Sequence record: PQ631072.1
Source of the DNA: Escherichia phage EC.P2
Direction: 5' to 3' (one strand)
DNA: 64,000 nt
Part shown: positions 1 to 64,000 of the stretch, one piece after another
Numbering within the stretch: the stretch's first letter is position 1
Layout of the letters: the number at the start of each line of letters is the position of its first letter
Notes under the pieces: model-generated
Database searches by the model: none
Told to the model about the DNA's origin: nothing
What the model saw: only the letters and a program-made list of their open reading frames with translations
Program-made: the position numbers and the translations under genes

Positions 1-57
1 TTGCTTTGGTTTATATCGACGCTCTTCCATATCAAGCATGATAAAAGGAGTTTTTAA

Positions 58-1068
58 ATGGCAGAAGAAAGAAATTATACAAAAGCTCCTGCACCCAATC
101 TAAACAGAGCATACAAACTGTTAATAGGTACAGCTACTAATACTAAAGAAAAAAGGACAAAAAATTCCTCTTTCAAATCTACAGTAGACTTAGATACTAA
201 ACTAGGGGATGCTAAAAAATCAACCCCTAATTTGTATGTTATTACGGAGCACCAAATATCTTTCACAATAAGAAAAGATAATAATAAAGATCCTAATCAA
301 GCCGAGATAACTATTTATAACCTAAGTGATGATACTGTTAACTATATTAACAAGGGTATTCGTAACAACTTGGCTGTTGCTTTAGCGGTAGGTTATGAAG
401 GTCAAGAGTTAATTATGATCTTTAAGGGAACGGTGCAATGGGTGAGTGATACCTTTAACAATACAGACAGACGTACAGTGTTACATTGTCTGGATGGTGG
501 TATTAACATCTCCGAAGCAAGGACAAGCAGAAGTTATCCGAAAGGTACAAAAGTAAGTAAGGTTGTTAAAGATTTAGTTAAAGATTTAGGTACTACAGAA
601 GGTAATATTCACGTAGATACAGAGAAAACTTTATCATCTGCAACAGCTATGTGTGGGAACACATCACATTACTTAGAAAGTATCTGTAAAGGTATTGATC
701 ATAATGTGTCAATACAAGACGGATCTGTTTACGTGACACCAAGATCACAAATGTCTAGTGCAAGATGTGCATATATTAGCGCAGAAACAGGTTTAATTGG
801 TAGTCCAGAACCTTTCCACAATGATATTAAACCGACACAAAAAGTAACCAAATCTTCTAAGAAAGCTAAAAAGCCTACAGATGGTGTTAAGTTCAGATGT
901 GAAATGAACGGTGCTATCTTACCAGAAAAAACTGTTTGGCTCAAGAGCCATAACTACGATGGTGGTTTTAAGGTAGTATCTGTTGTTCATACAGGAGATA
1001 GGGAAGGTAAAGACTGGACAACTGAAGTAGAGTCTGTATCTGTATCTGCAATTATTAAGAAGGGCTAG
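58..1068 (+). CDS. virion structural protein, putative baseplate hub / tail-associated protein
   Basis: 336 aa ORF, ATG at 58 with AAAGGAG 8 nt upstream; first gene of a tightly packed rightward structural operon directly upstream of the spike gene. No specific motif recognised. Confidence 0.35.
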   Translation: MAEERNYTKAPAPNLNRAYKLLIGTATNTKEKRTKNSSFKSTVDLDTKLGDAKKSTPNLYVITEHQISFTIRKDNNKDPNQAEITIYNLSDDTVNYINKGIRNNLAVALAVGYEGQELIMIFKGTVQWVSDTFNNTDRRTVLHCLDGGINISEARTSRSYPKGTKVSKVVKDLVKDLGTTEGNIHVDTEKTLSSATAMCGNTSHYLESICKGIDHNVSIQDGSVYVTPRSQMSSARCAYISAETGLIGSPEPFHNDIKPTQKVTKSSKKAKKPTDGVKFRCEMNGAILPEKTVWLKSHNYDGGFKVVSVVHTGDREGKDWTTEVESVSVSAIIKKG

Positions 1069-1070
1069 AA

Positions 1071-1808
1071 ATGGATGCTTTAAATTTTGTAACAGCAATC
1101 CGTGGATTAATCAACGAGCAAGTTGCGGAAGTACATACATCTTTACCTGTAAGGGTAATTGGTGTAGATTATGGATCTAAGACAGTAACTTTAGAATCTA
1201 TCGTAAAAAATACCAGATCTACTGAAGATGAAATAGATTACCCAACATTCCACGATGTTCCTTTTATGGTAAATGGTGGTGGTACAGGTAGAATTTCATT
1301 TCCAATCAAAGCAGGAGATATTGGTGTTGTTGTCTTTTCAGAAAGAGATCCGTCGAATGCCTTCCAGACAGACGGAGATACAGCCAGTAGCGGAACATTA
1401 ATTCAACCTTGTGGTTTGTATCCAGCCTGTTTTATTCCTAAGATAGCAACAGCTACAGATTCTTCTGAAGAAGTAGATTCTGAAAAAGTTGTTATCTCAA
1501 ATAATAAGCAAACTTACGCTTCGTTTGATCCTAACGGTAACATATCTGTGTACAACACACAAGGTATGAAAATAGATATGACACCAAACAGTATCGTTCT
1601 TACTGATGCAGGAGGAGGAAAACTTACACTGCAAGGTGGGACTATGACATATAAAGGTGGTACTGTAAATTTAAACGGTTTAACAATCACACCTGACGGT
1701 CGTATGAAAGATAGTGGTGGCATTGGTTTACACACACATACACACCCTGTACGCGGTGTTGAAACTGGTGGTAGCACTGTTACTTCCGACAAACCAAATG
1801 GAGGTTAA
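1071..1808 (+). CDS. baseplate central spike protein (gp138 / gpV-like)
   Basis: 245 aa; N-terminal OB-like region (VRVIGVDYGSKTVTLE), Gly-rich beta-helix-like C-terminal half (GGGKLTLQGGTMTYKGGTVNLNGLTITPDG) ending in HTHTHP, resembling metal-binding apex of phage spikes. Confidence 0.55.
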   Translation: MDALNFVTAIRGLINEQVAEVHTSLPVRVIGVDYGSKTVTLESIVKNTRSTEDEIDYPTFHDVPFMVNGGGTGRISFPIKAGDIGVVVFSERDPSNAFQTDGDTASSGTLIQPCGLYPACFIPKIATATDSSEEVDSEKVVISNNKQTYASFDPNGNISVYNTQGMKIDMTPNSIVLTDAGGGKLTLQGGTMTYKGGTVNLNGLTITPDGRMKDSGGIGLHTHTHPVRGVETGGSTVTSDKPNGG

Positions 1809-1811
1809 CAG

Positions 1812-2447
1812 ATGGGAATACCATTTGATTTAAAACTTGATGGTTCTAACGATTTAGTAATGGTGGATGGTGATTTAACACTAACCACAACTAAAAGTGA
1901 AATTGCAGCACAGACGCTTGGAATAACACTTAGAACTTTCCGTGGAGAATGGTTCCTCAATTCTAATTTTGGGGTTCCATATCTGCAAGAGATTATTGGT
2001 GTTGCCAAGAAGAAAGAGATTGTTGATCGCATTTTCTTATCAACTATCGCAAGTAATGTTTATATAGATAATATCAATTCCTATACATCCTCTTATGATA
2101 GAGATGATAGGTATTACTCAATGAACGTTACTGTTACAGTTGGTGAACAAGTTGTTAGTGCACTGTTCAGTACGCAGCCGTCTGAAGAATATATCTATCC
2201 AGAAGCTGGTGATGATAATGCAGCAATCACTTGTGAAGCATTTGAAATTGTTGAATCTGCAAATAGACTCTATCGCTTTATTAACATTGTTGGTCTTCCG
2301 AAAGATACTTATTCTACTTGGTGGAATGAGTGGTCTAACGAGGCATTGCTTGAAAAATACCTTGTTAACGAAGCCAATAAAGGTCTTGCAACCAATTACA
2401 ACTATGCTATAACAGCAACAATGGGAGCTACAAATAATAATGGCTGA
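1812..2447 (+). CDS. putative baseplate wedge protein
   Basis: 211 aa; N-terminus (DLVMVDGDLTLTTTKSEIAAQTLGITLRTFRGEWFLNSNFGVPY) resembles small baseplate proteins; position immediately after spike. Confidence 0.4.
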   Translation: MGIPFDLKLDGSNDLVMVDGDLTLTTTKSEIAAQTLGITLRTFRGEWFLNSNFGVPYLQEIIGVAKKKEIVDRIFLSTIASNVYIDNINSYTSSYDRDDRYYSMNVTVTVGEQVVSALFSTQPSEEYIYPEAGDDNAAITCEAFEIVESANRLYRFINIVGLPKDTYSTWWNEWSNEALLEKYLVNEANKGLATNYNYAITATMGATNNNG

Positions 2448-2913
2448 TTTAACTACAATCAAGGTGTCTGATCTACCTGTAACAACATCTGTTTCAGACA
2501 CAGATTATTTTGTAACAGATCAATCAGGCATCACTAAGAAAACATCATTACGTGTTCTTCTTGCGGGTGCTGGTGTTACACGAAATCGTCTTTCTGCAAG
2601 GGGTACTGTCACAAATACCCTAGCTTTAGATATTAGCACGGCAGAGTATTTCTCTGCCACTTTATCTAGTCCAACTTGCAGTATTTCATTTAGTAATGTT
2701 CCAGTTACAACTAACATTGTTCAAAACTTTACCCTATCTCTACGTCAAGGTAGTGGAGCAAATAAAGTAACGTGGCCTCAATCTGTTAAATGGAGTTTTG
2801 GTCGCGCTCCTGTTTTGAGTTATAAACAGGGAGCTACAGATATTTTTGAATTTGTTAGTTATGATAATGGAGCTACCTGGATAGGTAGTTTAGTGATGGC
2901 AGGAGTGATTTAA
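2440..2913 (+). CDS. virion structural protein
   Basis: 157 aa ORF overlapping upstream stop by 8 nt and followed by 1-nt overlap with next gene (operon packing). Confidence 0.4.
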   Translation: MADLTTIKVSDLPVTTSVSDTDYFVTDQSGITKKTSLRVLLAGAGVTRNRLSARGTVTNTLALDISTAEYFSATLSSPTCSISFSNVPVTTNIVQNFTLSLRQGSGANKVTWPQSVKWSFGRAPVLSYKQGATDIFEFVSYDNGATWIGSLVMAGVI

Positions 2914-5789
2914 TGTCAAGAATTAAGCACAGAATTGACAATGTTTTCCAACTGATCGATGGACATATTCAGTTCTTAGATCGTAATACAGGTTTAACTG
3001 TAGATCCTACAGTGCAACACTATGTATTAAACCCACAAAACGTTCTAGCTAATAACAGACACTTTATAAACTGGACTGCTCAAGAAGGGCAACCAAACGG
3101 GGATGCTACAACAGAAGGTCAATCCGTGCTTATTCTTGGTTGCGCTTATGCATACCTGGCTTCCGGCGATACAAAGTATTTAGACTCTGCTAAAAAATAT
3201 TGGCAAGCCTATATAGATTACTTCTTTGGTGGTCAGCCTATTCCAGACCCGCCAGCAAAATATCGCCCTAACTGGATTATTAACGGTAAAGAACCACGTC
3301 TTGCACACTATCCTCTTACAGATGATGGCTACCCTACACACGGAGGTTTTAAGGGTAGCTTAATGACGTGGACTAACGGTAGAACAGTTATTCCTCATGG
3401 TGCTCCTCATTGGGGAGAATACCTTGACAAAGCATGGTTTGCTTTTAATGGTAATCTAGGATGGAACTCTGTAAACGCTACAGTATATGCTGTTAATGCA
3501 GATGGAACAACAGATTGGTCTAAGAATGGAGATCAATGGGACGTTGATTGGATCATTGATCGTCTAGGACGTAAAGTTGATTGGGATGGAAATATCTTAG
3601 AAGAAGGTTTTCCAACATCTCAATACGGAACAGTTCAACTAAAAAATACTTCTGTAAACGGTACATATAAATTTAACTACGCGACTTGTAACCCTGTTGA
3701 ACACGGTGGTTATTTAATGGAGCGTAACACTATGTGGCATAACAGACCAGTTAACGTTCCGGTAGAAATGGGCTTTCAGGATAATGCGTCAGATGCTGAA
3801 ACTTGGTGGTGTGATGCTAATTACCTGATGTACCAAATTACAGGAGAAAGAAAATATTGGCTATGCTGGCAGTCTTCACTGTTAGTGTGTCAAGATTACT
3901 CAAACATTGATATGTTTGATAAATTCTTCCGTAAGTCTACATATGCAACTATCCCGTTTACAGATGGCATCTCTTACGATTATTCGTATCCATCTACAGC
4001 AATACCTAAATATTCAAGAGATACTTTAGGTTATATTGTTATTAGACAAGATGTTGCTGCTCAAACAACATTAGAACAGCAAGCCATTTGGTTTAAAGTT
4101 GATCAGAACTCTAAGTTACGAGTTCAGTTTCAAGGTGTAGATGACGCAGGACATGGTATTCTTTTCCGTCCAGAGTTGGAACTAAGTAAGACCAAAGATG
4201 AAAATAACACAGTAACTTACCGCTGTGGCTTACCACTAGGTACAGCTAATATGACAAGCATGGATATTCCACTATCCAGCTTTATGAGAAGTACCCCTCC
4301 AAGTGGTGGAACATATATTATCGCAGATCCGCGAATTATTGTTGACTGGGGTGGCAATACTGTGGTACAATTTAAGTATGTAACAGGTATTGCTGGAACT
4401 AATAATGACCAGATTGTTACTGCATCAATGGATACGGATGGTGGCATTACTGTTGGTTTTTGGTTAACTCCTACATCAAAAGCTAATGTTAAGTCTATTA
4501 CATATAGAACATATGAAGATGACTTTAACATGACTATCACGGATGCTCAAGGTTGGAGATGGTGGGCTATGCTTCCTAAAACGCAAGGGGCATGGAGTAC
4601 GAAGACTTTATCAGCTTCTGATTTTAAGTTAAGTGCTTACCAGCCTAATCATCCAGAAACAGATCCTAAACCTTCAGCAATAAATCTTACTGCGGTAGAT
4701 CAGGTAAATTTAGTTCTCGATACGGCTCCTGTCAATGGTTTAACAGGAACAATAGATTTCTATTGTATTAACGATGTACCTGAAAGATATTCGTCATCTT
4801 CTGGTGATGATTATACCATGTACTTCCGTATCACTGTACAGGCTTCAAGTCCTCATACTGCTAAGTTAGGTGATTGTACTATTATTGACTATAAGTTAAA
4901 TAGTCTTAATTACACACCAGGAATAATTCCATTCTCTAATATCAGTGACCCAAACACTGCATTGTATGATGGCTGGCGTGGTATTCCATACCCAGGATAC
5001 CAATACCCTTCCTTATACTGTTTTGCAGGTAGAGATATTGATTGGACACGTTTAAACAACAGTATTGATTTCTTGTATGATGCTCAAATGTGGTTTTATA
5101 ACACGTTTGATCCTGTGATGCCTGGGCCTATGGCACAAGCATATGTGTGGGATCGTTGGGATGCAAGAAAATACGGTGAACCTAATACGTTTACAATGAA
5201 ACACTGGAATGAAAAAGCGTGGGATGGTTATGAAGCTCGTGCATTCTACTGTGCTTGTCATGCTGTATACGAACTTGTACAAAGAGGAGAAACACCTCCT
5301 GAAAAACTAGTAACTGTTTGTAAAAATTGGATCAACTACCTTAAATGGTTCCAAGACAATAATGATGGAAGAACACCAACTATCTTTAATCCAGATGGTA
5401 CAGTTCTTGCACCTATAGATGACTTTACTAGTCATATGTCTGCACTGTTTATGGCGGGTTGTTCAATCATGGGCTTGGCAGGTTATGATTCACAAATTCC
5501 AAACATTGGTATTGTAGCAGACAGATGTTTTGATCTGATTCAGCAAAACTATATTGTGCTTTCCCCTAACCATCCGATGAATGGTTGCTGGAGTGTTGCA
5601 CCGCGTCCAGATTCAGATAACGGAATGTTCTTTGGTTTCCATGCTGGAGAACTATTACGTGGTTTTGGTTTATATGCCTTGTATCGTAAACTAAACCCTC
5701 AAAACGCTTTACCAATTTTGGATAACAGTAACATACCAACACTAACTGTTCTAACTATGAATGATATTAGTGTTGATGTAACCAAATAA
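2913..5789 (+). CDS. large virion structural protein (baseplate / fibre-associated, possible carbohydrate-active domain)
   Basis: 958 aa ORF in structural module; Trp/Tyr-rich, no catalytic motif confidently identified. Confidence 0.4.
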   Translation: MSRIKHRIDNVFQLIDGHIQFLDRNTGLTVDPTVQHYVLNPQNVLANNRHFINWTAQEGQPNGDATTEGQSVLILGCAYAYLASGDTKYLDSAKKYWQAYIDYFFGGQPIPDPPAKYRPNWIINGKEPRLAHYPLTDDGYPTHGGFKGSLMTWTNGRTVIPHGAPHWGEYLDKAWFAFNGNLGWNSVNATVYAVNADGTTDWSKNGDQWDVDWIIDRLGRKVDWDGNILEEGFPTSQYGTVQLKNTSVNGTYKFNYATCNPVEHGGYLMERNTMWHNRPVNVPVEMGFQDNASDAETWWCDANYLMYQITGERKYWLCWQSSLLVCQDYSNIDMFDKFFRKSTYATIPFTDGISYDYSYPSTAIPKYSRDTLGYIVIRQDVAAQTTLEQQAIWFKVDQNSKLRVQFQGVDDAGHGILFRPELELSKTKDENNTVTYRCGLPLGTANMTSMDIPLSSFMRSTPPSGGTYIIADPRIIVDWGGNTVVQFKYVTGIAGTNNDQIVTASMDTDGGITVGFWLTPTSKANVKSITYRTYEDDFNMTITDAQGWRWWAMLPKTQGAWSTKTLSASDFKLSAYQPNHPETDPKPSAINLTAVDQVNLVLDTAPVNGLTGTIDFYCINDVPERYSSSSGDDYTMYFRITVQASSPHTAKLGDCTIIDYKLNSLNYTPGIIPFSNISDPNTALYDGWRGIPYPGYQYPSLYCFAGRDIDWTRLNNSIDFLYDAQMWFYNTFDPVMPGPMAQAYVWDRWDARKYGEPNTFTMKHWNEKAWDGYEARAFYCACHAVYELVQRGETPPEKLVTVCKNWINYLKWFQDNNDGRTPTIFNPDGTVLAPIDDFTSHMSALFMAGCSIMGLAGYDSQIPNIGIVADRCFDLIQQNYIVLSPNHPMNGCWSVAPRPDSDNGMFFGFHAGELLRGFGLYALYRKLNPQNALPILDNSNIPTLTVLTMNDISVDVTK

Positions 5790-5797
5790 GGAAAATA

Positions 5798-7957
5798 ATG
5801 AAACAGGCTATTTTTACTGTAACTCGAAATACGAGAGTAAATGCCAGTTCATTCAGCTATAAGACCGTCGATGGAACGGCGGTCGCTGGTAGAGATTATG
5901 TAGCTAAACAGGGAACAGTAACGTTCCCTTCTGATGCAGATTCTGCTACTGTAGTGGTTGATGTATATGAACGTCCGGCAAACTCTTTAGATCTTTATTT
6001 TACTCTTGAGATTACTAGCATAAGTCAAAATAACATGATGATCAATGAAGAAATTCGTTGTGTTATTACGACTGATCAATCGAATACAACCCCGCTAACT
6101 TGGCCTGTTGTGAAGTCTAGAATGTTTGATCCTAAGTTTTGGACAATAGATTCTCAAGCAACAGAAAGTTGTTCTATTATCTCTAATGGTGATTCTTTCA
6201 CAGCAAGAATGGTTAATAGGACAGTGGCTGGTCTTGCTGGGATTATTTGGTCAACTTACGATAAATATGATCACAAAGGATTAGGCTACCAAGAACATTC
6301 TGACTTAAGTAAAGAGAAACTTTGGTTTAAAATGGAACTTAGTCAAGGTGTTCCTGGATTAAAAGAAGAAAAATTAATACCATCCTTAACAGTGACACTG
6401 AAGGATGAAACAGTTCATTATGTATCTCTAAACTTTTATGCAGAAGAAGTTTCAGAAGATGGTAAGACAGCAACAATCAAATTAGATTTCTCAAACTTAA
6501 AATCGGGGCCAGAAAATGATATTGTTGTTGACACTACACAAATAGATAATATGTTCTTCTCCTTGATCTCAACGAGGTATCAAGAAATTGAAGATATTAT
6601 TCCTGTAGACAATGAGGATCTTTCCTTTAAGTTTACCATACTGGAGCCTGATACTGGTTACAGTATGATGAATATGGGTAATTTAAATGTTCCAGCACAC
6701 ACCATAAGAATGTGTACATCTTATGATGATATGTATAACCTGACCCCAGAGCGAGTTATTTCTAACACCTACAGATTAGGTTATAGGGATATGATTAACC
6801 ACTATAATGGTATGTCACACTATTATCAGTTTAGTTGGGATGCTGGTTCTAATAAATGGGCTTTGAATAGAACAGAATATTTAAACCCAGCAACAGAAGC
6901 ATGGTTTGATAATTTCCACGCTAATGCAAAAGCTATGGGCTACACAGTAATGAATTCCTTAAGTTTTGAACTTATGAGTACAGTGTGTCCTGTAGAATGG
7001 GTACAACATGCTTGGAATGATGATCTTGCTGCTACAGGTTATGAGCCACCAAGTTATGTTTTATCTCCTTCAATTGATGAAGGGATGAATTATTTACAAG
7101 GTGTAATAAATAAGATAGCTTCTATATCCGCTGCTAATGATCTTCCAGTTATTATTCAGGTTGGTGAACCGTGGTGGTGGTATAACACAGCTACCAATCT
7201 ACCGTGTATTTATGATTATACAACCAAAGTTGCATTTAATAATGAAACTGGATTGTATGCACAAGATGTTGGTACAGTTAAAAATTATAAAACTGGTACA
7301 CCATATGATGAATATTATGCCTTCCTATCTAAAACATTAGGACTGCGTGTTGCTAAATTTGCAACAGATACCAGATTAGCATATCCTGGAGCTAAAGTTA
7401 CATTGTTACCATTTGTGCCATCCATTTTGGGTAATGGTATGATGGAGTTTGTTAACTTCCCTAAAGATTATTATATCCCAGAAAACTTTGACTTTTATTG
7501 TTCAGAATGTTATGATTGGTTGTTGGAAGGTAAGATGGAAAGATCTTTTGACGCTATCACAATACCTAATGAGCAACTAGGTTTTAGTTATGATAAGATA
7601 CATTATCTTGCAGGGTTTGTTCCAGATGCAACTCTAGCACCATTATATGGCTTTGATCCTGAATCAAACTATAGAACATATTTGTGGAAAATGATTATAG
7701 GCAATATTGTATTGAATGACCAGAAGTTTGTTGGTTTATATCAATACATATGGGCTTACCCGCAAATAATGCATGATTCAATAACTGTTCTTAATTCAAA
7801 ATCCCAAGTGTTTTATATGGGTAATGTGCCTTTGAATTGCTACTTGCAAGATATCACTCTTAAACAGGTAAATGTTGAGATTGCCACTATAAGTGGAATT
7901 ACATTAGCCACTAAATCTGGAGAAGATTTAGTAACAACACAAAAATTTTATATATAG
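5798..7957 (+). CDS. virion structural protein with N-terminal Calx-beta-like domain
   Basis: 719 aa; N-terminal segment VAGRDYVAKQGTVTFPSDADSATVVVDV resembles Calx-beta motif. Confidence 0.4.
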   Translation: MKQAIFTVTRNTRVNASSFSYKTVDGTAVAGRDYVAKQGTVTFPSDADSATVVVDVYERPANSLDLYFTLEITSISQNNMMINEEIRCVITTDQSNTTPLTWPVVKSRMFDPKFWTIDSQATESCSIISNGDSFTARMVNRTVAGLAGIIWSTYDKYDHKGLGYQEHSDLSKEKLWFKMELSQGVPGLKEEKLIPSLTVTLKDETVHYVSLNFYAEEVSEDGKTATIKLDFSNLKSGPENDIVVDTTQIDNMFFSLISTRYQEIEDIIPVDNEDLSFKFTILEPDTGYSMMNMGNLNVPAHTIRMCTSYDDMYNLTPERVISNTYRLGYRDMINHYNGMSHYYQFSWDAGSNKWALNRTEYLNPATEAWFDNFHANAKAMGYTVMNSLSFELMSTVCPVEWVQHAWNDDLAATGYEPPSYVLSPSIDEGMNYLQGVINKIASISAANDLPVIIQVGEPWWWYNTATNLPCIYDYTTKVAFNNETGLYAQDVGTVKNYKTGTPYDEYYAFLSKTLGLRVAKFATDTRLAYPGAKVTLLPFVPSILGNGMMEFVNFPKDYYIPENFDFYCSECYDWLLEGKMERSFDAITIPNEQLGFSYDKIHYLAGFVPDATLAPLYGFDPESNYRTYLWKMIIGNIVLNDQKFVGLYQYIWAYPQIMHDSITVLNSKSQVFYMGNVPLNCYLQDITLKQVNVEIATISGITLATKSGEDLVTTQKFYI

Positions 7958-7965
7958 GAGTAAAA

Positions 7966-10131
7966 ATGTCAACTACAATTACTAATTTACCCGAAACATC
8001 AAAAGTTAATGGTTCAGATTACCTGGTTTTAGATCAACCTGATAAAACTGTTAAAAGCACAGTTTCCAACTTTCTTACTGACACTGGGGTGGTTTTAGCC
8101 ACCCAGTTGAAAGATACAGATGGAGCAGATTTAATACAATCCTCAAATGGTAATACTGTTCAGGAAGAGTTGAATAACAATCTTCTTAATGATCGTGAAC
8201 AGTGGCGTCGTAGTCTTGCTGAGGCAGGGTTAACCCTTGTCAACGGTAGCTTTGAAGAAGGGGCTACAGTAAACAATAAGACGGATGCTGTTTGGCATAT
8301 TGCTGGTGGGCAGTGCTATACGTGGGATGGCGAGTTCCCTAAAACTGTTCCTGCCGGATCAACCCCAGGAACATCTGGTGGTATTGGTACTGGAGCGTGG
8401 TTGAGTGTTGGTGATGCAACATTAAGAACAGAATTGTTATCTGTTAATGGTGCTGTAATTCAATCTTTTAACAGTGTTTCAGACATGAAATCTTACAATA
8501 TAACAGCAGGAAGAACATATCATACAAAAGGATATTGGGCAGAAGGTGATGGTGGTGGTGCTCTATATTATGTCACAACTCCGTCAGGAGACGAACCAAA
8601 TGGTTATAGCGATCACAAGTCTGAAAATGGTTTATACATTCGTTTGTTGTCAGAACCTACTGATTTGAATCATGGGGTTAAGATTAGCGATATTTATGAC
8701 CCTGAAACGGCAAGGTGGAATCGAAACGCGATCCAAACTATGTTGCGTGATACCCGCTGGAGCTATACCGAATGTAAAGCACAAGGCGTAATTTATCTTT
8801 TGGGTAGTGTAAATGTAGGTAGAGATAATATCACATTCAAAATCAACAAAGGGTGCTCGCTTAAAGGTAGGTATTCAGATCCTAGTATTTCAACCCCAGA
8901 TCAAGGTGGACACATGATAGGATTCGCTAAATTTTTCGACCCGGATAATGGTGATTTTATACCATGGAGAGATGGTGATACACGTATTAACCCTTATATA
9001 GAAAATGTACATGTTATTTTAGAAGGTGACGTATCTACTGAATTTAACGACAGCCATATAAACAAATATAACAATAACTGTATAGGGTTCCTGAAGGCTA
9101 AAAATTGCAGTATTCGTGGTACAGGTGGTTCATCATCCAGCGACCATCGAGCTTTTAACTTTGACGGCATAGACACTAATGCCCCCAATGGCTCTGAAAA
9201 CAGAGGTGGTAGCATTAATTGTCATATTGATGTTGGTTATTCTTACAATTGTGTAGACAACCCTTGCATGATTGCTGCTGACCAATTCACCGCAAGTAGT
9301 TGCAGCATTAAAATCGGCGATGTGCGTAAAATGGTAGCAGGTGGTTATAACAGTCCGATTGTTATAAATGTATCCGGCATCTCGCATTTCGATATTAATA
9401 TAGGTAGATTTTTGGTTGATGGTGGTGTCACACCAGCGTTAGTTGTAGCTCGTGGCGCTCGTTCAGTTAACGTAACAGGTGGTGTTATACAGGGCTGTAC
9501 AATGGGTGTGTATTCTGTAGATACCCTGGATATTTCTTTAAACATTAAGGAAATGTTTAATGTACCAATAGGTGTTGCTGTTGCAAATAACAGCACTATC
9601 GGCCCGAGAAGTATTATTATTCGTGGAATTAACGCAGTTAACTCCAGCTTTTCCGCTGCTTATGCGCATCAAGCATCTGCATTACCAGCAGCATATGTCG
9701 AAATAGCTGATAATAACTTCAGTGCCGCTTCTAGTTCATTTAAGTTTATTGGTGGTAAAACTTCAGGAAACACTCCTAAAAGACAAAACATTCATGACAA
9801 TGTTACATCTTCTACGGGAGATGGTGGTCAAGATCTCAACTATTTGCCAGGCACTCAGAAAAACATTATAGGAGGTAGTTCAACTACTAGTCTCAGTGTC
9901 AACTTTAAAGATGGCAACTGGAATTTCACAAAAGCGACCGTAGTTGCTGGGCAAGGTGGTGGGCGTGGTATTGCCACCATTGATCTACTTGCTAAAGGCG
10001 TTTCCAGCAACAGCATGGTTATAAGGGCTGGTGCTTATGATGTCACTGTAGCTATGCCTGCCAATGGAAATACGCTGACAGTTAGCGTAGTGTCGCCAAA
10101 CTTCATTGATTATGTGACGCTTCATAATTAG
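7966..10131 (+). CDS. tail fibre / tailspike protein
   Basis: 721 aa; N-terminus typical of phage fibre anchors (TNLPETSKVNGSDYLVLDQPDKTVKSTVSNF); Gly/Asn-rich beta-helix-like body. Confidence 0.5.
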   Translation: MSTTITNLPETSKVNGSDYLVLDQPDKTVKSTVSNFLTDTGVVLATQLKDTDGADLIQSSNGNTVQEELNNNLLNDREQWRRSLAEAGLTLVNGSFEEGATVNNKTDAVWHIAGGQCYTWDGEFPKTVPAGSTPGTSGGIGTGAWLSVGDATLRTELLSVNGAVIQSFNSVSDMKSYNITAGRTYHTKGYWAEGDGGGALYYVTTPSGDEPNGYSDHKSENGLYIRLLSEPTDLNHGVKISDIYDPETARWNRNAIQTMLRDTRWSYTECKAQGVIYLLGSVNVGRDNITFKINKGCSLKGRYSDPSISTPDQGGHMIGFAKFFDPDNGDFIPWRDGDTRINPYIENVHVILEGDVSTEFNDSHINKYNNNCIGFLKAKNCSIRGTGGSSSSDHRAFNFDGIDTNAPNGSENRGGSINCHIDVGYSYNCVDNPCMIAADQFTASSCSIKIGDVRKMVAGGYNSPIVINVSGISHFDINIGRFLVDGGVTPALVVARGARSVNVTGGVIQGCTMGVYSVDTLDISLNIKEMFNVPIGVAVANNSTIGPRSIIIRGINAVNSSFSAAYAHQASALPAAYVEIADNNFSAASSSFKFIGGKTSGNTPKRQNIHDNVTSSTGDGGQDLNYLPGTQKNIIGGSSTTSLSVNFKDGNWNFTKATVVAGQGGGRGIATIDLLAKGVSSNSMVIRAGAYDVTVAMPANGNTLTVSVVSPNFIDYVTLHN

Positions 10132-10136
10132 TAACA

Positions 10137-10156
10137 TCCCCGCTTTGGCGGGGTTC
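10137..10156 (+). terminator. GC hairpin downstream of fibre gene (putative terminator)
   Basis: CCCCGCTTTGGCGGGG palindrome directly after stop at 10131. Confidence 0.4.
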
Positions 10157-10213
10157 TATAGACCTCGGAGAATTAGCTGTATATCGTGATTTAAAAAGTA
10201 ATGAGAACGCACC

Positions 10214-10459
10214 ATGAGAAAATTTTTAATAGGTATGTTTTGTACATATCCTGATAATAAAGTCAGTTCTACTAAAGTTTGGAATGCTATTGGTATGATT
10301 GTTATGTCCAGTATGTTTATTTATTTGGGAATTGATAAAGAAATTCCTGAATGGATGGGCTGGGCTTTTGTTTTTATGATCACACCATCCAGACTAATGA
10401 AGAATTTAATAGATTTACGTTGGGGCAGATCACCTGCCCCTGATAAGGAGGATAACTAA
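10214..10459 (+). CDS. small membrane protein
   Basis: 81 aa, two hydrophobic helices; stop overlaps next ATG by 1 nt. Confidence 0.4.
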   Translation: MRKFLIGMFCTYPDNKVSSTKVWNAIGMIVMSSMFIYLGIDKEIPEWMGWAFVFMITPSRLMKNLIDLRWGRSPAPDKEDN

Positions 10460-11946
10460 TGGCAGATTATGGTTTAACAGATGCTGGTTTTGTCATTCCA
10501 ACATTTGATGATATTCTAAATAATTATATGACAGCATTGAAAAACACTTTCGGTGCAGATACAGCTACATCTGAAGATACTGTCTTTGGTCAACTGTTCC
10601 GTATTATTGCATACACAGATTACACCCTTTGGGAAGGTATGCAAGGTGTTTACAATACCCAAACCTTAGATGGTGCAGAAGGTATTTACCTTGATGAAAT
10701 CTTCTCTAAAAGAGGTTTTTATCGTAAAGCTGCTTCTGCTGGTAGTGGTTATGCTTATGTTAAATCTAACAATAAGGCAGCTTGGACTTATGAACTAAGC
10801 ACAGATGTTTATTTTAATGCCGATAACGATTTGACATATTATGTCAGTGCACCAACAATGTTGAATGCTAAGATTGGAGCATATACCATTTCTAAAGCAA
10901 ACGCAACAGCTTCTGGTGAAACTTCTATTACTTTCTACATTCAAAGTGCTATTGATGGTGGTCTTAACAGTAAAACACTAAGTCCTAGCAATACAAACTT
11001 TATTGTAGATCTCACGAATTTCATTAAAGCTAACGTATCAACAACAGATCGTGCTTTAGTATGGAATGATGCTAGTAATGTTTACATGGGTTATAATCCA
11101 GAAGATAATGTTAACCCAATAGGTCTAGTAACACCAGTGAAATTTTATGCATCCATTGCAATTGGTACAAAATGGAGTGAAATTCCAGTTACGTGTTCAG
11201 ACGTTGGTTATAATCCAGTAGGCACAGAAAGTATTACAGGTATTTCTTCAACGTTTACAGGCTTTTTAGATACAGGTAACTTCTATCCGTTCTCTCCAGG
11301 TACAGATGTTGAAACAGATGCAGAATTCCGTTCTCGTTTCAATGATAATATGGATGAAGCTAATGCTGCTACTCGTGCTGCTATTGTTAAAGCTCTATTA
11401 CTGACAGATGGTGTGACAAAGGTTAAGATTTATGATAACCCTACACTACACGATCAGGAACATGCTCCAGCTATGACATTCCAAACTATTGTGTACGGTG
11501 GTACAGCAGAAGAAGTTGCACAGGTTATTTATAATACTAAGCCTATTAACACATTAACTTATGGTACGACAGCAATTACTATCGTAACAGAAGATGGTGG
11601 TCAAGAAGTAATTCGTTTTTCTCCTGGTGATAATGCGGAATACTCACTTAAACTGGTGTATCAAACTGGCAATGGTAGTGTGTTAAGTACAACAGAAAGG
11701 GAAAATATTGTTTCTGCTCTTGCAAACTTACAGGCTTATTTTGAATTAGGGTCAACAGTAACTAACGATCAGATAAAAGGTGTAATTTATTCTGCACTTG
11801 CGTTCGGACGCTTGACTTCTCTCCGTGTTTATGTTAAACTTAATACTGAGGATGACAGTAAATATAATGAGGGAGATATTACTCCAGCGTACAATGTTGT
11901 ACCATCCTTTGACCTTGATAATATTTCCTACGAGTACGGAGTCTAA
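10459..11946 (+). CDS. baseplate J-like protein
   Basis: 495 aa; N-terminus (GLTDAGFVIPTFDDILNNYMTALKNTFGADTATSEDTVFGQL) matches Baseplate_J family pattern; location in baseplate operon. Confidence 0.6.
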   Translation: MADYGLTDAGFVIPTFDDILNNYMTALKNTFGADTATSEDTVFGQLFRIIAYTDYTLWEGMQGVYNTQTLDGAEGIYLDEIFSKRGFYRKAASAGSGYAYVKSNNKAAWTYELSTDVYFNADNDLTYYVSAPTMLNAKIGAYTISKANATASGETSITFYIQSAIDGGLNSKTLSPSNTNFIVDLTNFIKANVSTTDRALVWNDASNVYMGYNPEDNVNPIGLVTPVKFYASIAIGTKWSEIPVTCSDVGYNPVGTESITGISSTFTGFLDTGNFYPFSPGTDVETDAEFRSRFNDNMDEANAATRAAIVKALLLTDGVTKVKIYDNPTLHDQEHAPAMTFQTIVYGGTAEEVAQVIYNTKPINTLTYGTTAITIVTEDGGQEVIRFSPGDNAEYSLKLVYQTGNGSVLSTTERENIVSALANLQAYFELGSTVTNDQIKGVIYSALAFGRLTSLRVYVKLNTEDDSKYNEGDITPAYNVVPSFDLDNISYEYGV

Positions 11947-11948
11947 AA

Positions 11949-12578
11949 ATGGCAGTGAGTGTTGACCATGTGACAACGTGGGATAGTATCAATGAAGATG
12001 TTAAAGACCTACTGATTGAAGATTTTAAATCTTCTCCGAACATTGTCAAACTACTCTATATCATTTCTAGCGAAAAACAAAAGATAGATCAGGCAATGAT
12101 CTATCTTGCCAAACACCGCTTAATCTCTACTGCAACTGGTAAGTATTTAGATCTTATTGGTGAAGAAATGGGGATGGAAAGAAATGGTGCTACAGATGAA
12201 GAGTATCGTACAATATTAAAAATCAGGGCTTATCGTGTTGCGTCTTCTGGTACGCGAGATGATATCATTGATATGTTCGCTCGTTTTACAGGAACAGAAA
12301 AAGAAACGATCAATACATACGTTGGATTAAATAAAACATTCGACGTATTCTTTTATAATTTGTGTCTACAATCCGATCAGGCAGTAGCACAGTTACTTAA
12401 CGTTTTCCCGATCCTAAGCAGTTATCGCTTAGGTGCGAAAGCGGGTGCAGCCTTTGGTTTCACTTCCTATTATGCCACAAAGCCACCTCATGGTATAGGT
12501 GGTTTAGGTTCTCTTTACACAGAGGCTGAAGGAGATGATACAGGGCGAATGACTATGCTGATAGCTCAAATAGAATAA
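11949..12578 (+). CDS. putative baseplate protein (gpI-like position)
   Basis: 209 aa ORF immediately after J-like gene. Confidence 0.4.
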   Translation: MAVSVDHVTTWDSINEDVKDLLIEDFKSSPNIVKLLYIISSEKQKIDQAMIYLAKHRLISTATGKYLDLIGEEMGMERNGATDEEYRTILKIRAYRVASSGTRDDIIDMFARFTGTEKETINTYVGLNKTFDVFFYNLCLQSDQAVAQLLNVFPILSSYRLGAKAGAAFGFTSYYATKPPHGIGGLGSLYTEAEGDDTGRMTMLIAQIE

Positions 12579-12591
12579 GGAGTTACCCTTA

Positions 12592-13572
12592 ATGGCAAAG
12601 CCACAATACTACCCTGACTGGGCGACACAAACAGTAACCCTCCCAGGAACGGGAAACACAAACAAGATTAGACCAAAAGAAACTATCCGTAATGTTGGTA
12701 TGGACTTTGGTCAGATTATGACTTGTGAAGAAATGAACTGGATCTTAAACAATATTGGGTCTTGGATTCGTTATATGCAAGATGAATTCTTCCCAACATT
12801 GCCTACTACATATCTTCCTATAGTCGGTACTAAAATTACAATGGCAGGTGATGCTACAGGTGAAGTTACATGGAACGGTAATGCTGCTGTAACATTGTCT
12901 ATCCAAGTCGTAGATAACAGTCATAATCACTTATCAGCTAACATTACAGACGCAACATCAAACCAAGTTGTAGGGAATGTCCTTGTTAAGCGTGATAATG
13001 GTGGTGCTATCTATGCAGGTGATATTTACACTTGTGGTACAGGTGCTACAGATCCTGCAACATTATTTTTTAGAAACTATAATGGACAAACAGTAGGCAA
13101 TATGTCTTCTGAACCAGGTGCAGGTGGTCAACTCTATATTTATAGAATAAATCCATCTACTGGAGGAACATCTTGTGGAGTCCGTTTGTATGATGCAGGT
13201 TATGTTTTAATAGACAATCCTCGTTCTAATTCTGGTCAAGATACTGGCAATGGTAATGCTCTTGTAAGATTAGATTATCTTAACTCAAGACTAAACTCAT
13301 TGCAAAGTACACTGCAAAATAATATTAACAACGTTAATAGCAACTTGCAAGGCCAAATTAATAACATTAACAATAGAGTTTCTTCTGTTGTGTCTTCTAT
13401 CCGTCTAGGTACACGTATTAAAGCTGGTGTATCTGAATCTCCTTTCTATGCTGGTCACGTGATCACAGGCTGGGGTTTTGGTGATAAGAAAGAACTTCGT
13501 GGTGCTTGGTATTGGTCTGCTCCGCTACAATATTACATTAATGGTAGGTGGATAACAGTAACCAACGTTTAG
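12592..13572 (+). CDS. tail fibre protein
   Basis: 326 aa; Asn/Gln-rich coiled-coil (LNSRLNSLQSTLQNNINNVNSNLQGQINNINNRVSS) typical of fibre shafts. Confidence 0.5.
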   Translation: MAKPQYYPDWATQTVTLPGTGNTNKIRPKETIRNVGMDFGQIMTCEEMNWILNNIGSWIRYMQDEFFPTLPTTYLPIVGTKITMAGDATGEVTWNGNAAVTLSIQVVDNSHNHLSANITDATSNQVVGNVLVKRDNGGAIYAGDIYTCGTGATDPATLFFRNYNGQTVGNMSSEPGAGGQLYIYRINPSTGGTSCGVRLYDAGYVLIDNPRSNSGQDTGNGNALVRLDYLNSRLNSLQSTLQNNINNVNSNLQGQINNINNRVSSVVSSIRLGTRIKAGVSESPFYAGHVITGWGFGDKKELRGAWYWSAPLQYYINGRWITVTNV

Positions 13573-13584
13573 TAAGGAGAACAC

Positions 13585-14136
13585 ATGAAAAAAGATGTTA
13601 TTTACACTGGCTTTGAACTATATCAACCAGAATTGACAGAAGAAAATGTCATCTATCTTTCAATAGGTGCTGGTTTTCTTAAAGATAAAGATGGTAATGA
13701 TTGGTACGAAATTCAGAAATATTTATCTAAAAATTACCCTGATGCCTATTTCTTAACTCTAGATCACAACAATGTAGTTGTTGCAGCTACGAAAGATGTT
13801 TCTACATATTTTCCCGCTGGTCTTACTGTTCTTGTAACATACAATGTTCCAGATAAGATAGAAGAAGAAAGCAATCTAGGATCGTGGAGATATGACAATG
13901 GTAAGTTTGTTTCTCATAATGGGTTTGCAATAGAAGATGCCAACCTTAAAATGGAAAAAGAATTAACTTGGGCCACAAATCAAATATCTGCAATTCAAGA
14001 TTTAGAGGAATTACAAGGTTTATCTGAAGAACAAAAAGATTGGTTAGGAAAAGTTAAACTATATCGTGCAACACTGATTCAAATTAACGTTGAAGATGCA
14101 CCTAATATAACTTGGCCTACAAGACCTAAGAAATAG
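13585..14136 (+). CDS. tail fibre assembly chaperone (Tfa-like)
   Basis: 183 aa; C-terminal KDWLGKVKLYRATLIQINVEDAPNITWPTRP resembles conserved Tfa C-terminus; follows a fibre gene. Confidence 0.5.
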   Translation: MKKDVIYTGFELYQPELTEENVIYLSIGAGFLKDKDGNDWYEIQKYLSKNYPDAYFLTLDHNNVVVAATKDVSTYFPAGLTVLVTYNVPDKIEEESNLGSWRYDNGKFVSHNGFAIEDANLKMEKELTWATNQISAIQDLEELQGLSEEQKDWLGKVKLYRATLIQINVEDAPNITWPTRPKK

Positions 14137-14145
14137 GGGTAATGT

Positions 14146-14487
14146 ATGGAGCTAACAGAAGTATGGGATATCGCTAAAGAGGCGATTATCCCTCTTATTG
14201 GTGTAATCTGGGTGGTCTTCAAACAGAAGATAGATGATATAGCAAGTGATTTGGATAAAATGGAAGACAAATACCGTGAACTAGAAAAGAAGTTGGTGTT
14301 TGTTGAATCCACTTATGCTACCAAAGCAGAACTTGCTCAAATGCTTAACCAGATCAACTCTACATTAATGGCAAATAATACTGCCTTAGAACAGAAAATT
14401 GAAAAAATAATGGATTTAAAAAATGCTCCTGTTCAATTAATGCTAGAGGAGATTACGAAGCGCACACAAAGTAAGGACAAAAATTAA
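14146..14487 (+). CDS. coiled-coil protein
   Basis: 113 aa, N-terminal hydrophobic helix then Glu/Lys-rich coiled coil; 1-nt overlap with next gene. Confidence 0.4.
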   Translation: MELTEVWDIAKEAIIPLIGVIWVVFKQKIDDIASDLDKMEDKYRELEKKLVFVESTYATKAELAQMLNQINSTLMANNTALEQKIEKIMDLKNAPVQLMLEEITKRTQSKDKN

Positions 14488-16901
14488 TGGCGAATTTTCC
14501 AACATATCCTGCTACGACACTAGAACAAGGTGTTGATCTGGTTATATTCTCGTCTAACCAGATGCATGATGTTATTAACGGGGATGCTACAGCAACTGTA
14601 GAAACCGAAACAGGTTTAATACCTACACTGCGTAAAGCACTTGTTGATAACTTCTTCTTTAAGAGTCCTGTTGCTTGGTCAGCAGGATCAACTGAAACTG
14701 TATTTAACCAGTTACGTTATTTTGAAAACGGCATCTTGAGTGGGTACTACTATGCCCCATCTGCCACTACTGCGAACCCTGTACCTATGCAGGGTACACC
14801 TGTAGGAGACAGTAACTGGACTCTGTATGCTCTTAAAACTGAACAGTTAGCTTCAGATGTGTATCCTTGGTATTTTAAAGGTGCTACAGGGTATGAGACA
14901 GAAATCAGTCCTCCTTATATCTTTGATAATGCTATTGTCACCATTAACGGTGTAATTCAGATTCAGGGTGAAGCATTTACTATCAAAGATAGTAAAATTA
15001 TTCTGGCAGAACCATTAGGTTTAGATCCGTCTACTGGTCTACCTAACAAATTGTTTGCTTTTATTGGTAAAACAACAGCCTCTACTTCTTACGTAGAGAA
15101 AAACCTTTTGTCATCTACCACTGGTGCAGCAATGGTTGGTCTTCCATCTGGAGGCAACCTGTTACAAGCTCAATACTTTGTAACGCCTGAGCAGTTTGGT
15201 GCAATTGGTGATGGAGTTACCGATGATACTCAAGCAATTCTAAAAACCATTACTTTCGCTAACACGAATAACATTCAAGTACGTGCAGATAAGAATTATA
15301 GATTCACAAGCTCAATTGCTATGTCTGGTATTCGTTGGTATGGTGGTACATTCACTGGTAACGGTGGAACAATGATTTCTACTGTGTCCTGTTGGATTGA
15401 AAACGTTCGCTTTGAAAAATGTTATGTTAAGATGTTAGGTGGTGATTGCCGATTCTATCGTAATATCTTCTCCAACGCAACATCTACAGCAGCATTCTTA
15501 ATGCAAGCAATGACAAGTGAAGGTACGTTGGACTTCAGTTACAACGAAATGTATGGTTGTAAATATGCGATCCTGCAACAAGGTACTGGAGAAGTAATGA
15601 CCTATGGGCGTTACTCTAACAACTATATTCACGATATTAAAGGTGATGCTATTGAACTTAACGTAGTTCAAAGACACTACACTGAAGGTTTGATCATCGA
15701 GAATAACCACATTGCTAACGTAGATGCTTCTGGACAAGGTGCAAACTGGGGTATTGGTATTGGTGTAGCAGGTAGTGGCCCATATGGTGTTGATGCTCCT
15801 GATTCACAATATGTACGTAACTTCAGTATCGTTGGAAATAGAGTTTACAATTGCCGTCAATGTCTACACGTTGAAATGGGTAAAAACTTCACAATACGTG
15901 ATAACGAAGTTTATCCTAACACAGCAGTTTCAACAGGTACAGGTTTAACTACTTGTGGTGTTGCATTATACGGATGCCAAGACTTTGAAGTTGATGGTTT
16001 AACTGGTTATCTGCTTAATGATCCGTCTGTTTCAACACGCATGGTCTTTATTGACTGGGGTGTTAACGGTGGAAGATATGCGGGGCCACCAATTAACTTT
16101 ACAATTAAGAATTTGGATATTCCAGAATCTTCGATTGAGATTGCAACGGCTGGATCAGACGCCTGGGAAAACTCTACAATTGTTAGTAACATCAATTGTA
16201 ATGATTTTAAATGGCGTGGGCTACCATCTAGCTCTACTTTTAATAATATTCGTTGCCGTAGTATTGACTTTATTGGTCAACACGGAAGCGGAGAAGGAAG
16301 TGGTGGCGGTTTCTATACTCGCAGCCAATTCACTTATATGAAGTGGGTAGGATGTACAGCACTTAGCGGAGATGAAACAACAGTTTCTTTTGCTAAAATC
16401 TACACGGATCGTTGCGATCAGGTTGGAAATAACTTTGGTGTTCCAACTGCTGTTGATGGTACAGGTCATCGTGGGCCAGTCTTAACCACTATTTCTGAAC
16501 AATATTTTACAGATTATGATGAATTCCCAGGTGGGCGTGACTTCCCTACTGGAACAGTTATTCATTGTGCAAGCGGTAAAAAACACGTTGTTACAGTAGG
16601 TGGTGCTTTCTTTAGTAATAATGAGAAAATAAAAGCAACTGTTACAGGTCAAACCTATCTACAGTCTAATGCTTTAAACTGGGCTAGTAATGGCTACGCT
16701 AAAGCGGCAGGTACTAAGATTGTTATTCCAGGTGCAGGAGCAAATGGTGGCGATCTTGTGACAACTATAGCACGTGCTACGTATGTGACAAATAGTTTGT
16801 ACACAATAGATATTGCAGATCCAATTGTAACACCTACAGCAGAGAATACACAAATTAAAGCTCTGAACCCTGTTACTTTTGTTACTGTCAATAATGCTTA
16901 A
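14487..16901 (+). CDS. tailspike with pectate-lyase-fold (right-handed beta-helix) depolymerase domain
   Basis: 804 aa; signature PEQFGAIGDGVTDDTQAILKTI (pectate_lyase_3 / tailspike glycanase motif). Confidence 0.65.
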   Translation: MANFPTYPATTLEQGVDLVIFSSNQMHDVINGDATATVETETGLIPTLRKALVDNFFFKSPVAWSAGSTETVFNQLRYFENGILSGYYYAPSATTANPVPMQGTPVGDSNWTLYALKTEQLASDVYPWYFKGATGYETEISPPYIFDNAIVTINGVIQIQGEAFTIKDSKIILAEPLGLDPSTGLPNKLFAFIGKTTASTSYVEKNLLSSTTGAAMVGLPSGGNLLQAQYFVTPEQFGAIGDGVTDDTQAILKTITFANTNNIQVRADKNYRFTSSIAMSGIRWYGGTFTGNGGTMISTVSCWIENVRFEKCYVKMLGGDCRFYRNIFSNATSTAAFLMQAMTSEGTLDFSYNEMYGCKYAILQQGTGEVMTYGRYSNNYIHDIKGDAIELNVVQRHYTEGLIIENNHIANVDASGQGANWGIGIGVAGSGPYGVDAPDSQYVRNFSIVGNRVYNCRQCLHVEMGKNFTIRDNEVYPNTAVSTGTGLTTCGVALYGCQDFEVDGLTGYLLNDPSVSTRMVFIDWGVNGGRYAGPPINFTIKNLDIPESSIEIATAGSDAWENSTIVSNINCNDFKWRGLPSSSTFNNIRCRSIDFIGQHGSGEGSGGGFYTRSQFTYMKWVGCTALSGDETTVSFAKIYTDRCDQVGNNFGVPTAVDGTGHRGPVLTTISEQYFTDYDEFPGGRDFPTGTVIHCASGKKHVVTVGGAFFSNNEKIKATVTGQTYLQSNALNWASNGYAKAAGTKIVIPGAGANGGDLVTTIARATYVTNSLYTIDIADPIVTPTAENTQIKALNPVTFVTVNNA

Positions 16902-16903
16902 TT

Positions 16904-16926
16904 AAAAGGGGCGAAAGCCCCTTTAT
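16904..16926 (+). terminator. rho-independent terminator
   Basis: GGGGCGAAAGCCCC hairpin followed by TTTAT. Confidence 0.55.
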
Positions 16927-16941
16927 AAAAGGAGTAGTAAA

Positions 16942-18912
16942 GTGATTTTAACACGTCCAAATAGTGCCATTGCAGACATGGTAGAGTCTCGCTATAGAAA
17001 GCGTAGAAGTTTTGCAAGTGGTTTTACCTTAAGAGATGCTCGTGAAGCATTGCTCTTTGAAGCTGACGGTAACTACTATCAGTGGAAAGGTTCTCTACCT
17101 AAAGTTGTACCTGCTAACTCTACTCCTACATCCACTGGAGGGATTTCAGATACAGCTTGGAAAAATGTGGGTAATGCAGATGACATTGCTCAAATAGAAT
17201 CAGAATTAGATGCTATTGAAGCTGAAATTGAAGATCTTAGAGAATCCATCCCAGAAGCTGGTAAATCAGCTTACCAGATTGCCGTAGACAATGGTTTCCA
17301 AGGTACTGAGACACAGTGGTTGGCTTCTTTAAAAGGTGATCCAGGCGCTCCATTAAAGCTATTAGGGACACTATCTAATACCAACCAATTACCTACAAGT
17401 GGAAACAATGCAGGGGATGCATGGATTGTAGGCGAGAATATGTATGCTTGGGATGGTACTGCTTGGAGAAAAGTAAACTCACAGGGGCCAGAAGGTAAGT
17501 CTGCTTATGAAGTATGGCTTGCAGCAGGAAACCAAGGTACAGAACTAGACTATCTTGCTTCAATTAAAGGTGATAAAGGGGAGCCTGGCCCAGAGGGGCC
17601 ACAAGGTGTGCCAGGTAACAATGCTAATGGTTTTGATTACCAAGGCGCAGCTAATTCCGTTTCAGATCTTCCTTCTGCATCTCATGGAAACACATCTCAA
17701 GCATGGAGTGTTGGTACATATCTATACGTGTCAAACGGTGTAGAATGGATCAATATGGGCGCTATAGTGGGGCCAAAAGGAGATAAAGGCGACAAAGGAG
17801 ATAAGGGTAACACTGGTGATTCAGCTTATCAAGTCTGGTTAAATGCTGGTAACGTTGGTACTATTGACGAATATATTGCCTCTCTGAAAGGAGAAAAAGG
17901 TGATAAGGGAGACAAGGGTGATCAAGGTGCACAGGGTATACAAGGCTTGACGGGGCCAACTGGTGCAGGGTTGACCATTATTGACATTCTGACTAGCACT
18001 TCTGAACTGCCACAAACTGGGGAAGATGGTGATGGTTATCTGATCAATAGTGAACTTTGGGTCTGGTTGCAAGGAGCCACAGAGTGGACAAATGTTGGTC
18101 GTTTAGCTGGTACTCCAATCACTGCAAAAGGACACGTTGCGTCTGCAAGTGCGCTTCCTCCTACAGCCAATTACGGTGATGCTTATCTGACGGAAGATAC
18201 AGGTCATCTTTACATTTACACCTATAATGAACAAACTCAAACTGCTGAATATGTAGATATGGGTAGTTTGAAAGGTGATAAGGGTGAAAAAGGTGAGAAA
18301 GGTGACGCTGGTACTAACGGTACAGACGGTGCAACTTGGATTGTTAAAACAACAGATCCAATCTCTAGTGATGGTAAACAAGGTGATTATGCCTTTAATA
18401 TCTCCACTGGCGAGGTGTTCTTAAAAACATCTGCAACTGTCTGGACTTCTCAAGGTACACTACCTAGTATCACAGATGCACCTAGTGATGGTAAGACTTA
18501 TGCTCGTAAAGATGGGGCATGGGAAGAACTCACTAATTCTGTAGATGGTCAAGATATAGTTCCAACAAAAGTAACAACTAATTTTATAGAGGTTACAGCA
18601 TATACCAACAATTCTGTTACAGGGGACTGGACACCTCCAGGAACACATAACATGAATGTGTTGAATCTTACTGGTAACGCTACTATAAAAGCATGGCCTG
18701 GTGTCGAAGATAGTACAAAACCTAAACCATTCTCTGCAATAGTTTATCTTATCCAAGATGCCACTGGAGGTCGTACTGTTACTTTAGATCCATCTTACAA
18801 AGTAATTGGTTCCAGTGATATTAATACAGATCCTAACGGAGTAACAATACTACAACTAACATATTGTGGTGTTGGCGATTACGTGGATGCTATTGTTGCT
18901 AAACGCACATAA
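16942..18912 (+). CDS. tail fibre with collagen-like Gly-X-Y runs and phage-fibre repeats
   Basis: 656 aa, GTG start with AAAGGAG upstream; GDKGEPGPEGPQGVPG, GPKGDKGDKGDKGNTGD, GEKGDKGDKGDQGAQGIQGLTGPTGAG, GDKGEKGEKGDAGTNGTDG; three copies of SAYQ-W-AGN-GT-DYLASLKG units. Confidence 0.65.
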   Translation: MILTRPNSAIADMVESRYRKRRSFASGFTLRDAREALLFEADGNYYQWKGSLPKVVPANSTPTSTGGISDTAWKNVGNADDIAQIESELDAIEAEIEDLRESIPEAGKSAYQIAVDNGFQGTETQWLASLKGDPGAPLKLLGTLSNTNQLPTSGNNAGDAWIVGENMYAWDGTAWRKVNSQGPEGKSAYEVWLAAGNQGTELDYLASIKGDKGEPGPEGPQGVPGNNANGFDYQGAANSVSDLPSASHGNTSQAWSVGTYLYVSNGVEWINMGAIVGPKGDKGDKGDKGNTGDSAYQVWLNAGNVGTIDEYIASLKGEKGDKGDKGDQGAQGIQGLTGPTGAGLTIIDILTSTSELPQTGEDGDGYLINSELWVWLQGATEWTNVGRLAGTPITAKGHVASASALPPTANYGDAYLTEDTGHLYIYTYNEQTQTAEYVDMGSLKGDKGEKGEKGDAGTNGTDGATWIVKTTDPISSDGKQGDYAFNISTGEVFLKTSATVWTSQGTLPSITDAPSDGKTYARKDGAWEELTNSVDGQDIVPTKVTTNFIEVTAYTNNSVTGDWTPPGTHNMNVLNLTGNATIKAWPGVEDSTKPKPFSAIVYLIQDATGGRTVTLDPSYKVIGSSDINTDPNGVTILQLTYCGVGDYVDAIVAKRT

Positions 18913-18914
18913 TC

Positions 18915-18940
18915 AAAGCCCCTTCGGGGGCTTATTATTT
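18915..18940 (+). terminator. rho-independent terminator
   Basis: AGCCCCTTCGGGGGCT hairpin then TATTATTT. Confidence 0.55.
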
Positions 18941-18951
18941 AAGGAGATTAA

Positions 18952-21771
18952 ATGTATCCTATTCCTTTATTTATGTCAACAACATCAGCTTCAGTAGTAA
19001 CAGCTACATCTATAACCACTTCCTCTATTGGTATTGCAATAGTTGGTAGTAAAAAGCAACTGACATACACAGTTTCACCGGAAGATGGTGCGTTATTTGA
19101 TATAGCTTTTTCATCTTCAGATAATACCAAAATGGTTATAGATAATAACGGTATGATGGAGTTTGTTGCTGAAGGCGGTTTTGATGCAATAATGACAGCT
19201 AAAAATAATTTAGGTGCTGTCTTAACTGATCAATCTGGTGGCTATGCTTCAGAATTAAGTGTGTACACTGAAAGTCTGTCTGCTATGGATGCAGGAACTA
19301 CTCAACAATTGGTTGCTACAATCAGTCCAGAAGGTGCTAAAGACCTTCCAGACATGGTAATTACGTACACCACAACAGATCCAGAAGTAGCTACTGTAAG
19401 CCCTACAGGATTAATAACTGCTCTTAAAGATGGCAGTTGCCGTATAGGTTGTACTGCAACTTATCAAGGAACAGTGGTGGCCTCTGATAGTTCTTATTTA
19501 GGTGTTAATGCTATTCCTGTTATTTCTAATGTAACAGCCGTGGCAAACAGCTATGGAGACATTCGTGTTGCTTGGGATGTAGCTGATCCGCTAGATGGTG
19601 ATACTTATACTGTAGAAGTATTAGATTTAAGTAATAACAGTGTCCAGTGGACTACAACAACCACGAATACTTACGCCTACTTTGATATCTCTGACTCTAT
19701 TCCTCTTTATGGGTTTGCTCCAACATACCTTAAAATTAGCGTTAAGAGCACCAAAGCAGCAGCCGTTATCTTTAATAACTCAATAGCTACAGATGATTCA
19801 TTCATTAAAGAAGTTATTGTCTTTGCTGGACAAGATAACGTAAATGCACACTTTACAGAACTATCTGGTGCAAATAAAGCAGCAATGAGTAGCACAACAA
19901 CCCGTAACGCATATGCTACGCAACGTGGTTTAGCAAATGCTGAAGTTCTTCCGTTAAATACAGCTTCTGGATCATCAGCAGCAGATAAATATGCTGACGA
20001 TAAAGCTGGAACAGGTACACCAGACAACTACTGGTATGATCTGGATAACACAGCAGATGGGCCATGCTTAACTAATTTTATCACTAAAGTCACACCTTAT
20101 GCAAGTAAGGTTAAAGCAATTATTTGGGGACAAGGTGAAAATGATGCTGTATCAGCATCTTCAACTGTTGCAGGTAGGTACAGTAACACTACACGTTACC
20201 ATGATGCTACGATAGCCATCTTTGATAAGATGCGTACAATAGTTCCTGCTTCTCAAGCAAAAATTGTTTGGCAGATCCTAGGACGTTCTTATCTATATGG
20301 TGTAGAAGTTAATGGTGTAGATTGGCAGAAATACAGAAATGTACAAAGAACCATCTCTACAGCACGTGACGATGTTATCATTGGTTCTTGGGTAGATGGT
20401 GCTGAACGTTACAGTGGCTATGCTTATGAAGAAGGTATTGATGGTCGTATCCATTATATTTCTTCTGTATACCAGACAGCAGCTACAAAACTTGCTAAAT
20501 CAGCAGCAGACGGTACAGACCTAACATCAACGTCACCTGTTTGGGTTGATATGGCTGTTCCAACTGGAGCAACAGCTACTTCCCAGTCTAATCAAGATAC
20601 AATTTTAGCATGGGATGCTCAAGGTTATAGTAAACACTACTTCCGTAATATTAACGTCTTAACAGCATCTGTATTAACTGAACAAACGCTTAATACGAAC
20701 AGTTATACGTTTACCTATGCAGATCAAGTAGAACAATATGGTTTTGCAGCAGGTACTACGATATTTGATGTTGCATATTATGACGAAGCAAATGATGTGT
20801 TATCTCCTTTAGTACGTTTTAATGTTAGCGTTACAGCAGGAAAAGTAGAAGATAAACCTGTCGTGATGGACTATGATTTGACACAAGAAACTCTTCCATC
20901 AGATGTTAAGGTTAATGGTGGGAACTCTTTTGCTCGTGCTTCTGGAGATACACTTGTAGCCACTAACACCTTGGTTGCTCCGTTGGAGTATGTTGGCACT
21001 ACCCCTGTAGGTAGACGTGTAACAGCTAACACAGCTACACAAATTTTTGTCAACAACGCCTTAACAAGCGCAAGCCCGTGGGTAAAGACCAACTTAACTG
21101 TTGCATCTTCATCTGATAAATCTCCGGCTGGAACTACTGCTAATGTATTCAAATTAACTCCGACTACAACTTCTGGTAGTCATATCTTAACTGCAACATA
21201 TACTAACGCGTACAACATATCTGCCGGACGTAACTGGTCTGCCTCTGTTTTCTTGAAAGCGAACGGGATTACTAAGGCCAAACTAAGATTAAAAGCAGGG
21301 ACTGAAGTTAATGAAGGTACTTTTGATTTAGCAGCAGGTACATTCACAGGAAGTGAAGCTAATATTATATCTATGGGCAACGGTTGGTATCGTGCTATTC
21401 TGCATAAAACAGGAATAGCCAAACAGTCCTCCATAAGTTTTGAAATAATTGCCTTGGATGCAACTGGTGCGGAGATTTTCGCTGGAGATGGTACTAGTAA
21501 CCTTGCAGTTTGGTTGCCACAGCTTGAAGGTGCTTCTACAGGAGAAACATCAAAAGCTGGATCGCCTTATGTCTGCACATATCCTGGAAATTTAGGAGGA
21601 GTATCCTTCACTATACCAAGGAACGGACATACTGGTGTGGATGTTTACTATTCCAACGGAGACGTTGTTCGTGACGTATTCTCTGGTACGGCATCTACTT
21701 GGACAATAAACTACTCCAGCTTGTACGATTGGGGATCAGTCTTTATTACAGGTTTGAAATATTACGACTAA
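18952..21771 (+). CDS. tail fibre / receptor-binding protein with Big_2-like and SASA (sialate O-acetylesterase)-like domains
   Basis: 939 aa; Big_2-like segment (ATVSPTGLITALKDGSCRIGCTATYQG); esterase-like motifs VIVFAGQDN and AIIWGQGENDA (GQSN / QGExD pattern). Confidence 0.5.
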   Translation: MYPIPLFMSTTSASVVTATSITTSSIGIAIVGSKKQLTYTVSPEDGALFDIAFSSSDNTKMVIDNNGMMEFVAEGGFDAIMTAKNNLGAVLTDQSGGYASELSVYTESLSAMDAGTTQQLVATISPEGAKDLPDMVITYTTTDPEVATVSPTGLITALKDGSCRIGCTATYQGTVVASDSSYLGVNAIPVISNVTAVANSYGDIRVAWDVADPLDGDTYTVEVLDLSNNSVQWTTTTTNTYAYFDISDSIPLYGFAPTYLKISVKSTKAAAVIFNNSIATDDSFIKEVIVFAGQDNVNAHFTELSGANKAAMSSTTTRNAYATQRGLANAEVLPLNTASGSSAADKYADDKAGTGTPDNYWYDLDNTADGPCLTNFITKVTPYASKVKAIIWGQGENDAVSASSTVAGRYSNTTRYHDATIAIFDKMRTIVPASQAKIVWQILGRSYLYGVEVNGVDWQKYRNVQRTISTARDDVIIGSWVDGAERYSGYAYEEGIDGRIHYISSVYQTAATKLAKSAADGTDLTSTSPVWVDMAVPTGATATSQSNQDTILAWDAQGYSKHYFRNINVLTASVLTEQTLNTNSYTFTYADQVEQYGFAAGTTIFDVAYYDEANDVLSPLVRFNVSVTAGKVEDKPVVMDYDLTQETLPSDVKVNGGNSFARASGDTLVATNTLVAPLEYVGTTPVGRRVTANTATQIFVNNALTSASPWVKTNLTVASSSDKSPAGTTANVFKLTPTTTSGSHILTATYTNAYNISAGRNWSASVFLKANGITKAKLRLKAGTEVNEGTFDLAAGTFTGSEANIISMGNGWYRAILHKTGIAKQSSISFEIIALDATGAEIFAGDGTSNLAVWLPQLEGASTGETSKAGSPYVCTYPGNLGGVSFTIPRNGHTGVDVYYSNGDVVRDVFSGTASTWTINYSSLYDWGSVFITGLKYYD

Positions 21772-21772
21772 T

Positions 21773-21798
21773 AAAAAAGGAGCCATTAGGCTCCTTTT
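21773..21798. terminator. bidirectional terminator at convergent junction
   Basis: AAAAAAGGAGCCATTAGGCTCCTTTTCTTTT: hairpin flanked by A-run and T-run between convergent genes. Confidence 0.6.
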
Positions 21799-21806
21799 CT
21801 TTTATC

Positions 21807-22238
21807 TTAATCAGTGAAAATTACGCTTACATCTTCTTTAGAAAAGAGTTTATGATTTTCACCTTTTGTCTCAAGAGTTTCATACAGGTTAAGAAGTTCT
21901 GAAACATCTTTCTCTACTAGTTTCTTCAATGTTGCAATTTTCTGTTTGCGATTCTTAATACGTTCAGCTACAACCTTACGTTGGTATCCGGCAGTACGAT
22001 AACCTGAGAAAGTTACACCAGTGAGACTTGCAGTTACAGGATCGTAGTGACGTTCAATCTGAAATTTATTAAAAGGTACAGCGTCATCACGAATAATCTT
22101 ACCGCCATTACTTACTTGACGAAGACCAGTAACTTGTTCCAGTCGTGCCATAGAAATCTTTGGAGACAGACCAGAGTCCAGGTTCATACCGTTGTTAATC
22201 AGTGCTTTCAGGGTGATTTTGCTGTTCAGTGTACTCAT
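21807..22238 (-). CDS. hypothetical protein (partner of methyltransferase)
   Basis: 143 aa; ATG at 22238 with GGAGGA 8 nt upstream; overlaps methyltransferase 3' end by 44 nt. Confidence 0.45.
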   Translation of the reverse strand: MSTLNSKITLKALINNGMNLDSGLSPKISMARLEQVTGLRQVSNGGKIIRDDAVPFNKFQIERHYDPVTASLTGVTFSGYRTAGYQRKVVAERIKNRKQKIATLKKLVEKDVSELLNLYETLETKGENHKLFSKEDVSVIFTD

Positions 22239-22926
22239 TTAGTCGTTCCTCCGCTTGTTTAAAAATATTTACATCGGCTTCACAGCCTAAGTATTCTCTA
22301 CCTGTTAAAAGTGCCGCAACTTGTGTTGTTGCACTTCCAGAGAAGAAGTCTAAGACTACATCTTCTTCGTTGGTATGTATATTAATAAGGTCACAAAACA
22401 AAGTCAAGTGTTTTTGTGTTGGATGAAAACGATCTGCTCCTTGATAGATAGGATACTCAAACACACCCTTATGATAGGAAGCATTGAAGGTTGGCTTCGA
22501 ACCTTTAACACAGACAATAGCCATCTCTTTAGCGTTACTAAGGTAGTTAACACCACTGTTGATGGGTACAGGGTTTGTTTTAATCCATTCAATAGTACGG
22601 AACATACGAAAACCAAGCGGTTCAAGGATTTCACGTAGCTCCTGGATCTTCCAGATATCATACCAAACTATGCAAGTACCACCTTTTCTAAGCACCCTAT
22701 AGGCTTCTTTGAATACTTCTTTAAAGTAAGGAATATCTACAACATCCCAGTCACCAAAGTTGTAAGATACACGGAATCTATCTGTATCTTTTCCAGTAGG
22801 CTCTCCAGATTGAAAATTTGTGTCACGAGAAATAGCATAGGGTGGGTCAGTAAGAATCAAATCTACACTATTGCTTTCGAGGGTTTGCAGGTAGTTTAAT
22901 GCGGTGTTGTTTACAAATTCGCTCAT
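22195..22926 (-). CDS. DNA methyltransferase (N6-adenine / N4-cytosine, beta class)
   Basis: 243 aa; DPPY motif (ILTDPPYAIS) N-terminal and FxGxG SAM-binding motif (FFSGSATT) C-terminal. Confidence 0.8.
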   Translation of the reverse strand: MSEFVNNTALNYLQTLESNSVDLILTDPPYAISRDTNFQSGEPTGKDTDRFRVSYNFGDWDVVDIPYFKEVFKEAYRVLRKGGTCIVWYDIWKIQELREILEPLGFRMFRTIEWIKTNPVPINSGVNYLSNAKEMAIVCVKGSKPTFNASYHKGVFEYPIYQGADRFHPTQKHLTLFCDLINIHTNEEDVVLDFFSGSATTQVAALLTGREYLGCEADVNIFKQAEERLNEYTEQQNHPESTD

Positions 22927-22942
22927 TATATCTCCTTCAAAG

Positions 22943-22964
22943 AAAAGGAGCCGTTAGGCTCCTT
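22943..22964 (-). terminator. hairpin terminator after SSB-like gene
   Basis: GGAGCCGTTAGGCTCC, nearly identical to hairpin at 21779-21794; T-run on minus strand. Confidence 0.45.
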
Positions 22965-22986
22965 ATATTCACACAATATTTAATTA

Positions 22987-23934
22987 TTAGAAACAGTGCA
23001 GGAAGTTTCGACCATATTGCAAACCAATAGGCGCAAATGGGATATCATCATCGAAATCTTGAACAACAGGTTCTGGTTCTTTCGGTGCTGGCTCTTTCTT
23101 CTCTACTTTTTTAGTTTCTTTCTTAACTTCTTGTACTGGAGTAGACATTCCACGGATAGCAGCAGCTACTTTATCAGACAAAGCAAGAACTTCACGAGCA
23201 GCTTCAATAATCTCTTCTGCCGTTACAGTTTTACCTGTATGATCACGACAAGCGTTAAGAATTGCGTGTCCAACTGAAGCACCAAGATCATAATCAGTCA
23301 CATCAACGCCACGATCTTTAGCAATTTCAGCTTTCAGAGTAACAGTTGCAGATTGTACCACACCAGCCAAGTCGAAAGCATCACCTTTCACACCAGCACG
23401 TAGAAGCTCCAGAGCGCCGTTTACAGCGTGTCCTGTTTCAATCCCTACGGTATCACGTTTTTTGTAGTTAGGCTTGCTACCGTCATTATTAGAGGGCTTA
23501 TTTCCACCTTTTGAAGAGGATTGTGCTTGCTGAACACCTTCTGTTGAAAGAATAGTGATTTTACCTTTAGAGGAGTTGTAGTATGTTTTGCCATTCCATT
23601 CAGAAGGTTTAACATCCATAGTTAGTTCTACACCTTTTTCGATAGTAACCCACTTATCACCATCTTTAACTTGCAGGTTTTCATGTTCTGGGTGCAGTTT
23701 AACTTCACCTAGGCTAACCCAAACACCTTTATCATCAGCACCAGCACCTTTCTCTTTAATAAGCAGAGATGCTTTGTGAGTTGATTCAATTTTCTTATCT
23801 GGCTGACCTGCAACCTTAATATAAGAGACTTTCATTTCATCAAACTTATCTAGTTTGACATATTCGACAATACCTTCAGCCCAGAATGCTTCTTTTTTAG
23901 TACGACGGTCGATTTCAGAATTAATTACTGGCAT
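22987..23934 (-). CDS. putative single-stranded DNA-binding protein
   Basis: 315 aa; acidic DFDDDIPF motif near C-terminus (resembles SSB tail, although not at the extreme end), Lys-rich linker. Confidence 0.45.
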   Translation of the reverse strand: MPVINSEIDRRTKKEAFWAEGIVEYVKLDKFDEMKVSYIKVAGQPDKKIESTHKASLLIKEKGAGADDKGVWVSLGEVKLHPEHENLQVKDGDKWVTIEKGVELTMDVKPSEWNGKTYYNSSKGKITILSTEGVQQAQSSSKGGNKPSNNDGSKPNYKKRDTVGIETGHAVNGALELLRAGVKGDAFDLAGVVQSATVTLKAEIAKDRGVDVTDYDLGASVGHAILNACRDHTGKTVTAEEIIEAAREVLALSDKVAAAIRGMSTPVQEVKKETKKVEKKEPAPKEPEPVVQDFDDDIPFAPIGLQYGRNFLHCF

Positions 23935-23950
23935 AAATTCTCCTCTATAA

Positions 23951-24349
23951 TTACATTACTTTAACACAAAACTCTCGTAAAAGAGTAGCGTCAGTTTCTT
24001 CCAACAGGTATTTACCAAGACCAATACCAAATCCTATTTCACCACTTTCAAAATGGAGAATTTGTATCTTTTCTCCACCAAGATTAATTACTTTTGCTTT
24101 TCCAGGATTATCCAAAACATCTCGTATTGTGTCCTGTAGTAGCATTAGTTCACGTTTTGTGATAGTGGTTTCAGATATCTCTTTGTCTTCTACCCGCACT
24201 GTTAAACGGTTGTATCCACCAAAGAGACATAGTATTTGAATAAAAAAGGTATTATCTTGAGGTTCAACATCTTTTTTAGTTAGTTCAAGACGATTAGTTT
24301 CTCTACTATAGAACGTCTCGACTAAGATTTTAGAACGATTGTCTATCAT
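23951..24349 (-). CDS. hypothetical protein
   Basis: 132 aa ORF in leftward operon. Confidence 0.4.
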   Translation of the reverse strand: MIDNRSKILVETFYSRETNRLELTKKDVEPQDNTFFIQILCLFGGYNRLTVRVEDKEISETTITKRELMLLQDTIRDVLDNPGKAKVINLGGEKIQILHFESGEIGFGIGLGKYLLEETDATLLREFCVKVM

Positions 24350-24392
24350 TCAAGTCCTCATAATAACACATAATTGTAAGGTTTGTCAACAC

Positions 24393-24986
24393 TTAAATCT
24401 TAAATTCTTCGTTGTTAAATGAATCCAGTGTACGTACTTCTGGTTCTTTGGGAATGAAAACGTCTTTTACAAAGCGGAACATAGGGAAACGTTCTGCCAT
24501 TTTACGGACGTGTGCTTCTTTACCTGTGTATCGGTGATTAATAGTGCAAATATTAGTTTTCAATGCAAATTCAAAATCTGGATGATATACATAATTTTGA
24601 CCATCCCAGTAACACAGGCAAATAGCTACGTCAAAGTTCCATACGATTTCACTGCGTACACCTTCTTCCATGATCATAAAGTTAAACTTAAGGTCTTTAT
24701 AGTATGCTTCAAATACCCATTTCAAATGTGGTAGTTCGGCATAAGTGTGTTCTGTTTGCTTAGTAAGTTGTTTAACATTACGTGCACCAACACCCAACAT
24801 CAAAAACTTCTCTACTAGCACGAGTGTATTGTGGTTAGGCATACGCAAGTAAATGTCAATATCTTGTGCAGGTTTCTCTAATCGCCAATCACGTACAGCG
24901 CCGCCAGCTACAATTGCAAACGGATCTACCAGTTGGCACATACGTAATACTTCTAAAGCGCGTACTTTTTGATCTTCAATATTCAT
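24393..24986 (-). CDS. nucleotidyltransferase (Pol-beta superfamily, CCA-adding / poly(A) polymerase-type head domain)
   Basis: 197 aa; motif AIVAGGAVRDWRL...DIDIYL matches GGAVRD ... DxD catalytic signature; ATG with AGGAGA RBS. Confidence 0.55.
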   Translation of the reverse strand: MNIEDQKVRALEVLRMCQLVDPFAIVAGGAVRDWRLEKPAQDIDIYLRMPNHNTLVLVEKFLMLGVGARNVKQLTKQTEHTYAELPHLKWVFEAYYKDLKFNFMIMEEGVRSEIVWNFDVAICLCYWDGQNYVYHPDFEFALKTNICTINHRYTGKEAHVRKMAERFPMFRFVKDVFIPKEPEVRTLDSFNNEEFKI

Positions 24987-25123
24987 ATTTTCTCCTATCT
25001 CTTATGGTCTTTGCGTTATTCTAGATGTTCAAACATCTAATTATGAAATGGTTTAAAAGTGTGGAACAACCTTGGCAATAATAGATTGTCCCACATAAAA
25101 ACTCCTTTAAAATCAAAGGGATG

Positions 25124-27703
25124 TCAGTGACAAGACGCCCATGAGTTACCAACATCGTAACCAGCAGTGAGAGGTACATTAAGATTGTAATACTCACCAG
25201 CTTTATTAACAGCGATAGATGCTAATTCTCCAGCACGACTGTAGGCTGTAAACCAACCACCTTTCGGAGATTCATGTACGTTAGCCCAAATCTTGCCAGT
25301 ACGTTTCTCTTCCTCTTCTTTCCAGGCGTTAACTTTATCCAAACATTCTTTATCAATTTTCTTTTGTTCTTCTGGATCATCAACTTGAGTCCAACCTAAA
25401 GATTCTTTAGAGAACCATTTAAAATGCACGAGATCACGAGTTACTTCAAGCTGTGCTTCATCGTGATATGCAATCATTTGTTGAACGAATGACTTATTTT
25501 TCCAGTCATCAACAAAAAAGTCAACAGCTAATCCTTCTTCTTCGATAAGATCATCGTAGATAACCATTGCTCTTTTTGCACAAATAACACCACCACTCTG
25601 GAACAGAGAGTTAAGTATTGCGTGTGCAGATCGTGTAGGTACTTTCCTTCCATCAATACCAAGAATGTATTTCTTACCTGTTTTAACCCAAAAGTCATGC
25701 AGACGTTCTTTAAGAAGCGCAAGAGGTTTTGCAGCTTCCCAGAAAGCATCGTATACAAGCTGTCCTGTATACATATCACTACCAATAGTTTTTGCTACTT
25801 TTGCAGCTTGAGCACCATAAGTAATACCATACTTAACAGATTTAGCAGGGCTTCGTTCAAACTTACGACCAATAGTGTCAGAAATACGTCGAGCCATCAT
25901 TGTATGAACATCATTAGGTTTTTCCAACAATAGAGCATTACAATATTCGTGTGGTTCCTGCTCGTACCGCCAACAGTAGTGTGATTCTATTTTTGCCTCA
26001 AGAGAATCAAAGTCATAACCAATTTGGAAGTATTTTGGAACTTCTACACCAAATAAGTTACGCATTTCATATCCGTACAGAGATGTTACACGTGGGATAT
26101 TTGCTACTAACCTATGTTTCATACGAGACGTAGCTGCATCACACGTTGCAGCAGGAGTTGGTATACGACCATCAGCCCTTACTGCCGCCAGATAACCTTT
26201 ATCGTAATCCTCTTCATCTTCTTCCCAATCAGCGCCACCCCCTAGAATAGAGTTTCTACGATGTTTATACGTAAGATACTGCACAATCTGCGTAGCATAA
26301 GGAAACTTTTCACCTAGTGCTTCCAAGTTAGGACAAATATCCTTCTCTTGCCCTTTTGTAAAGGAAGGGTTAGTAAGCACTTTAACACCACGACCTTTAG
26401 CTTTAGCAATACGATCTCTTAGTTTCCATTCCAAAGTTTCTGGTGTGCACTCCAGATGATCACATCTGTCCTGGCAGAAGTTAGATGCTAATGTTTGATC
26501 AACATAGTCACGAATAGCTTTCTCCATTTGTGCTTCATCTTTCTTAATCTTAGTGCCAGATTTAAGAGTGATATCTTTATCTTTATATTCAGATGGACTC
26601 CAACCTAAACCAACTAACCAATTTTTAATATGTGTAGTGTCGTCTAAAGTAGCAGGTACTGTAGGATCACAAATAGGTTCTTCTGCTGGAATAGGTAGTT
26701 TAAACTCTTTACCTAATGCAAATAACCACCAACCATCTTCTTTTTGTACAAGTTCACCAGAATGTTTCTCTGCAAACTTTATCATGTTACTTGAAGGTTC
26801 ACCATTCTTTTTAAACTGTAGTTTAGGTGGAATGAATGATTTCAAATAACCTTTAGTAGCAGGTTTAGGAGGTAGTACAGGTTCTGCCTCTAAACGACAT
26901 GCTTCCATTCGAGCATCCAGATCACGAATATTATCTTCTGCTTGTTTCATATTGAAAGCAAAGCCACGGTGCTCTTGACGTGTAATAATATCAGCTACAC
27001 GTTGTTCTAAGTTAAATGGTTCAGACCACTTATTATAATCACCCCACTCTTCCATCAAATAACGGAACACTGCGGTGTTAGCTTTGTTATCGTAAATACA
27101 GTAATACAGCATATCTGCTGCAAATGTTCTAAATCTTTCAGTTTCAGGAATGTTTTTTCTAAAATCAATTTTAACATCCCCTCCAGCTTTCTTAGATAAC
27201 TCTGCCAGACTATGACCACCGAAGCGATCAGGGTTTAGTGTCTTACTTAAGATCATAGTATCACAAATTTCAATGTTACTATTACCCCAAGTATTGTACT
27301 TAATACTGTAGTTGAGTTTAAAAAATAATTTAATTGCCAGTAAGTCGAAGTTAATGATGTTGTGTCCAACTACTTTGGTAATTTTATAGTTTGAATTACC
27401 TTTAAATTTACCTGTTCCATTTACAAAATCAGGAAAATCTTTAAGAGGGAAATGGGTATATTCTAAATGCTCATATTCCTCCAGTCGGTATTCATACTTT
27501 CCGTCAGTCTCAATATACGGACGACCATCGAAAAGATATTTATCACCATCATGGAAAGCAATAATCTCTCCAGTATCATGACTTTCACACACAATACAGT
27601 GCATTGCAAAACTATCTTTTAAACGATATGGACTTGCCAAGTAATCTACACTTTCGTCATTAAGCAAGTTGTTACTTTCAATGTCGAAAGTAAAAGCTCC
27701 CAT
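25124..27703 (-). CDS. DNA polymerase, family A (T7-like, with 3'-5' exonuclease domain)
   Basis: 859 aa; exo motif VVGHNIINFDL; Pol I motif B-like RSPAKSVKYGITYGAQAAKVA; GGAGGGAGA RBS. Confidence 0.85.
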   Translation of the reverse strand: MGAFTFDIESNNLLNDESVDYLASPYRLKDSFAMHCIVCESHDTGEIIAFHDGDKYLFDGRPYIETDGKYEYRLEEYEHLEYTHFPLKDFPDFVNGTGKFKGNSNYKITKVVGHNIINFDLLAIKLFFKLNYSIKYNTWGNSNIEICDTMILSKTLNPDRFGGHSLAELSKKAGGDVKIDFRKNIPETERFRTFAADMLYYCIYDNKANTAVFRYLMEEWGDYNKWSEPFNLEQRVADIITRQEHRGFAFNMKQAEDNIRDLDARMEACRLEAEPVLPPKPATKGYLKSFIPPKLQFKKNGEPSSNMIKFAEKHSGELVQKEDGWWLFALGKEFKLPIPAEEPICDPTVPATLDDTTHIKNWLVGLGWSPSEYKDKDITLKSGTKIKKDEAQMEKAIRDYVDQTLASNFCQDRCDHLECTPETLEWKLRDRIAKAKGRGVKVLTNPSFTKGQEKDICPNLEALGEKFPYATQIVQYLTYKHRRNSILGGGADWEEDEEDYDKGYLAAVRADGRIPTPAATCDAATSRMKHRLVANIPRVTSLYGYEMRNLFGVEVPKYFQIGYDFDSLEAKIESHYCWRYEQEPHEYCNALLLEKPNDVHTMMARRISDTIGRKFERSPAKSVKYGITYGAQAAKVAKTIGSDMYTGQLVYDAFWEAAKPLALLKERLHDFWVKTGKKYILGIDGRKVPTRSAHAILNSLFQSGGVICAKRAMVIYDDLIEEEGLAVDFFVDDWKNKSFVQQMIAYHDEAQLEVTRDLVHFKWFSKESLGWTQVDDPEEQKKIDKECLDKVNAWKEEEEKRTGKIWANVHESPKGGWFTAYSRAGELASIAVNKAGEYYNLNVPLTAGYDVGNSWASCH

Positions 27704-27770
27704 TCTCCCTCCTTAAAATATTTCTAAAGTCTTAATTTGTTAATACTGTACCATAAATTAATTGTTTTGT

Positions 27771-27790
27771 AAAGGGGCTTTCGCCCCTTC
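27771..27790 (-). terminator. hairpin terminator
   Basis: AAAGGGGCTTTCGCCCCTT between gene ending 27794 and polymerase start. Confidence 0.5.
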
Positions 27791-27793
27791 TTG

Positions 27794-28189
27794 TTATTTA
27801 TTGTCAGCACTTAATTGTACTTTAATAAGGCAATTAGGGACACCATTGGTATTTCTCAAGCCTACACGGTCAATTTTAACTGTTCCTGTTAAGCCACTAA
27901 AAGTGGAAACAATGTTATTAATGTTTTCATCCTTACTAGCGATATCAAGAACAACTTTATCACTAACATTTTTCAACATACGATCTACAAGCTCTCCCAC
28001 AAAACCACTGGTAGTTTGAATGAGAAGGTATAGGCAACCATCCTCAAACCACAAATGTTCGCCATAAGCATAACCGTATGGTTCTAACTCCGATCCATCT
28101 TGAAATTTAAACTTGGCAACAGTTTTCGTATAATCATACCCTAACGCAGAAGGGGATACCCCATAGAGGATATTTTCGTTGTCTTTCAT
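27794..28189 (-). CDS. hypothetical protein
   Basis: ORF track gives 27794..28318; internal ATG at 28189 (MKDNENILYG) has AAGGAGAG RBS and removes 119-nt overlap with primase-helicase. Confidence 0.45.
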   Translation of the reverse strand: MKDNENILYGVSPSALGYDYTKTVAKFKFQDGSELEPYGYAYGEHLWFEDGCLYLLIQTTSGFVGELVDRMLKNVSDKVVLDIASKDENINNIVSTFSGLTGTVKIDRVGLRNTNGVPNCLIKVQLSADNK

Positions 28190-28199
28190 ATTTCTCTCC

Positions 28200-29972
28200 T
28201 TAATAAGAACCATCAGGAATATTCTCTGGGTTACTTGTGTATTGATCGTAATCGTGAAGTGTCGCTGTTTTAATCTCATAGAAGAAACTACCTGCTGCAC
28301 CAGTCTCTGAGAACTCACGGTTCTTTAGAATGTAGCAATATGTGCGGTTACGTTCCATAGGATCTTCAGCTTGTTTATCACGCTCCAGCGCAATTGTGAT
28401 ACCAGCACCTTTAGCAAGGAAGCTACTACCCATTGCATCATCTTCTACAATATGTTCATTACTATTGTTAGAAGACTTTTTAACGTGTGAAATTACAACA
28501 ATGGTAATTGCGTACTCTTTCATAATGCGTTTGAGCCACGTCGCAAGTTCCTCTTGTTGTGACACGTCCATACCAGAAAGCAAGTCAGAATAAGGGTCGA
28601 TAACAAGAATGGTTACTCCGAAATAAATAATCATTTCCAGAACCTTCTCTTTAATCACATCTACGTTAGCTCCACGATCATCACAAACATAGAAACGTGG
28701 TGTTCCATCTTCTCGTTCGTAAAAATCACGAATCTTTTCTTCATTATCTTTTAAAATCTTTTCCTTCTCTTCTTTTGTTTTACGGTGAAGAGGGATGTGC
28801 AAGAATGAAGACAGTAAGTTACGAGAATACTTCTTATACGTTGCCTCCAAAGATAAAATACCAAGAGTATGTTCTGGGTGTGCAAGAATAATGTGCTTTG
28901 TAATCTCGTTAACCAACAGTGTTTTACCGATACTTGTTTTTGCAAGTATAACAGTAATTTCTTCTTCTACCAAGCCTCCACCTAACATATTAGAAGCAAC
29001 ACGCATGAATGGAGGAAGGGTAATCATTTTAGCTTCCAGGCATTCCAAGGCTGCTTCATACAGTACGTTAGAAGCATAAACACCAGCAGGTGTGTACAGT
29101 TTAGCTTTGAAAAAGCGATCAAGAAAGTGATCAATTTTTCCTTCTACTAGTGCCTGGTTAGGATCTTTAACATCCGTTAGTTCCATCACGTAAACTTTAT
29201 TACGTGGTAAGATTTTAACACATTTCTCAACTGCTGCACGTCCAGCTTCATCATTATCCATACACAGAACAATCTTTTTAAATTGATCTAAGAATTTATA
29301 ACGATGTTGAAGCTGCTTATGCAGAGATGTTTCGCCACAAGTACCAGATACTACAGCAGGAACAGGATATTTACCGCCCTTGTTATAATCTTTTAGCATC
29401 TGTGTTGCAGCCAGCATATCGTGTTCACCACCAACGATTAGAATAGTACCGCTGTGGTTACGATATTTAAACTCCCCAAAAAGATCACAATCCTTCCCTG
29501 TTTCACCAATAGGATGCGAAAAATCTTTTGGATCGATACGTTGTTTATACCCAGCAATATTGTAATCTTTAGTTGTAGGGTATAGTGTTGAAATTACTTC
29601 GCCAGTAGCTTCATCGTACATATAGCGTACACCGAAAGGTTTAGAGATATCTTCACGAATACCGCGATAACCTTTTGGATTAGTTCCAGTGCTGGCTTTT
29701 AGTTTATCATGTACTTCTGGATTAAACTCACTACCCAAGATATCCTCCTCTTCAATTTCTTCGCCGTGTGCATTTAACCATTTTTGATCAGGGATAGTAA
29801 AGCCACAAGAAAAACAATGTGCGCCTCGATGGTCTTCATCGGCATCTAAGCCATATACCATCAAATTGTTTTGTGATCGATCACGCCCTCCTTTCATACA
29901 ACGAGGACACCCAGTATGTCCTTCTTGACTTAGATCAATGTTATACCCATATTTATTTACAACATAAGACAC
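28200..29972 (-). CDS. primase-helicase (T7 gp4-like)
   Basis: 590 aa; Zn-ribbon CPRCMKGG...CFSCGF, TOPRIM-like middle, DnaB-type Walker A (ILAKTSIGKTLL); GTG start with AGGAGA RBS. Confidence 0.85.
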   Translation of the reverse strand: MSYVVNKYGYNIDLSQEGHTGCPRCMKGGRDRSQNNLMVYGLDADEDHRGAHCFSCGFTIPDQKWLNAHGEEIEEEDILGSEFNPEVHDKLKASTGTNPKGYRGIREDISKPFGVRYMYDEATGEVISTLYPTTKDYNIAGYKQRIDPKDFSHPIGETGKDCDLFGEFKYRNHSGTILIVGGEHDMLAATQMLKDYNKGGKYPVPAVVSGTCGETSLHKQLQHRYKFLDQFKKIVLCMDNDEAGRAAVEKCVKILPRNKVYVMELTDVKDPNQALVEGKIDHFLDRFFKAKLYTPAGVYASNVLYEAALECLEAKMITLPPFMRVASNMLGGGLVEEEITVILAKTSIGKTLLVNEITKHIILAHPEHTLGILSLEATYKKYSRNLLSSFLHIPLHRKTKEEKEKILKDNEEKIRDFYEREDGTPRFYVCDDRGANVDVIKEKVLEMIIYFGVTILVIDPYSDLLSGMDVSQQEELATWLKRIMKEYAITIVVISHVKKSSNNSNEHIVEDDAMGSSFLAKGAGITIALERDKQAEDPMERNRTYCYILKNREFSETGAAGSFFYEIKTATLHDYDQYTSNPENIPDGSY

Positions 29973-29984
29973 ATGATTCTCCTA

Positions 29985-30254
29985 CTAAAATGATTCGTTT
30001 GTCTCCATAATATATTGCATTTCCAAATCTTCCATATGTTTCTTAAATTGGTAAACAATTTCCGATGGGGAAATATCTATATCAAAAAGTTCTTTTGTAC
30101 CAGAATAGAACCTAATACCATCAACAATAAGGCCACCATAATAATCCCAATCACTTTCTCGTGAGAAAGGATTAGGTTCTTCATAATAGTAATCTACTTC
30201 AACAATAATAGGTTCTTTATTATCTTGTTTATACTCAAAATCAAAAGTGTTCAT
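29985..30254 (-). CDS. hypothetical protein
   Basis: 89 aa acidic ORF; 1-nt overlap with upstream gene. Confidence 0.4.
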   Translation of the reverse strand: MNTFDFEYKQDNKEPIIVEVDYYYEEPNPFSRESDWDYYGGLIVDGIRFYSGTKELFDIDISPSEIVYQFKKHMEDLEMQYIMETNESF

Positions 30255-31198
30255 TATAAATCCTCGATAAGCAGTCTGCGGGTTTCATTTAAATCATCAA
30301 TATTGTAGTTATCTCTTACATACTTAGCAAGAGCTAATCCTTTCTCAATACAAACATCAGGAGATTCGATTAAGTATTCTACAACATCTTTCCACTCTTT
30401 AACTGAATCAGCAAAGAAGATTAGATCTTTAAATTCTTCAGTATAGTAGTTCTCTCGTGGAGAACAAACGAGTGGCAAACCTTTAGCACCAGCCTCAAGA
30501 ATTTTTAAATTACTTTTGGCATTATTAAAATGATTATTTACTAATGGAGCTATGGAGATTTGATGACCATCGTATGCCTCCATATAACACTCATAAGGAC
30601 GAATACCTTCATAAACACAATCTGGTTGAATCTCTTCTTTAATTTGCAACCATTGAGCACTACTTAACTCTTCGTGATCTCTACGAAATCCACATAACGT
30701 TAAATCTTTACCAAAAGTAGGAAGAATTGCTAAATCATGTTTATGTGTTTCACTTCCCGCCCAAACCAGTGGGCTTTTAGAATAACGATCTTTAGTAAGA
30801 ACAAACTGCCCTTCATCAAAAGGTAGTCCGTTAGGCACAATATGTACATTATCATTGTATTGGCTTAATTCAACCTTTAATGCTGGAGTTGTTGTAGTTA
30901 CAAGATCGCTTCTTTCAAGGAACCATTTTAGGTCATCTCGGATTTGATTTTCAAATAATCCTTCCAACATATGCCCTTCAGGAATAATTAAAGAATCATC
31001 CAGATCCATTACCAATTTAAACCCAAGTTGTTTAAGAGCCAGGAAACCTGGCTTTCCACGAGTTGGTACTCCATTGAACACAAAAATATTATGCTTAGGA
31101 TTAATGGTCAGTTTGCGTTTATATGGCAAAATGATTCTATGAAAATCACATACACTATACCTTTCATGTCCACGTGTGTCAAGAATAATATTAGGCAT
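30254..31198 (-). CDS. glycosyltransferase (GT-B-like), paralogue 1
   Basis: 314 aa; C-terminal motif NLKILEAGAKGLPLVCSP; shares TKDRYS...P..WAG and HxIxIAPLVNN.FNN.KSNLKILEAGAKGLP blocks with adjacent paralogue. Confidence 0.5.
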   Translation of the reverse strand: MPNIILDTRGHERYSVCDFHRIILPYKRKLTINPKHNIFVFNGVPTRGKPGFLALKQLGFKLVMDLDDSLIIPEGHMLEGLFENQIRDDLKWFLERSDLVTTTTPALKVELSQYNDNVHIVPNGLPFDEGQFVLTKDRYSKSPLVWAGSETHKHDLAILPTFGKDLTLCGFRRDHEELSSAQWLQIKEEIQPDCVYEGIRPYECYMEAYDGHQISIAPLVNNHFNNAKSNLKILEAGAKGLPLVCSPRENYYTEEFKDLIFFADSVKEWKDVVEYLIESPDVCIEKGLALAKYVRDNYNIDDLNETRRLLIEDL

Positions 31199-31209
31199 AT
31201 GGCTCCTTG

Positions 31210-32184
31210 TTAAAGACTTTCAATAACTTGACGACGCAGTTCATTGGCATCTGCAAGATTATAATTAAGACGAACGTGTTCTGCAAGCATCATACCACGA
31301 TCTTCTGTGTATCTAGGGTTCCTCATTAGCTTGACAACTTCATAATGCCAAGATGCTTTAGAATCTGCATAGATAACAGCCTTTGCATCTACCGGATTGA
31401 AGTACGGCAGCACAGGAGAACAGATAATAGGAAGACCCTTTGCACCTGCTTCCAAAATCTTCAAATTGCTTTTACAGTTGTTGAAGTCATTATCTACCAG
31501 AGGAGCAATTGCAATACTGTGACCGTCATACACAGACATATACTCACCTAAATTTTTAATAGCTGGTTTATACTGTGCATTTGGAATTTTACGTTTTACT
31601 TTAACCCACTCCGCAGTAGTTAGATACTGACTATTATTTCCAACAGGTGCAGAAGGATACACTTCATACCCTGCAATTGTCAATAGTGTATCATCAAATG
31701 TATTAGCTACAAGAGATAAATCAGGTTCATGGCTTGCTCCTCCAGCCCAAATAATAGGCGTGTCAGAATAACGGTCTTTTGTCAAAGTAAATTGACCTTC
31801 ATCGTAAGGTAGTGCGTTTCTAATAACGACAACATTACGATTTAAATGACGAATTTTGTAAGCCAGGTATTCTGTTGTTACAGTAACAACATCTGCTAAC
31901 TTAATCATCTCTACAATAGTCTTTGAGTGATTAGTAAATACGCCAGCCATATAATGTTCAGGATTAAGCGAATAAAAGTCATCTAAATCAACAATAATCT
32001 TAACACCTTGTGCCTTCAGGCGTTTAACTTCGTCTGATCCACGAGAATACACTCTATTAAAAACTAAAACGTCTTTCTTAGGCTTAAACGTATTTCCCGC
32101 AAATGGCATTACAATACGATGGTAATCACAACCACTGCCTAACTTATTATCACACTTAAGTACAGGGGTATTAGGATTTACCAT
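31210..32184 (-). CDS. glycosyltransferase (GT-B-like), paralogue 2
   Basis: Track ORF 31210..32223; ATG at 32184 has GAGGAGG RBS and aligns with paralogue 1 N-terminus; ATG at 32223 also has an RBS, so start is uncertain. Confidence 0.5.
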   Translation of the reverse strand: MVNPNTPVLKCDNKLGSGCDYHRIVMPFAGNTFKPKKDVLVFNRVYSRGSDEVKRLKAQGVKIIVDLDDFYSLNPEHYMAGVFTNHSKTIVEMIKLADVVTVTTEYLAYKIRHLNRNVVVIRNALPYDEGQFTLTKDRYSDTPIIWAGGASHEPDLSLVANTFDDTLLTIAGYEVYPSAPVGNNSQYLTTAEWVKVKRKIPNAQYKPAIKNLGEYMSVYDGHSIAIAPLVDNDFNNCKSNLKILEAGAKGLPIICSPVLPYFNPVDAKAVIYADSKASWHYEVVKLMRNPRYTEDRGMMLAEHVRLNYNLADANELRRQVIESL

Positions 32185-32857
32185 ATTTTTGAGCCTCCTC
32201 ATAAGAGATAAAAGTTTTACCATTGCGAAGATCCTCCAGTGATTGTTTATATTGTTCCCAGTTTACACCAATCCCCTGTTCTTTCTCTTCTTTTGACAGA
32301 TTTGCAAAAGGTAAAGGATTATCTCCAAACACATCGTCAGGATGGATAAACGCCATAATTCGAATAGGGCATGGTACGCCGTGAATACCTCGGTTCAAAC
32401 CTGCTAGTGGAACACGCTGAATCCACTCTGCATCTTCATATCCATAACCGTGGGTGTATGAGCGGAAATAGCCAGCTTTCTCAATAACTGCACGGGAATA
32501 CATACCAAACTGGCACATACCTAGTTCCCAAATAACCACTTCACCTTCAATACCTTTTACTTTATCTTTAAAATATTCAGGCATACCAAAGAAATCCCAG
32601 CCATTTTCCTTAGCCTGTTTTACAAAATATGTTTCCCAACCTGGCACAACCGGATAGCAATCATCATCAAAAATAAACCAGTAATCATACCCTTCATCAT
32701 AAAACTTTTTCATCAGTTCATTACGGGCATATGCAACACCTTTTCGTTCCCGATCATACTGTACAACAAAAGTAGCATTAGGATCAGTCACAAGATAATC
32801 TTTAAGAGGACGCTTACCTACAGTAATAACACCAACACCAATTTTTGTATTTTCCAA
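32171..32857 (-). CDS. glycosyltransferase (GT-A fold, family 2-like)
   Basis: 228 aa; DxD region YDYWFIFDDDCYP. Confidence 0.5.
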   Translation of the reverse strand: MENTKIGVGVITVGKRPLKDYLVTDPNATFVVQYDRERKGVAYARNELMKKFYDEGYDYWFIFDDDCYPVVPGWETYFVKQAKENGWDFFGMPEYFKDKVKGIEGEVVIWELGMCQFGMYSRAVIEKAGYFRSYTHGYGYEDAEWIQRVPLAGLNRGIHGVPCPIRIMAFIHPDDVFGDNPLPFANLSKEEKEQGIGVNWEQYKQSLEDLRNGKTFISYEEAQKYGKS

Positions 32858-32866
32858 AATAACTCC

Positions 32867-33430
32867 TTAAATAATTTTATTCATGTCTTGACAATGTAAA
32901 AGGTGTGAAACAGCTTTTCTAGGATCATCACTACCTAAACGGTATGTGTGAAATAAATATAGCCCACGTAATAAACCTAGCCTTTTATTGTTAGCGTGTA
33001 ATGCTTTAGAGAAAATTATATCAAACTGTATTGATCTTTCCTCAAAAGGGATTTCATTCCACAGACTCTTACGAAAGAGAAGAAAGAATCCTGCTAAGAT
33101 AGCATCTGTAGGTACTTCCTCTATTGAGTTTCCCCATTCTAGATGTGCTCTTTTTGCAATCTCAATGTGGTGTAATATATTTGGATCTTCACTTCTTTCA
33201 TTATTAAATAATTGATATGTTGATCCCAATCTATTACAAGATGCACCAAGAACATCAAAATCAGGATTTGAACGGACTATTGATTCCAACCAAGCAGGTT
33301 GTTCTGGAAGAAGAAACATTGTATCAATGTCTCTTAGGCAAATCCAACTATCTTCTGGTAAGACACTTATTGTGTCATTGATACCTTTTCCAATATCTCC
33401 AGAAAGATAGGGAGTTATGTGAAATATCAT
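32867..33430 (-). CDS. putative glycosyltransferase (GT-A-like)
   Basis: 187 aa; possible DxD (CLRDIDTMF); weaker than neighbours. Confidence 0.35.
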   Translation of the reverse strand: MIFHITPYLSGDIGKGINDTISVLPEDSWICLRDIDTMFLLPEQPAWLESIVRSNPDFDVLGASCNRLGSTYQLFNNERSEDPNILHHIEIAKRAHLEWGNSIEEVPTDAILAGFFLLFRKSLWNEIPFEERSIQFDIIFSKALHANNKRLGLLRGLYLFHTYRLGSDDPRKAVSHLLHCQDMNKII

Positions 33431-33487
33431 ACTCCCTCCGTATTATTACTTTAGCATTTTTAGACTAAAAAGTCCAAATGGTTTTAC

Positions 33488-33682
33488 CTATTGATTACGT
33501 TTTGCGAGTTCCATCTGGATAGCTAAACTGTGATCTCGTGCTTCCATATACTCTTTATATGTTTCATTAAGATGATCACGACAAACATCACGCAGTTTAA
33601 TCAGTTTATCTGTAGGGATACCACTAAGATCATCCCAAGATTTTACAACTTCACCAGTATCATTGATCCCAATGGTTTTCAT
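33488..33682 (-). CDS. hypothetical small protein
   Basis: 64 aa ORF. Confidence 0.35.
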   Translation of the reverse strand: MKTIGINDTGEVVKSWDDLSGIPTDKLIKLRDVCRDHLNETYKEYMEARDHSLAIQMELAKRNQ

Positions 33683-33938
33683 CTACAACCTCCTTAATTG
33701 CTACAGCACAGTTTTTGCAGATACACTGCCCTTTACCTTTAGAAATCTGGATGTAAGGTTCATTTTCATTTTCGCCCTTACGTGAGTCATATATTACAGA
33801 ATTGAAGCACACAACGCAAATATTTTTTAAGATTGTATACTTATCAACTTTCTTTTTTGTTTTAAAGTTAACTTCAATAACATCAGCCATCAGTGTAACA
33901 CTCCCAGTATGTTGTTTTGTGACATAACCATAGAACAT
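33660..33938 (-). CDS. small Cys-rich (zinc-finger-like) protein
   Basis: 92 aa; CVVCF...CICKNC cysteine pairs. Confidence 0.35.
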   Translation of the reverse strand: MFYGYVTKQHTGSVTLMADVIEVNFKTKKKVDKYTILKNICVVCFNSVIYDSRKGENENEPYIQISKGKGQCICKNCAVAIKEVVDENHWDQ

Positions 33939-34168
33939 TCAACATTATCGTGACTACGTGAAAAACGTTCCCAAACATCTTCATCGACTCGTAAAGCTAT
34001 ACAAGGATAGACGTTATCATTGATCATTTCAATTGAATAAACATCCACATTGTCTTCGTCTTCGATGAACATCATTGCAAACTGTTCTAAATGTTTCCTA
34101 ATGTAATGTACATCCTCTTCTGTAAGACCAATAACAAGATAACTTGCAACGATAACGCCATCTTTCAT
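33890..34168 (-). CDS. hypothetical small protein
   Basis: 92 aa ORF. Confidence 0.35.
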   Translation of the reverse strand: MKDGVIVASYLVIGLTEEDVHYIRKHLEQFAMMFIEDEDNVDVYSIEMINDNVYPCIALRVDEDVWERFSRSHDNVECSMVMSQNNILGVLH

Positions 34169-34178
34169 CTATATCTCC

Positions 34179-34688
34179 TTAGCGATAGAATTGATGTTCT
34201 TTGTAGCGGTACACTAGAACCATATCTTTTTCCCAGTGTGCTCTTATTGTAGATTTTTTAAAGTATAATGCTCCTTTTGTAATATCTAATGCAATTCGTA
34301 ATTCTGGAAAATGGTTATCGAGATAAAGTAGACGTTCTGCTATAGCTTTAGCGTCTTTCCACTTATCGTGTTCCATAACGTTGAATGTCTTCGTGTAAGA
34401 GAATTGTCCTTTTTGAAACAAAACTTCTTTTATAGTATCAGGGAAATATGAATCTCTCGCCCTATTCAATACTACATTACCAACAGCAGACATACCGCGC
34501 TTTCCTTGATTACGACTTTCTGCATAGATTGCACAAGCTAATAGATTTTCTTTACTATCACGCTTTGTACACTTGTGAACTACTTTAGCAGTTTTTACGT
34601 TTGCAGCTTCGGCTTGCGCCACAACAGGTGTAAATGTAAAAGCAGTTAAGGATAGTAACGCAATTGCGACAAAGGTTTTTATTGACAA
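34179..34688 (-). CDS. secreted cell-wall hydrolase (SleB / Hydrolase_2-like)
   Basis: 169 aa; TTG start with AGGAGG RBS; signal peptide (MSIKTFVAIALLSLTAFTFTPVVAQA); motif LLACAIYAESRNQ...GMSAVGNVVLNRA. Confidence 0.55.
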   Translation of the reverse strand: MSIKTFVAIALLSLTAFTFTPVVAQAEAANVKTAKVVHKCTKRDSKENLLACAIYAESRNQGKRGMSAVGNVVLNRARDSYFPDTIKEVLFQKGQFSYTKTFNVMEHDKWKDAKAIAERLLYLDNHFPELRIALDITKGALYFKKSTIRAHWEKDMVLVYRYKEHQFYR

Positions 34689-34780
34689 ACTTGCCTCCTA
34701 TTTTGTTAAACGAACTTTTATTGTAACACAGAAGAGGCTATTTTGCAAGTGGAGGGGGATAATCCCCCTCTTACACTCTG

Positions 34781-35383
34781 TTAGATATTGTAAACCTTTG
34801 TATGAGTTACTACACCATCTTCTACAAAATCAATACGTTCTTGATCCGTAACTAGTGCAGACAACACTTTAAATTTAATTTTTACACGTTCAAAAGCTGG
34901 TTGACCATCTTTAAGATAATTATGTTCAGTTGTCACTGTCTTGTTTACAAAATCAACTTTTGCTTTACCGTTCTCGCGTAAGTGGAATGTTTTTCCTGCT
35001 TTATACACAATTTCAACATTACCTTCGAGAGTAATTCCTTCAAAAAGTTCACCCTCTTCTTCATTTTCTTCACTTTTGAACAGACGACGAAACTCTTCCA
35101 TATCAAGATAAACAACATCTTCAGAATAACTATCAGTAAGATATGTCTTACCCTCCATTAACCCGAAATATTGCCAGATTGCCGAATAAACATCACTAGA
35201 TGATCCAAGGGTTTCTCTGAGTTTAGTTCCACGGATTACTTCATAAACTTCAAAATTGAAACCAGACTGCAAAGCATCAAACAGCACATCACTAACTTCT
35301 AAAGCATAATCTTCATTGTTGTCAATATCTACAAGAAAATTACCGCTACGAATAAGTTTTTGACCTTCTAAAGTAATACTCAT
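34781..35383 (-). CDS. hypothetical protein
   Basis: 200 aa acidic ORF, ATG with GAGGAG RBS. Confidence 0.45.
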   Translation of the reverse strand: MSITLEGQKLIRSGNFLVDIDNNEDYALEVSDVLFDALQSGFNFEVYEVIRGTKLRETLGSSSDVYSAIWQYFGLMEGKTYLTDSYSEDVVYLDMEEFRRLFKSEENEEEGELFEGITLEGNVEIVYKAGKTFHLRENGKAKVDFVNKTVTTEHNYLKDGQPAFERVKIKFKVLSALVTDQERIDFVEDGVVTHTKVYNI

Positions 35384-35410
35384 TGTTTTCTCCTCTTTTA
35401 TTTCAAATAT

Positions 35411-35426
35411 GCGCCCCGAAGGGCGC
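35411..35426 (-). terminator. hairpin downstream of TerD gene
   Basis: GCGCCCCGAAGGGCGC palindrome between TerD stop and next gene. Confidence 0.45.
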
Positions 35427-35447
35427 TATGATTTATTACTTGATGTA

Positions 35448-36044
35448 TTACTCGAACCAATCGTCGCCAGCGCCAAACGCTTTAACTACATCGTAAATGT
35501 CAAGCCCAGCTTTACCTACACCATATGCTTTCAGTTTCCATTCGCTATCTTCTCGCACCAGGGAGGCAACGTGGCAAATGGTGTTACCTGCAAGTTCTGG
35601 AGCCAAGAAGTCAAAGTCCAGCAGTTCAACATTACGTTCATCATCGAAGATTTTAAGGAAACCTTCGGTAGCGTGACCAAGGCGTTTCTTACCCGTTTCG
35701 TCATCAATAGTAATTACGAATGCAATTTCCTGTGCTTCAGCAGAGATATTATCCAGTGTAACATCAATCTGCTCCATCTGTCCTACACCATCACGAACAT
35801 CTTCACCTGCAAAAGTAGAACGTTCAGGATCAAATTTCTGTGCGTAGCACACCAGGTGACGAGGAGACAACAGTTCCGGCAGACCAGATGCATTGTGTCG
35901 GCAAATCAGAGCACTAACATCCAGATCCAGTTTTTCGTTAGATTTCCAAGAGAATTCCAGACGAATGCGTTTCAGTGCTGGTGCGATCTTTTTCAGAGAA
36001 ACTTTTTCGCTAGAACCTTTTTTCAGGGAAATTTTCTGAGTCAT
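35448..36044 (-). CDS. terD: TerD-domain protein
   Basis: 198 aa; N-terminus MTQKISLKKGSSEKVSLKK and internal ...FAGEDVRDGVGQMEQIDVTLDNI... fit TerD pattern; AAGGAGA RBS. Confidence 0.75.
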   Translation of the reverse strand: MTQKISLKKGSSEKVSLKKIAPALKRIRLEFSWKSNEKLDLDVSALICRHNASGLPELLSPRHLVCYAQKFDPERSTFAGEDVRDGVGQMEQIDVTLDNISAEAQEIAFVITIDDETGKKRLGHATEGFLKIFDDERNVELLDFDFLAPELAGNTICHVASLVREDSEWKLKAYGVGKAGLDIYDVVKAFGAGDDWFE

Positions 36045-36117
36045 AATTTATTATCTCCTTTGTTGTTAATTTACGTTGTCTATTTTACTAATCTTTTCTA
36101 CAAAGTCAAGCGTTTTT

Positions 36118-36912
36118 TTACGCTTTTGCTCCGAATTTTTTAACCCACTCACCAAACTCTTCAGATAACAATTTATCGTAAAGTTCTTCATCAGACAAGG
36201 ACAAATCTGCAATACCGATAAAATCAACATTATCGTACTCTTTTGCCAAGTCTTTCAGGAATTTAAAGTTTGCATTACCTACACCAACCATAAACCAGTA
36301 AACAGGCGTATTGCGGTGTTTGTTCAGTAAGCTACGTACTGCTGAAGTATCCATGTTTTCCCCGTCAGTTTGGAAGAAAATCATTGCAGGAGTACGATCA
36401 ACTTGTGCATCAGTGTCTACAACCTGTTCTACAACAGTACGTGTTACTTCTACAAGTTCTTTTTTACCAGTTAGTTTAGCAAGGAAACCCTTAGCTGGGA
36501 CTTCTTCATACTCAACGACTTCGCGTGTAATATTTTTCATAGGTACACTACCGAAGTATGTATCATAGATCTCCTGCATTACTGGAGCATAAGCAGTACC
36601 ACCATTGATGCAAACATTAGACATGCAAGAGCCGACATAATCATCATACACATCAGCCGTTGCAGGAGGCAGTTCAAAAGAAGAACTATTGAAAGCCCAC
36701 ATGTCAATCTGTGCATTGTCATCAAACTTCATACCAAACGGCAGCAGTTTACCTACAAAATCACTAACAGTGCCATCACGATACAGCTCACACATACTAC
36801 CCGAAATATCTAAGGCGCTACCGACACGAAGAACAACATCGTTAATCTTTTTCTTACGCAGAGATACAGTAAGAGTTTCTTGACGTTTTTTAAGACTGAT
36901 TTTATTGGACAT
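36118..36912 (-). CDS. vWA-domain protein (vWA-TerF-like)
   Basis: 264 aa; MIDAS motif ALDISGSM; N-terminal leader MSNKISLKKRQETLTVSLRKKK mirrors TerD N-terminus. Confidence 0.65.
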   Translation of the reverse strand: MSNKISLKKRQETLTVSLRKKKINDVVLRVGSALDISGSMCELYRDGTVSDFVGKLLPFGMKFDDNAQIDMWAFNSSSFELPPATADVYDDYVGSCMSNVCINGGTAYAPVMQEIYDTYFGSVPMKNITREVVEYEEVPAKGFLAKLTGKKELVEVTRTVVEQVVDTDAQVDRTPAMIFFQTDGENMDTSAVRSLLNKHRNTPVYWFMVGVGNANFKFLKDLAKEYDNVDFIGIADLSLSDEELYDKLLSEEFGEWVKKFGAKA

Positions 36913-36913
36913 A

Positions 36914-37183
36914 TTATTTCTCCTTTCTGAGTGTAATGTTAGTAACTTCTAAATCCACTTCTACCATTTCTGTATCATATGAAATACAGCTAAGTTGACC
37001 TCTTTGTGAACCGTTCAGACACATTGCTTGGTTTGTATTAACTTTAATAAACACTAAGTTTCTGAACGTATCTAAACCAGAATCTTGATACGCAACATAA
37101 TATACGAATGTATCACCTGCGTCAAGTTCTCCAAAACATTTAGGTTCATCTGATTTATCGTCTTTGATATTAAATTTAAGCAC
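36914..37183 (-). CDS. hypothetical protein
   Basis: 89 aa; stop 2 nt upstream of vWA start. Confidence 0.4.
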   Translation of the reverse strand: MLKFNIKDDKSDEPKCFGELDAGDTFVYYVAYQDSGLDTFRNLVFIKVNTNQAMCLNGSQRGQLSCISYDTEMVEVDLEVTNITLRKEK

Positions 37184-37739
37184 TGTCTTCTCCTTTACCT
37201 GCCCTCCAGCCTAAATAGAAAGCCTCTCTGGTGATCTTTTGCAACTCGTTTAAAGAGATAGTTACAACTAAATTATCTTCAATTTCTAGCTTTGAGTCTT
37301 CTTCTGTCTCAATGCAAGTATTATGCACTTTGTGGTAAGGATTGTCAACACGTTTAAATTTATTATTTTCAGTGCTGAAGAAGCAATCTGGATCTTCTTC
37401 TCCATCACCCCAACCCTGGTTAGGGTCTTCTTCAGATCTTTCTGTTGGGATCTCACCTGTAAAGTGCTCTTCTAATACCATAGCGATACCATCTCCAAGA
37501 TCGGAAGAGAACATCAAATTACAAACTTCTTCCCAAGGCATAGACCACTTAAATCTTTTACGATTACCATGTTTATCTTCTTCGTTAGAGAAAACACTAC
37601 CATAGCTATCATAATTGCCATACATCTCTTCAACAACTTTACCACCTTTCAAAAGAAATAGGTAGCAAGGAGAACCATCGAAAGAGGTAGAAAGAGCAGC
37701 ATTGCCAGACTCTTTGCACAAGAAACTAAAACACCCCAT
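37176..37739 (-). CDS. hypothetical protein
   Basis: 187 aa acidic ORF inside Ter-like cluster. Confidence 0.4.
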   Translation of the reverse strand: MGCFSFLCKESGNAALSTSFDGSPCYLFLLKGGKVVEEMYGNYDSYGSVFSNEEDKHGNRKRFKWSMPWEEVCNLMFSSDLGDGIAMVLEEHFTGEIPTERSEEDPNQGWGDGEEDPDCFFSTENNKFKRVDNPYHKVHNTCIETEEDSKLEIEDNLVVTISLNELQKITREAFYLGWRAGKGEDSA

Positions 37740-37939
37740 TATACACCAGCCTTAAGATCAATTAAAGCCAAAGTTGTTTCAGAATGTGTTTGCTCGTCTA
37801 CAGGTGCAGTCATATGATAATACAAAAAGTCTTCGGCATCATACCAATCTGATTCTTGACCTTGTTTCCAACCATCAATGAAAGCATCCTCCATAATGGT
37901 TTGTAATTCTTCACGAGTTAAGTGAATATCTTTATTCAT
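37739..37939 (-). CDS. hypothetical small protein
   Basis: 66 aa; 1-nt overlaps with both neighbours. Confidence 0.35.
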   Translation of the reverse strand: MNKDIHLTREELQTIMEDAFIDGWKQGQESDWYDAEDFLYYHMTAPVDEQTHSETTLALIDLKAGV

Positions 37940-38172
37940 TACACATTCTCCTCTTTTACCAATTCCATCGTTGAACTATCAAAACCATCTTTAGAAGAAT
38001 AGGTATAGACAGAACGTAGTTCTCGCAGGACAGTAAATACATTAGGATCATCTAACCAAGCATCCTGGAGGAGAACATAACGATCTTCATTGTCATACTG
38101 GACAGCAATCATAGAACCAGACAGTTTGTAAATTTTAATATTCATAATATATTTCTCCTTAAAGTAGACCAC
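37939..38172 (-). CDS. hypothetical small protein
   Basis: 77 aa. Confidence 0.35.
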   Translation of the reverse strand: MVYFKEKYIMNIKIYKLSGSMIAVQYDNEDRYVLLQDAWLDDPNVFTVLRELRSVYTYSSKDGFDSSTMELVKEENV

Positions 38173-39262
38173 GTTTAACAGTTTGAATCATACCATCTTC
38201 AAGAGATTGCACTTCTTGAATGTAATCAATACGAGCAGCACGGGCTTCAGTGTTGATTCGGTTAGTTTCTTCCAACATTTTAACTAAGTTTTCTTGATCG
38301 CGACGTAATGTTTCAATATCCAATACTTGACGATTAGCAAGTTGCGTAGCTTCAATTTGGTTTTGTGCAGCCAGATCACTACCCATTGCAATAGCAGCAT
38401 TAAATTCATTCAGTACATTGTTCTGTGTATCGGCTGCTTTCTTCTGGCGTAGACTTTCAATATACATAGAAAAGTTTGCAGAGTAAGCAGGAATAACATT
38501 ATTCACAATATTACGGGCTGATCGCATCAAACTTGCAGATACTTTCTGCATACTTTGTACACGTGGCCCCATCTGAACACACAGTAAACGCAAGGCTTTC
38601 AGGTCTGCAATACGAATTTCAAGCAGATCCATAGTATCACGAGTACGTTGACGCTCTTCTACTTCATTTTCAGGTAGTGTATTAAGGCGAACTTCTTCTT
38701 TTTCATAAGTAGCTGTTAGAAGCTCTATATCCCTGTTTAAGCTAAGAGCATATTTTGCAATAGCCTCTTCTAAACGTTGCAGATATCGTAAAGAATCTTC
38801 TTCTTTTTTCAAGTCTGTTTGGAGTGTCTTTACCAAACCTTCAATACGATTATTGATGGTGTCAAATTCACCAAACAAATCTTCTTTCATACCTAATACT
38901 TTCTTAACTAGTTTACCTAAGCCTTTAGATTGTTTAATAGAATTAGGATCAAGTTGCTTTGCTTGCTTAATAAGTGCAGTTAAACGCTCACTCATTTCAT
39001 CTCCCTGAGATGAACGCTGGTGTTTAAGCACTTCCGCATTAAGGTTACGAAGAGTAAGTCCTGCATCAGCACCAACCTGTTCAATCTCTTCACGAGACAT
39101 TGGAGGCAGCATTTGTACAGGTCGTGCAACAGCAGGGGCATATACAGGGCTTGCATCCATAGCAGTTGGAGCAAACAAAGACTTACTTTTTTCTGTTGTT
39201 GCCGTGAATACACTCATTTCAGACGGTTTGCTTTTTACGGCACTGATAAAAGGACTGGACAT
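38159..39262 (-). CDS. telA: TelA-like (toxic anion resistance family) protein
   Basis: 367 aa, long helical/coiled-coil protein of TelA size and composition; GGAGGA RBS; sits between TerD/vWA and TerC. Confidence 0.5.
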   Translation of the reverse strand: MSSPFISAVKSKPSEMSVFTATTEKSKSLFAPTAMDASPVYAPAVARPVQMLPPMSREEIEQVGADAGLTLRNLNAEVLKHQRSSQGDEMSERLTALIKQAKQLDPNSIKQSKGLGKLVKKVLGMKEDLFGEFDTINNRIEGLVKTLQTDLKKEEDSLRYLQRLEEAIAKYALSLNRDIELLTATYEKEEVRLNTLPENEVEERQRTRDTMDLLEIRIADLKALRLLCVQMGPRVQSMQKVSASLMRSARNIVNNVIPAYSANFSMYIESLRQKKAADTQNNVLNEFNAAIAMGSDLAAQNQIEATQLANRQVLDIETLRRDQENLVKMLEETNRINTEARAARIDYIQEVQSLEDGMIQTVKRGLL

Positions 39263-39330
39263 TCAATTTCCTCCATATTCTTTAGTAGATGGTGATACCT
39301 CTGTACCACCATCATAACACAAATTAAGTA

Positions 39331-40182
39331 TTAAACAAACATATCTAAATAATTTGTAGTAATAAATGCTCCATCTGCTTCCAGATTAACATAACCAGTA
39401 GCATTAGTGGTTAAGAAATCCAGATCGAAGGACTCTTTAACACCCCGTACCTCAACACGAGAGATATCGAATACAGGTAGTGTAACAGCCTCTTCGTGCA
39501 ATACCGTACCTTTGTAGGTTGCCTTAATGATAAACTTGATATTACCCGTTCCCGCATCATACAAAACACTTTCAAAGCCTTTGAGAGTATACTTATCACC
39601 AGAGGTGAAGTGCAAAGTTGCTTTGTTTACAGTACGTTTTTTACGAGGAGTTCCTTTCACACGTTTATGATCACTACGTTTTTTGTATTTAGGAATGAAT
39701 ACAAACGATACACTCTCAAGAAAAGTATCAACATCAAGGATTTTAATATCCTCTGTTGCAGCAAATTTTGAAGTCGTTGCATCAAAATGCTTTGCTCTGC
39801 GATCATACATAAAGATATCAAACCGATCTTCTAAATCAAACAAATTGTGTATCTTAATTTCAGAATGCTTGCACATTGCAGCAACCTTAAACTCTTCAAA
39901 ACGTGGGTGTTCTACAAGCTCTTCAAGTTTTACACCAAAGACAGTATATTGTTTCGAAGTTTTTTCTGGCGTTGGCATTACAGAAGCATAATCACCGATT
40001 GCGCTTTTAAAGCAAAATTGTTCTTGACCTGTATTTTTACCAACGAATTTACAGTATTCGTCATCGTGCATACTTTCTTTGGTAGTACCAACAAACTCAA
40101 AACCATCTTTATTCTTCTCAAGAATTTCTTGATTAAAGATCCAACCTTCCAGGCGATACACTTTACCAACTTCTAGTTTCAT
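39331..40182 (-). CDS. hypothetical protein
   Basis: 283 aa ORF between TelA-like and lipoprotein genes. Confidence 0.4.
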   Translation of the reverse strand: MKLEVGKVYRLEGWIFNQEILEKNKDGFEFVGTTKESMHDDEYCKFVGKNTGQEQFCFKSAIGDYASVMPTPEKTSKQYTVFGVKLEELVEHPRFEEFKVAAMCKHSEIKIHNLFDLEDRFDIFMYDRRAKHFDATTSKFAATEDIKILDVDTFLESVSFVFIPKYKKRSDHKRVKGTPRKKRTVNKATLHFTSGDKYTLKGFESVLYDAGTGNIKFIIKATYKGTVLHEEAVTLPVFDISRVEVRGVKESFDLDFLTTNATGYVNLEADGAFITTNYLDMFV

Positions 40183-40217
40183 CTGTTTCTCCTTCTTATT
40201 TAATCTGTATTAAATTA

Positions 40218-40808
40218 TTAACGACGACGTGAGCTACTAAAACTACGTTTCGACGAAGAATAACTTTTCGAAGACTTACTATAAGAGCTAATAGGGCTTG
40301 AGTAAGACTTACGAGCAGAGTAATTACTATTCACTTTTGTTGTTGATGGGCGTGAATACGTTTGTACACTTTGCTGCTTAATTGTGTTTTGTTTAGTGGT
40401 TGTATATGTATTCCCTTGTTTATCATAAAAACTATGCTTTTGTGTTGTATATGCTTTACTATTAGTTGTAGGAGCAGCGTTGTTATTGATAATTGTTGTA
40501 TTGCTACCGCCATCTCTATAACCACCACCGCCACTATTACCACTCAACATATGACCAAGAAGCATACCTGTAGCAAATTCACCTACACCAGAAGAACCAC
40601 TGCCGCCTCCTTGCACAACAACTGTTGAAGGTTGTGCAGGTGCTGCTTGAACAACTTGAGGTGCAGGTTGATTTACATATTGTTCATCTACCATCTGATT
40701 TGGTGTTTGTTGGTAACGTTGGTTTTGTACATTTTCAGAATCATCACAACCTACCAGCAATGCACTACCTAATACAACTGCAACAATAAAAGATTTAATG
40801 TTTTTCAT
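40218..40808 (-). CDS. lipoprotein with glycine-zipper segment
   Basis: Track ORF 40218..40823; ATG at 40808 (MKNIKSFIVAVVLGSALLVGC) gives signal peptide with lipobox LVGC; GGGSGSSGVGEFATGMLLGHMLSGNSGGGG; Ser/Tyr/Lys-rich C-terminus ending RRR. Confidence 0.5.
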   Translation of the reverse strand: MKNIKSFIVAVVLGSALLVGCDDSENVQNQRYQQTPNQMVDEQYVNQPAPQVVQAAPAQPSTVVVQGGGSGSSGVGEFATGMLLGHMLSGNSGGGGYRDGGSNTTIINNNAAPTTNSKAYTTQKHSFYDKQGNTYTTTKQNTIKQQSVQTYSRPSTTKVNSNYSARKSYSSPISSYSKSSKSYSSSKRSFSSSRRR

Positions 40809-41001
40809 TTGTAACCCTCTCATTTAAAGTCTCAACACAATTTTTAAAATCTCTAGAGAAACAATACATCTGTTCTCCGTTCCTGTTGATAGTAATTGTA
40901 TGGTTATCAACATATGTTGTCAAGATAAAAATCAAACAAAATAACCCTAAAGCAAAACAAATATTTTCAAACAGAATCCAAAGAACACGTAAAACCACCA
41001 T
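40795..41001 (-). CDS. small hydrophobic protein
   Basis: 68 aa, one TM helix. Confidence 0.3.
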   Translation of the reverse strand: MVVLRVLWILFENICFALGLFCLIFILTTYVDNHTITINRNGEQMYCFSRDFKNCVETLNERVTNEKH

Positions 41002-41015
41002 CAGATCACCTCAAC

Positions 41016-41034
41016 AAAGCCCCCGAAGGGGCTT
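41016..41034 (-). terminator. hairpin terminator after TerC gene
   Basis: AGCCCCCGAAGGGGCT palindrome just below TerC stop. Confidence 0.5.
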
Positions 41035-41040
41035 AATGAA

Positions 41041-42018
41041 TTAAGCAACAGTCTGGTCTTCTTTTTCAGGGAAGATTAAACTTGCAATAACACCCAGCCC
41101 CAGAGTACCTAACACAATATACATACTGATCGTCGGATCAATGTGTGCTGGCAGGAAACTCACTTTTGCGTGCAGAGTTTCTGCAAACGGGTGATACATC
41201 AGTTTTACACCCACAAATACCAGGACTACGATAACTGCTTTCTCCAGATGAACCAAATATTTCAGTGCAACACTAAGGACAAAGAACAGAGCACGTAGAC
41301 CTAAAATTGCACACAGCATTGAAGAAAATACAAGCAGAGGTTCTTGTGTCACTGCAATTACTGCTGGAACAGAGTCTACTGCAAAGATTACGTCAACCAT
41401 TTCCATTACAAACACACAAACCAATGCAGGAGTTGCTACACGAACACCATTTTTGATTGTGAAGAACTTCTCACCATCCATCTGATCAGATACAGGGAAC
41501 AGCTTACGAACAATGCGAGTAGCCCAGTGTTTAGAGTAATCAACTTCTGCGTCATTATCTCCAGCGAATACCATTTTAGCTGCGCAGAAAAGGATGACCG
41601 CACCGAAGAAGATATTAACATACCAGCCCAAACTCAACAAGTAAGTACCTACTGCTACAAACACACCTCGGAAGACAATCGCACCTGCAATACCCCAAAG
41701 TAGAATCTTGTGCTGCAAGTGTGTGCTTTTAATACCAAAACTTGCGAATACTGCCACAAATACTACTAAGTTATCTACAGAAAGAGATTTCTCCAACACA
41801 TACCCACTCAAGAACAAGCTCGCAAAATCAGCACCGTGTTGGAAGTATACAAAACCATAGTAGGCTAATGATACCCCAATCCAGAAAATTGACCAGCCAA
41901 TTGCAGATTTAAATGAAATTTCTTTGTTTTCTCTGTGTCCAAAGAAATCAATACAAATCGACAAGACTAAAATACCCACTAAAACAACCACATCAATAAT
42001 TGGGAAACCCAGTTGCAT
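41041..42018 (-). CDS. terC: TerC-family integral membrane protein
   Basis: 325 aa, multiple TM helices, conserved acidic/Asn motifs (LSVDNLVVF; AVDSVPAVIAVTQEP); GAGGAG RBS. Confidence 0.7.
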   Translation of the reverse strand: MQLGFPIIDVVVLVGILVLSICIDFFGHRENKEISFKSAIGWSIFWIGVSLAYYGFVYFQHGADFASLFLSGYVLEKSLSVDNLVVFVAVFASFGIKSTHLQHKILLWGIAGAIVFRGVFVAVGTYLLSLGWYVNIFFGAVILFCAAKMVFAGDNDAEVDYSKHWATRIVRKLFPVSDQMDGEKFFTIKNGVRVATPALVCVFVMEMVDVIFAVDSVPAVIAVTQEPLLVFSSMLCAILGLRALFFVLSVALKYLVHLEKAVIVVLVFVGVKLMYHPFAETLHAKVSFLPAHIDPTISMYIVLGTLGLGVIASLIFPEKEDQTVA

Positions 42019-42036
42019 TCTTTTCTCCTCTTTAAT

Positions 42037-42055
42037 GCGGAGGACAATCCTCCGC
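42037..42055 (-). promoter_or_regulatory. GC hairpin immediately upstream of TerC RBS
   Basis: GCGGAGG-ACAAT-CCTCCGC; on minus strand lies between upstream gene stop and TerC Shine-Dalgarno, no T-tract. Confidence 0.3.
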
Positions 42056-42095
42056 TCTATGTCGTATACTATAAACTGTTTTTAAAGAAAGTCAA

Positions 42096-42344
42096 CTAGT
42101 TCAGTTCTGTAATTTTAAGTTTATCTTCTTTGTTAATGATAGGGAAAGCTACAGCATCACCTACATCATCAATAAAGCAAACAGCAAGACCACCTTCCAC
42201 TTTGCTAACCTGACCATTAAAGGCGTGATACGGGGCAGGAACAATATCTCCATCTTCAAGGAGAATAGCCTCATAAACCTTACCAACAGTACAATCACGA
42301 GTGTTTATAAATTTTTCAAGCACTTCAACATTTACTTTACGCAT
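42096..42344 (-). CDS. hypothetical small protein
   Basis: 82 aa. Confidence 0.4.
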   Translation of the reverse strand: MRKVNVEVLEKFINTRDCTVGKVYEAILLEDGDIVPAPYHAFNGQVSKVEGGLAVCFIDDVGDAVAFPIINKEDKLKITELN

Positions 42345-42358
42345 ATAAAGATCCTCTC

Positions 42359-42565
42359 TTATTTGTTAGATTGAAAGATACCACGAAGTACCGCAAGAAT
42401 GAACGTCACACAGACTACACTCCAAAACGTTACAGGAACATGATGCCAGTCTAAGCCGATAATGTCAATCATATAGTTGTATGCTAAAAGCAGTAGCCAA
42501 CTAGGGATTAACACAATCAAGAACACAACAATAAAACAACCTAATACTGCTAAAACACCTGCCAT
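42359..42565 (-). CDS. small membrane protein
   Basis: 68 aa, two TM helices. Confidence 0.4.
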   Translation of the reverse strand: MAGVLAVLGCFIVVFLIVLIPSWLLLLAYNYMIDIIGLDWHHVPVTFWSVVCVTFILAVLRGIFQSNK

Positions 42566-42574
42566 ACTTTCTCC

Positions 42575-43291
42575 TTATTTCAGTTTGTAAACAATTACAT
42601 TTAAACCTTTGTTCACTAGAGTTTCTTCGATCATAAGTTTTACAATATTCCAAGAACCTCCAGCCAAACCACAACCAAGCATTGGTAAACCTACAATTTT
42701 ACCGCCTGAAGATACAACATCGTCTCCCATACTATCTAACGCATTGTAGATAGCTTCATAATTCAGGTCACGCTTACCTTCCTCACGACGACTATAACCA
42801 TATTGTCCATATAAATTATAAATTGTCAAATTGTTTTCTGTATACTTAGTAAACGTACCTAATTTTTTATAATCACCACGTTTAGTGGCACAATCTGCTT
42901 TAAACGCACCAGGCCACTTGCTTTTAATTTTTGGTGCAATACCACTACCCATAGTGCAAAAACAGTTACAGCAGTGTGCTATAGCGTCTATATCGCCTCT
43001 CTCTGCTGCTGCTAAAAGATCACCGTATACCTCAATGATACCTGGTGGATAACTTGTTACAATCTCATCTTCCCAGTACATTTGCTCTACACCACCGATC
43101 AGTGCAAAGTTTTGTGTGATGCGATCATCAATATAATTAAGACCTGAAACATACACAGCATATTCATCCTGTGCTGTAATGCCTTGTACACGAATTCTTA
43201 AGACACCATCTTTATCTGTTGCTACACGCCCAAAATCTTTTTCTGTAATATTGGTGATAGGATCTCCGAAAGTCGTCACTTTATTAGACAT
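42575..43291 (-). CDS. macro-domain protein (TARG1/OARD1/DarG-like ADP-ribose hydrolase fold) with N-terminal extra domain
   Basis: Track start is TTG at 43408 inside PRTase gene; ATG at 43291 (MSNKVTTFG) overlaps PRTase stop by 8 nt. C-terminal half AHCCNCFCTMGSGIAPKIKSKWP ... LPMLGCGLAGGSWNIVKLMIEETL ... VIVYKL parallels TARG1 (AHCISEDCRMGAGIA ... [24 protein letters not shown] ... ITVYTL). Confidence 0.7.
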   Translation of the reverse strand: MSNKVTTFGDPITNITEKDFGRVATDKDGVLRIRVQGITAQDEYAVYVSGLNYIDDRITQNFALIGGVEQMYWEDEIVTSYPPGIIEVYGDLLAAAERGDIDAIAHCCNCFCTMGSGIAPKIKSKWPGAFKADCATKRGDYKKLGTFTKYTENNLTIYNLYGQYGYSRREEGKRDLNYEAIYNALDSMGDDVVSSGGKIVGLPMLGCGLAGGSWNIVKLMIEETLVNKGLNVIVYKLK

Positions 43292-44141
43292 AATAATCCC
43301 CTTTAACATTAGATTTGTTGATAATGTTGCTTTCAAAAAATTGACGCAGGAAATCAAAGTTCTCTTTGTATTTTTCAATATTATTGTAACCTTCTGCAAG
43401 GCAACCAAAGAACAGTTGTTCTACATAATACAAAGGAAGTTGTGAAAGTGCAATTTTAAAATCAACTTCGCTTTGACTCATTAGATACTTAATAGGACGA
43501 ACCAAACATTTAGCATCAGTTTCTTGCTTAATCATTTTAATAAAAGCTGCCAGGTTATTGATATAGTTGAAGTTAAGTGCAGCTTCGGTGTTGGCTTCTG
43601 TACCTTCATACTTTGCAAAGTACAGGAAAAACGTATCGTTTTCAACACCTTCTTTGTCTAAAATTTCAATAAGTTTTTCTTCGTGTGTTCCTGTAATATT
43701 AACATCATCAATGAAAATCAGAGTTTTATTACCCCAGAAATCACGATTGATAGAGAAAGTGTCACCATCGATCAAAGCCTTACGATCTTCTTTGCTAAGA
43801 AATCCATAATCATTGATATAACTCACTTTACGATGAACGATATCCCACTCTACTGCTTTACCTCCTTTGATAGAGATTAGGTAGTTGAGGTGATCTACAA
43901 AATGTTCAGATAACACTGTAGCTGCATTTTTCACATAGTTATATGGAGATGGAATAACAACAAAACTTTCATTTACTAGTCGTTCTTCATATTTAGAAAA
44001 GAAACTTTCAGCTAGAATGCGTCCCATTCTTTTTGCTGCCTGGTTACTACCAAACTTTAGTTTGGAATAATCTGCAATGTTAAATTTTGCTTCCTTCAGG
44101 TTAGTAAAAGTATTAGCAAAATGTTGAATTTGATTACGCAT
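43284..44141 (-). CDS. phosphoribosyltransferase (type I PRTase fold)
   Basis: 285 aa; PRPP-binding motif TLIFIDDVNITGTHEE; ATG with AGAGGA RBS; stop/start overlaps with both neighbours. Confidence 0.65.
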   Translation of the reverse strand: MRNQIQHFANTFTNLKEAKFNIADYSKLKFGSNQAAKRMGRILAESFFSKYEERLVNESFVVIPSPYNYVKNAATVLSEHFVDHLNYLISIKGGKAVEWDIVHRKVSYINDYGFLSKEDRKALIDGDTFSINRDFWGNKTLIFIDDVNITGTHEEKLIEILDKEGVENDTFFLYFAKYEGTEANTEAALNFNYINNLAAFIKMIKQETDAKCLVRPIKYLMSQSEVDFKIALSQLPLYYVEQLFFGCLAEGYNNIEKYKENFDFLRQFFESNIINKSNVKGDYYV

Positions 44142-44790
44142 TAATAAGTTCCTCTTTTTTAAGTTTAGCCAACAAGTCTTCTGGATTAATAATATGACAG
44201 AACTTCATCCCTATGTCAACAGCTTTTCCATCATAAATCAAACTATCTCCAACGTGTAAAATCTCCTCTGGTGCGAGATCAAACGTTACCATTTCATCAA
44301 AAGAGAGTTTAAAAAACCTAGGATCTGGTTTACACAAGCAAAACTCATCAGAAAAATGCATAAAGTCAAATGGTAATTTTGTTAAGCCAGAATATACAGC
44401 TAAGAAACTACCTGGTACAAAATTAGTATTGCTCTTAATACTCAAAGAATAGGTTGAACTTAGCTCTTCCAACTTCTTGCAAAGCTCAGGGTTCAATATT
44501 GGAGGATGTTTTATAAACATTGCTAAACAGTCTCTTTTTAACCCATCTACTTTATCAAGATCAATGTTCAAACGAGCAGAGAGTGTTTCCCAAGCATTCC
44601 TAGACGTTCCACAAATGCCTTTTTCTGCTTTTAAATCCAGGAGAGTTTTTACCTCTTTATATACGGTAGCTGCTTCTGCTTCAGAACAAGAGGCATACTC
44701 GGCAATAACCTTGTTGCGTTCTTCTGCATACAAAGGATTAGCAGTAATAAGAGTATTCCATACATCAAAAGAAATATGCTTAACAGTCAT
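44134..44790 (-). CDS. HAD-superfamily phosphatase
   Basis: Track start TTG at 44808; ATG at 44790 with GGAGGA RBS gives MTVKHISFDVWNTL (HAD motif I DxxxT); later HVGDSLIYDGKA (motif IV-like). Confidence 0.6.
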   Translation of the reverse strand: MTVKHISFDVWNTLITANPLYAEERNKVIAEYASCSEAEAATVYKEVKTLLDLKAEKGICGTSRNAWETLSARLNIDLDKVDGLKRDCLAMFIKHPPILNPELCKKLEELSSTYSLSIKSNTNFVPGSFLAVYSGLTKLPFDFMHFSDEFCLCKPDPRFFKLSFDEMVTFDLAPEEILHVGDSLIYDGKAVDIGMKFCHIINPEDLLAKLKKEELINA

Positions 44791-44792
44791 TT

Positions 44793-44948
44793 TTAATCCT
44801 CCGTCCAAAAGAATATCATCTGCTTAATTTTATTGATCTCTTGATGTAGTAACTTTCCAGCATGTGATTGATCTTTAATATTGACAGCAAGAATTTCAAG
44901 CTCCGTTAGTTTTTCCTGGATAGCTTTATATTCATCATCTGTAAGCAT
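44793..44948 (-). CDS. hypothetical small protein (below ORF-track cutoff)
   Basis: 51-codon ORF found by hand (MLTDDEYKAIQEKLTELEIL...); weak RBS; stop overlaps HAD RBS. Confidence 0.3.
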   Translation of the reverse strand: MLTDDEYKAIQEKLTELEILAVNIKDQSHAGKLLHQEINKIKQMIFFWTED

Positions 44949-44959
44949 TTTCTTCCCCT

Positions 44960-45163
44960 TTAGAATGGTAATCTTTGTATGTCACTTAGCCCCACACCCA
45001 GAAGTCTAGCAATATCCTTATCTAAAAGCAACTCTTTTTGTTCTAAAATGTTAATCAAATCTCCTAATACTTCTTTAATGTCACGATCATTTTTAGCAAC
45101 GTGACCACCTGCGGTATCAACTTTATCTTTAAAAACAAAATAATGATCCATAATACCCTCCAT
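44960..45163 (-). CDS. hypothetical small protein
   Basis: 67 aa ORF after terminator hairpin. Confidence 0.4.
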   Translation of the reverse strand: MEGIMDHYFVFKDKVDTAGGHVAKNDRDIKEVLGDLINILEQKELLLDKDIARLLGVGLSDIQRLPF

Positions 45164-45170
45164 ATAAATA

Positions 45171-45192
45171 AAGGAGGCTTTCGCCTCCTTTT
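45171..45192 (-). terminator. rho-independent terminator after AAA+ ATPase gene
   Basis: AAAGGAGGCTTTCGCCTCCTTTT; T-run on minus strand. Confidence 0.6.
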
Positions 45193-45197
45193 ATCAC

Positions 45198-46358
45198 TTA
45201 GTAAGAACGACCACCAAACACATACTCTGTGTAGTTTTTACGTTCTTTGTTTTTAATAACAACTTCAATGTTGTTACCTTTATCATCGGTGAACATAAAG
45301 TGATAACCGTCACCACCCATTGTACGAATGTGTTTTTCATCATACGTTAGCAAGATACGGTCTACACCCCAGTAGTAGTCACCTTCTTCATCTTTATCTT
45401 CCACAGTAACGATCCCTTCCATTTCAGGAAGATGCTCTTCTCCTGACTTATGATCTACAGCTACAACATAACGATTACCGCTAAACAAACCTTGTGCTGT
45501 CATACCGTCAATATCGGTATCTGACGAAACATCTCCTGTACGATCTACACCGTTAACTTTCAGAAGTTTAACTTCTTTTGCAGCATAGCGGTGTTCAGTA
45601 ATACTGATACCCATTAATGCAAGTGCATCAGAGAATTTGTCATTAGGGTAACGGTTAAGTTCTTCTACTAATGACTGAACAATATCAAAGTTCAAGTCCA
45701 CGGAAAGATTATAAAGCGTTTCAAAATCTGGCAAGAAGGCTTTGTTCTCCAGATTTTTAGCCAGATAATCATCCATAGTAGCTTTAGGTAGTTTCTTATA
45801 GCTAAAACTGTAGAAAATACGGCTAGGACGATTACGCAAAAATTCTGATACATAACCATCATTTTTAGTCAATACAAACAGCTTGTCATAACCACCAACA
45901 CCATCCAGCAGGGTAAGCAAACCATCTTGTGCATCTTTTTCAGCATACAGTTTATCAAATTCATCGATCATAATCATCACAGGTTGTGTGATTTTAGACA
46001 TAAAATTGATAAAGCCTTCACCATTAAAAGCACTACCGATAGAAATAGTAGGAATACCCATTTCACGAAGAGCAGAAGACAGCATTTTAGCTTGCAAAGT
46101 TTTACCGCTACCTTTCGTACCCTCAAGGAGAACACCTGTGTTTTTACCTTTGCGGCTAAGGAACGTCTTGATAATACGTTCTGATTTATCATCAGTATCA
46201 CCGTATGTTACTGAAGGGACTTCCATATCATTTTTAGGATACAGGAAGAACTCACCACTTTGAGTAACACCTACACCAAAAGTTCCTGCTGGGATTTCTT
46301 CAATATCTGTACCAGATTTCTGACGCAGGAAGATTTGATTGCCGAATACTGTAAACAT
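45198..46358 (-). CDS. AAA+/P-loop ATPase (paralogue A)
   Basis: 386 aa; Walker A GTKGSGKT, Walker B IMIDEFDK; clear paralogue of 61376..62503. Confidence 0.65.
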   Translation of the reverse strand: MFTVFGNQIFLRQKSGTDIEEIPAGTFGVGVTQSGEFFLYPKNDMEVPSVTYGDTDDKSERIIKTFLSRKGKNTGVLLEGTKGSGKTLQAKMLSSALREMGIPTISIGSAFNGEGFINFMSKITQPVMIMIDEFDKLYAEKDAQDGLLTLLDGVGGYDKLFVLTKNDGYVSEFLRNRPSRIFYSFSYKKLPKATMDDYLAKNLENKAFLPDFETLYNLSVDLNFDIVQSLVEELNRYPNDKFSDALALMGISITEHRYAAKEVKLLKVNGVDRTGDVSSDTDIDGMTAQGLFSGNRYVVAVDHKSGEEHLPEMEGIVTVEDKDEEGDYYWGVDRILLTYDEKHIRTMGGDGYHFMFTDDKGNNIEVVIKNKERKNYTEYVFGGRSY

Positions 46359-46378
46359 AGTTTTCTCCTCTATTTAAT

Positions 46379-46849
46379 TTAGTCAGATTCCCAAATGTTG
46401 TCTTTCTTAACCCACATTCGTTGATTATCTGAACCTCTATAACGTTTCGTTGTTGGTTGATTCATATCATACTTACCATCTATCACTATGTCAACCAGTT
46501 TTTTAATTTTCTCTGGAATTTCTTCAAAAAGATATCCTGTATATAAGACAATATCTTTTTTGTTTCCAAAACAATCTCTTACCTTCTCAAGAACATACTC
46601 TACAGTGTCAATGTTCTCTTTGTCAAGAGGTTCACCACCTAAAACTGTTAATCCTTTAATGAAAGGTCGAGATAAATCTTCCAAGATAAGATCTAATGTT
46701 TCAGTAGTGAACTCTTGTCCGTAGTTATACGACCAGGCTTTCTGGTTAAAGCAGCCACGGCAACCGTGGCTACAACCGCTCACCCACAAAGAGCATCTTA
46801 CACCGTCACCGTTGAGCATGTCAACAGGTTCATATCCGGCGTAATTCAA
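46379..46849 (-). CDS. nrdG: anaerobic ribonucleotide reductase activating protein NrdG
   Basis: 156 aa; N-terminus MNYAGYEPVDMLNGDGVRCSLWVSGCSHGCRGCFN closely parallels E. coli NrdG; TTG start overlapping NrdD stop (TTGA) with AGGGAGA RBS. Confidence 0.85.
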   Translation of the reverse strand: MNYAGYEPVDMLNGDGVRCSLWVSGCSHGCRGCFNQKAWSYNYGQEFTTETLDLILEDLSRPFIKGLTVLGGEPLDKENIDTVEYVLEKVRDCFGNKKDIVLYTGYLFEEIPEKIKKLVDIVIDGKYDMNQPTTKRYRGSDNQRMWVKKDNIWESD

Positions 46850-48645
46850 AAATGTTTCTCCCTTTCTAGTACCTCTTGCATTTTACCTTTATTATAAGGG
46901 CGAGAGTTAGGGGCAGAAAGGTATCCTGACACTCTTCTGATCACAGATATGGATTCTTCTTCATGATTACCACAACTTGGACACTCGAAGCCTTTAGCTG
47001 TTGCCTTAAATTCACCATGAAAACCACATTTGAAACACTGATCTACAGGTTGGTTCACGCCAAAATAAGGAATTTTATTGTAGGCATAATCTACAAGAGT
47101 TTCCAGTGCTTGCAAGTTATTTTTAAGGTTTGGTGTTTCTACATAACCTATGTTTCCACCATTACTAATTTGTGCAAAACCTTCCTCATAATCCCATTTT
47201 TGGAACGGGGTAGTGTGCATCCATACAGGTTGATGGAAAGAGTTTGTCAAGTAGTCACGATCAATAGAACCAGGATAGCGATCATTTAATGCTTTGGCAA
47301 ATTTATAGCACAAGGATTCTGCTGGTGTTCCATACAAACTAAAAGCTAAACCAGAACGTTCTTTAAATGTGCAACAGATATCCTTCATATATTGAAGGAT
47401 GTTTTTACCCATTGCTTTTGGATTGGTGTTATTTGGGTATAAAATCTCCATAGCTTCTGCTAAACCTACATAACCGATACTAATAGAGGCATAACCACCT
47501 TCAAATAGTTTACCAATCTCTTCATTAGCTTCTAGTCGAGCTAAAGCCCCTTCCATAAACAATGTAGGGTTTTGAGATGCTTTGGTATGTCTAATACGGT
47601 TAACACGTAGCATATGTGCCTTATACGCCATCTCCATATGTTGTTCCAACAGTTCAGTAAATAAGATGCCCTTTTCACGGGACTCTGCTGCAATGATAGG
47701 TAAGTTTAAAGAAACTACGCCTAAGTTGAAACGACCATCATATTTTTCACCTTGCTCTGTTGCATAGTATGACAAGAAACTACGGCAACCCATGCTTGTG
47801 ACGCGACCATCTGAAGATCCTGTAACTTCTTTGTTTAAAGGTACAGAGATAAAATCAGGATAAATGCGTTCAGCACAACACTCCATTGCCAGTTGCTTCA
47901 AATCATAGTTTGGATCACCAGCTTTCATGTTAACACCATCTTCCAAGAAGAAGATAACTTTAGGAAACACAGGAGTTACCCTATCTTTTCCTAATCCTTG
48001 TTTGTGCACCATTAGGTAGTTTTTAGTGATCATTCTACCAAAAGCAGAGGTATCCAAACCTAAACTAATTGTTATAAAAGGTGACTGACCATTTACACTC
48101 ATTAGGGTGTTCACCTGGTAGATTAAAGTTTGCATTGCATCATAGACCTGTTTATCTACCATACGCATAGCAATATCATAATCGCCAACATCGGCATATA
48201 TTTTATTAAAACTTGCTTTAACGTATTGACTAAGCCCAGTATCAATATGTGCACAAGTTTGTCCACCATATTGGCTAGAAGCTACTGCTTGAATAATTTG
48301 AGTTAGGACAGTAGTTGCTACACCGATAGATTTTGGTTTTTCAATATGTGCATTACCAATACGGAAACCGTTCTCAAGCATATCTTGGTAATTTACCAGG
48401 CAACAATTAGTTAAAGGTGAGAGTAAATAATCTAAATCGTGAATGTGACCATACCCGCTTTTATGCCATTCTGCTAGATCTTCCGGTAAAATATGGGTCA
48501 TTGCCATGTGCTTGCTCAGAATACCTGCTAGTAAGTCTCGGTGAGTATTAACAATCATTGCAGGTTTGTTTGCATTTTCACGAGTAAATTCTTCGGATGT
48601 TTGTTCGAGGAATCCGATTACATCCTCATATAGTTTTTGGGTCAT
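46846..48645 (-). CDS. nrdD: anaerobic ribonucleoside-triphosphate reductase NrdD (no N-terminal ATP-cone)
   Basis: Glycyl-radical motif RVSGYL and C-terminal Zn-ribbon CFKCGFHGEF...CPSCGNH; aligns to E. coli NrdD from about residue 100; start at ATG 48645 (GGAGG RBS) preferred over track ATG 48675. Confidence 0.85.
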   Translation of the reverse strand: MTQKLYEDVIGFLEQTSEEFTRENANKPAMIVNTHRDLLAGILSKHMAMTHILPEDLAEWHKSGYGHIHDLDYLLSPLTNCCLVNYQDMLENGFRIGNAHIEKPKSIGVATTVLTQIIQAVASSQYGGQTCAHIDTGLSQYVKASFNKIYADVGDYDIAMRMVDKQVYDAMQTLIYQVNTLMSVNGQSPFITISLGLDTSAFGRMITKNYLMVHKQGLGKDRVTPVFPKVIFFLEDGVNMKAGDPNYDLKQLAMECCAERIYPDFISVPLNKEVTGSSDGRVTSMGCRSFLSYYATEQGEKYDGRFNLGVVSLNLPIIAAESREKGILFTELLEQHMEMAYKAHMLRVNRIRHTKASQNPTLFMEGALARLEANEEIGKLFEGGYASISIGYVGLAEAMEILYPNNTNPKAMGKNILQYMKDICCTFKERSGLAFSLYGTPAESLCYKFAKALNDRYPGSIDRDYLTNSFHQPVWMHTTPFQKWDYEEGFAQISNGGNIGYVETPNLKNNLQALETLVDYAYNKIPYFGVNQPVDQCFKCGFHGEFKATAKGFECPSCGNHEEESISVIRRVSGYLSAPNSRPYNKGKMQEVLEREKHF

Positions 48646-48664
48646 TAATCCTCCGTGGAAAATA

Positions 48665-48687
48665 AAAGCCAGCATTAAGCTGGCTTT
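48665..48687 (-). terminator. rho-independent terminator upstream of nrdD
   Basis: AAAGCCAGCATTAAGCTGGCTTT; followed on minus strand by TTATTTT. Confidence 0.55.
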
Positions 48688-48734
48688 AGGGTGGATCTTT
48701 ATTTTAAATCTTTTTCGTAAGATTGTCCTTGATC

Positions 48735-49685
48735 TTAGTCAAGGTTTTTGGTAATACGTGTACAACCATCAGAAGTCAAACCGTCAACTTGAGTTTCCCA
48801 AGTACCATGAATATTTCGGAACAATGTTGTTACACCTTTTGGTTCATTAATAATGATTGCCATAACAAGTTTAGGATCGATAACAGACATAATCTTTTCC
48901 TCAATACCCTCTGTAATAACATTATTGCGCACAATATTAATTGCATCTTCTTGTACAGTAAGAACACTTACGTTCTTAAGAGTATATACCTGCTGTGTAG
49001 TGTAAATGATACGAACATAACTTACAGAACGAGTAGGCACAGGTTTACGCGGTCGGCGAAAACGTGGTTTTGGTGAAGATTCAGTTTTACTTTCATCTTT
49101 TGAATAATACTCCTCAAACAGTTTAGTAAATGTTTTTACATCAACTACAAACCGATCTTTCCGATATGGAGAATTCTTATGTGCACCATTAATACCACTG
49201 TTTTCATCGAAGAAAGTAATGTTTTCTTCAGTTGAATACATTAGATAATGATCTGCATTTTTCCAATGTGGTTGTGGACAACGAGGATTACAAACTGAAA
49301 GCAGATAACTAATATCTTCTTCCGTGGCATCAGTATCCAGGAAACACGTATTATGCACAGTCAGTTGTACTTTTTCAGCCATATCTTTTTCTTTATCCTC
49401 ATTAGCAAGATATTCAGTACGAATAATTTCCAGAAAACCTTCAGGTGTTACTTCCATAAATGTATATTCAGGATGAAGTTCCATATATTCAAATCCACAA
49501 CCATCTAACTGCTGTAGAAAGTTAGGGTAGAAGAACAAATCATTAACACTGTGAATCAGATCATTGATTTCTGCTTCAGTTGTGTAGCCAAAACTCTTGT
49601 GAATTGCTTCGTTAAGAATATGCAGGATACCCATCTCTTCTGCTGCTTTTTTAACTTCCAGTTTATTAGCGTAAAATGCAATCAT
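48735..49685 (-). CDS. hypothetical protein
   Basis: 316 aa ORF. Confidence 0.45.
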   Translation of the reverse strand: MIAFYANKLEVKKAAEEMGILHILNEAIHKSFGYTTEAEINDLIHSVNDLFFYPNFLQQLDGCGFEYMELHPEYTFMEVTPEGFLEIIRTEYLANEDKEKDMAEKVQLTVHNTCFLDTDATEEDISYLLSVCNPRCPQPHWKNADHYLMYSTEENITFFDENSGINGAHKNSPYRKDRFVVDVKTFTKLFEEYYSKDESKTESSPKPRFRRPRKPVPTRSVSYVRIIYTTQQVYTLKNVSVLTVQEDAINIVRNNVITEGIEEKIMSVIDPKLVMAIIINEPKGVTTLFRNIHGTWETQVDGLTSDGCTRITKNLD

Positions 49686-49702
49686 TATGTTCTCCTTCTA
49701 AA

Positions 49703-50137
49703 TTAGTTTAAAATTTCTTTTGCAATGGTAGAAGCAAGTTTTCCATCATATTGATTCGGATACTCTGCTTTAAGGTGTTTCATCATATCTGGCATTTTCT
49801 TGCCTGTCAAGGCAAATTCTTCAGCAATAGCGCGAAGATCATCTTCAGATAGCATTTCTGGTAAATATTTTTCCAGAGTGGTGATATCACGCATAGCTCG
49901 CTCACATTTGCTAATGGAGGCATTAACTTTCTTAAGCGAGTCTAGTTCCTCTTTAGCGTGTGCAATACCAATCTTAACAATGTTAATCATAATATCGTCT
50001 TCTGATTTGTTTAGATTTGCCTTTTGAGTACGAGCAAGGTCAAACTCACCAATAATATTAGTTAACAAAGCAAAAGCACCTTTATCGGTTGTGCGTGCTA
50101 AGATACGATCTGCTTTCATTTGTGTCACAATAGACAT
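49703..50137 (-). CDS. GatB/YqeY-domain protein
   Basis: 144 aa; C-terminal GKKMPDMMKHLKAEYPNQYDGKLASTIAKEILN resembles YqeY family. Confidence 0.45.
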   Translation of the reverse strand: MSIVTQMKADRILARTTDKGAFALLTNIIGEFDLARTQKANLNKSEDDIMINIVKIGIAHAKEELDSLKKVNASISKCERAMRDITTLEKYLPEMLSEDDLRAIAEEFALTGKKMPDMMKHLKAEYPNQYDGKLASTIAKEILN

Positions 50138-50149
50138 TCTATTCTCCTC

Positions 50150-50722
50150 TTATTTGCTAATGCTTTGAATGTTATTTACAACACGGTTTATTGCCAGTGA
50201 AGCCCTAGGCTCTGCAATACCTGTTGCATAGATATAAGGATGACCTTTTGGAGACTCCCTCATACCGAATGAACCTAATTCTAAACCATATTCATCCTCT
50301 ACGTCAACCCCAATATTAGTGGGTACTAAATATGTTTTAACTCCATAATAAGTAGAGAAGAAACAACGCATAGCGTTAGCATACTCTTCAATTGTAGCAT
50401 CAGGGTAGAACTCAATCAACTCCAATTTCAAGAAAATATTAAAATGGGTATCATCTAAATTTTCTTCTGTACGGTAACATGGCGTTAGTGCAATATATGG
50501 ATTACCTGCTGCAAATTCAAAACCATCCTTCTCCATTTGCAGGAAAGATTGTTCTGCACTAGCTACATAGTATTTACCGTTAGGATGCCCTAATGGGCGA
50601 TCCTCTTTATTTTCTGGTAGTGTGTACGCCAGTATATCAGCATCCACGAGATATGGAACTTCCAACATTTGTGCAAACCGACCATAGTAATCAATAGCTT
50701 GAGCTATTACTGCAACATTCAT
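50150..50722 (-). CDS. hypothetical protein
   Basis: 190 aa; no confident motif. Confidence 0.4.
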   Translation of the reverse strand: MNVAVIAQAIDYYGRFAQMLEVPYLVDADILAYTLPENKEDRPLGHPNGKYYVASAEQSFLQMEKDGFEFAAGNPYIALTPCYRTEENLDDTHFNIFLKLELIEFYPDATIEEYANAMRCFFSTYYGVKTYLVPTNIGVDVEDEYGLELGSFGMRESPKGHPYIYATGIAEPRASLAINRVVNNIQSISK

Positions 50723-50970
50723 GATCGACCTCCGCTGCGGAATGCACGTTTAGTAATGTTTGACATAGTGATCAAATCTTGAAGCGTCATATCAGGAAAA
50801 TGCTGTTCAAGAACACCTTCAACAGCGCCTACAATATCTGATAACTCAATAAGTTGCATCAGCTTGCAATCTTGAGCAATAGCATCCTGAAGTTCATAAA
50901 GCTCTTCTTGAATCTTAGCAACAGAACCATATTCCTCTTTGCTAATCTCCTTCAAATGATACCCTGCCAC
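50719..50970 (-). CDS. putative MazG-like nucleotide pyrophosphohydrolase
   Basis: 83 aa; paired acidic helix motifs (IQEELYELQDA, LIELSDIVGAVE) resembling the EExxE core. Confidence 0.35.
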   Translation of the reverse strand: MAGYHLKEISKEEYGSVAKIQEELYELQDAIAQDCKLMQLIELSDIVGAVEGVLEQHFPDMTLQDLITMSNITKRAFRSGGRS

Positions 50971-50980
50971 TTTAACCCCC

Positions 50981-53755
50981 TTAGTTTACCAGTTTATTTA
51001 TATCTGGTAAAAGATTTATTTCACCTAAGAAATCACCTTCACCTTCCTCTAGCCAACTCTCATATGCTTGTGCATGATTATAGTTACCATCAAAAGAATC
51101 TGCAACAAATTTTTCTACAGTTTTTCGAGATGTACCAGCACCAAATACACCAAGTTTAATACTATTGATCGGTAAAGTAGGGCTTGTGGGTACTTTCTCT
51201 GTTGCAACACGGTTGATATCTATAATCTCCTGTACGGTTGTGTTCCATTGTAAGCATTTAACACAACGGGTATGCGCTACATACAGTAGGTTTCGCTCTG
51301 CCTCTTCTAGTCCTACCCATTCACCAGTCTTTTTATCATAGTTGGAAGGAAAATCATTAGCAACAATAACCTGATCCCACTCCAAACCTTTAGACTTGTG
51401 TGCTGTAGTCAGTGTGACTTTTGCTGTAGGAGAGTTTCTATGCGTTCTAAGTGTATGTGCTATAGTATTTGCCTTACCAGAAACTACAATGTTTAACAAG
51501 CGTTTAGCATCTGGATCAGCCTCTGCACACTCAACAAATTCATTCCAGTCTGCGTAAGGTAATACAGTTTCATGTTTTACTTTCTCAATATCTCCTCTCC
51601 GAAGAGCATTAACACTATCTACCATAGAGATAAAATCCCTGGTATCTACGTTAATAATAATTTCTTCCCCATCTGCAATACGATCCATTGCCTCCATAAG
51701 CAAGGTTAAATTCTTGCGAAAGATGATAGTGTAAGGTTTTGTATAGTCTACAACATCTGATTTGTAGCTACCTACTACAGTATCAAAGCCTTTACCAACC
51801 AAAGGATGACGCAAAGGTTCTTTATCACTTAAAATCATATTCGCAATGTTTGCCACTTTGGGGCCAAAACGGAAGCAAGCAGTTAATGGAAGCTCTGCCC
51901 CATACTTAGCTGTTTCAATCATCATATTAGAGCTACCTCTAAATTGATAAATGCAGTTGTGGCTAAGAATTTCATTACCAAAGAAGTTAGCAGTATCCTC
52001 TACTTCGATATCATAATAGATACCCTCACTATCTACAATGTCCACAATTTCTTCTGCCGTTACAGTATCACCATCTTTTACCAATACAGACATGCCTTTA
52101 AACAAACCCGCTGCCGGAATTAAATTATATTTGGCGGTGTTCACAGAGGACATGCATTCTTTTAAAGATGCAAACGGAACTATTTCAAGGATCTTTTGTG
52201 CAAAACTCAATGCTTCACGATAAGAGTTGAAATATTTACGTACACGGTAACGACCTTCCAATTTAGCAACACTCACGCTTACACCTGCTTCAATGAGTGA
52301 AGCATAGATTGGCATTTCACTTTCTGTCCACTCAAAGCTAACTTGTGTTCCTTTACAACTTTGTGCTCGCAAAGTCACTGTTAACATTTTTCTTTCATCT
52401 ACTGCACAATTGATGCTGTGCCAGTGTGGATAAGCAAAATGATAATCTTTATCCTCTAAAAGTTTAAAACCATTTTGTCCGAATTGTTCAAAGATGTTGT
52501 TGATTCTTTCTTGATTAATACCGCGTGAACTTGCCTCAAATACACAAGTAGGAATGCCATATTGTAAACTGTATGCCATTTCTTTTTCCATAGCAGCTTC
52601 ACGGTTTTCAACAATATCCAACACCCATAACTTCTGTGCTTTTTCAGAACGTGTACGTTGCCCCAGTTTAGAAAAACCTTCTTTATCATCGAATTTGTTA
52701 GTGATCCCTACTCGGAAGCCTAAATCTTTTCTCCACATTAGGTATACCACCATCTGATCATCTTTCAGAACATAAGGTGAAGCCCAAATACGATGGTTAT
52801 GTGTCATATCTAAAGTCTTACCTTTAGCAGTAATAACATTCCTACCTTTTGTACGTGTAGATAAAGTCTTATTTGTTACTTTTCTAAATGTAACTTTACC
52901 GTTAGAATAAGACTCTACCTTATCACCTATTTGCAGGTCTTTCATTGTAACCTGACCATTTTCGGTATTAAGTACCGTGTTTTCTGACACACATTGGAAT
53001 TCATCACCAACTACCACAATTTGTTTTGCAGATTTAGCATTCCGCAGAATAGACAAGAATGCAGGGTTAACATCCTGGAATTCATCCCCAAAGATAATGT
53101 CATAACCAAGATCAGCACCTGATAACTCAAACAATTTTACATAGGTGTCGTGCGTCATCAAAGTATCTGTGTTAGGGTCAATGCGCTCTCGCCACAATTG
53201 TTTTGCATACTTAACTACTTCTGTAATTAGTTTGTGTTCGTTAATACCTTTTCTTTTAATATCTGCAAGATGTACACCAGGAAAATGTTTACGGCTGATA
53301 AAAGGATCATCCGAAAATTCAAACTTACCTACGGTTTGCTTGATCATTAAACCAATCATAGCACGAGTTAAAAGTGTTTTCCCTCGTTTATCAATAAGAT
53401 TATTAATCTTAAATTTCTTTGCTATCTCACTACCTGTACCTGCAACGTTAACATACTGTCCTTCTGGTCGTGACAGTTTTGCACGTAAACGATGATCCAG
53501 GAATTGATAGCAAATGGAATGCAATGTACGGCATTCTACATTTGGTGGCATCTTACGCCGTGCTTCTTCTGCCATGCTTTTATTGAAAGCTAAGTAAAGA
53601 ATGCGATCTTCTGTACTGTTAGCCAGCAAATAAAGTGTTGACGTTTTTCCTGATCCAGATTTAGCTTGGATAGTTAAAAACCGATGATCTGGAAAAGCCT
53701 CCTTAATAGCTGTTTGCTCTTCTGTTGGAGTAAAACTCAACTCTTTCTTAGCCAT
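50981..53755 (-). CDS. superfamily 1 DNA helicase (UvrD/PcrA-like) interrupted by an intein
   Basis: Walker A TIQAKSGSGKTSTL, motif II DEFQD, motif III split as VVVGDEFQ / CIYQFRGS around a 346-aa insert; ATG at 53755 (MAKKELSF, AGAGAGG RBS) preferred over track TTG 53794. Confidence 0.75.
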   Translation of the reverse strand: MAKKELSFTPTEEQTAIKEAFPDHRFLTIQAKSGSGKTSTLYLLANSTEDRILYLAFNKSMAEEARRKMPPNVECRTLHSICYQFLDHRLRAKLSRPEGQYVNVAGTGSEIAKKFKINNLIDKRGKTLLTRAMIGLMIKQTVGKFEFSDDPFISRKHFPGVHLADIKRKGINEHKLITEVVKYAKQLWRERIDPNTDTLMTHDTYVKLFELSGADLGYDIIFGDEFQDVNPAFLSILRNAKSAKQIVVVGDEFQCVSENTVLNTENGQVTMKDLQIGDKVESYSNGKVTFRKVTNKTLSTRTKGRNVITAKGKTLDMTHNHRIWASPYVLKDDQMVVYLMWRKDLGFRVGITNKFDDKEGFSKLGQRTRSEKAQKLWVLDIVENREAAMEKEMAYSLQYGIPTCVFEASSRGINQERINNIFEQFGQNGFKLLEDKDYHFAYPHWHSINCAVDERKMLTVTLRAQSCKGTQVSFEWTESEMPIYASLIEAGVSVSVAKLEGRYRVRKYFNSYREALSFAQKILEIVPFASLKECMSSVNTAKYNLIPAAGLFKGMSVLVKDGDTVTAEEIVDIVDSEGIYYDIEVEDTANFFGNEILSHNCIYQFRGSSNMMIETAKYGAELPLTACFRFGPKVANIANMILSDKEPLRHPLVGKGFDTVVGSYKSDVVDYTKPYTIIFRKNLTLLMEAMDRIADGEEIIINVDTRDFISMVDSVNALRRGDIEKVKHETVLPYADWNEFVECAEADPDAKRLLNIVVSGKANTIAHTLRTHRNSPTAKVTLTTAHKSKGLEWDQVIVANDFPSNYDKKTGEWVGLEEAERNLLYVAHTRCVKCLQWNTTVQEIIDINRVATEKVPTSPTLPINSIKLGVFGAGTSRKTVEKFVADSFDGNYNHAQAYESWLEEGEGDFLGEINLLPDINKLVN
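51956..52993 (-). mobile_element. intein within helicase motif III
   Basis: Insert begins with Cys (CVSENTVLNTENG...), ends ...GNEILSHN, followed by Cys+1 (CIYQFRGS); 346 aa, large enough to include a homing endonuclease domain (not identified). Confidence 0.7.
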
Positions 53756-53756
53756 T

Positions 53757-54233
53757 TCAACCTCTCTTAATTTGTTTAACAAGCATAGGAACAAAATCTC
53801 GTTTTAAAATTTGTTCAATAATATGATCAGGTAGCTGTTGGAAATTATAATTAAATGCTACTGTCTCACCTTTAGGTGTTTCTACCCGCACATATAGCAT
53901 GTTACGAAGTTTATCCACTTGTGCTGTATATTCTAAACCACGTAATTGATGCATTGCAAACATCAAATCATCAGTTTCAGTTTGGAATCTATCCCTTGTT
54001 TGCATCAAGGATAAGGCAAAAGGTAGATTTTCCCTAAGAGCCACCTTCTTAGGCACTAATGAAGGGAAATACTCCCCAATAACTTCCTGTGTAAGCTGAA
54101 TACACTCTTTTTCAAGCTGGTTTTGTTCCTTGAGTTCACAAACACTTTTTTGTAAAGTGTTAACCTCTTTTTGCAAAGCTGCTAGTTGAGCATTTAACTT
54201 TCTTTTTTGATTACGACCAAAACGTTTAGACAT
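53757..54233 (-). CDS. hypothetical protein (N-terminal coiled coil)
   Basis: 158 aa; stop adjacent to helicase start. Confidence 0.45.
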   Translation of the reverse strand: MSKRFGRNQKRKLNAQLAALQKEVNTLQKSVCELKEQNQLEKECIQLTQEVIGEYFPSLVPKKVALRENLPFALSLMQTRDRFQTETDDLMFAMHQLRGLEYTAQVDKLRNMLYVRVETPKGETVAFNYNFQQLPDHIIEQILKRDFVPMLVKQIKRG

Positions 54234-54242
54234 ATTTTCCCC

Positions 54243-54758
54243 CTAGTAAAACCCCTTAACAATTTGTATTAACTCGGCACAACGGTTGACCAACTTTTCA
54301 TCGTACAATACACGTTGTGGCATATGTTGTATAATATACTCCATTTGCTCATGCCATGTCCACTTTTCTTTTTTGTCTGGGATAACATCACTAGCACGAG
54401 AATTATGTTTTAATGTTTGTATAATCCAATTGCTTGGAAAGTGCTCTCCACCTTTCTTAAATGGTTTATAGTGGCCTAGAGTGAATTGAGAATCCCCTGT
54501 TAGAGCACCCAATTTATTTAGATGGATAATCAAACTACGAAACACGTAGTATTCATAGATGTTATCCACCGTATAGCAAGCATAATATTTCAAGATGCCC
54601 TTATCTCGCGGATACTTACCAACATCCAGATTACACCAGTTGACATTTTCTGGATCATAGTGGTGTTCCTTAAGCCATATTTCTCTTTCATCAAAGTCTG
54701 GGTATATTACCGCCCTGCTTACAGAGTCAACAAGTGGAGATTGAGCATCAAAAAACAT
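54243..54758 (-). CDS. hypothetical protein
   Basis: 171 aa. Confidence 0.45.
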   Translation of the reverse strand: MFFDAQSPLVDSVSRAVIYPDFDEREIWLKEHHYDPENVNWCNLDVGKYPRDKGILKYYACYTVDNIYEYYVFRSLIIHLNKLGALTGDSQFTLGHYKPFKKGGEHFPSNWIIQTLKHNSRASDVIPDKKEKWTWHEQMEYIIQHMPQRVLYDEKLVNRCAELIQIVKGFY

Positions 54759-54779
54759 TATATTTTCCTTATTGGTTTG

Positions 54780-55145
54780 TTAAACGTTTTCTAAATCTTT
54801 TAAGGCATTACCCAACGTTAGAACAATAACATCGTTTGCTGCCTCTTCCCCATTGATATTGGTGAAATTTGGTGTGACAAAAGTAACCATATAAAACTCG
54901 TCCACCTGGAAGACAGCAATAACACCGTCCATCTTAACATCTTGACGAAAGGAAAAACCAATCATCTTCTCTTGCAAAGGCATATCCCCTTCCTTCATTA
55001 CTGCCAGGGAGTTTTCAGGAATGTTATATTTATCTGCTCCGATGTAGATGTACGTAATGTTATCTTTATCGTGATGATACAGGGTTGCTTTTTCCATATC
55101 TAAACCTGACAGATCAAATACGTTAATTTCTTGTGTAGTCTTCAT
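54780..55145 (-). CDS. hypothetical protein
   Basis: Track start TTG 55220; ATG at 55145 with GGGAGGA RBS preferred. Confidence 0.4.
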   Translation of the reverse strand: MKTTQEINVFDLSGLDMEKATLYHHDKDNITYIYIGADKYNIPENSLAVMKEGDMPLQEKMIGFSFRQDVKMDGVIAVFQVDEFYMVTFVTPNFTNINGEEAANDVIVLTLGNALKDLENV

Positions 55146-55509
55146 AAATATCCTCCCAAATCCAATAATCATCTGTGTAAGTAGGATGCCTTTTATCCCA
55201 CTCTGTTCTAGCCCAAGCAACCGCTGCTACCAACACATCACCATGACAAGGTTGAGGTGAGCAGAAGCAAACTAAGTCTTTCCCTTCTAATTCTAACAAA
55301 TCTTCAAGAGTGATTTTACCACAACGAATTTGTTCCCACAACCACTCTTTATATCTTTGTATAGTTGATCCTCGTGGTTCATCATCCTTTAACTTAAAAG
55401 GATTTGCAAACTTTGAGGCTTTTAACCCCATATGAGGCATAGCTCTGCCAATGTACACTGCACCTTCAGGTATTACTTTACCTAAATGGTAGAAATTTAA
55501 TACTTTCAT
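55123..55509 (-). CDS. DUF4326-like protein
   Basis: Motifs VYIGRAMPHMGLKASKFANPF ... LVCFCSPQPCHGDVL; ATG at 55509 preferred over track TTG 55533 (removes overlap). Confidence 0.5.
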   Translation of the reverse strand: MKVLNFYHLGKVIPEGAVYIGRAMPHMGLKASKFANPFKLKDDEPRGSTIQRYKEWLWEQIRCGKITLEDLLELEGKDLVCFCSPQPCHGDVLVAAVAWARTEWDKRHPTYTDDYWIWEDIYEDYTRN

Positions 55510-55510
55510 A

Positions 55511-55861
55511 TTAACCCAAACACATCTGTGCAATCAAGCCCTGTATAAATTTATTAGCTTCTTTACTGTCGTAATCAGTTTCTTCTGGATATCCATCTTC
55601 ATCGTACACAACTGTACCTTCAATATACCCTGCCTCAATTAAGGCACGGATCATATCAAATTGCCAGCATGAGTTACCAAATGGACGTTTACCATTAAAA
55701 CACTCTTCTTCTCTCCATAACGTAGAGAGTAGTTGTCGGAAATATTCCCGTACAGTGACAGTACCAAGATCTGAATCCTCAAACATAACATCCAGGGCAT
55801 CAGGATTGCTTTTCTCTACATAAGGAATATATTTAACACCATTAATAGTTACATCAAGCAT
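55511..55861 (-). CDS. hypothetical protein
   Basis: 116 aa. Confidence 0.45.
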   Translation of the reverse strand: MLDVTINGVKYIPYVEKSNPDALDVMFEDSDLGTVTVREYFRQLLSTLWREEECFNGKRPFGNSCWQFDMIRALIEAGYIEGTVVYDEDGYPEETDYDSKEANKFIQGLIAQMCLG

Positions 55862-56224
55862 TTATTTCTCCTTATCATCATATTCTAGGAACATATCTGC
55901 ACGATATGCTTTACGCTCTTCAAACTTAGCAGGATCTACAACAATAAGCAATACAAGGTTAACATCTAAATACTTCTTAACAAATAGAAATAAATCTTTT
56001 CCACAGTTAAAACCTACACCAGTATAGGCATCCCCATATTGATCTACTGATTTAATCTTCTTACTAACCGTACATTCTATGCTATTCTTTTCTTCTTGGT
56101 ATAAGGCTTTCCCACCCCAATATGTAAAGAATTTAGTACCGTCAGCACCAAGTTTAAAACCTTCTATTGCATGCACAGCAAATGAAAGTAAACATAACCA
56201 AGTGATCATCAGGTACTTTAGCAT
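55862..56224 (-). CDS. secreted / membrane-anchored small protein
   Basis: Track start GTG 56278 overlaps upstream gene by 53 nt; ATG at 56224 gives N-terminal signal-like helix (MLKYLMITWLCLLSFAVHA). Confidence 0.4.
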   Translation of the reverse strand: MLKYLMITWLCLLSFAVHAIEGFKLGADGTKFFTYWGGKALYQEEKNSIECTVSKKIKSVDQYGDAYTGVGFNCGKDLFLFVKKYLDVNLVLLIVVDPAKFEERKAYRADMFLEYDDKEK

Positions 56225-56225
56225 T

Positions 56226-56708
56226 TTAACCACCCAATTGCAAATGTTTAGAAAGAACAATATCCCACTGATCACCACAACCGTTATCTATGCGGAACAT
56301 AATGTACGTATCATCTTCTTCTACAACATATAACACCTCATAGGAATTACAACAGCCTTCCCAATTTTTAACAGCCTCTGGTGTATCATGTGTAAAAATT
56401 TCATTACCATCATATGACCAAAACAAAGGGGTAAGGTTTTCGAAGGTCAGTGAAGTAGGGTTTACTTCATCTTTAACTGCTTCCTCATACTCCTTATGCG
56501 TTTGTACTGCTTTAGTTAGTGTACTCATGTCTATCTCCTTTTCTCCTTCTTGACTATGGAGGATAGCGAACTCTCTAAACTCCACTTCACGCCATGTTTT
56601 CAGGTAGTGCTTTATAATTTTATCAACATCTGCCTGTTCAACATTACTTTTCAAGCAATAGTAATCATGGTCTTCACCCATTCTACCCCATATGCTATAC
56701 ATTGTCAT
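56226..56708 (-). CDS. hypothetical protein
   Basis: 160 aa. Confidence 0.45.
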   Translation of the reverse strand: MTMYSIWGRMGEDHDYYCLKSNVEQADVDKIIKHYLKTWREVEFREFAILHSQEGEKEIDMSTLTKAVQTHKEYEEAVKDEVNPTSLTFENLTPLFWSYDGNEIFTHDTPEAVKNWEGCCNSYEVLYVVEEDDTYIMFRIDNGCGDQWDIVLSKHLQLGG

Positions 56709-56976
56709 CTGATTGATCCTTTACATTGTTCTTGGCATACACAGGAATAACATCGTGTTGATCTTTATTACTTTCATCTGTTAAAGCCCAAAACAATTTA
56801 CCTGCTGGATGTTTAAAGATGTAAGCAATAGGTTCCTCTTCCTGGGCTTCTTTGCTACGGATACCATCCCGCCATGCGAGCCAAGTGTAGACCATCACAT
56901 CTTGACGTTCTTCTTCGTTAGGCCACATATGTGGTGGAAAGTTTTTATCAAACCATTGCTTAAATTCTTCAGTCAT
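56695..56976 (-). CDS. hypothetical protein
   Basis: Track start TTG 56997; ATG at 56976 (MTEEFKQWF) with AAGGAG RBS preferred. Confidence 0.4.
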   Translation of the reverse strand: MTEEFKQWFDKNFPPHMWPNEEERQDVMVYTWLAWRDGIRSKEAQEEEPIAYIFKHPAGKLFWALTDESNKDQHDVIPVYAKNNVKDQSDDNV

Positions 56977-56986
56977 AGTCCACTCC

Positions 56987-57151
56987 TTAGCGTACAAAGT
57001 TAACTTCTGCTTCTTTCAGCTTTGACACTTCTACATAACCACCATGATCATCTTTAATCCATTCTTTTCCTTTACGGATGATAACAGGATATGTAGAGTG
57101 AGTAAGTTTAGGTACAGATCTTTTTGTTTTAGTGATAGAAATGTTTTGCAT
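56987..57151 (-). CDS. hypothetical small protein (below ORF-track cutoff)
   Basis: 54-codon ORF (MQNISITKTKRSVPKLTHSTYPVIIRKGKEW...) with AAGGAGA RBS; stop lies inside RBS of next gene. Confidence 0.3.
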   Translation of the reverse strand: MQNISITKTKRSVPKLTHSTYPVIIRKGKEWIKDDHGGYVEVSKLKEAEVNFVR

Positions 57152-57211
57152 AATAGTCTCCTTAGTAAATTTTACATAGAGTCTAGATTATTTAGTAGAT
57201 AGAGTCAATAA

Positions 57212-57478
57212 CTAATTACTGTTAGATCTGTATTCTGTCTTCCATTCACAATGGTAAACTTCAACAGGTTCTAACTTCCAGTGTTCAGGAACTAATTCAG
57301 GGCAATATCTACAAAAGAGAAATAGATAGATAATTAAGACAGGTATTAAATAGTAAAATGGTATACGATCATAACCATACTTACGAGATAACATGTAGAC
57401 ATATAGATAGGGTATAACAATTAATCCTATAACTATAAGTAAGAAGAGAAGTATAAACCTTAGTGTAGTAACATCCAT
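57212..57478 (-). CDS. small membrane protein
   Basis: 88 aa, two TM helices. Confidence 0.4.
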   Translation of the reverse strand: MDVTTLRFILLFLLIVIGLIVIPYLYVYMLSRKYGYDRIPFYYLIPVLIIYLFLFCRYCPELVPEHWKLEPVEVYHCEWKTEYRSNSN

Positions 57479-57642
57479 AGTATTCTCCTATACAGTAATA
57501 TACTCTGTTCCTGCCCCTCCATGAGTGACAGGAACAATATCTATAGAGAATACTAACTCGCTTCGCTCGTCACCTTTCAGGTTTAGGGTAGCATGTTTTT
57601 CTGAAAAAGTCAATACTCTCCACAAAACTTTACAAAATACTT

Positions 57643-57915
57643 TTACATAGGTACAACAGAGTCTGTTTTGAAGTCGTACATATGATTTACACCTGTGATT
57701 TTTGACATAGAGATTGCACGTTTAGCACCTGCAATTACCTGGTCTGTCTTCTTAATCTCTTCACGGAACTTACATACAGTTAGAGAGAAGAAACGATGAT
57801 CCATCCATTGACGATTCACACGATCACGCTTGAAGTGACGGAAATCTTCAATCTGTTTATTGCGCAATCGGCGCAGTACATGCAATAATTTATAGTAAGG
57901 GTGTTTATTTTTCAT
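57643..57915 (-). CDS. hypothetical small basic protein
   Basis: 90 aa. Confidence 0.4.
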   Translation of the reverse strand: MKNKHPYYKLLHVLRRLRNKQIEDFRHFKRDRVNRQWMDHRFFSLTVCKFREEIKKTDQVIAGAKRAISMSKITGVNHMYDFKTDSVVPM

Positions 57916-57918
57916 AAT

Positions 57919-58347
57919 TTATTCTCCAAATCGAAAATCGTCAATATCATCAAACCATACACAATGGCGAGTCCTTTCTTTTTCTGTTGCAGACATTGTT
58001 TCAACAGCTTTAGGACTAAGCACAACAGGAATGTAACGAACAGGTCGTTCATAATAGTAGCCATACTTTTCTGTATTAGCTGCCTCAAAGACTTTACGGC
58101 GTTCTTCAAGATCTTCTATGGTGAATCCTACCATATAACCATCATGTTTGCTACCCCATCCTTCCTCACTTTCAACAATCGGGATATAAAAGCCGTTACG
58201 CGTCCCTGACGCTGGTTCCTCTTGAGTCTGAAGGCAAGCCTCCCATCCTGCTTTAAAGACGTTATAGAGCGATTTACGCACGTTATGAGTGCCGCTTTCG
58301 CTTGCTGGATAGAGTTCATTAAACTTGTCTTGGATTTGTTGTGTCAT
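57919..58347 (-). CDS. hypothetical protein
   Basis: 142 aa. Confidence 0.45.
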   Translation of the reverse strand: MTQQIQDKFNELYPASESGTHNVRKSLYNVFKAGWEACLQTQEEPASGTRNGFYIPIVESEEGWGSKHDGYMVGFTIEDLEERRKVFEAANTEKYGYYYERPVRYIPVVLSPKAVETMSATEKERTRHCVWFDDIDDFRFGE

Positions 58348-58490
58348 ACTCGCCCCTTAGTGATTATTTGACCAGCTAAACAAATAGCTTGCAGTACAGT
58401 AAAGAAGTAGCCTAATTTTACACTACCCAATACCCAGAATGCAATGTTTGCAAACAAACAAAAAGCAATATTAAGTCTAAAGAATAACAT

Positions 58491-58757
58491 TTAATCCCCT
58501 TCATATTTAGGTAAAGGCATATATGCCACAATGGGAGGGTAATCAAAGTGAAAATGATGGTTCACCACAATAATCTTACCAGACATACTTTTATGCACTT
58601 CACAATACCCTTTTCCACCATCTTCCATTACCACCACATACTCACCTAGTGGGATATCGTATGGATCTTCTACTTTTACCCATTCTGTCATTTTGTAGAC
58701 TCCTCGTAGTAAGGTAAAGCCCTGATCAGTTGTTCTGAAGTGCCATTTTGCACCCAC
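58491..58757 (-). CDS. hypothetical small protein
   Basis: 88 aa. Confidence 0.4.
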   Translation of the reverse strand: MGAKWHFRTTDQGFTLLRGVYKMTEWVKVEDPYDIPLGEYVVVMEDGGKGYCEVHKSMSGKIIVVNHHFHFDYPPIVAYMPLPKYEGD

Positions 58758-58855
58758 GTAACACCATTGTCAACAGAAACATACCCTTTTTTGTCAATAA
58801 ATTTACGCAGACAGCCAGTGAACTTATTTTTGTAGATAACCATCTTTACTCCTTG

Positions 58856-59209
58856 TTACATCCACAGGTTATGAAAATACTTAGCAAACAAAATACGACC
58901 TTCTAAACGATCTTGCCGTTGTTTTTCATTAACTTCTTCTGGTGGAGTTGAGTCCTTAAAAGAAGACTCCATTTTTTCAAGAATTTCTAACCAGTGTTCT
59001 GCTGCTCGTTCTTCCATATAAGGTAGATAGTCACCTTTAGCGTGTGGGTACATCCGACGAAGTAACCCACTAGGAATTTTAACATTGTTTGTGGCTATCA
59101 CTTTTGCACGATACGCAGAAAGTGCATTGTAGATCAGTTTACTTAGTGCTACATCTAGATCAAGAAGATCACTCTCTTCAAATTGAATTTCATCGTGTAC
59201 AATTTTCAT
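58856..59209 (-). CDS. hypothetical protein
   Basis: 117 aa; 4-nt overlap with upstream gene. Confidence 0.45.
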   Translation of the reverse strand: MKIVHDEIQFEESDLLDLDVALSKLIYNALSAYRAKVIATNNVKIPSGLLRRMYPHAKGDYLPYMEERAAEHWLEILEKMESSFKDSTPPEEVNEKQRQDRLEGRILFAKYFHNLWM

Positions 59210-59493
59210 CGTGCCTTCTCCCGATCTGCATCTAATTTCAACAAGAAATCTGTATACTCTTCCGAACCTTGGTGTAAAAACATGTGATAAGAGCTTACCA
59301 GTTTCTTCGTTGTTGTATAACGTTCCATTTCCCCAACAACACCTCCACCTAGTGTGTAGAGCACAATACCTTCAACTCCAACATAGGTTACTACTTCAAC
59401 CAAGTCTGTGTTATCCCAATAGTAGTTAGGTGACACAATAAGATCGCCCACTGCCAGTTTAATGTTTGCTACTTCGTCTTGTGAATAATACAT
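59206..59493 (-). CDS. hypothetical protein
   Basis: 95 aa. Confidence 0.45.
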   Translation of the reverse strand: MYYSQDEVANIKLAVGDLIVSPNYYWDNTDLVEVVTYVGVEGIVLYTLGGGVVGEMERYTTTKKLVSSYHMFLHQGSEEYTDFLLKLDADREKAR

Positions 59494-59505
59494 TTGGTTC
59501 TCCTC

Positions 59506-59799
59506 TCACATTAAGACACGTTTTGTGTTGATGGGTGCATTATCAAACATGTTAAGAACATTATCAAGCAGTTTTACTAATTCATTTGTAATTTGTTCTT
59601 TTGAACGGGAAGAAGTGAGCACTTTGCTTTCACCAACAATATGCATAACTTTTATAGGAGCATCTAAAATGATGTTGTGCTGACGATCCTCTTCAAAAGA
59701 AGCCAACCATTTCTCATTGTTACCGTGCAAGGCTACAATCACACCAAAACCGTTAATTGTTTCAGAAATATTCTTAGTTGCTAAAGTAATGTTCATCAT
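59506..59799 (-). CDS. hypothetical protein (first gene of leftward block)
   Basis: 97 aa. Confidence 0.45.
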   Translation of the reverse strand: MMNITLATKNISETINGFGVIVALHGNNEKWLASFEEDRQHNIILDAPIKVMHIVGESKVLTSSRSKEQITNELVKLLDNVLNMFDNAPINTKRVLM

Positions 59800-59915
59800 C
59801 TACCTCTTTTGTTACGATACACACAGAGTACCAGAAAATAATTTCAGATCAAGTATTGACATACTGTTTTATTGTGCTAATCTTAATGCATACACAAATG
59901 AGAGGAGATAAACGA
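59800..59915. promoter_or_regulatory. divergent intergenic region, candidate promoters
   Basis: 116-bp AT-rich spacer between divergent genes; TTGACA at 59855-59860; AGGAG RBS at 59902-59906. Confidence 0.3.
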
Positions 59916-60467
59916 ATGCAAAACACCGATCTGACTTGGGTAGAAGCCAAAGAAGCAATGTTAAAAGGCAAACGTGTCAAACATAAATACTTTTGCGAAG
60001 GGGAATGGTTTGAAATGCGTAACCGATCCCTTGTAGACGAAAAAGGAAATAACATGGAACAATGGTTCAAAAATGAAATTTGGCAGGGAACAGGTTGGTC
60101 TATAGTTGAAGATCAGTCTAGCTCAAGCGCACTGTTTAGCCCTATTATGTATCGCGTCATCGGTGCTTTAGTTGTTGATCACGGAATTGCAGTGGAAAAA
60201 GAATGCTGGGAAGAGGTATCTTTTTTCAACCTGGCTTCTTATGCAAAAAGCCATATGCACTTGTTTGAAGAAGGGGATGAATTTGTTCTTCGTATGCGAT
60301 ATGGCAAAGAATTCAGATTACCACTTGATAATGATGTAGACACTGTTGTAAAATGGTTAGCAGAGCATTACGCTTACGATGCAATTTGTGGTCGCAGCTT
60401 CGGCAACGAACGCTGGGACATGATTTGTGAAAAATATGATTTTGAGCCGGAGTACGGAGTTTTATAA
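59916..60467 (+). CDS. hypothetical protein
   Basis: Track start TTG 59856; ATG at 59916 with AGGAG 9 nt upstream preferred. Confidence 0.45.
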   Translation: MQNTDLTWVEAKEAMLKGKRVKHKYFCEGEWFEMRNRSLVDEKGNNMEQWFKNEIWQGTGWSIVEDQSSSSALFSPIMYRVIGALVVDHGIAVEKECWEEVSFFNLASYAKSHMHLFEEGDEFVLRMRYGKEFRLPLDNDVDTVVKWLAEHYAYDAICGRSFGNERWDMICEKYDFEPEYGVL

Positions 60468-60718
60468 TGTTAAGTATCAAACCTAAAATGATAACAGCAG
60501 ATGAAGCAGACTTTATTTTCAAATGTGGACGTGTATGGAGAGAATTCACAAAAGGGAATGAAGTGGTTGTTGTTGTCGAACACAAGATATCTATCCAGGA
60601 TCTGTTTGGACAATATGTTGATGTTATTAAATTAGGTATTGACAAGGGTTTAGTTGAGGTGTTAACATTAGATCAAGTTGAAGCAGAGCACCTCGATAAA
60701 GTGGTGGTTGAATTTTAA
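60467..60718 (+). CDS. hypothetical small protein
   Basis: 83 aa; 1-nt overlap with upstream gene. Confidence 0.4.
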   Translation: MLSIKPKMITADEADFIFKCGRVWREFTKGNEVVVVVEHKISIQDLFGQYVDVIKLGIDKGLVEVLTLDQVEAEHLDKVVVEF

Positions 60719-60738
60719 AATACAGACGGGAGAAAGGT

Positions 60739-60912
60739 ATGAGTTTCTTTGTTACAGTATTTATGGCTATCTGGATTGTAGTCTCACTCGTTCTTTTCCT
60801 GGTGGGTTGTCTGGAAGAGATTAAGAAAGCGGTTATTTGCGGTTTCTTTGGCTTTATTATCTCTCCTGCCTGGATGTGGTTCTTCATTATGATTGGTTTC
60901 CTTAAAAGGTAA
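60739..60912 (+). CDS. small membrane protein (below ORF-track cutoff)
   Basis: 57 aa, two hydrophobic helices (MSFFVTVFMAIWIVVSLVLFLVGCLEE...); GGAGAAAGG upstream. Confidence 0.3.
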   Translation: MSFFVTVFMAIWIVVSLVLFLVGCLEEIKKAVICGFFGFIISPAWMWFFIMIGFLKR

Positions 60913-60926
60913 GTGAGGAATAAAGA

Positions 60927-61364
60927 ATGAGTAAAACAAACGCAATCGCAGATAAAGCAACGGATGTACTTCTGAACATGGTTAACGTCACTATTCAAAC
61001 AATGAGTGATGTTGTAGAGTTTGGAAAACAACAAATTCCAGAAGTAATCCATCAATTACTAGTGTGGAAAGCAGTATCCGCAGGTTTATGGCAACTTTTT
61101 AGTATTTGCTTTATGTTTATTACTTTTATTGCTGTGCGGAACCTCGTAAAAGCAATTAAAGATAAAGAATGCCTGTGGTCACGAGATCGCTATGGTGAAG
61201 TATCTGCTTTACCTATTGTTGGTCTTGTTGTCTGTGCTTTCTTTTTCTTTTTAGGATTTGTTATTTTCTTTTCGAATTTTGATTGGCTAAAAATCATTAT
61301 TGCACCAAAAGTGTATCTGATTGAATTTGCTGCTGATTTAATTCGTTCATCTCAACAAAAATAA
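60927..61364 (+). CDS. membrane protein
   Basis: 145 aa; predicted TM helices in C-terminal half. Confidence 0.4.
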   Translation: MSKTNAIADKATDVLLNMVNVTIQTMSDVVEFGKQQIPEVIHQLLVWKAVSAGLWQLFSICFMFITFIAVRNLVKAIKDKECLWSRDRYGEVSALPIVGLVVCAFFFFLGFVIFFSNFDWLKIIIAPKVYLIEFAADLIRSSQQK

Positions 61365-61375
61365 AAGGGGTTAAA

Positions 61376-62503
61376 ATGAAATACACGATTTATGGTGATA
61401 TTGTAAGTGTAAATAAAGATATGGGTGTGGAATCTAATTATCTTCCACCTGGATTCTATACTGTTAGTCGTGATCCCCTTGGCAATTATTTTTTAAGCCG
61501 TGGTAATCTAACAGGTGTACCGGATGTTCTGTATGGTGAAACAGAAAAACGAGCAAATCACGTTATCCGTACATTCCATCGCCGGAGTGCACAAGGTAAA
61601 AATACAGGTTTGCTTCTGACAGGAACTAAGGGCAGTGGTAAAACTATGTTAGCCAAGCTCATTAGTCGTGACCTTGTAGAAGAAGGTATTCCAACTATTA
61701 TGGTTACTCAAGCCTACAGTGATGCTAATTTCATTGAACTTATTAGCAAGATCACCGACAAAGCAGTGATTATTTTTGACGAGTTTGATAAAGTATATGA
61801 GAAGAAACAAGATCAAGAAGCACTTCTCACTTTGTTAGATGGTACTGGCAGTGGTAATAAACTGTTTATTCTAACTAAAAACAGTGGCTTTATCTCTGAA
61901 TTCTTTCTAAATCGTCCTAGTCGTGTGTTTTATAATTTTAATTATGATAAAATCTCACTAGAAACTATGATTGACTATTTAGATAAAAACCTGGATAACA
62001 AAGCACACTTTGATAATTTCCAAAGACTTTGGGATGTAAGTTTAGAGTTGTCCTTTGATGTGATCCAAGGTATAGTAGAAGAACTTAATTTCTACCCTGA
62101 TTTATCCTTTAAAGAATGCATCTCTATGATGGGCGTTTCTTTGGGTGGTGGTAATAAATGGGATATCAGTAGCGTTATTATTAATGGAAAACTTCAGAAA
62201 GTTAGCTGGGTATCTAGTTGGCATAACTTTACACCTGCAATCTTTTTAGGTGGCTCGTGCACACTAGACGTGTACTTGTCATCTCCAAGTGATGCAGATT
62301 CTAAAGAAGCCCTTGCTAATAGCTCTTACGTGGTTTTTGATGATGAAGGCGATGCTCGAATTCCGTTGAATGCGACAAAAATGAAAGCAGACCTTATCAC
62401 AGGCGGTAAAATCGTTGTGTTTAGTGATGATCCAGAAGATTCTTTCCGTATTGTTCTGGAACCAACTATCACCAATGGTGCAACTTTGGCAAGTGTGTTT
62501 TAA
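61376..62503 (+). CDS. AAA+/P-loop ATPase (paralogue B)
   Basis: 375 aa; Walker A GTKGSGKT, Walker B IIFDEFDK; shares many blocks with 45198..46358 (e.g. LLTLLDG, LTKN-G, FL-NRPSR). Confidence 0.65.
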   Translation: MKYTIYGDIVSVNKDMGVESNYLPPGFYTVSRDPLGNYFLSRGNLTGVPDVLYGETEKRANHVIRTFHRRSAQGKNTGLLLTGTKGSGKTMLAKLISRDLVEEGIPTIMVTQAYSDANFIELISKITDKAVIIFDEFDKVYEKKQDQEALLTLLDGTGSGNKLFILTKNSGFISEFFLNRPSRVFYNFNYDKISLETMIDYLDKNLDNKAHFDNFQRLWDVSLELSFDVIQGIVEELNFYPDLSFKECISMMGVSLGGGNKWDISSVIINGKLQKVSWVSSWHNFTPAIFLGGSCTLDVYLSSPSDADSKEALANSSYVVFDDEGDARIPLNATKMKADLITGGKIVVFSDDPEDSFRIVLEPTITNGATLASVF

Positions 62504-62516
62504 GTAAGCCAGCAAA

Positions 62517-62543
62517 TAAAAACCCGCTTCGGCGGGTTTTCTT
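62517..62543 (+). terminator. rho-independent terminator
   Basis: AAAAACCCGCTTCGGCGGGTTTTCTTG. Confidence 0.7.
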
Positions 62544-62577
62544 GTATTGATGCCAGATTTAATAAAAGGAGTAGTAG

Positions 62578-63750
62578 ATGGTAGCACTAAAATCATGGGA
62601 ACAATATAAAGAAGAATTAATACCCCTTGCTAAAAATCACAATATTCAAATCTTGGGTTATGTTGGTGAATGGAAAGGGAACAAGACTAAACTTAAGCTA
62701 TCTTGCCCTAAACATGGAGAGTGGAACACCACGAACATTAATGATTTTAAGAAGGGACGTGGTTGTCCTATCTGTTCTGGTAAGAAGCCGTTAACATGGG
62801 AAACAGAATTGCCGATCTTGGAAGAGATAGCACAGAAGAGGGGGTATCAGGTGTTAGGGTACGTGGGAGAATGGAAAGGGAATAAAACAAAACTTGATTT
62901 GTTGTGTCATTGTGGTAATAAATGGGATACTACAAGTATTAACAATTTTAAACGTGGTAGCGGTTGTCCACAATGTAAGAGGGAGAGACAAACAATGTCC
63001 GACGATCAACATATTGCAGATTTCTTTTCTACAGGGGAATTTAAGGAAGGCACTATCTTCACCAATACAGGGAAACGTAACAAGCGTGATGCAGTATGGA
63101 TGGTTGAGTGTCCTGTTTGCTCCCATGATGAATATGTTCAAGCAGGTGTTTGTGATGGTAAATTTTACTCTGCAGGACATAACCTTAAACAAGGGTATAT
63201 TCCGTGTCGTTGTGGGAACTATCAGTATACAGAAGACCAGATCACCTATAGGGTAAAAAAGGAAGTAGAAGGGAAAGGGTATGTCTGGGTAGATTGGATT
63301 ACCAAACCCTCTTCTATAGGTAAGTTTAAATATCTTTGTCTTGTGCATGGTGAGCAGATAGGGAGTGCTCGTAATTTATTAAGCCTCGGTCAAGGTTGTC
63401 CACAGTGTGCTGGTCATAATCAACAGCAATTATATATTAATATTGTTAAAGATAATGATATTATAGTTGCTCTTAAGTTTGGTATATCTAAAGATAGCGA
63501 TAGACGATTAAACGGTCAAAATAGCCGTAATCTGTTTTTTATGGAGCGTATTTGTTTATATGATTTTAGCACAGTGAAACAATGTAGGGCTGCTGAAAGA
63601 GCTATAAAGAAAAAATTAAAAACTGGTATTTTAACGGCAAGAGAGTTGAAAGATGGTTATACAGAAACAGTAAGTGTTTCTGATTTGGAAAATCTTCAAA
63701 AAATTATTACACAATATGGTGGCAAATTAGTATACAGTAAGGAGATGTAA
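62578..63750 (+). CDS. Zn-ribbon-repeat protein with C-terminal GIY-YIG-like (T5orf172-type) domain; homing-endonuclease-like
   Basis: 390 aa; two near-identical modules (ILGYVGEWKGNKTKLKLSCPKHGEWNTTNINDFKKGRGCPICSGKK / VLGYVGEWKGNKTKLDLLCHCGNKWDTTSINNFKRGSGCPQCKRER), further CxxC pairs, then YINIVKDNDIIVALKFGISKDSDRRL. Confidence 0.5.
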   Translation: MVALKSWEQYKEELIPLAKNHNIQILGYVGEWKGNKTKLKLSCPKHGEWNTTNINDFKKGRGCPICSGKKPLTWETELPILEEIAQKRGYQVLGYVGEWKGNKTKLDLLCHCGNKWDTTSINNFKRGSGCPQCKRERQTMSDDQHIADFFSTGEFKEGTIFTNTGKRNKRDAVWMVECPVCSHDEYVQAGVCDGKFYSAGHNLKQGYIPCRCGNYQYTEDQITYRVKKEVEGKGYVWVDWITKPSSIGKFKYLCLVHGEQIGSARNLLSLGQGCPQCAGHNQQQLYINIVKDNDIIVALKFGISKDSDRRLNGQNSRNLFFMERICLYDFSTVKQCRAAERAIKKKLKTGILTARELKDGYTETVSVSDLENLQKIITQYGGKLVYSKEM

Positions 63751-64000
63751 ATGCGGATTACTGATAAGTATGTGTTCTTCTTCTCGGCAAAAGATGAATT
63801 TAGCAACTGGTATCTATCATCTTTTATTGAACCTTTAGCTCCCAAGTATAATAATTCTATTACAAGTTCTGTTGAATTTACTTGTGTGGAACAATATATG
63901 ATGTGGAGAAAAGCATGTTTGTTTTATGATTACAACATTGCATCTTCTATTTTAACCGGAGATCTAAGATATACAGGAGAAAAAGAACAGGCATATTATA
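63751..64000 (+). CDS. NADAR (YbiA-like) domain protein, 5' partial (runs off window)
   Basis: ATG at 63751 directly after previous stop; VFFFSAKDEFSNWYLSSF ... VEQYMMWRKACLF matches NADAR signature. Confidence 0.6.
   Translation, partial: MRITDKYVFFFSAKDEFSNWYLSSFIEPLAPKYNNSITSSVEFTCVEQYMMWRKACLFYDYNIASSILTGDLRYTGEKEQAYY

Follow-up and report, generated by a model that had tools for sequence, protein, structure and literature searches.

The BASEL phages Bas60, Bas61 and Bas62 carry the gene of a distinct NADAR protein, named AdfN-Bas60, which clusters with bacterial NADARs that are neither DarT-associated nor YbiA (Johannesman, Awasthi, Carlson and LeRoux, Nat Commun 2025; PMC11825919). Expressed from a plasmid, AdfN-Bas60 neutralises DarT1 in uninfected E. 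coli and allows RB69, T5 and Bas25 to regain full titres on a DarTG1 host, and it is without benefit for T5 on DarTG2 (PMC11825919). The T4 protein gp30.3 (AdfN-T4) counters DarTG1 only in T-even phage infection and is ineffective by itself when cells are uninfected (PMC11825919), and E. coli YbiA hydrolyses guanosine-linked ADP-ribose (G-ADPr) in vitro yet leaves cells unprotected from DarT1; activity in vitro is therefore no guarantee of the physiological target. On DarTG2 hosts, the single T4 gene needed is tk.4, named AdfM (2025 preprint). T4 is thus already known to pair AdfN with AdfM, and PhiKZ gp104 provides a second AdfM precedent.

Here, we analysed a 64,000-nucleotide stretch of Escherichia phage EC.P2 (PQ631072.1; hereafter, the window), at the very end of which a NADAR gene begins. 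The features at this edge are the following.

62519..62540, plus strand: terminator-like hairpin AAAACCCGCTTCGGCGGGTTTT between an AAA-ATPase gene and the CapR/NADAR pair, also found at L001 6520-6541 in the identical stretch of Bas62
62578..63750, plus strand: CapR/T5orf172 gene (390 aa; Pfam), directly upstream of the NADAR gene
63739..63744, plus strand: Shine-Dalgarno sequence AAGGAG of the NADAR gene, 6 nt before the ATG, as read from the sequence
63751..64000, plus strand: NADAR gene, first 83 of 183 codons (ORF, Pfam NADAR, full length in Bas62, residue map and fold)

The NADAR ORF starts at the ATG at 63751, which abuts the TAA stop of the upstream 390-aa gene (63748-63750), and its frame is still open at 64000, the last base of the window. 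The 83 codons within the window translate to MRITDKYVFFFSAKDEFSNWYLSSFIEPLAPKYNNSITSSVEFTCVEQYMMWRKACLFYDYNIASSILTGDLRYTGEKEQAYY, and the sole ORF on the opposite strand is 49 aa long with a TTG start. The initial annotation had assigned this truncated ORF to the NADAR family from two motifs, and both are present, at aa 9-20 (FFFSAKDEFSNW) and aa 46-55 (VEQYMMWRKA). The 83-aa fragment by itself reaches 36.4 bits against Pfam NADAR PF08719 (E 7.8e-9; cut-off 35.1), and the motifs are therefore no chance match. Two of the residues discussed below, E47 and K54, lie inside the window; R88, W98, R102, E134 and D139 are encoded beyond 64000.

The remainder of the gene can be read in Bas62 (Escherichia phage JohannJBalmer, MZ501084.1; Stephanstirmvirinae, Justusliebigvirus, phi92 group), the closest public record, with 98.7% identity over the last 25 kb of the window and 100% identity over positions 62000-64000. 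Elsewhere, the identity of the window to Bas62 varies from block to block (96.1-99.3%), and this pattern, together with the identical last 2 kb, suggests that the phage may be a mosaic or recombinant Justusliebigvirus relative. The full-length ORF in Bas62 has 183 codons (bas62_0106, annotated 'putative YbiA-like N-glycosidase'). Sixty-two blocks encode an identical upstream 390-aa protein, and 24 of the contigs were read; in each of the eight listed, a 183-aa NADAR gene directly follows this protein and has, relative to the Bas62 protein, two substitutions at most, all among positions 62, 96, 99, 137 and 178, and each of the eight shows at least 49 mismatches to the window in 7.4 kb. E134 and D139 are present in the Bas62 continuation and in all eight listed contigs. 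Bas62 and these eight contigs hence give strong grounds to expect the same last 100 codons, including E134 and D139, in the window phage.

Conservation of the gene extends through the genus, where all 55 records retain it in full at a nucleotide identity of at least 96%. The orthologues of the window gene are AdfN-Bas60, bas62_0106 and phi92 gp223. The Bas62 protein is 98% identical to that of Bas60 (bas60_0111) and 99% identical to that of Bas61; the substitutions between Bas62 and Bas60 (N62S, T96D and A178T) touch no catalytic residue, and the 83 residues within the window equal those of Bas62, Bas61 and Bas60, save N62S in Bas60. Between Bas60 and Bas62, the gene differs by ~21 nucleotides but by only three amino acids, which indicates purifying selection. 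It is also a single-copy gene: an HMM of 69 homologues, run against Bas62 in six frames, revealed no second NADAR gene (next best E 0.25).

Sequence and predicted fold both confirm the Bas62-type 183-aa protein as a NADAR. At full length, the Bas62 protein scores 125.5 bits against Pfam NADAR (E 3.1e-36), and its best solved relative in sequence is the Phytophthora nicotianae NADAR (PnNADAR, 8BAU; E 2.4e-12, 28% identity), with E. coli YbiA marginal by phmmer (E 0.03). An AF2 model, computed with 69 homologues for the cluster representative (P0001, 98% identical to the Bas62 protein), adopts a YbiA-like alpha+beta fold with a mean pLDDT of 96.9 and a pTM of 0.91. In a Foldseek search of the PDB, its only significant matches were PnNADAR 8bau with ADP-ribose (E 4.9e-10, TM 0.77) and YbiA 2b3w (TM 0.68-0.73). 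Among PADLOC models, the protein matches only the candidate-system NADAR model PDC-M42C, a result that carries no further information.

The ADP-ribose-contacting residues of PnNADAR were identified by Schuller et al. 2023 (PMC11543638). In the HMMER alignment to 8bau, Pn E43, K50, R79, W89, R93, E125 and D130 correspond to E47, K54, R88, W98, R102, E134 and D139, respectively, and Pn W133 corresponds to Tyr142. Across the 69 homologues, E47, K54, W98, E134 and D139 are invariant and R88 is nearly so. Mutating the Glu/Lys pair equivalent to E47/K54 (E88/K95 in DarG1 of E. coli C7) cripples both DarG1 and AdfN-T4. Position 134 is occupied by Glu, the state of YbiA-type and general NADARs, whereas DarG1 has Asp and T4-type phage NADARs have His. 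The Pfam score, the fold, and the catalytic Glu/Lys pair with the acidic residue of the last strand all place the protein in the NADAR superfamily. The initial annotation had allowed that the full-length protein might lack the catalytic residues of the family; all seven aligned residues are there.

The window gene is phage-encoded, has no cognate DarT adjacent to it and is orthologous to a tested AdfN, as expected of an AdfN. We therefore read the window ORF as the 5' part of the single NADAR gene of phi92-like phages, an AdfN-Bas60 orthologue and a DNA ADP-ribosyl-glycohydrolase countering DarTG1, and give this reading a probability of roughly 0.85. Given the 98% identity between the Bas62 protein and the tested AdfN-Bas60, the central interpretation of the initial annotation, a NADAR that reverses ADP-ribosylation of guanine on DNA, is right and already known: the Bas60 protein has been demonstrated to neutralise DarT1 and to counter DarTG1 but not DarTG2, and the published record of 2025 supports the interpretation for the whole Bas60/61/62 orthologue group. 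The published tests used the Bas60 allele expressed from a plasmid, from which the window-type allele differs at three positions at most (62, 96 and 178), none of them catalytic. In the literature searched, we found neither a deletion of the NADAR or macro gene in a phi92-like phage nor DarTG plating data for Bas60-62.

The host toxin DarT1 modifies guanine of single-stranded DNA at N2 with ADP-ribose and blocks replication. By a plausible mechanism, the phage NADAR would bind the guanine-linked ADP-ribose and cleave the N-glycosidic bond, releasing ADP-ribose, with the conserved Glu47/Lys54 pair and Glu134/Asp139 as the presumed participants in the chemistry. Like DarG1, it would act on the product of the toxin and not on the toxin itself, and could in this sense be regarded as an orphan, toxin-independent 'antitoxin' that would leave thymidine-linked ADP-ribose in place. 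Phage replication would then proceed in E. coli with DarTG1, and the native gene would presumably protect the window phage during infection.

In Bas62, the NADAR gene borders a long block of small genes, and its neighbours are an AAA ATPase, the CapR/T5orf172 protein and small hypothetical genes. The 390-aa protein encoded directly upstream combines three CapR homology domains (146 bits) with a T5orf172 endonuclease-like domain (20.6 bits), and its gene is probably co-transcribed with the NADAR gene. The length of this upstream gene varies among the phages (1404 nt in Bas60, 978 nt in Bas61 and 1173 nt in Bas62), in keeping with a gene that is mobile or changes quickly. Two paralogous AAA-ATPase genes, annotated 'FtsH-like protease' or 'hypothetical', lie within the window; the first, at 61376-62503 (plus strand), just precedes the CapR/NADAR pair, and the second, at ~45197-46357 (minus strand), is beside a trio of HAD, PRTase and macro genes. 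In Bas62, the intergenic region after the NADAR gene, 0.5-0.9 kb past the position of the window end (L001 8502-8856), carries three ~70-nt direct repeats (TTATTTAAAGTTTTT...GAAAATGAAAAGTTCAA). The same region contains three copies of the palindromic motif ATGAGAATCATT, which resembles a Fur box.

The second gene of interest encodes a macro-domain protein and lies within a Ter-like cluster that spans 36118-44808 on the minus strand. Its recognised members are listed below.

36118-36912, minus strand: vWA-TerF-like gene
38159-39262, minus strand: TelA
41041-42018, minus strand: TerC
42575..43291, minus strand: macro-domain protein, bas62_0068 orthologue and candidate AdfM-like partner (Pfam Macro, solved relatives and Tk.4 match)
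43284-44141, minus strand: ComF-like PRTase (PF15610), overlapping the macro gene
44134-44808, minus strand: HAD hydrolase

Beyond the HAD gene lie an AAA ATPase and NrdG/NrdD. The initial annotation had described a TARG1-like macro protein at 42575-43291 and proposed that it forms, together with the NADAR, a two-enzyme kit against both types of DarT. The gene and its macro domain are real (31.1 bits against Pfam Macro; cut-off 22); the label 'TARG1-like', however, is inexact, because the alignment to TARG1 (4j5q/4j5r) places Q and A opposite the catalytic K84 and D125, respectively. The closest solved relatives are instead BT1257 and SCO6735 (E ~4e-15), followed by TARG1 (2e-10) and DarG (7e-4). 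The active site combines a Gln aligned to SCO6735 Q85 and TARG1 K84, the conserved Asn (HCCN) and a GCGLAGG loop; with its Macro domain, this Asn and Gln at the catalytic position, the protein belongs to the TARG1/DarG/SCO6735 class. Streptomyces SCO6735, which has Gln85 where TARG1 and DarG have lysine, is an efficient hydrolase of thymidine-ADPr on DNA and protects E. coli against DarT (PMC9411070). Against T4-type Tk.4, the macro domain shows 34% identity (E 1e-20). The N-terminal ~85 aa have no Pfam match and are found only in ~68 phage records, mainly of Justusliebigvirus, being absent from the homologues in Phapecoctavirus and T4.

In the proposed kit, the NADAR would remove the G-ADPr left by DarT1 and the macro protein the T-ADPr left by DarT2, thereby covering the phage against both DarTG types; we place this proposal at even odds. 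The anti-DarT2 role of the macro protein, taken by itself, is likewise finely balanced. It gains from the proximity to SCO6735 and BT1257, the former a proven thymidine-ADPr DNA hydrolase, from the likeness to Tk.4 (AdfM), from the precedents of AdfN with AdfM in T4 and of AdfM in PhiKZ, and from the PADLOC and NCBIfam DarG models, which match the macro part. The same match, however, covers only model positions 4-147 of 329-338, and the macro protein therefore lacks the DarT2-binding domain of DarG2; it also lacks the catalytic K84 and D125 of TARG1. The genomic position suggests another role, since the gene sits in a conserved HAD-PRTase-macro trio inside the Ter-like cluster, and it lies 20 kb from the NADAR gene and on the opposite strand. 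We infer the link between the two genes from what their products are.

The trio is conserved in the sister genus Phapecoctavirus (ESCO37), where the macro protein is without the ~85-aa extension. In Ter systems, the PRTase and HAD enzymes are believed to produce a signal resembling a nucleotide (PMC7824862), and the trio together with the surrounding cluster suggests that the macro protein may have a competing role in the Ter-like module. The NARP3 system was considered as a link to the PRTase and HAD genes beside the macro gene and was set aside as unrelated on comparison with the NARP3 paper. More tentatively, phi92-like phages might carry a complete dual anti-DarT pair assembled independently of T4, with a Glu134 NADAR that may also erase cytidine-ADPr and RNA guanosine-ADPr and a Gln-type macro protein, bearing the novel ~85-aa N-terminal segment, that may both de-ADP-ribosylate DNA and process a ribosylated nucleotide signal. 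This combination is doubtful as a whole; the double task of the macro protein is suggested by the presumed co-transcription of its gene with those of a HAD phosphatase and a ComF-like PRTase in a phage Ter-like module.

A rather unlikely alternative for the NADAR protein itself is that its main targets are other ADP-ribose conjugates, with reversal of DarT1 modification as a partial role or side activity; candidate targets would be cytidine-ADPr, RNA guanosine-ADPr from other toxins, low-molecular-weight ADPr and NAD-derived signals. C-ADPr on both DNA and RNA is stripped by enzymes of the general 'NADAR family' and YbiA type but not by DarG1 or the T4 NADAR (PMC12945103), and the window-type protein is nearest to the general type, both by its match to PnNADAR and by Glu, not Asp or His, at position 134. 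According to Iyer et al. 2022, phage NADAR and Macro domains mostly target small ADPr derivatives and co-occur above chance. Genomic context can be read in the same direction in homologues of ~42% identity, which adjoin NAMPT, Pribosyltran, nucleoside deoxyribosyltransferase or NMNAT-like (CTP_transf_like) genes, and in Bas62, which encodes, outside the window, a sirtuin and a PRPP-synthetase-like/Nampt-like pair. However, the NADAR gene in Bas62 is not beside NAD-salvage genes, a small-molecule substrate has been shown for no phage NADAR, and in vivo, phage titres recover and DarT1 is fully neutralised when the Bas60 orthologue is present (PMC11825919). We therefore retain countering of DarTG1 as the preferred function.

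The ~42%-identity homologues sit on metagenomic contigs of 354-455 kb that are jumbo-phage-like (L018, L020, L021). In Bas62, a sirtuin-family gene (L008 19890-20702), the PRPP-synthetase-like and nicotinamide-PRTase-like pair (L009 4255-6953) and an RNA ligase with polynucleotide kinase (L008 48470-49807) together make up what is, judged by gene content, a broad NAD/ADP-ribose and RNA-repair toolkit. The pair resembles NARP1 NAD+ reconstitution.

The GenBank annotation implies a YbiA-like housekeeping N-glycosidase that destroys reactive intermediates of the riboflavin pathway, which we consider very improbable: NCBIfam TIGR02464 ('riboflavin biosynthesis intermediates N-glycosidase') is passed with 109.7 bits against a cut-off of 73.7, and the Bas60-62 records carry 'putative YbiA-like N-glycosidase' and several others 'GTP cyclohydrolase II', but the likeness to E. 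coli YbiA itself is so marginal (E 0.03) that the TIGR02464 model must be broad, Bas62 has no annotated rib genes, near the NADAR gene or elsewhere, riboflavin repair has no evident use to a lytic phage, and E. coli YbiA fails against DarT1 in cells where the Bas60 protein succeeds. It was on the genomic context and on this failure of YbiA that we rejected the riboflavin role despite the TIGR02464 score.

Our analysis indicates that a counter-defence gene was correctly recognised from raw sequence alone. It adds no new biology for the NADAR, since the gene, the AdfN name and the anti-DarTG1 activity were published in 2025 for the Bas60/61/62 phage group. What remains of interest is the candidate anti-DarTG2 role of the macro partner and how wide a range of substrates (C-ADPr, RNA) the general-type NADAR clade may accept, with a modest bearing on the choice of therapeutic phages and on forecasts of phage host range among E. 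coli that carry DarTG.

Compared with the known systems, the window gene is the same gene as AdfN-Bas60, in the same place after the AAA-ATPase and CapR/T5orf172 genes. With AdfN-T4, it shares the state of an orphan phage NADAR; AdfN-T4 strips G-ADPr from DNA and counters DarTG1 but not DarTG2. AdfN-T4 nevertheless belongs to another NADAR clade, such that BLAST and PSI-BLAST searches from it miss the Bas60 type (PMC11825919), it has His where the window type has Glu134, and, unlike the Bas60 type, it neutralises DarT1 only during T-even infection. DarG1, whose substrate is G-ADPr on single-stranded DNA, has the same fold and the same catalytic Glu/Lys pair; however, its N-terminal beta1-beta2-alpha1 extension is missing in the Bas62-type protein, in which the domain begins with residue 1, the Pfam match at residue 13 and the first strand spans residues 7-10, and the DarG1-specific Asp (D171 in E. 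coli C7) is replaced by Glu at position 134. No ART- or DarT-like gene was found beside the NADAR gene in the window, in Bas62 or in the neighbourhood of the eight listed contigs. The lack of an adjacent DarT, the missing extension and the Glu at position 134 led us to reject an identity with DarG1. PnNADAR 8BAU is the best match in both sequence and fold, with the ADP-ribose-contacting residues kept, the window protein differing in being phage-encoded. E. coli YbiA (2B3W) has the core fold in common (TM 0.68-0.73), but its sequence likeness is marginal and it gives no protection from DarT1. For the macro protein, AdfM (T4 Tk.4 and PhiKZ gp104) shares the ALC1-like/TARG1/DarG-class macro domain and SCO6735 the Gln-type active site; unlike either, the window protein carries the ~85-aa N-terminal extra segment, and its gene belongs to a HAD-PRTase-macro operon of the Ter-like cluster.
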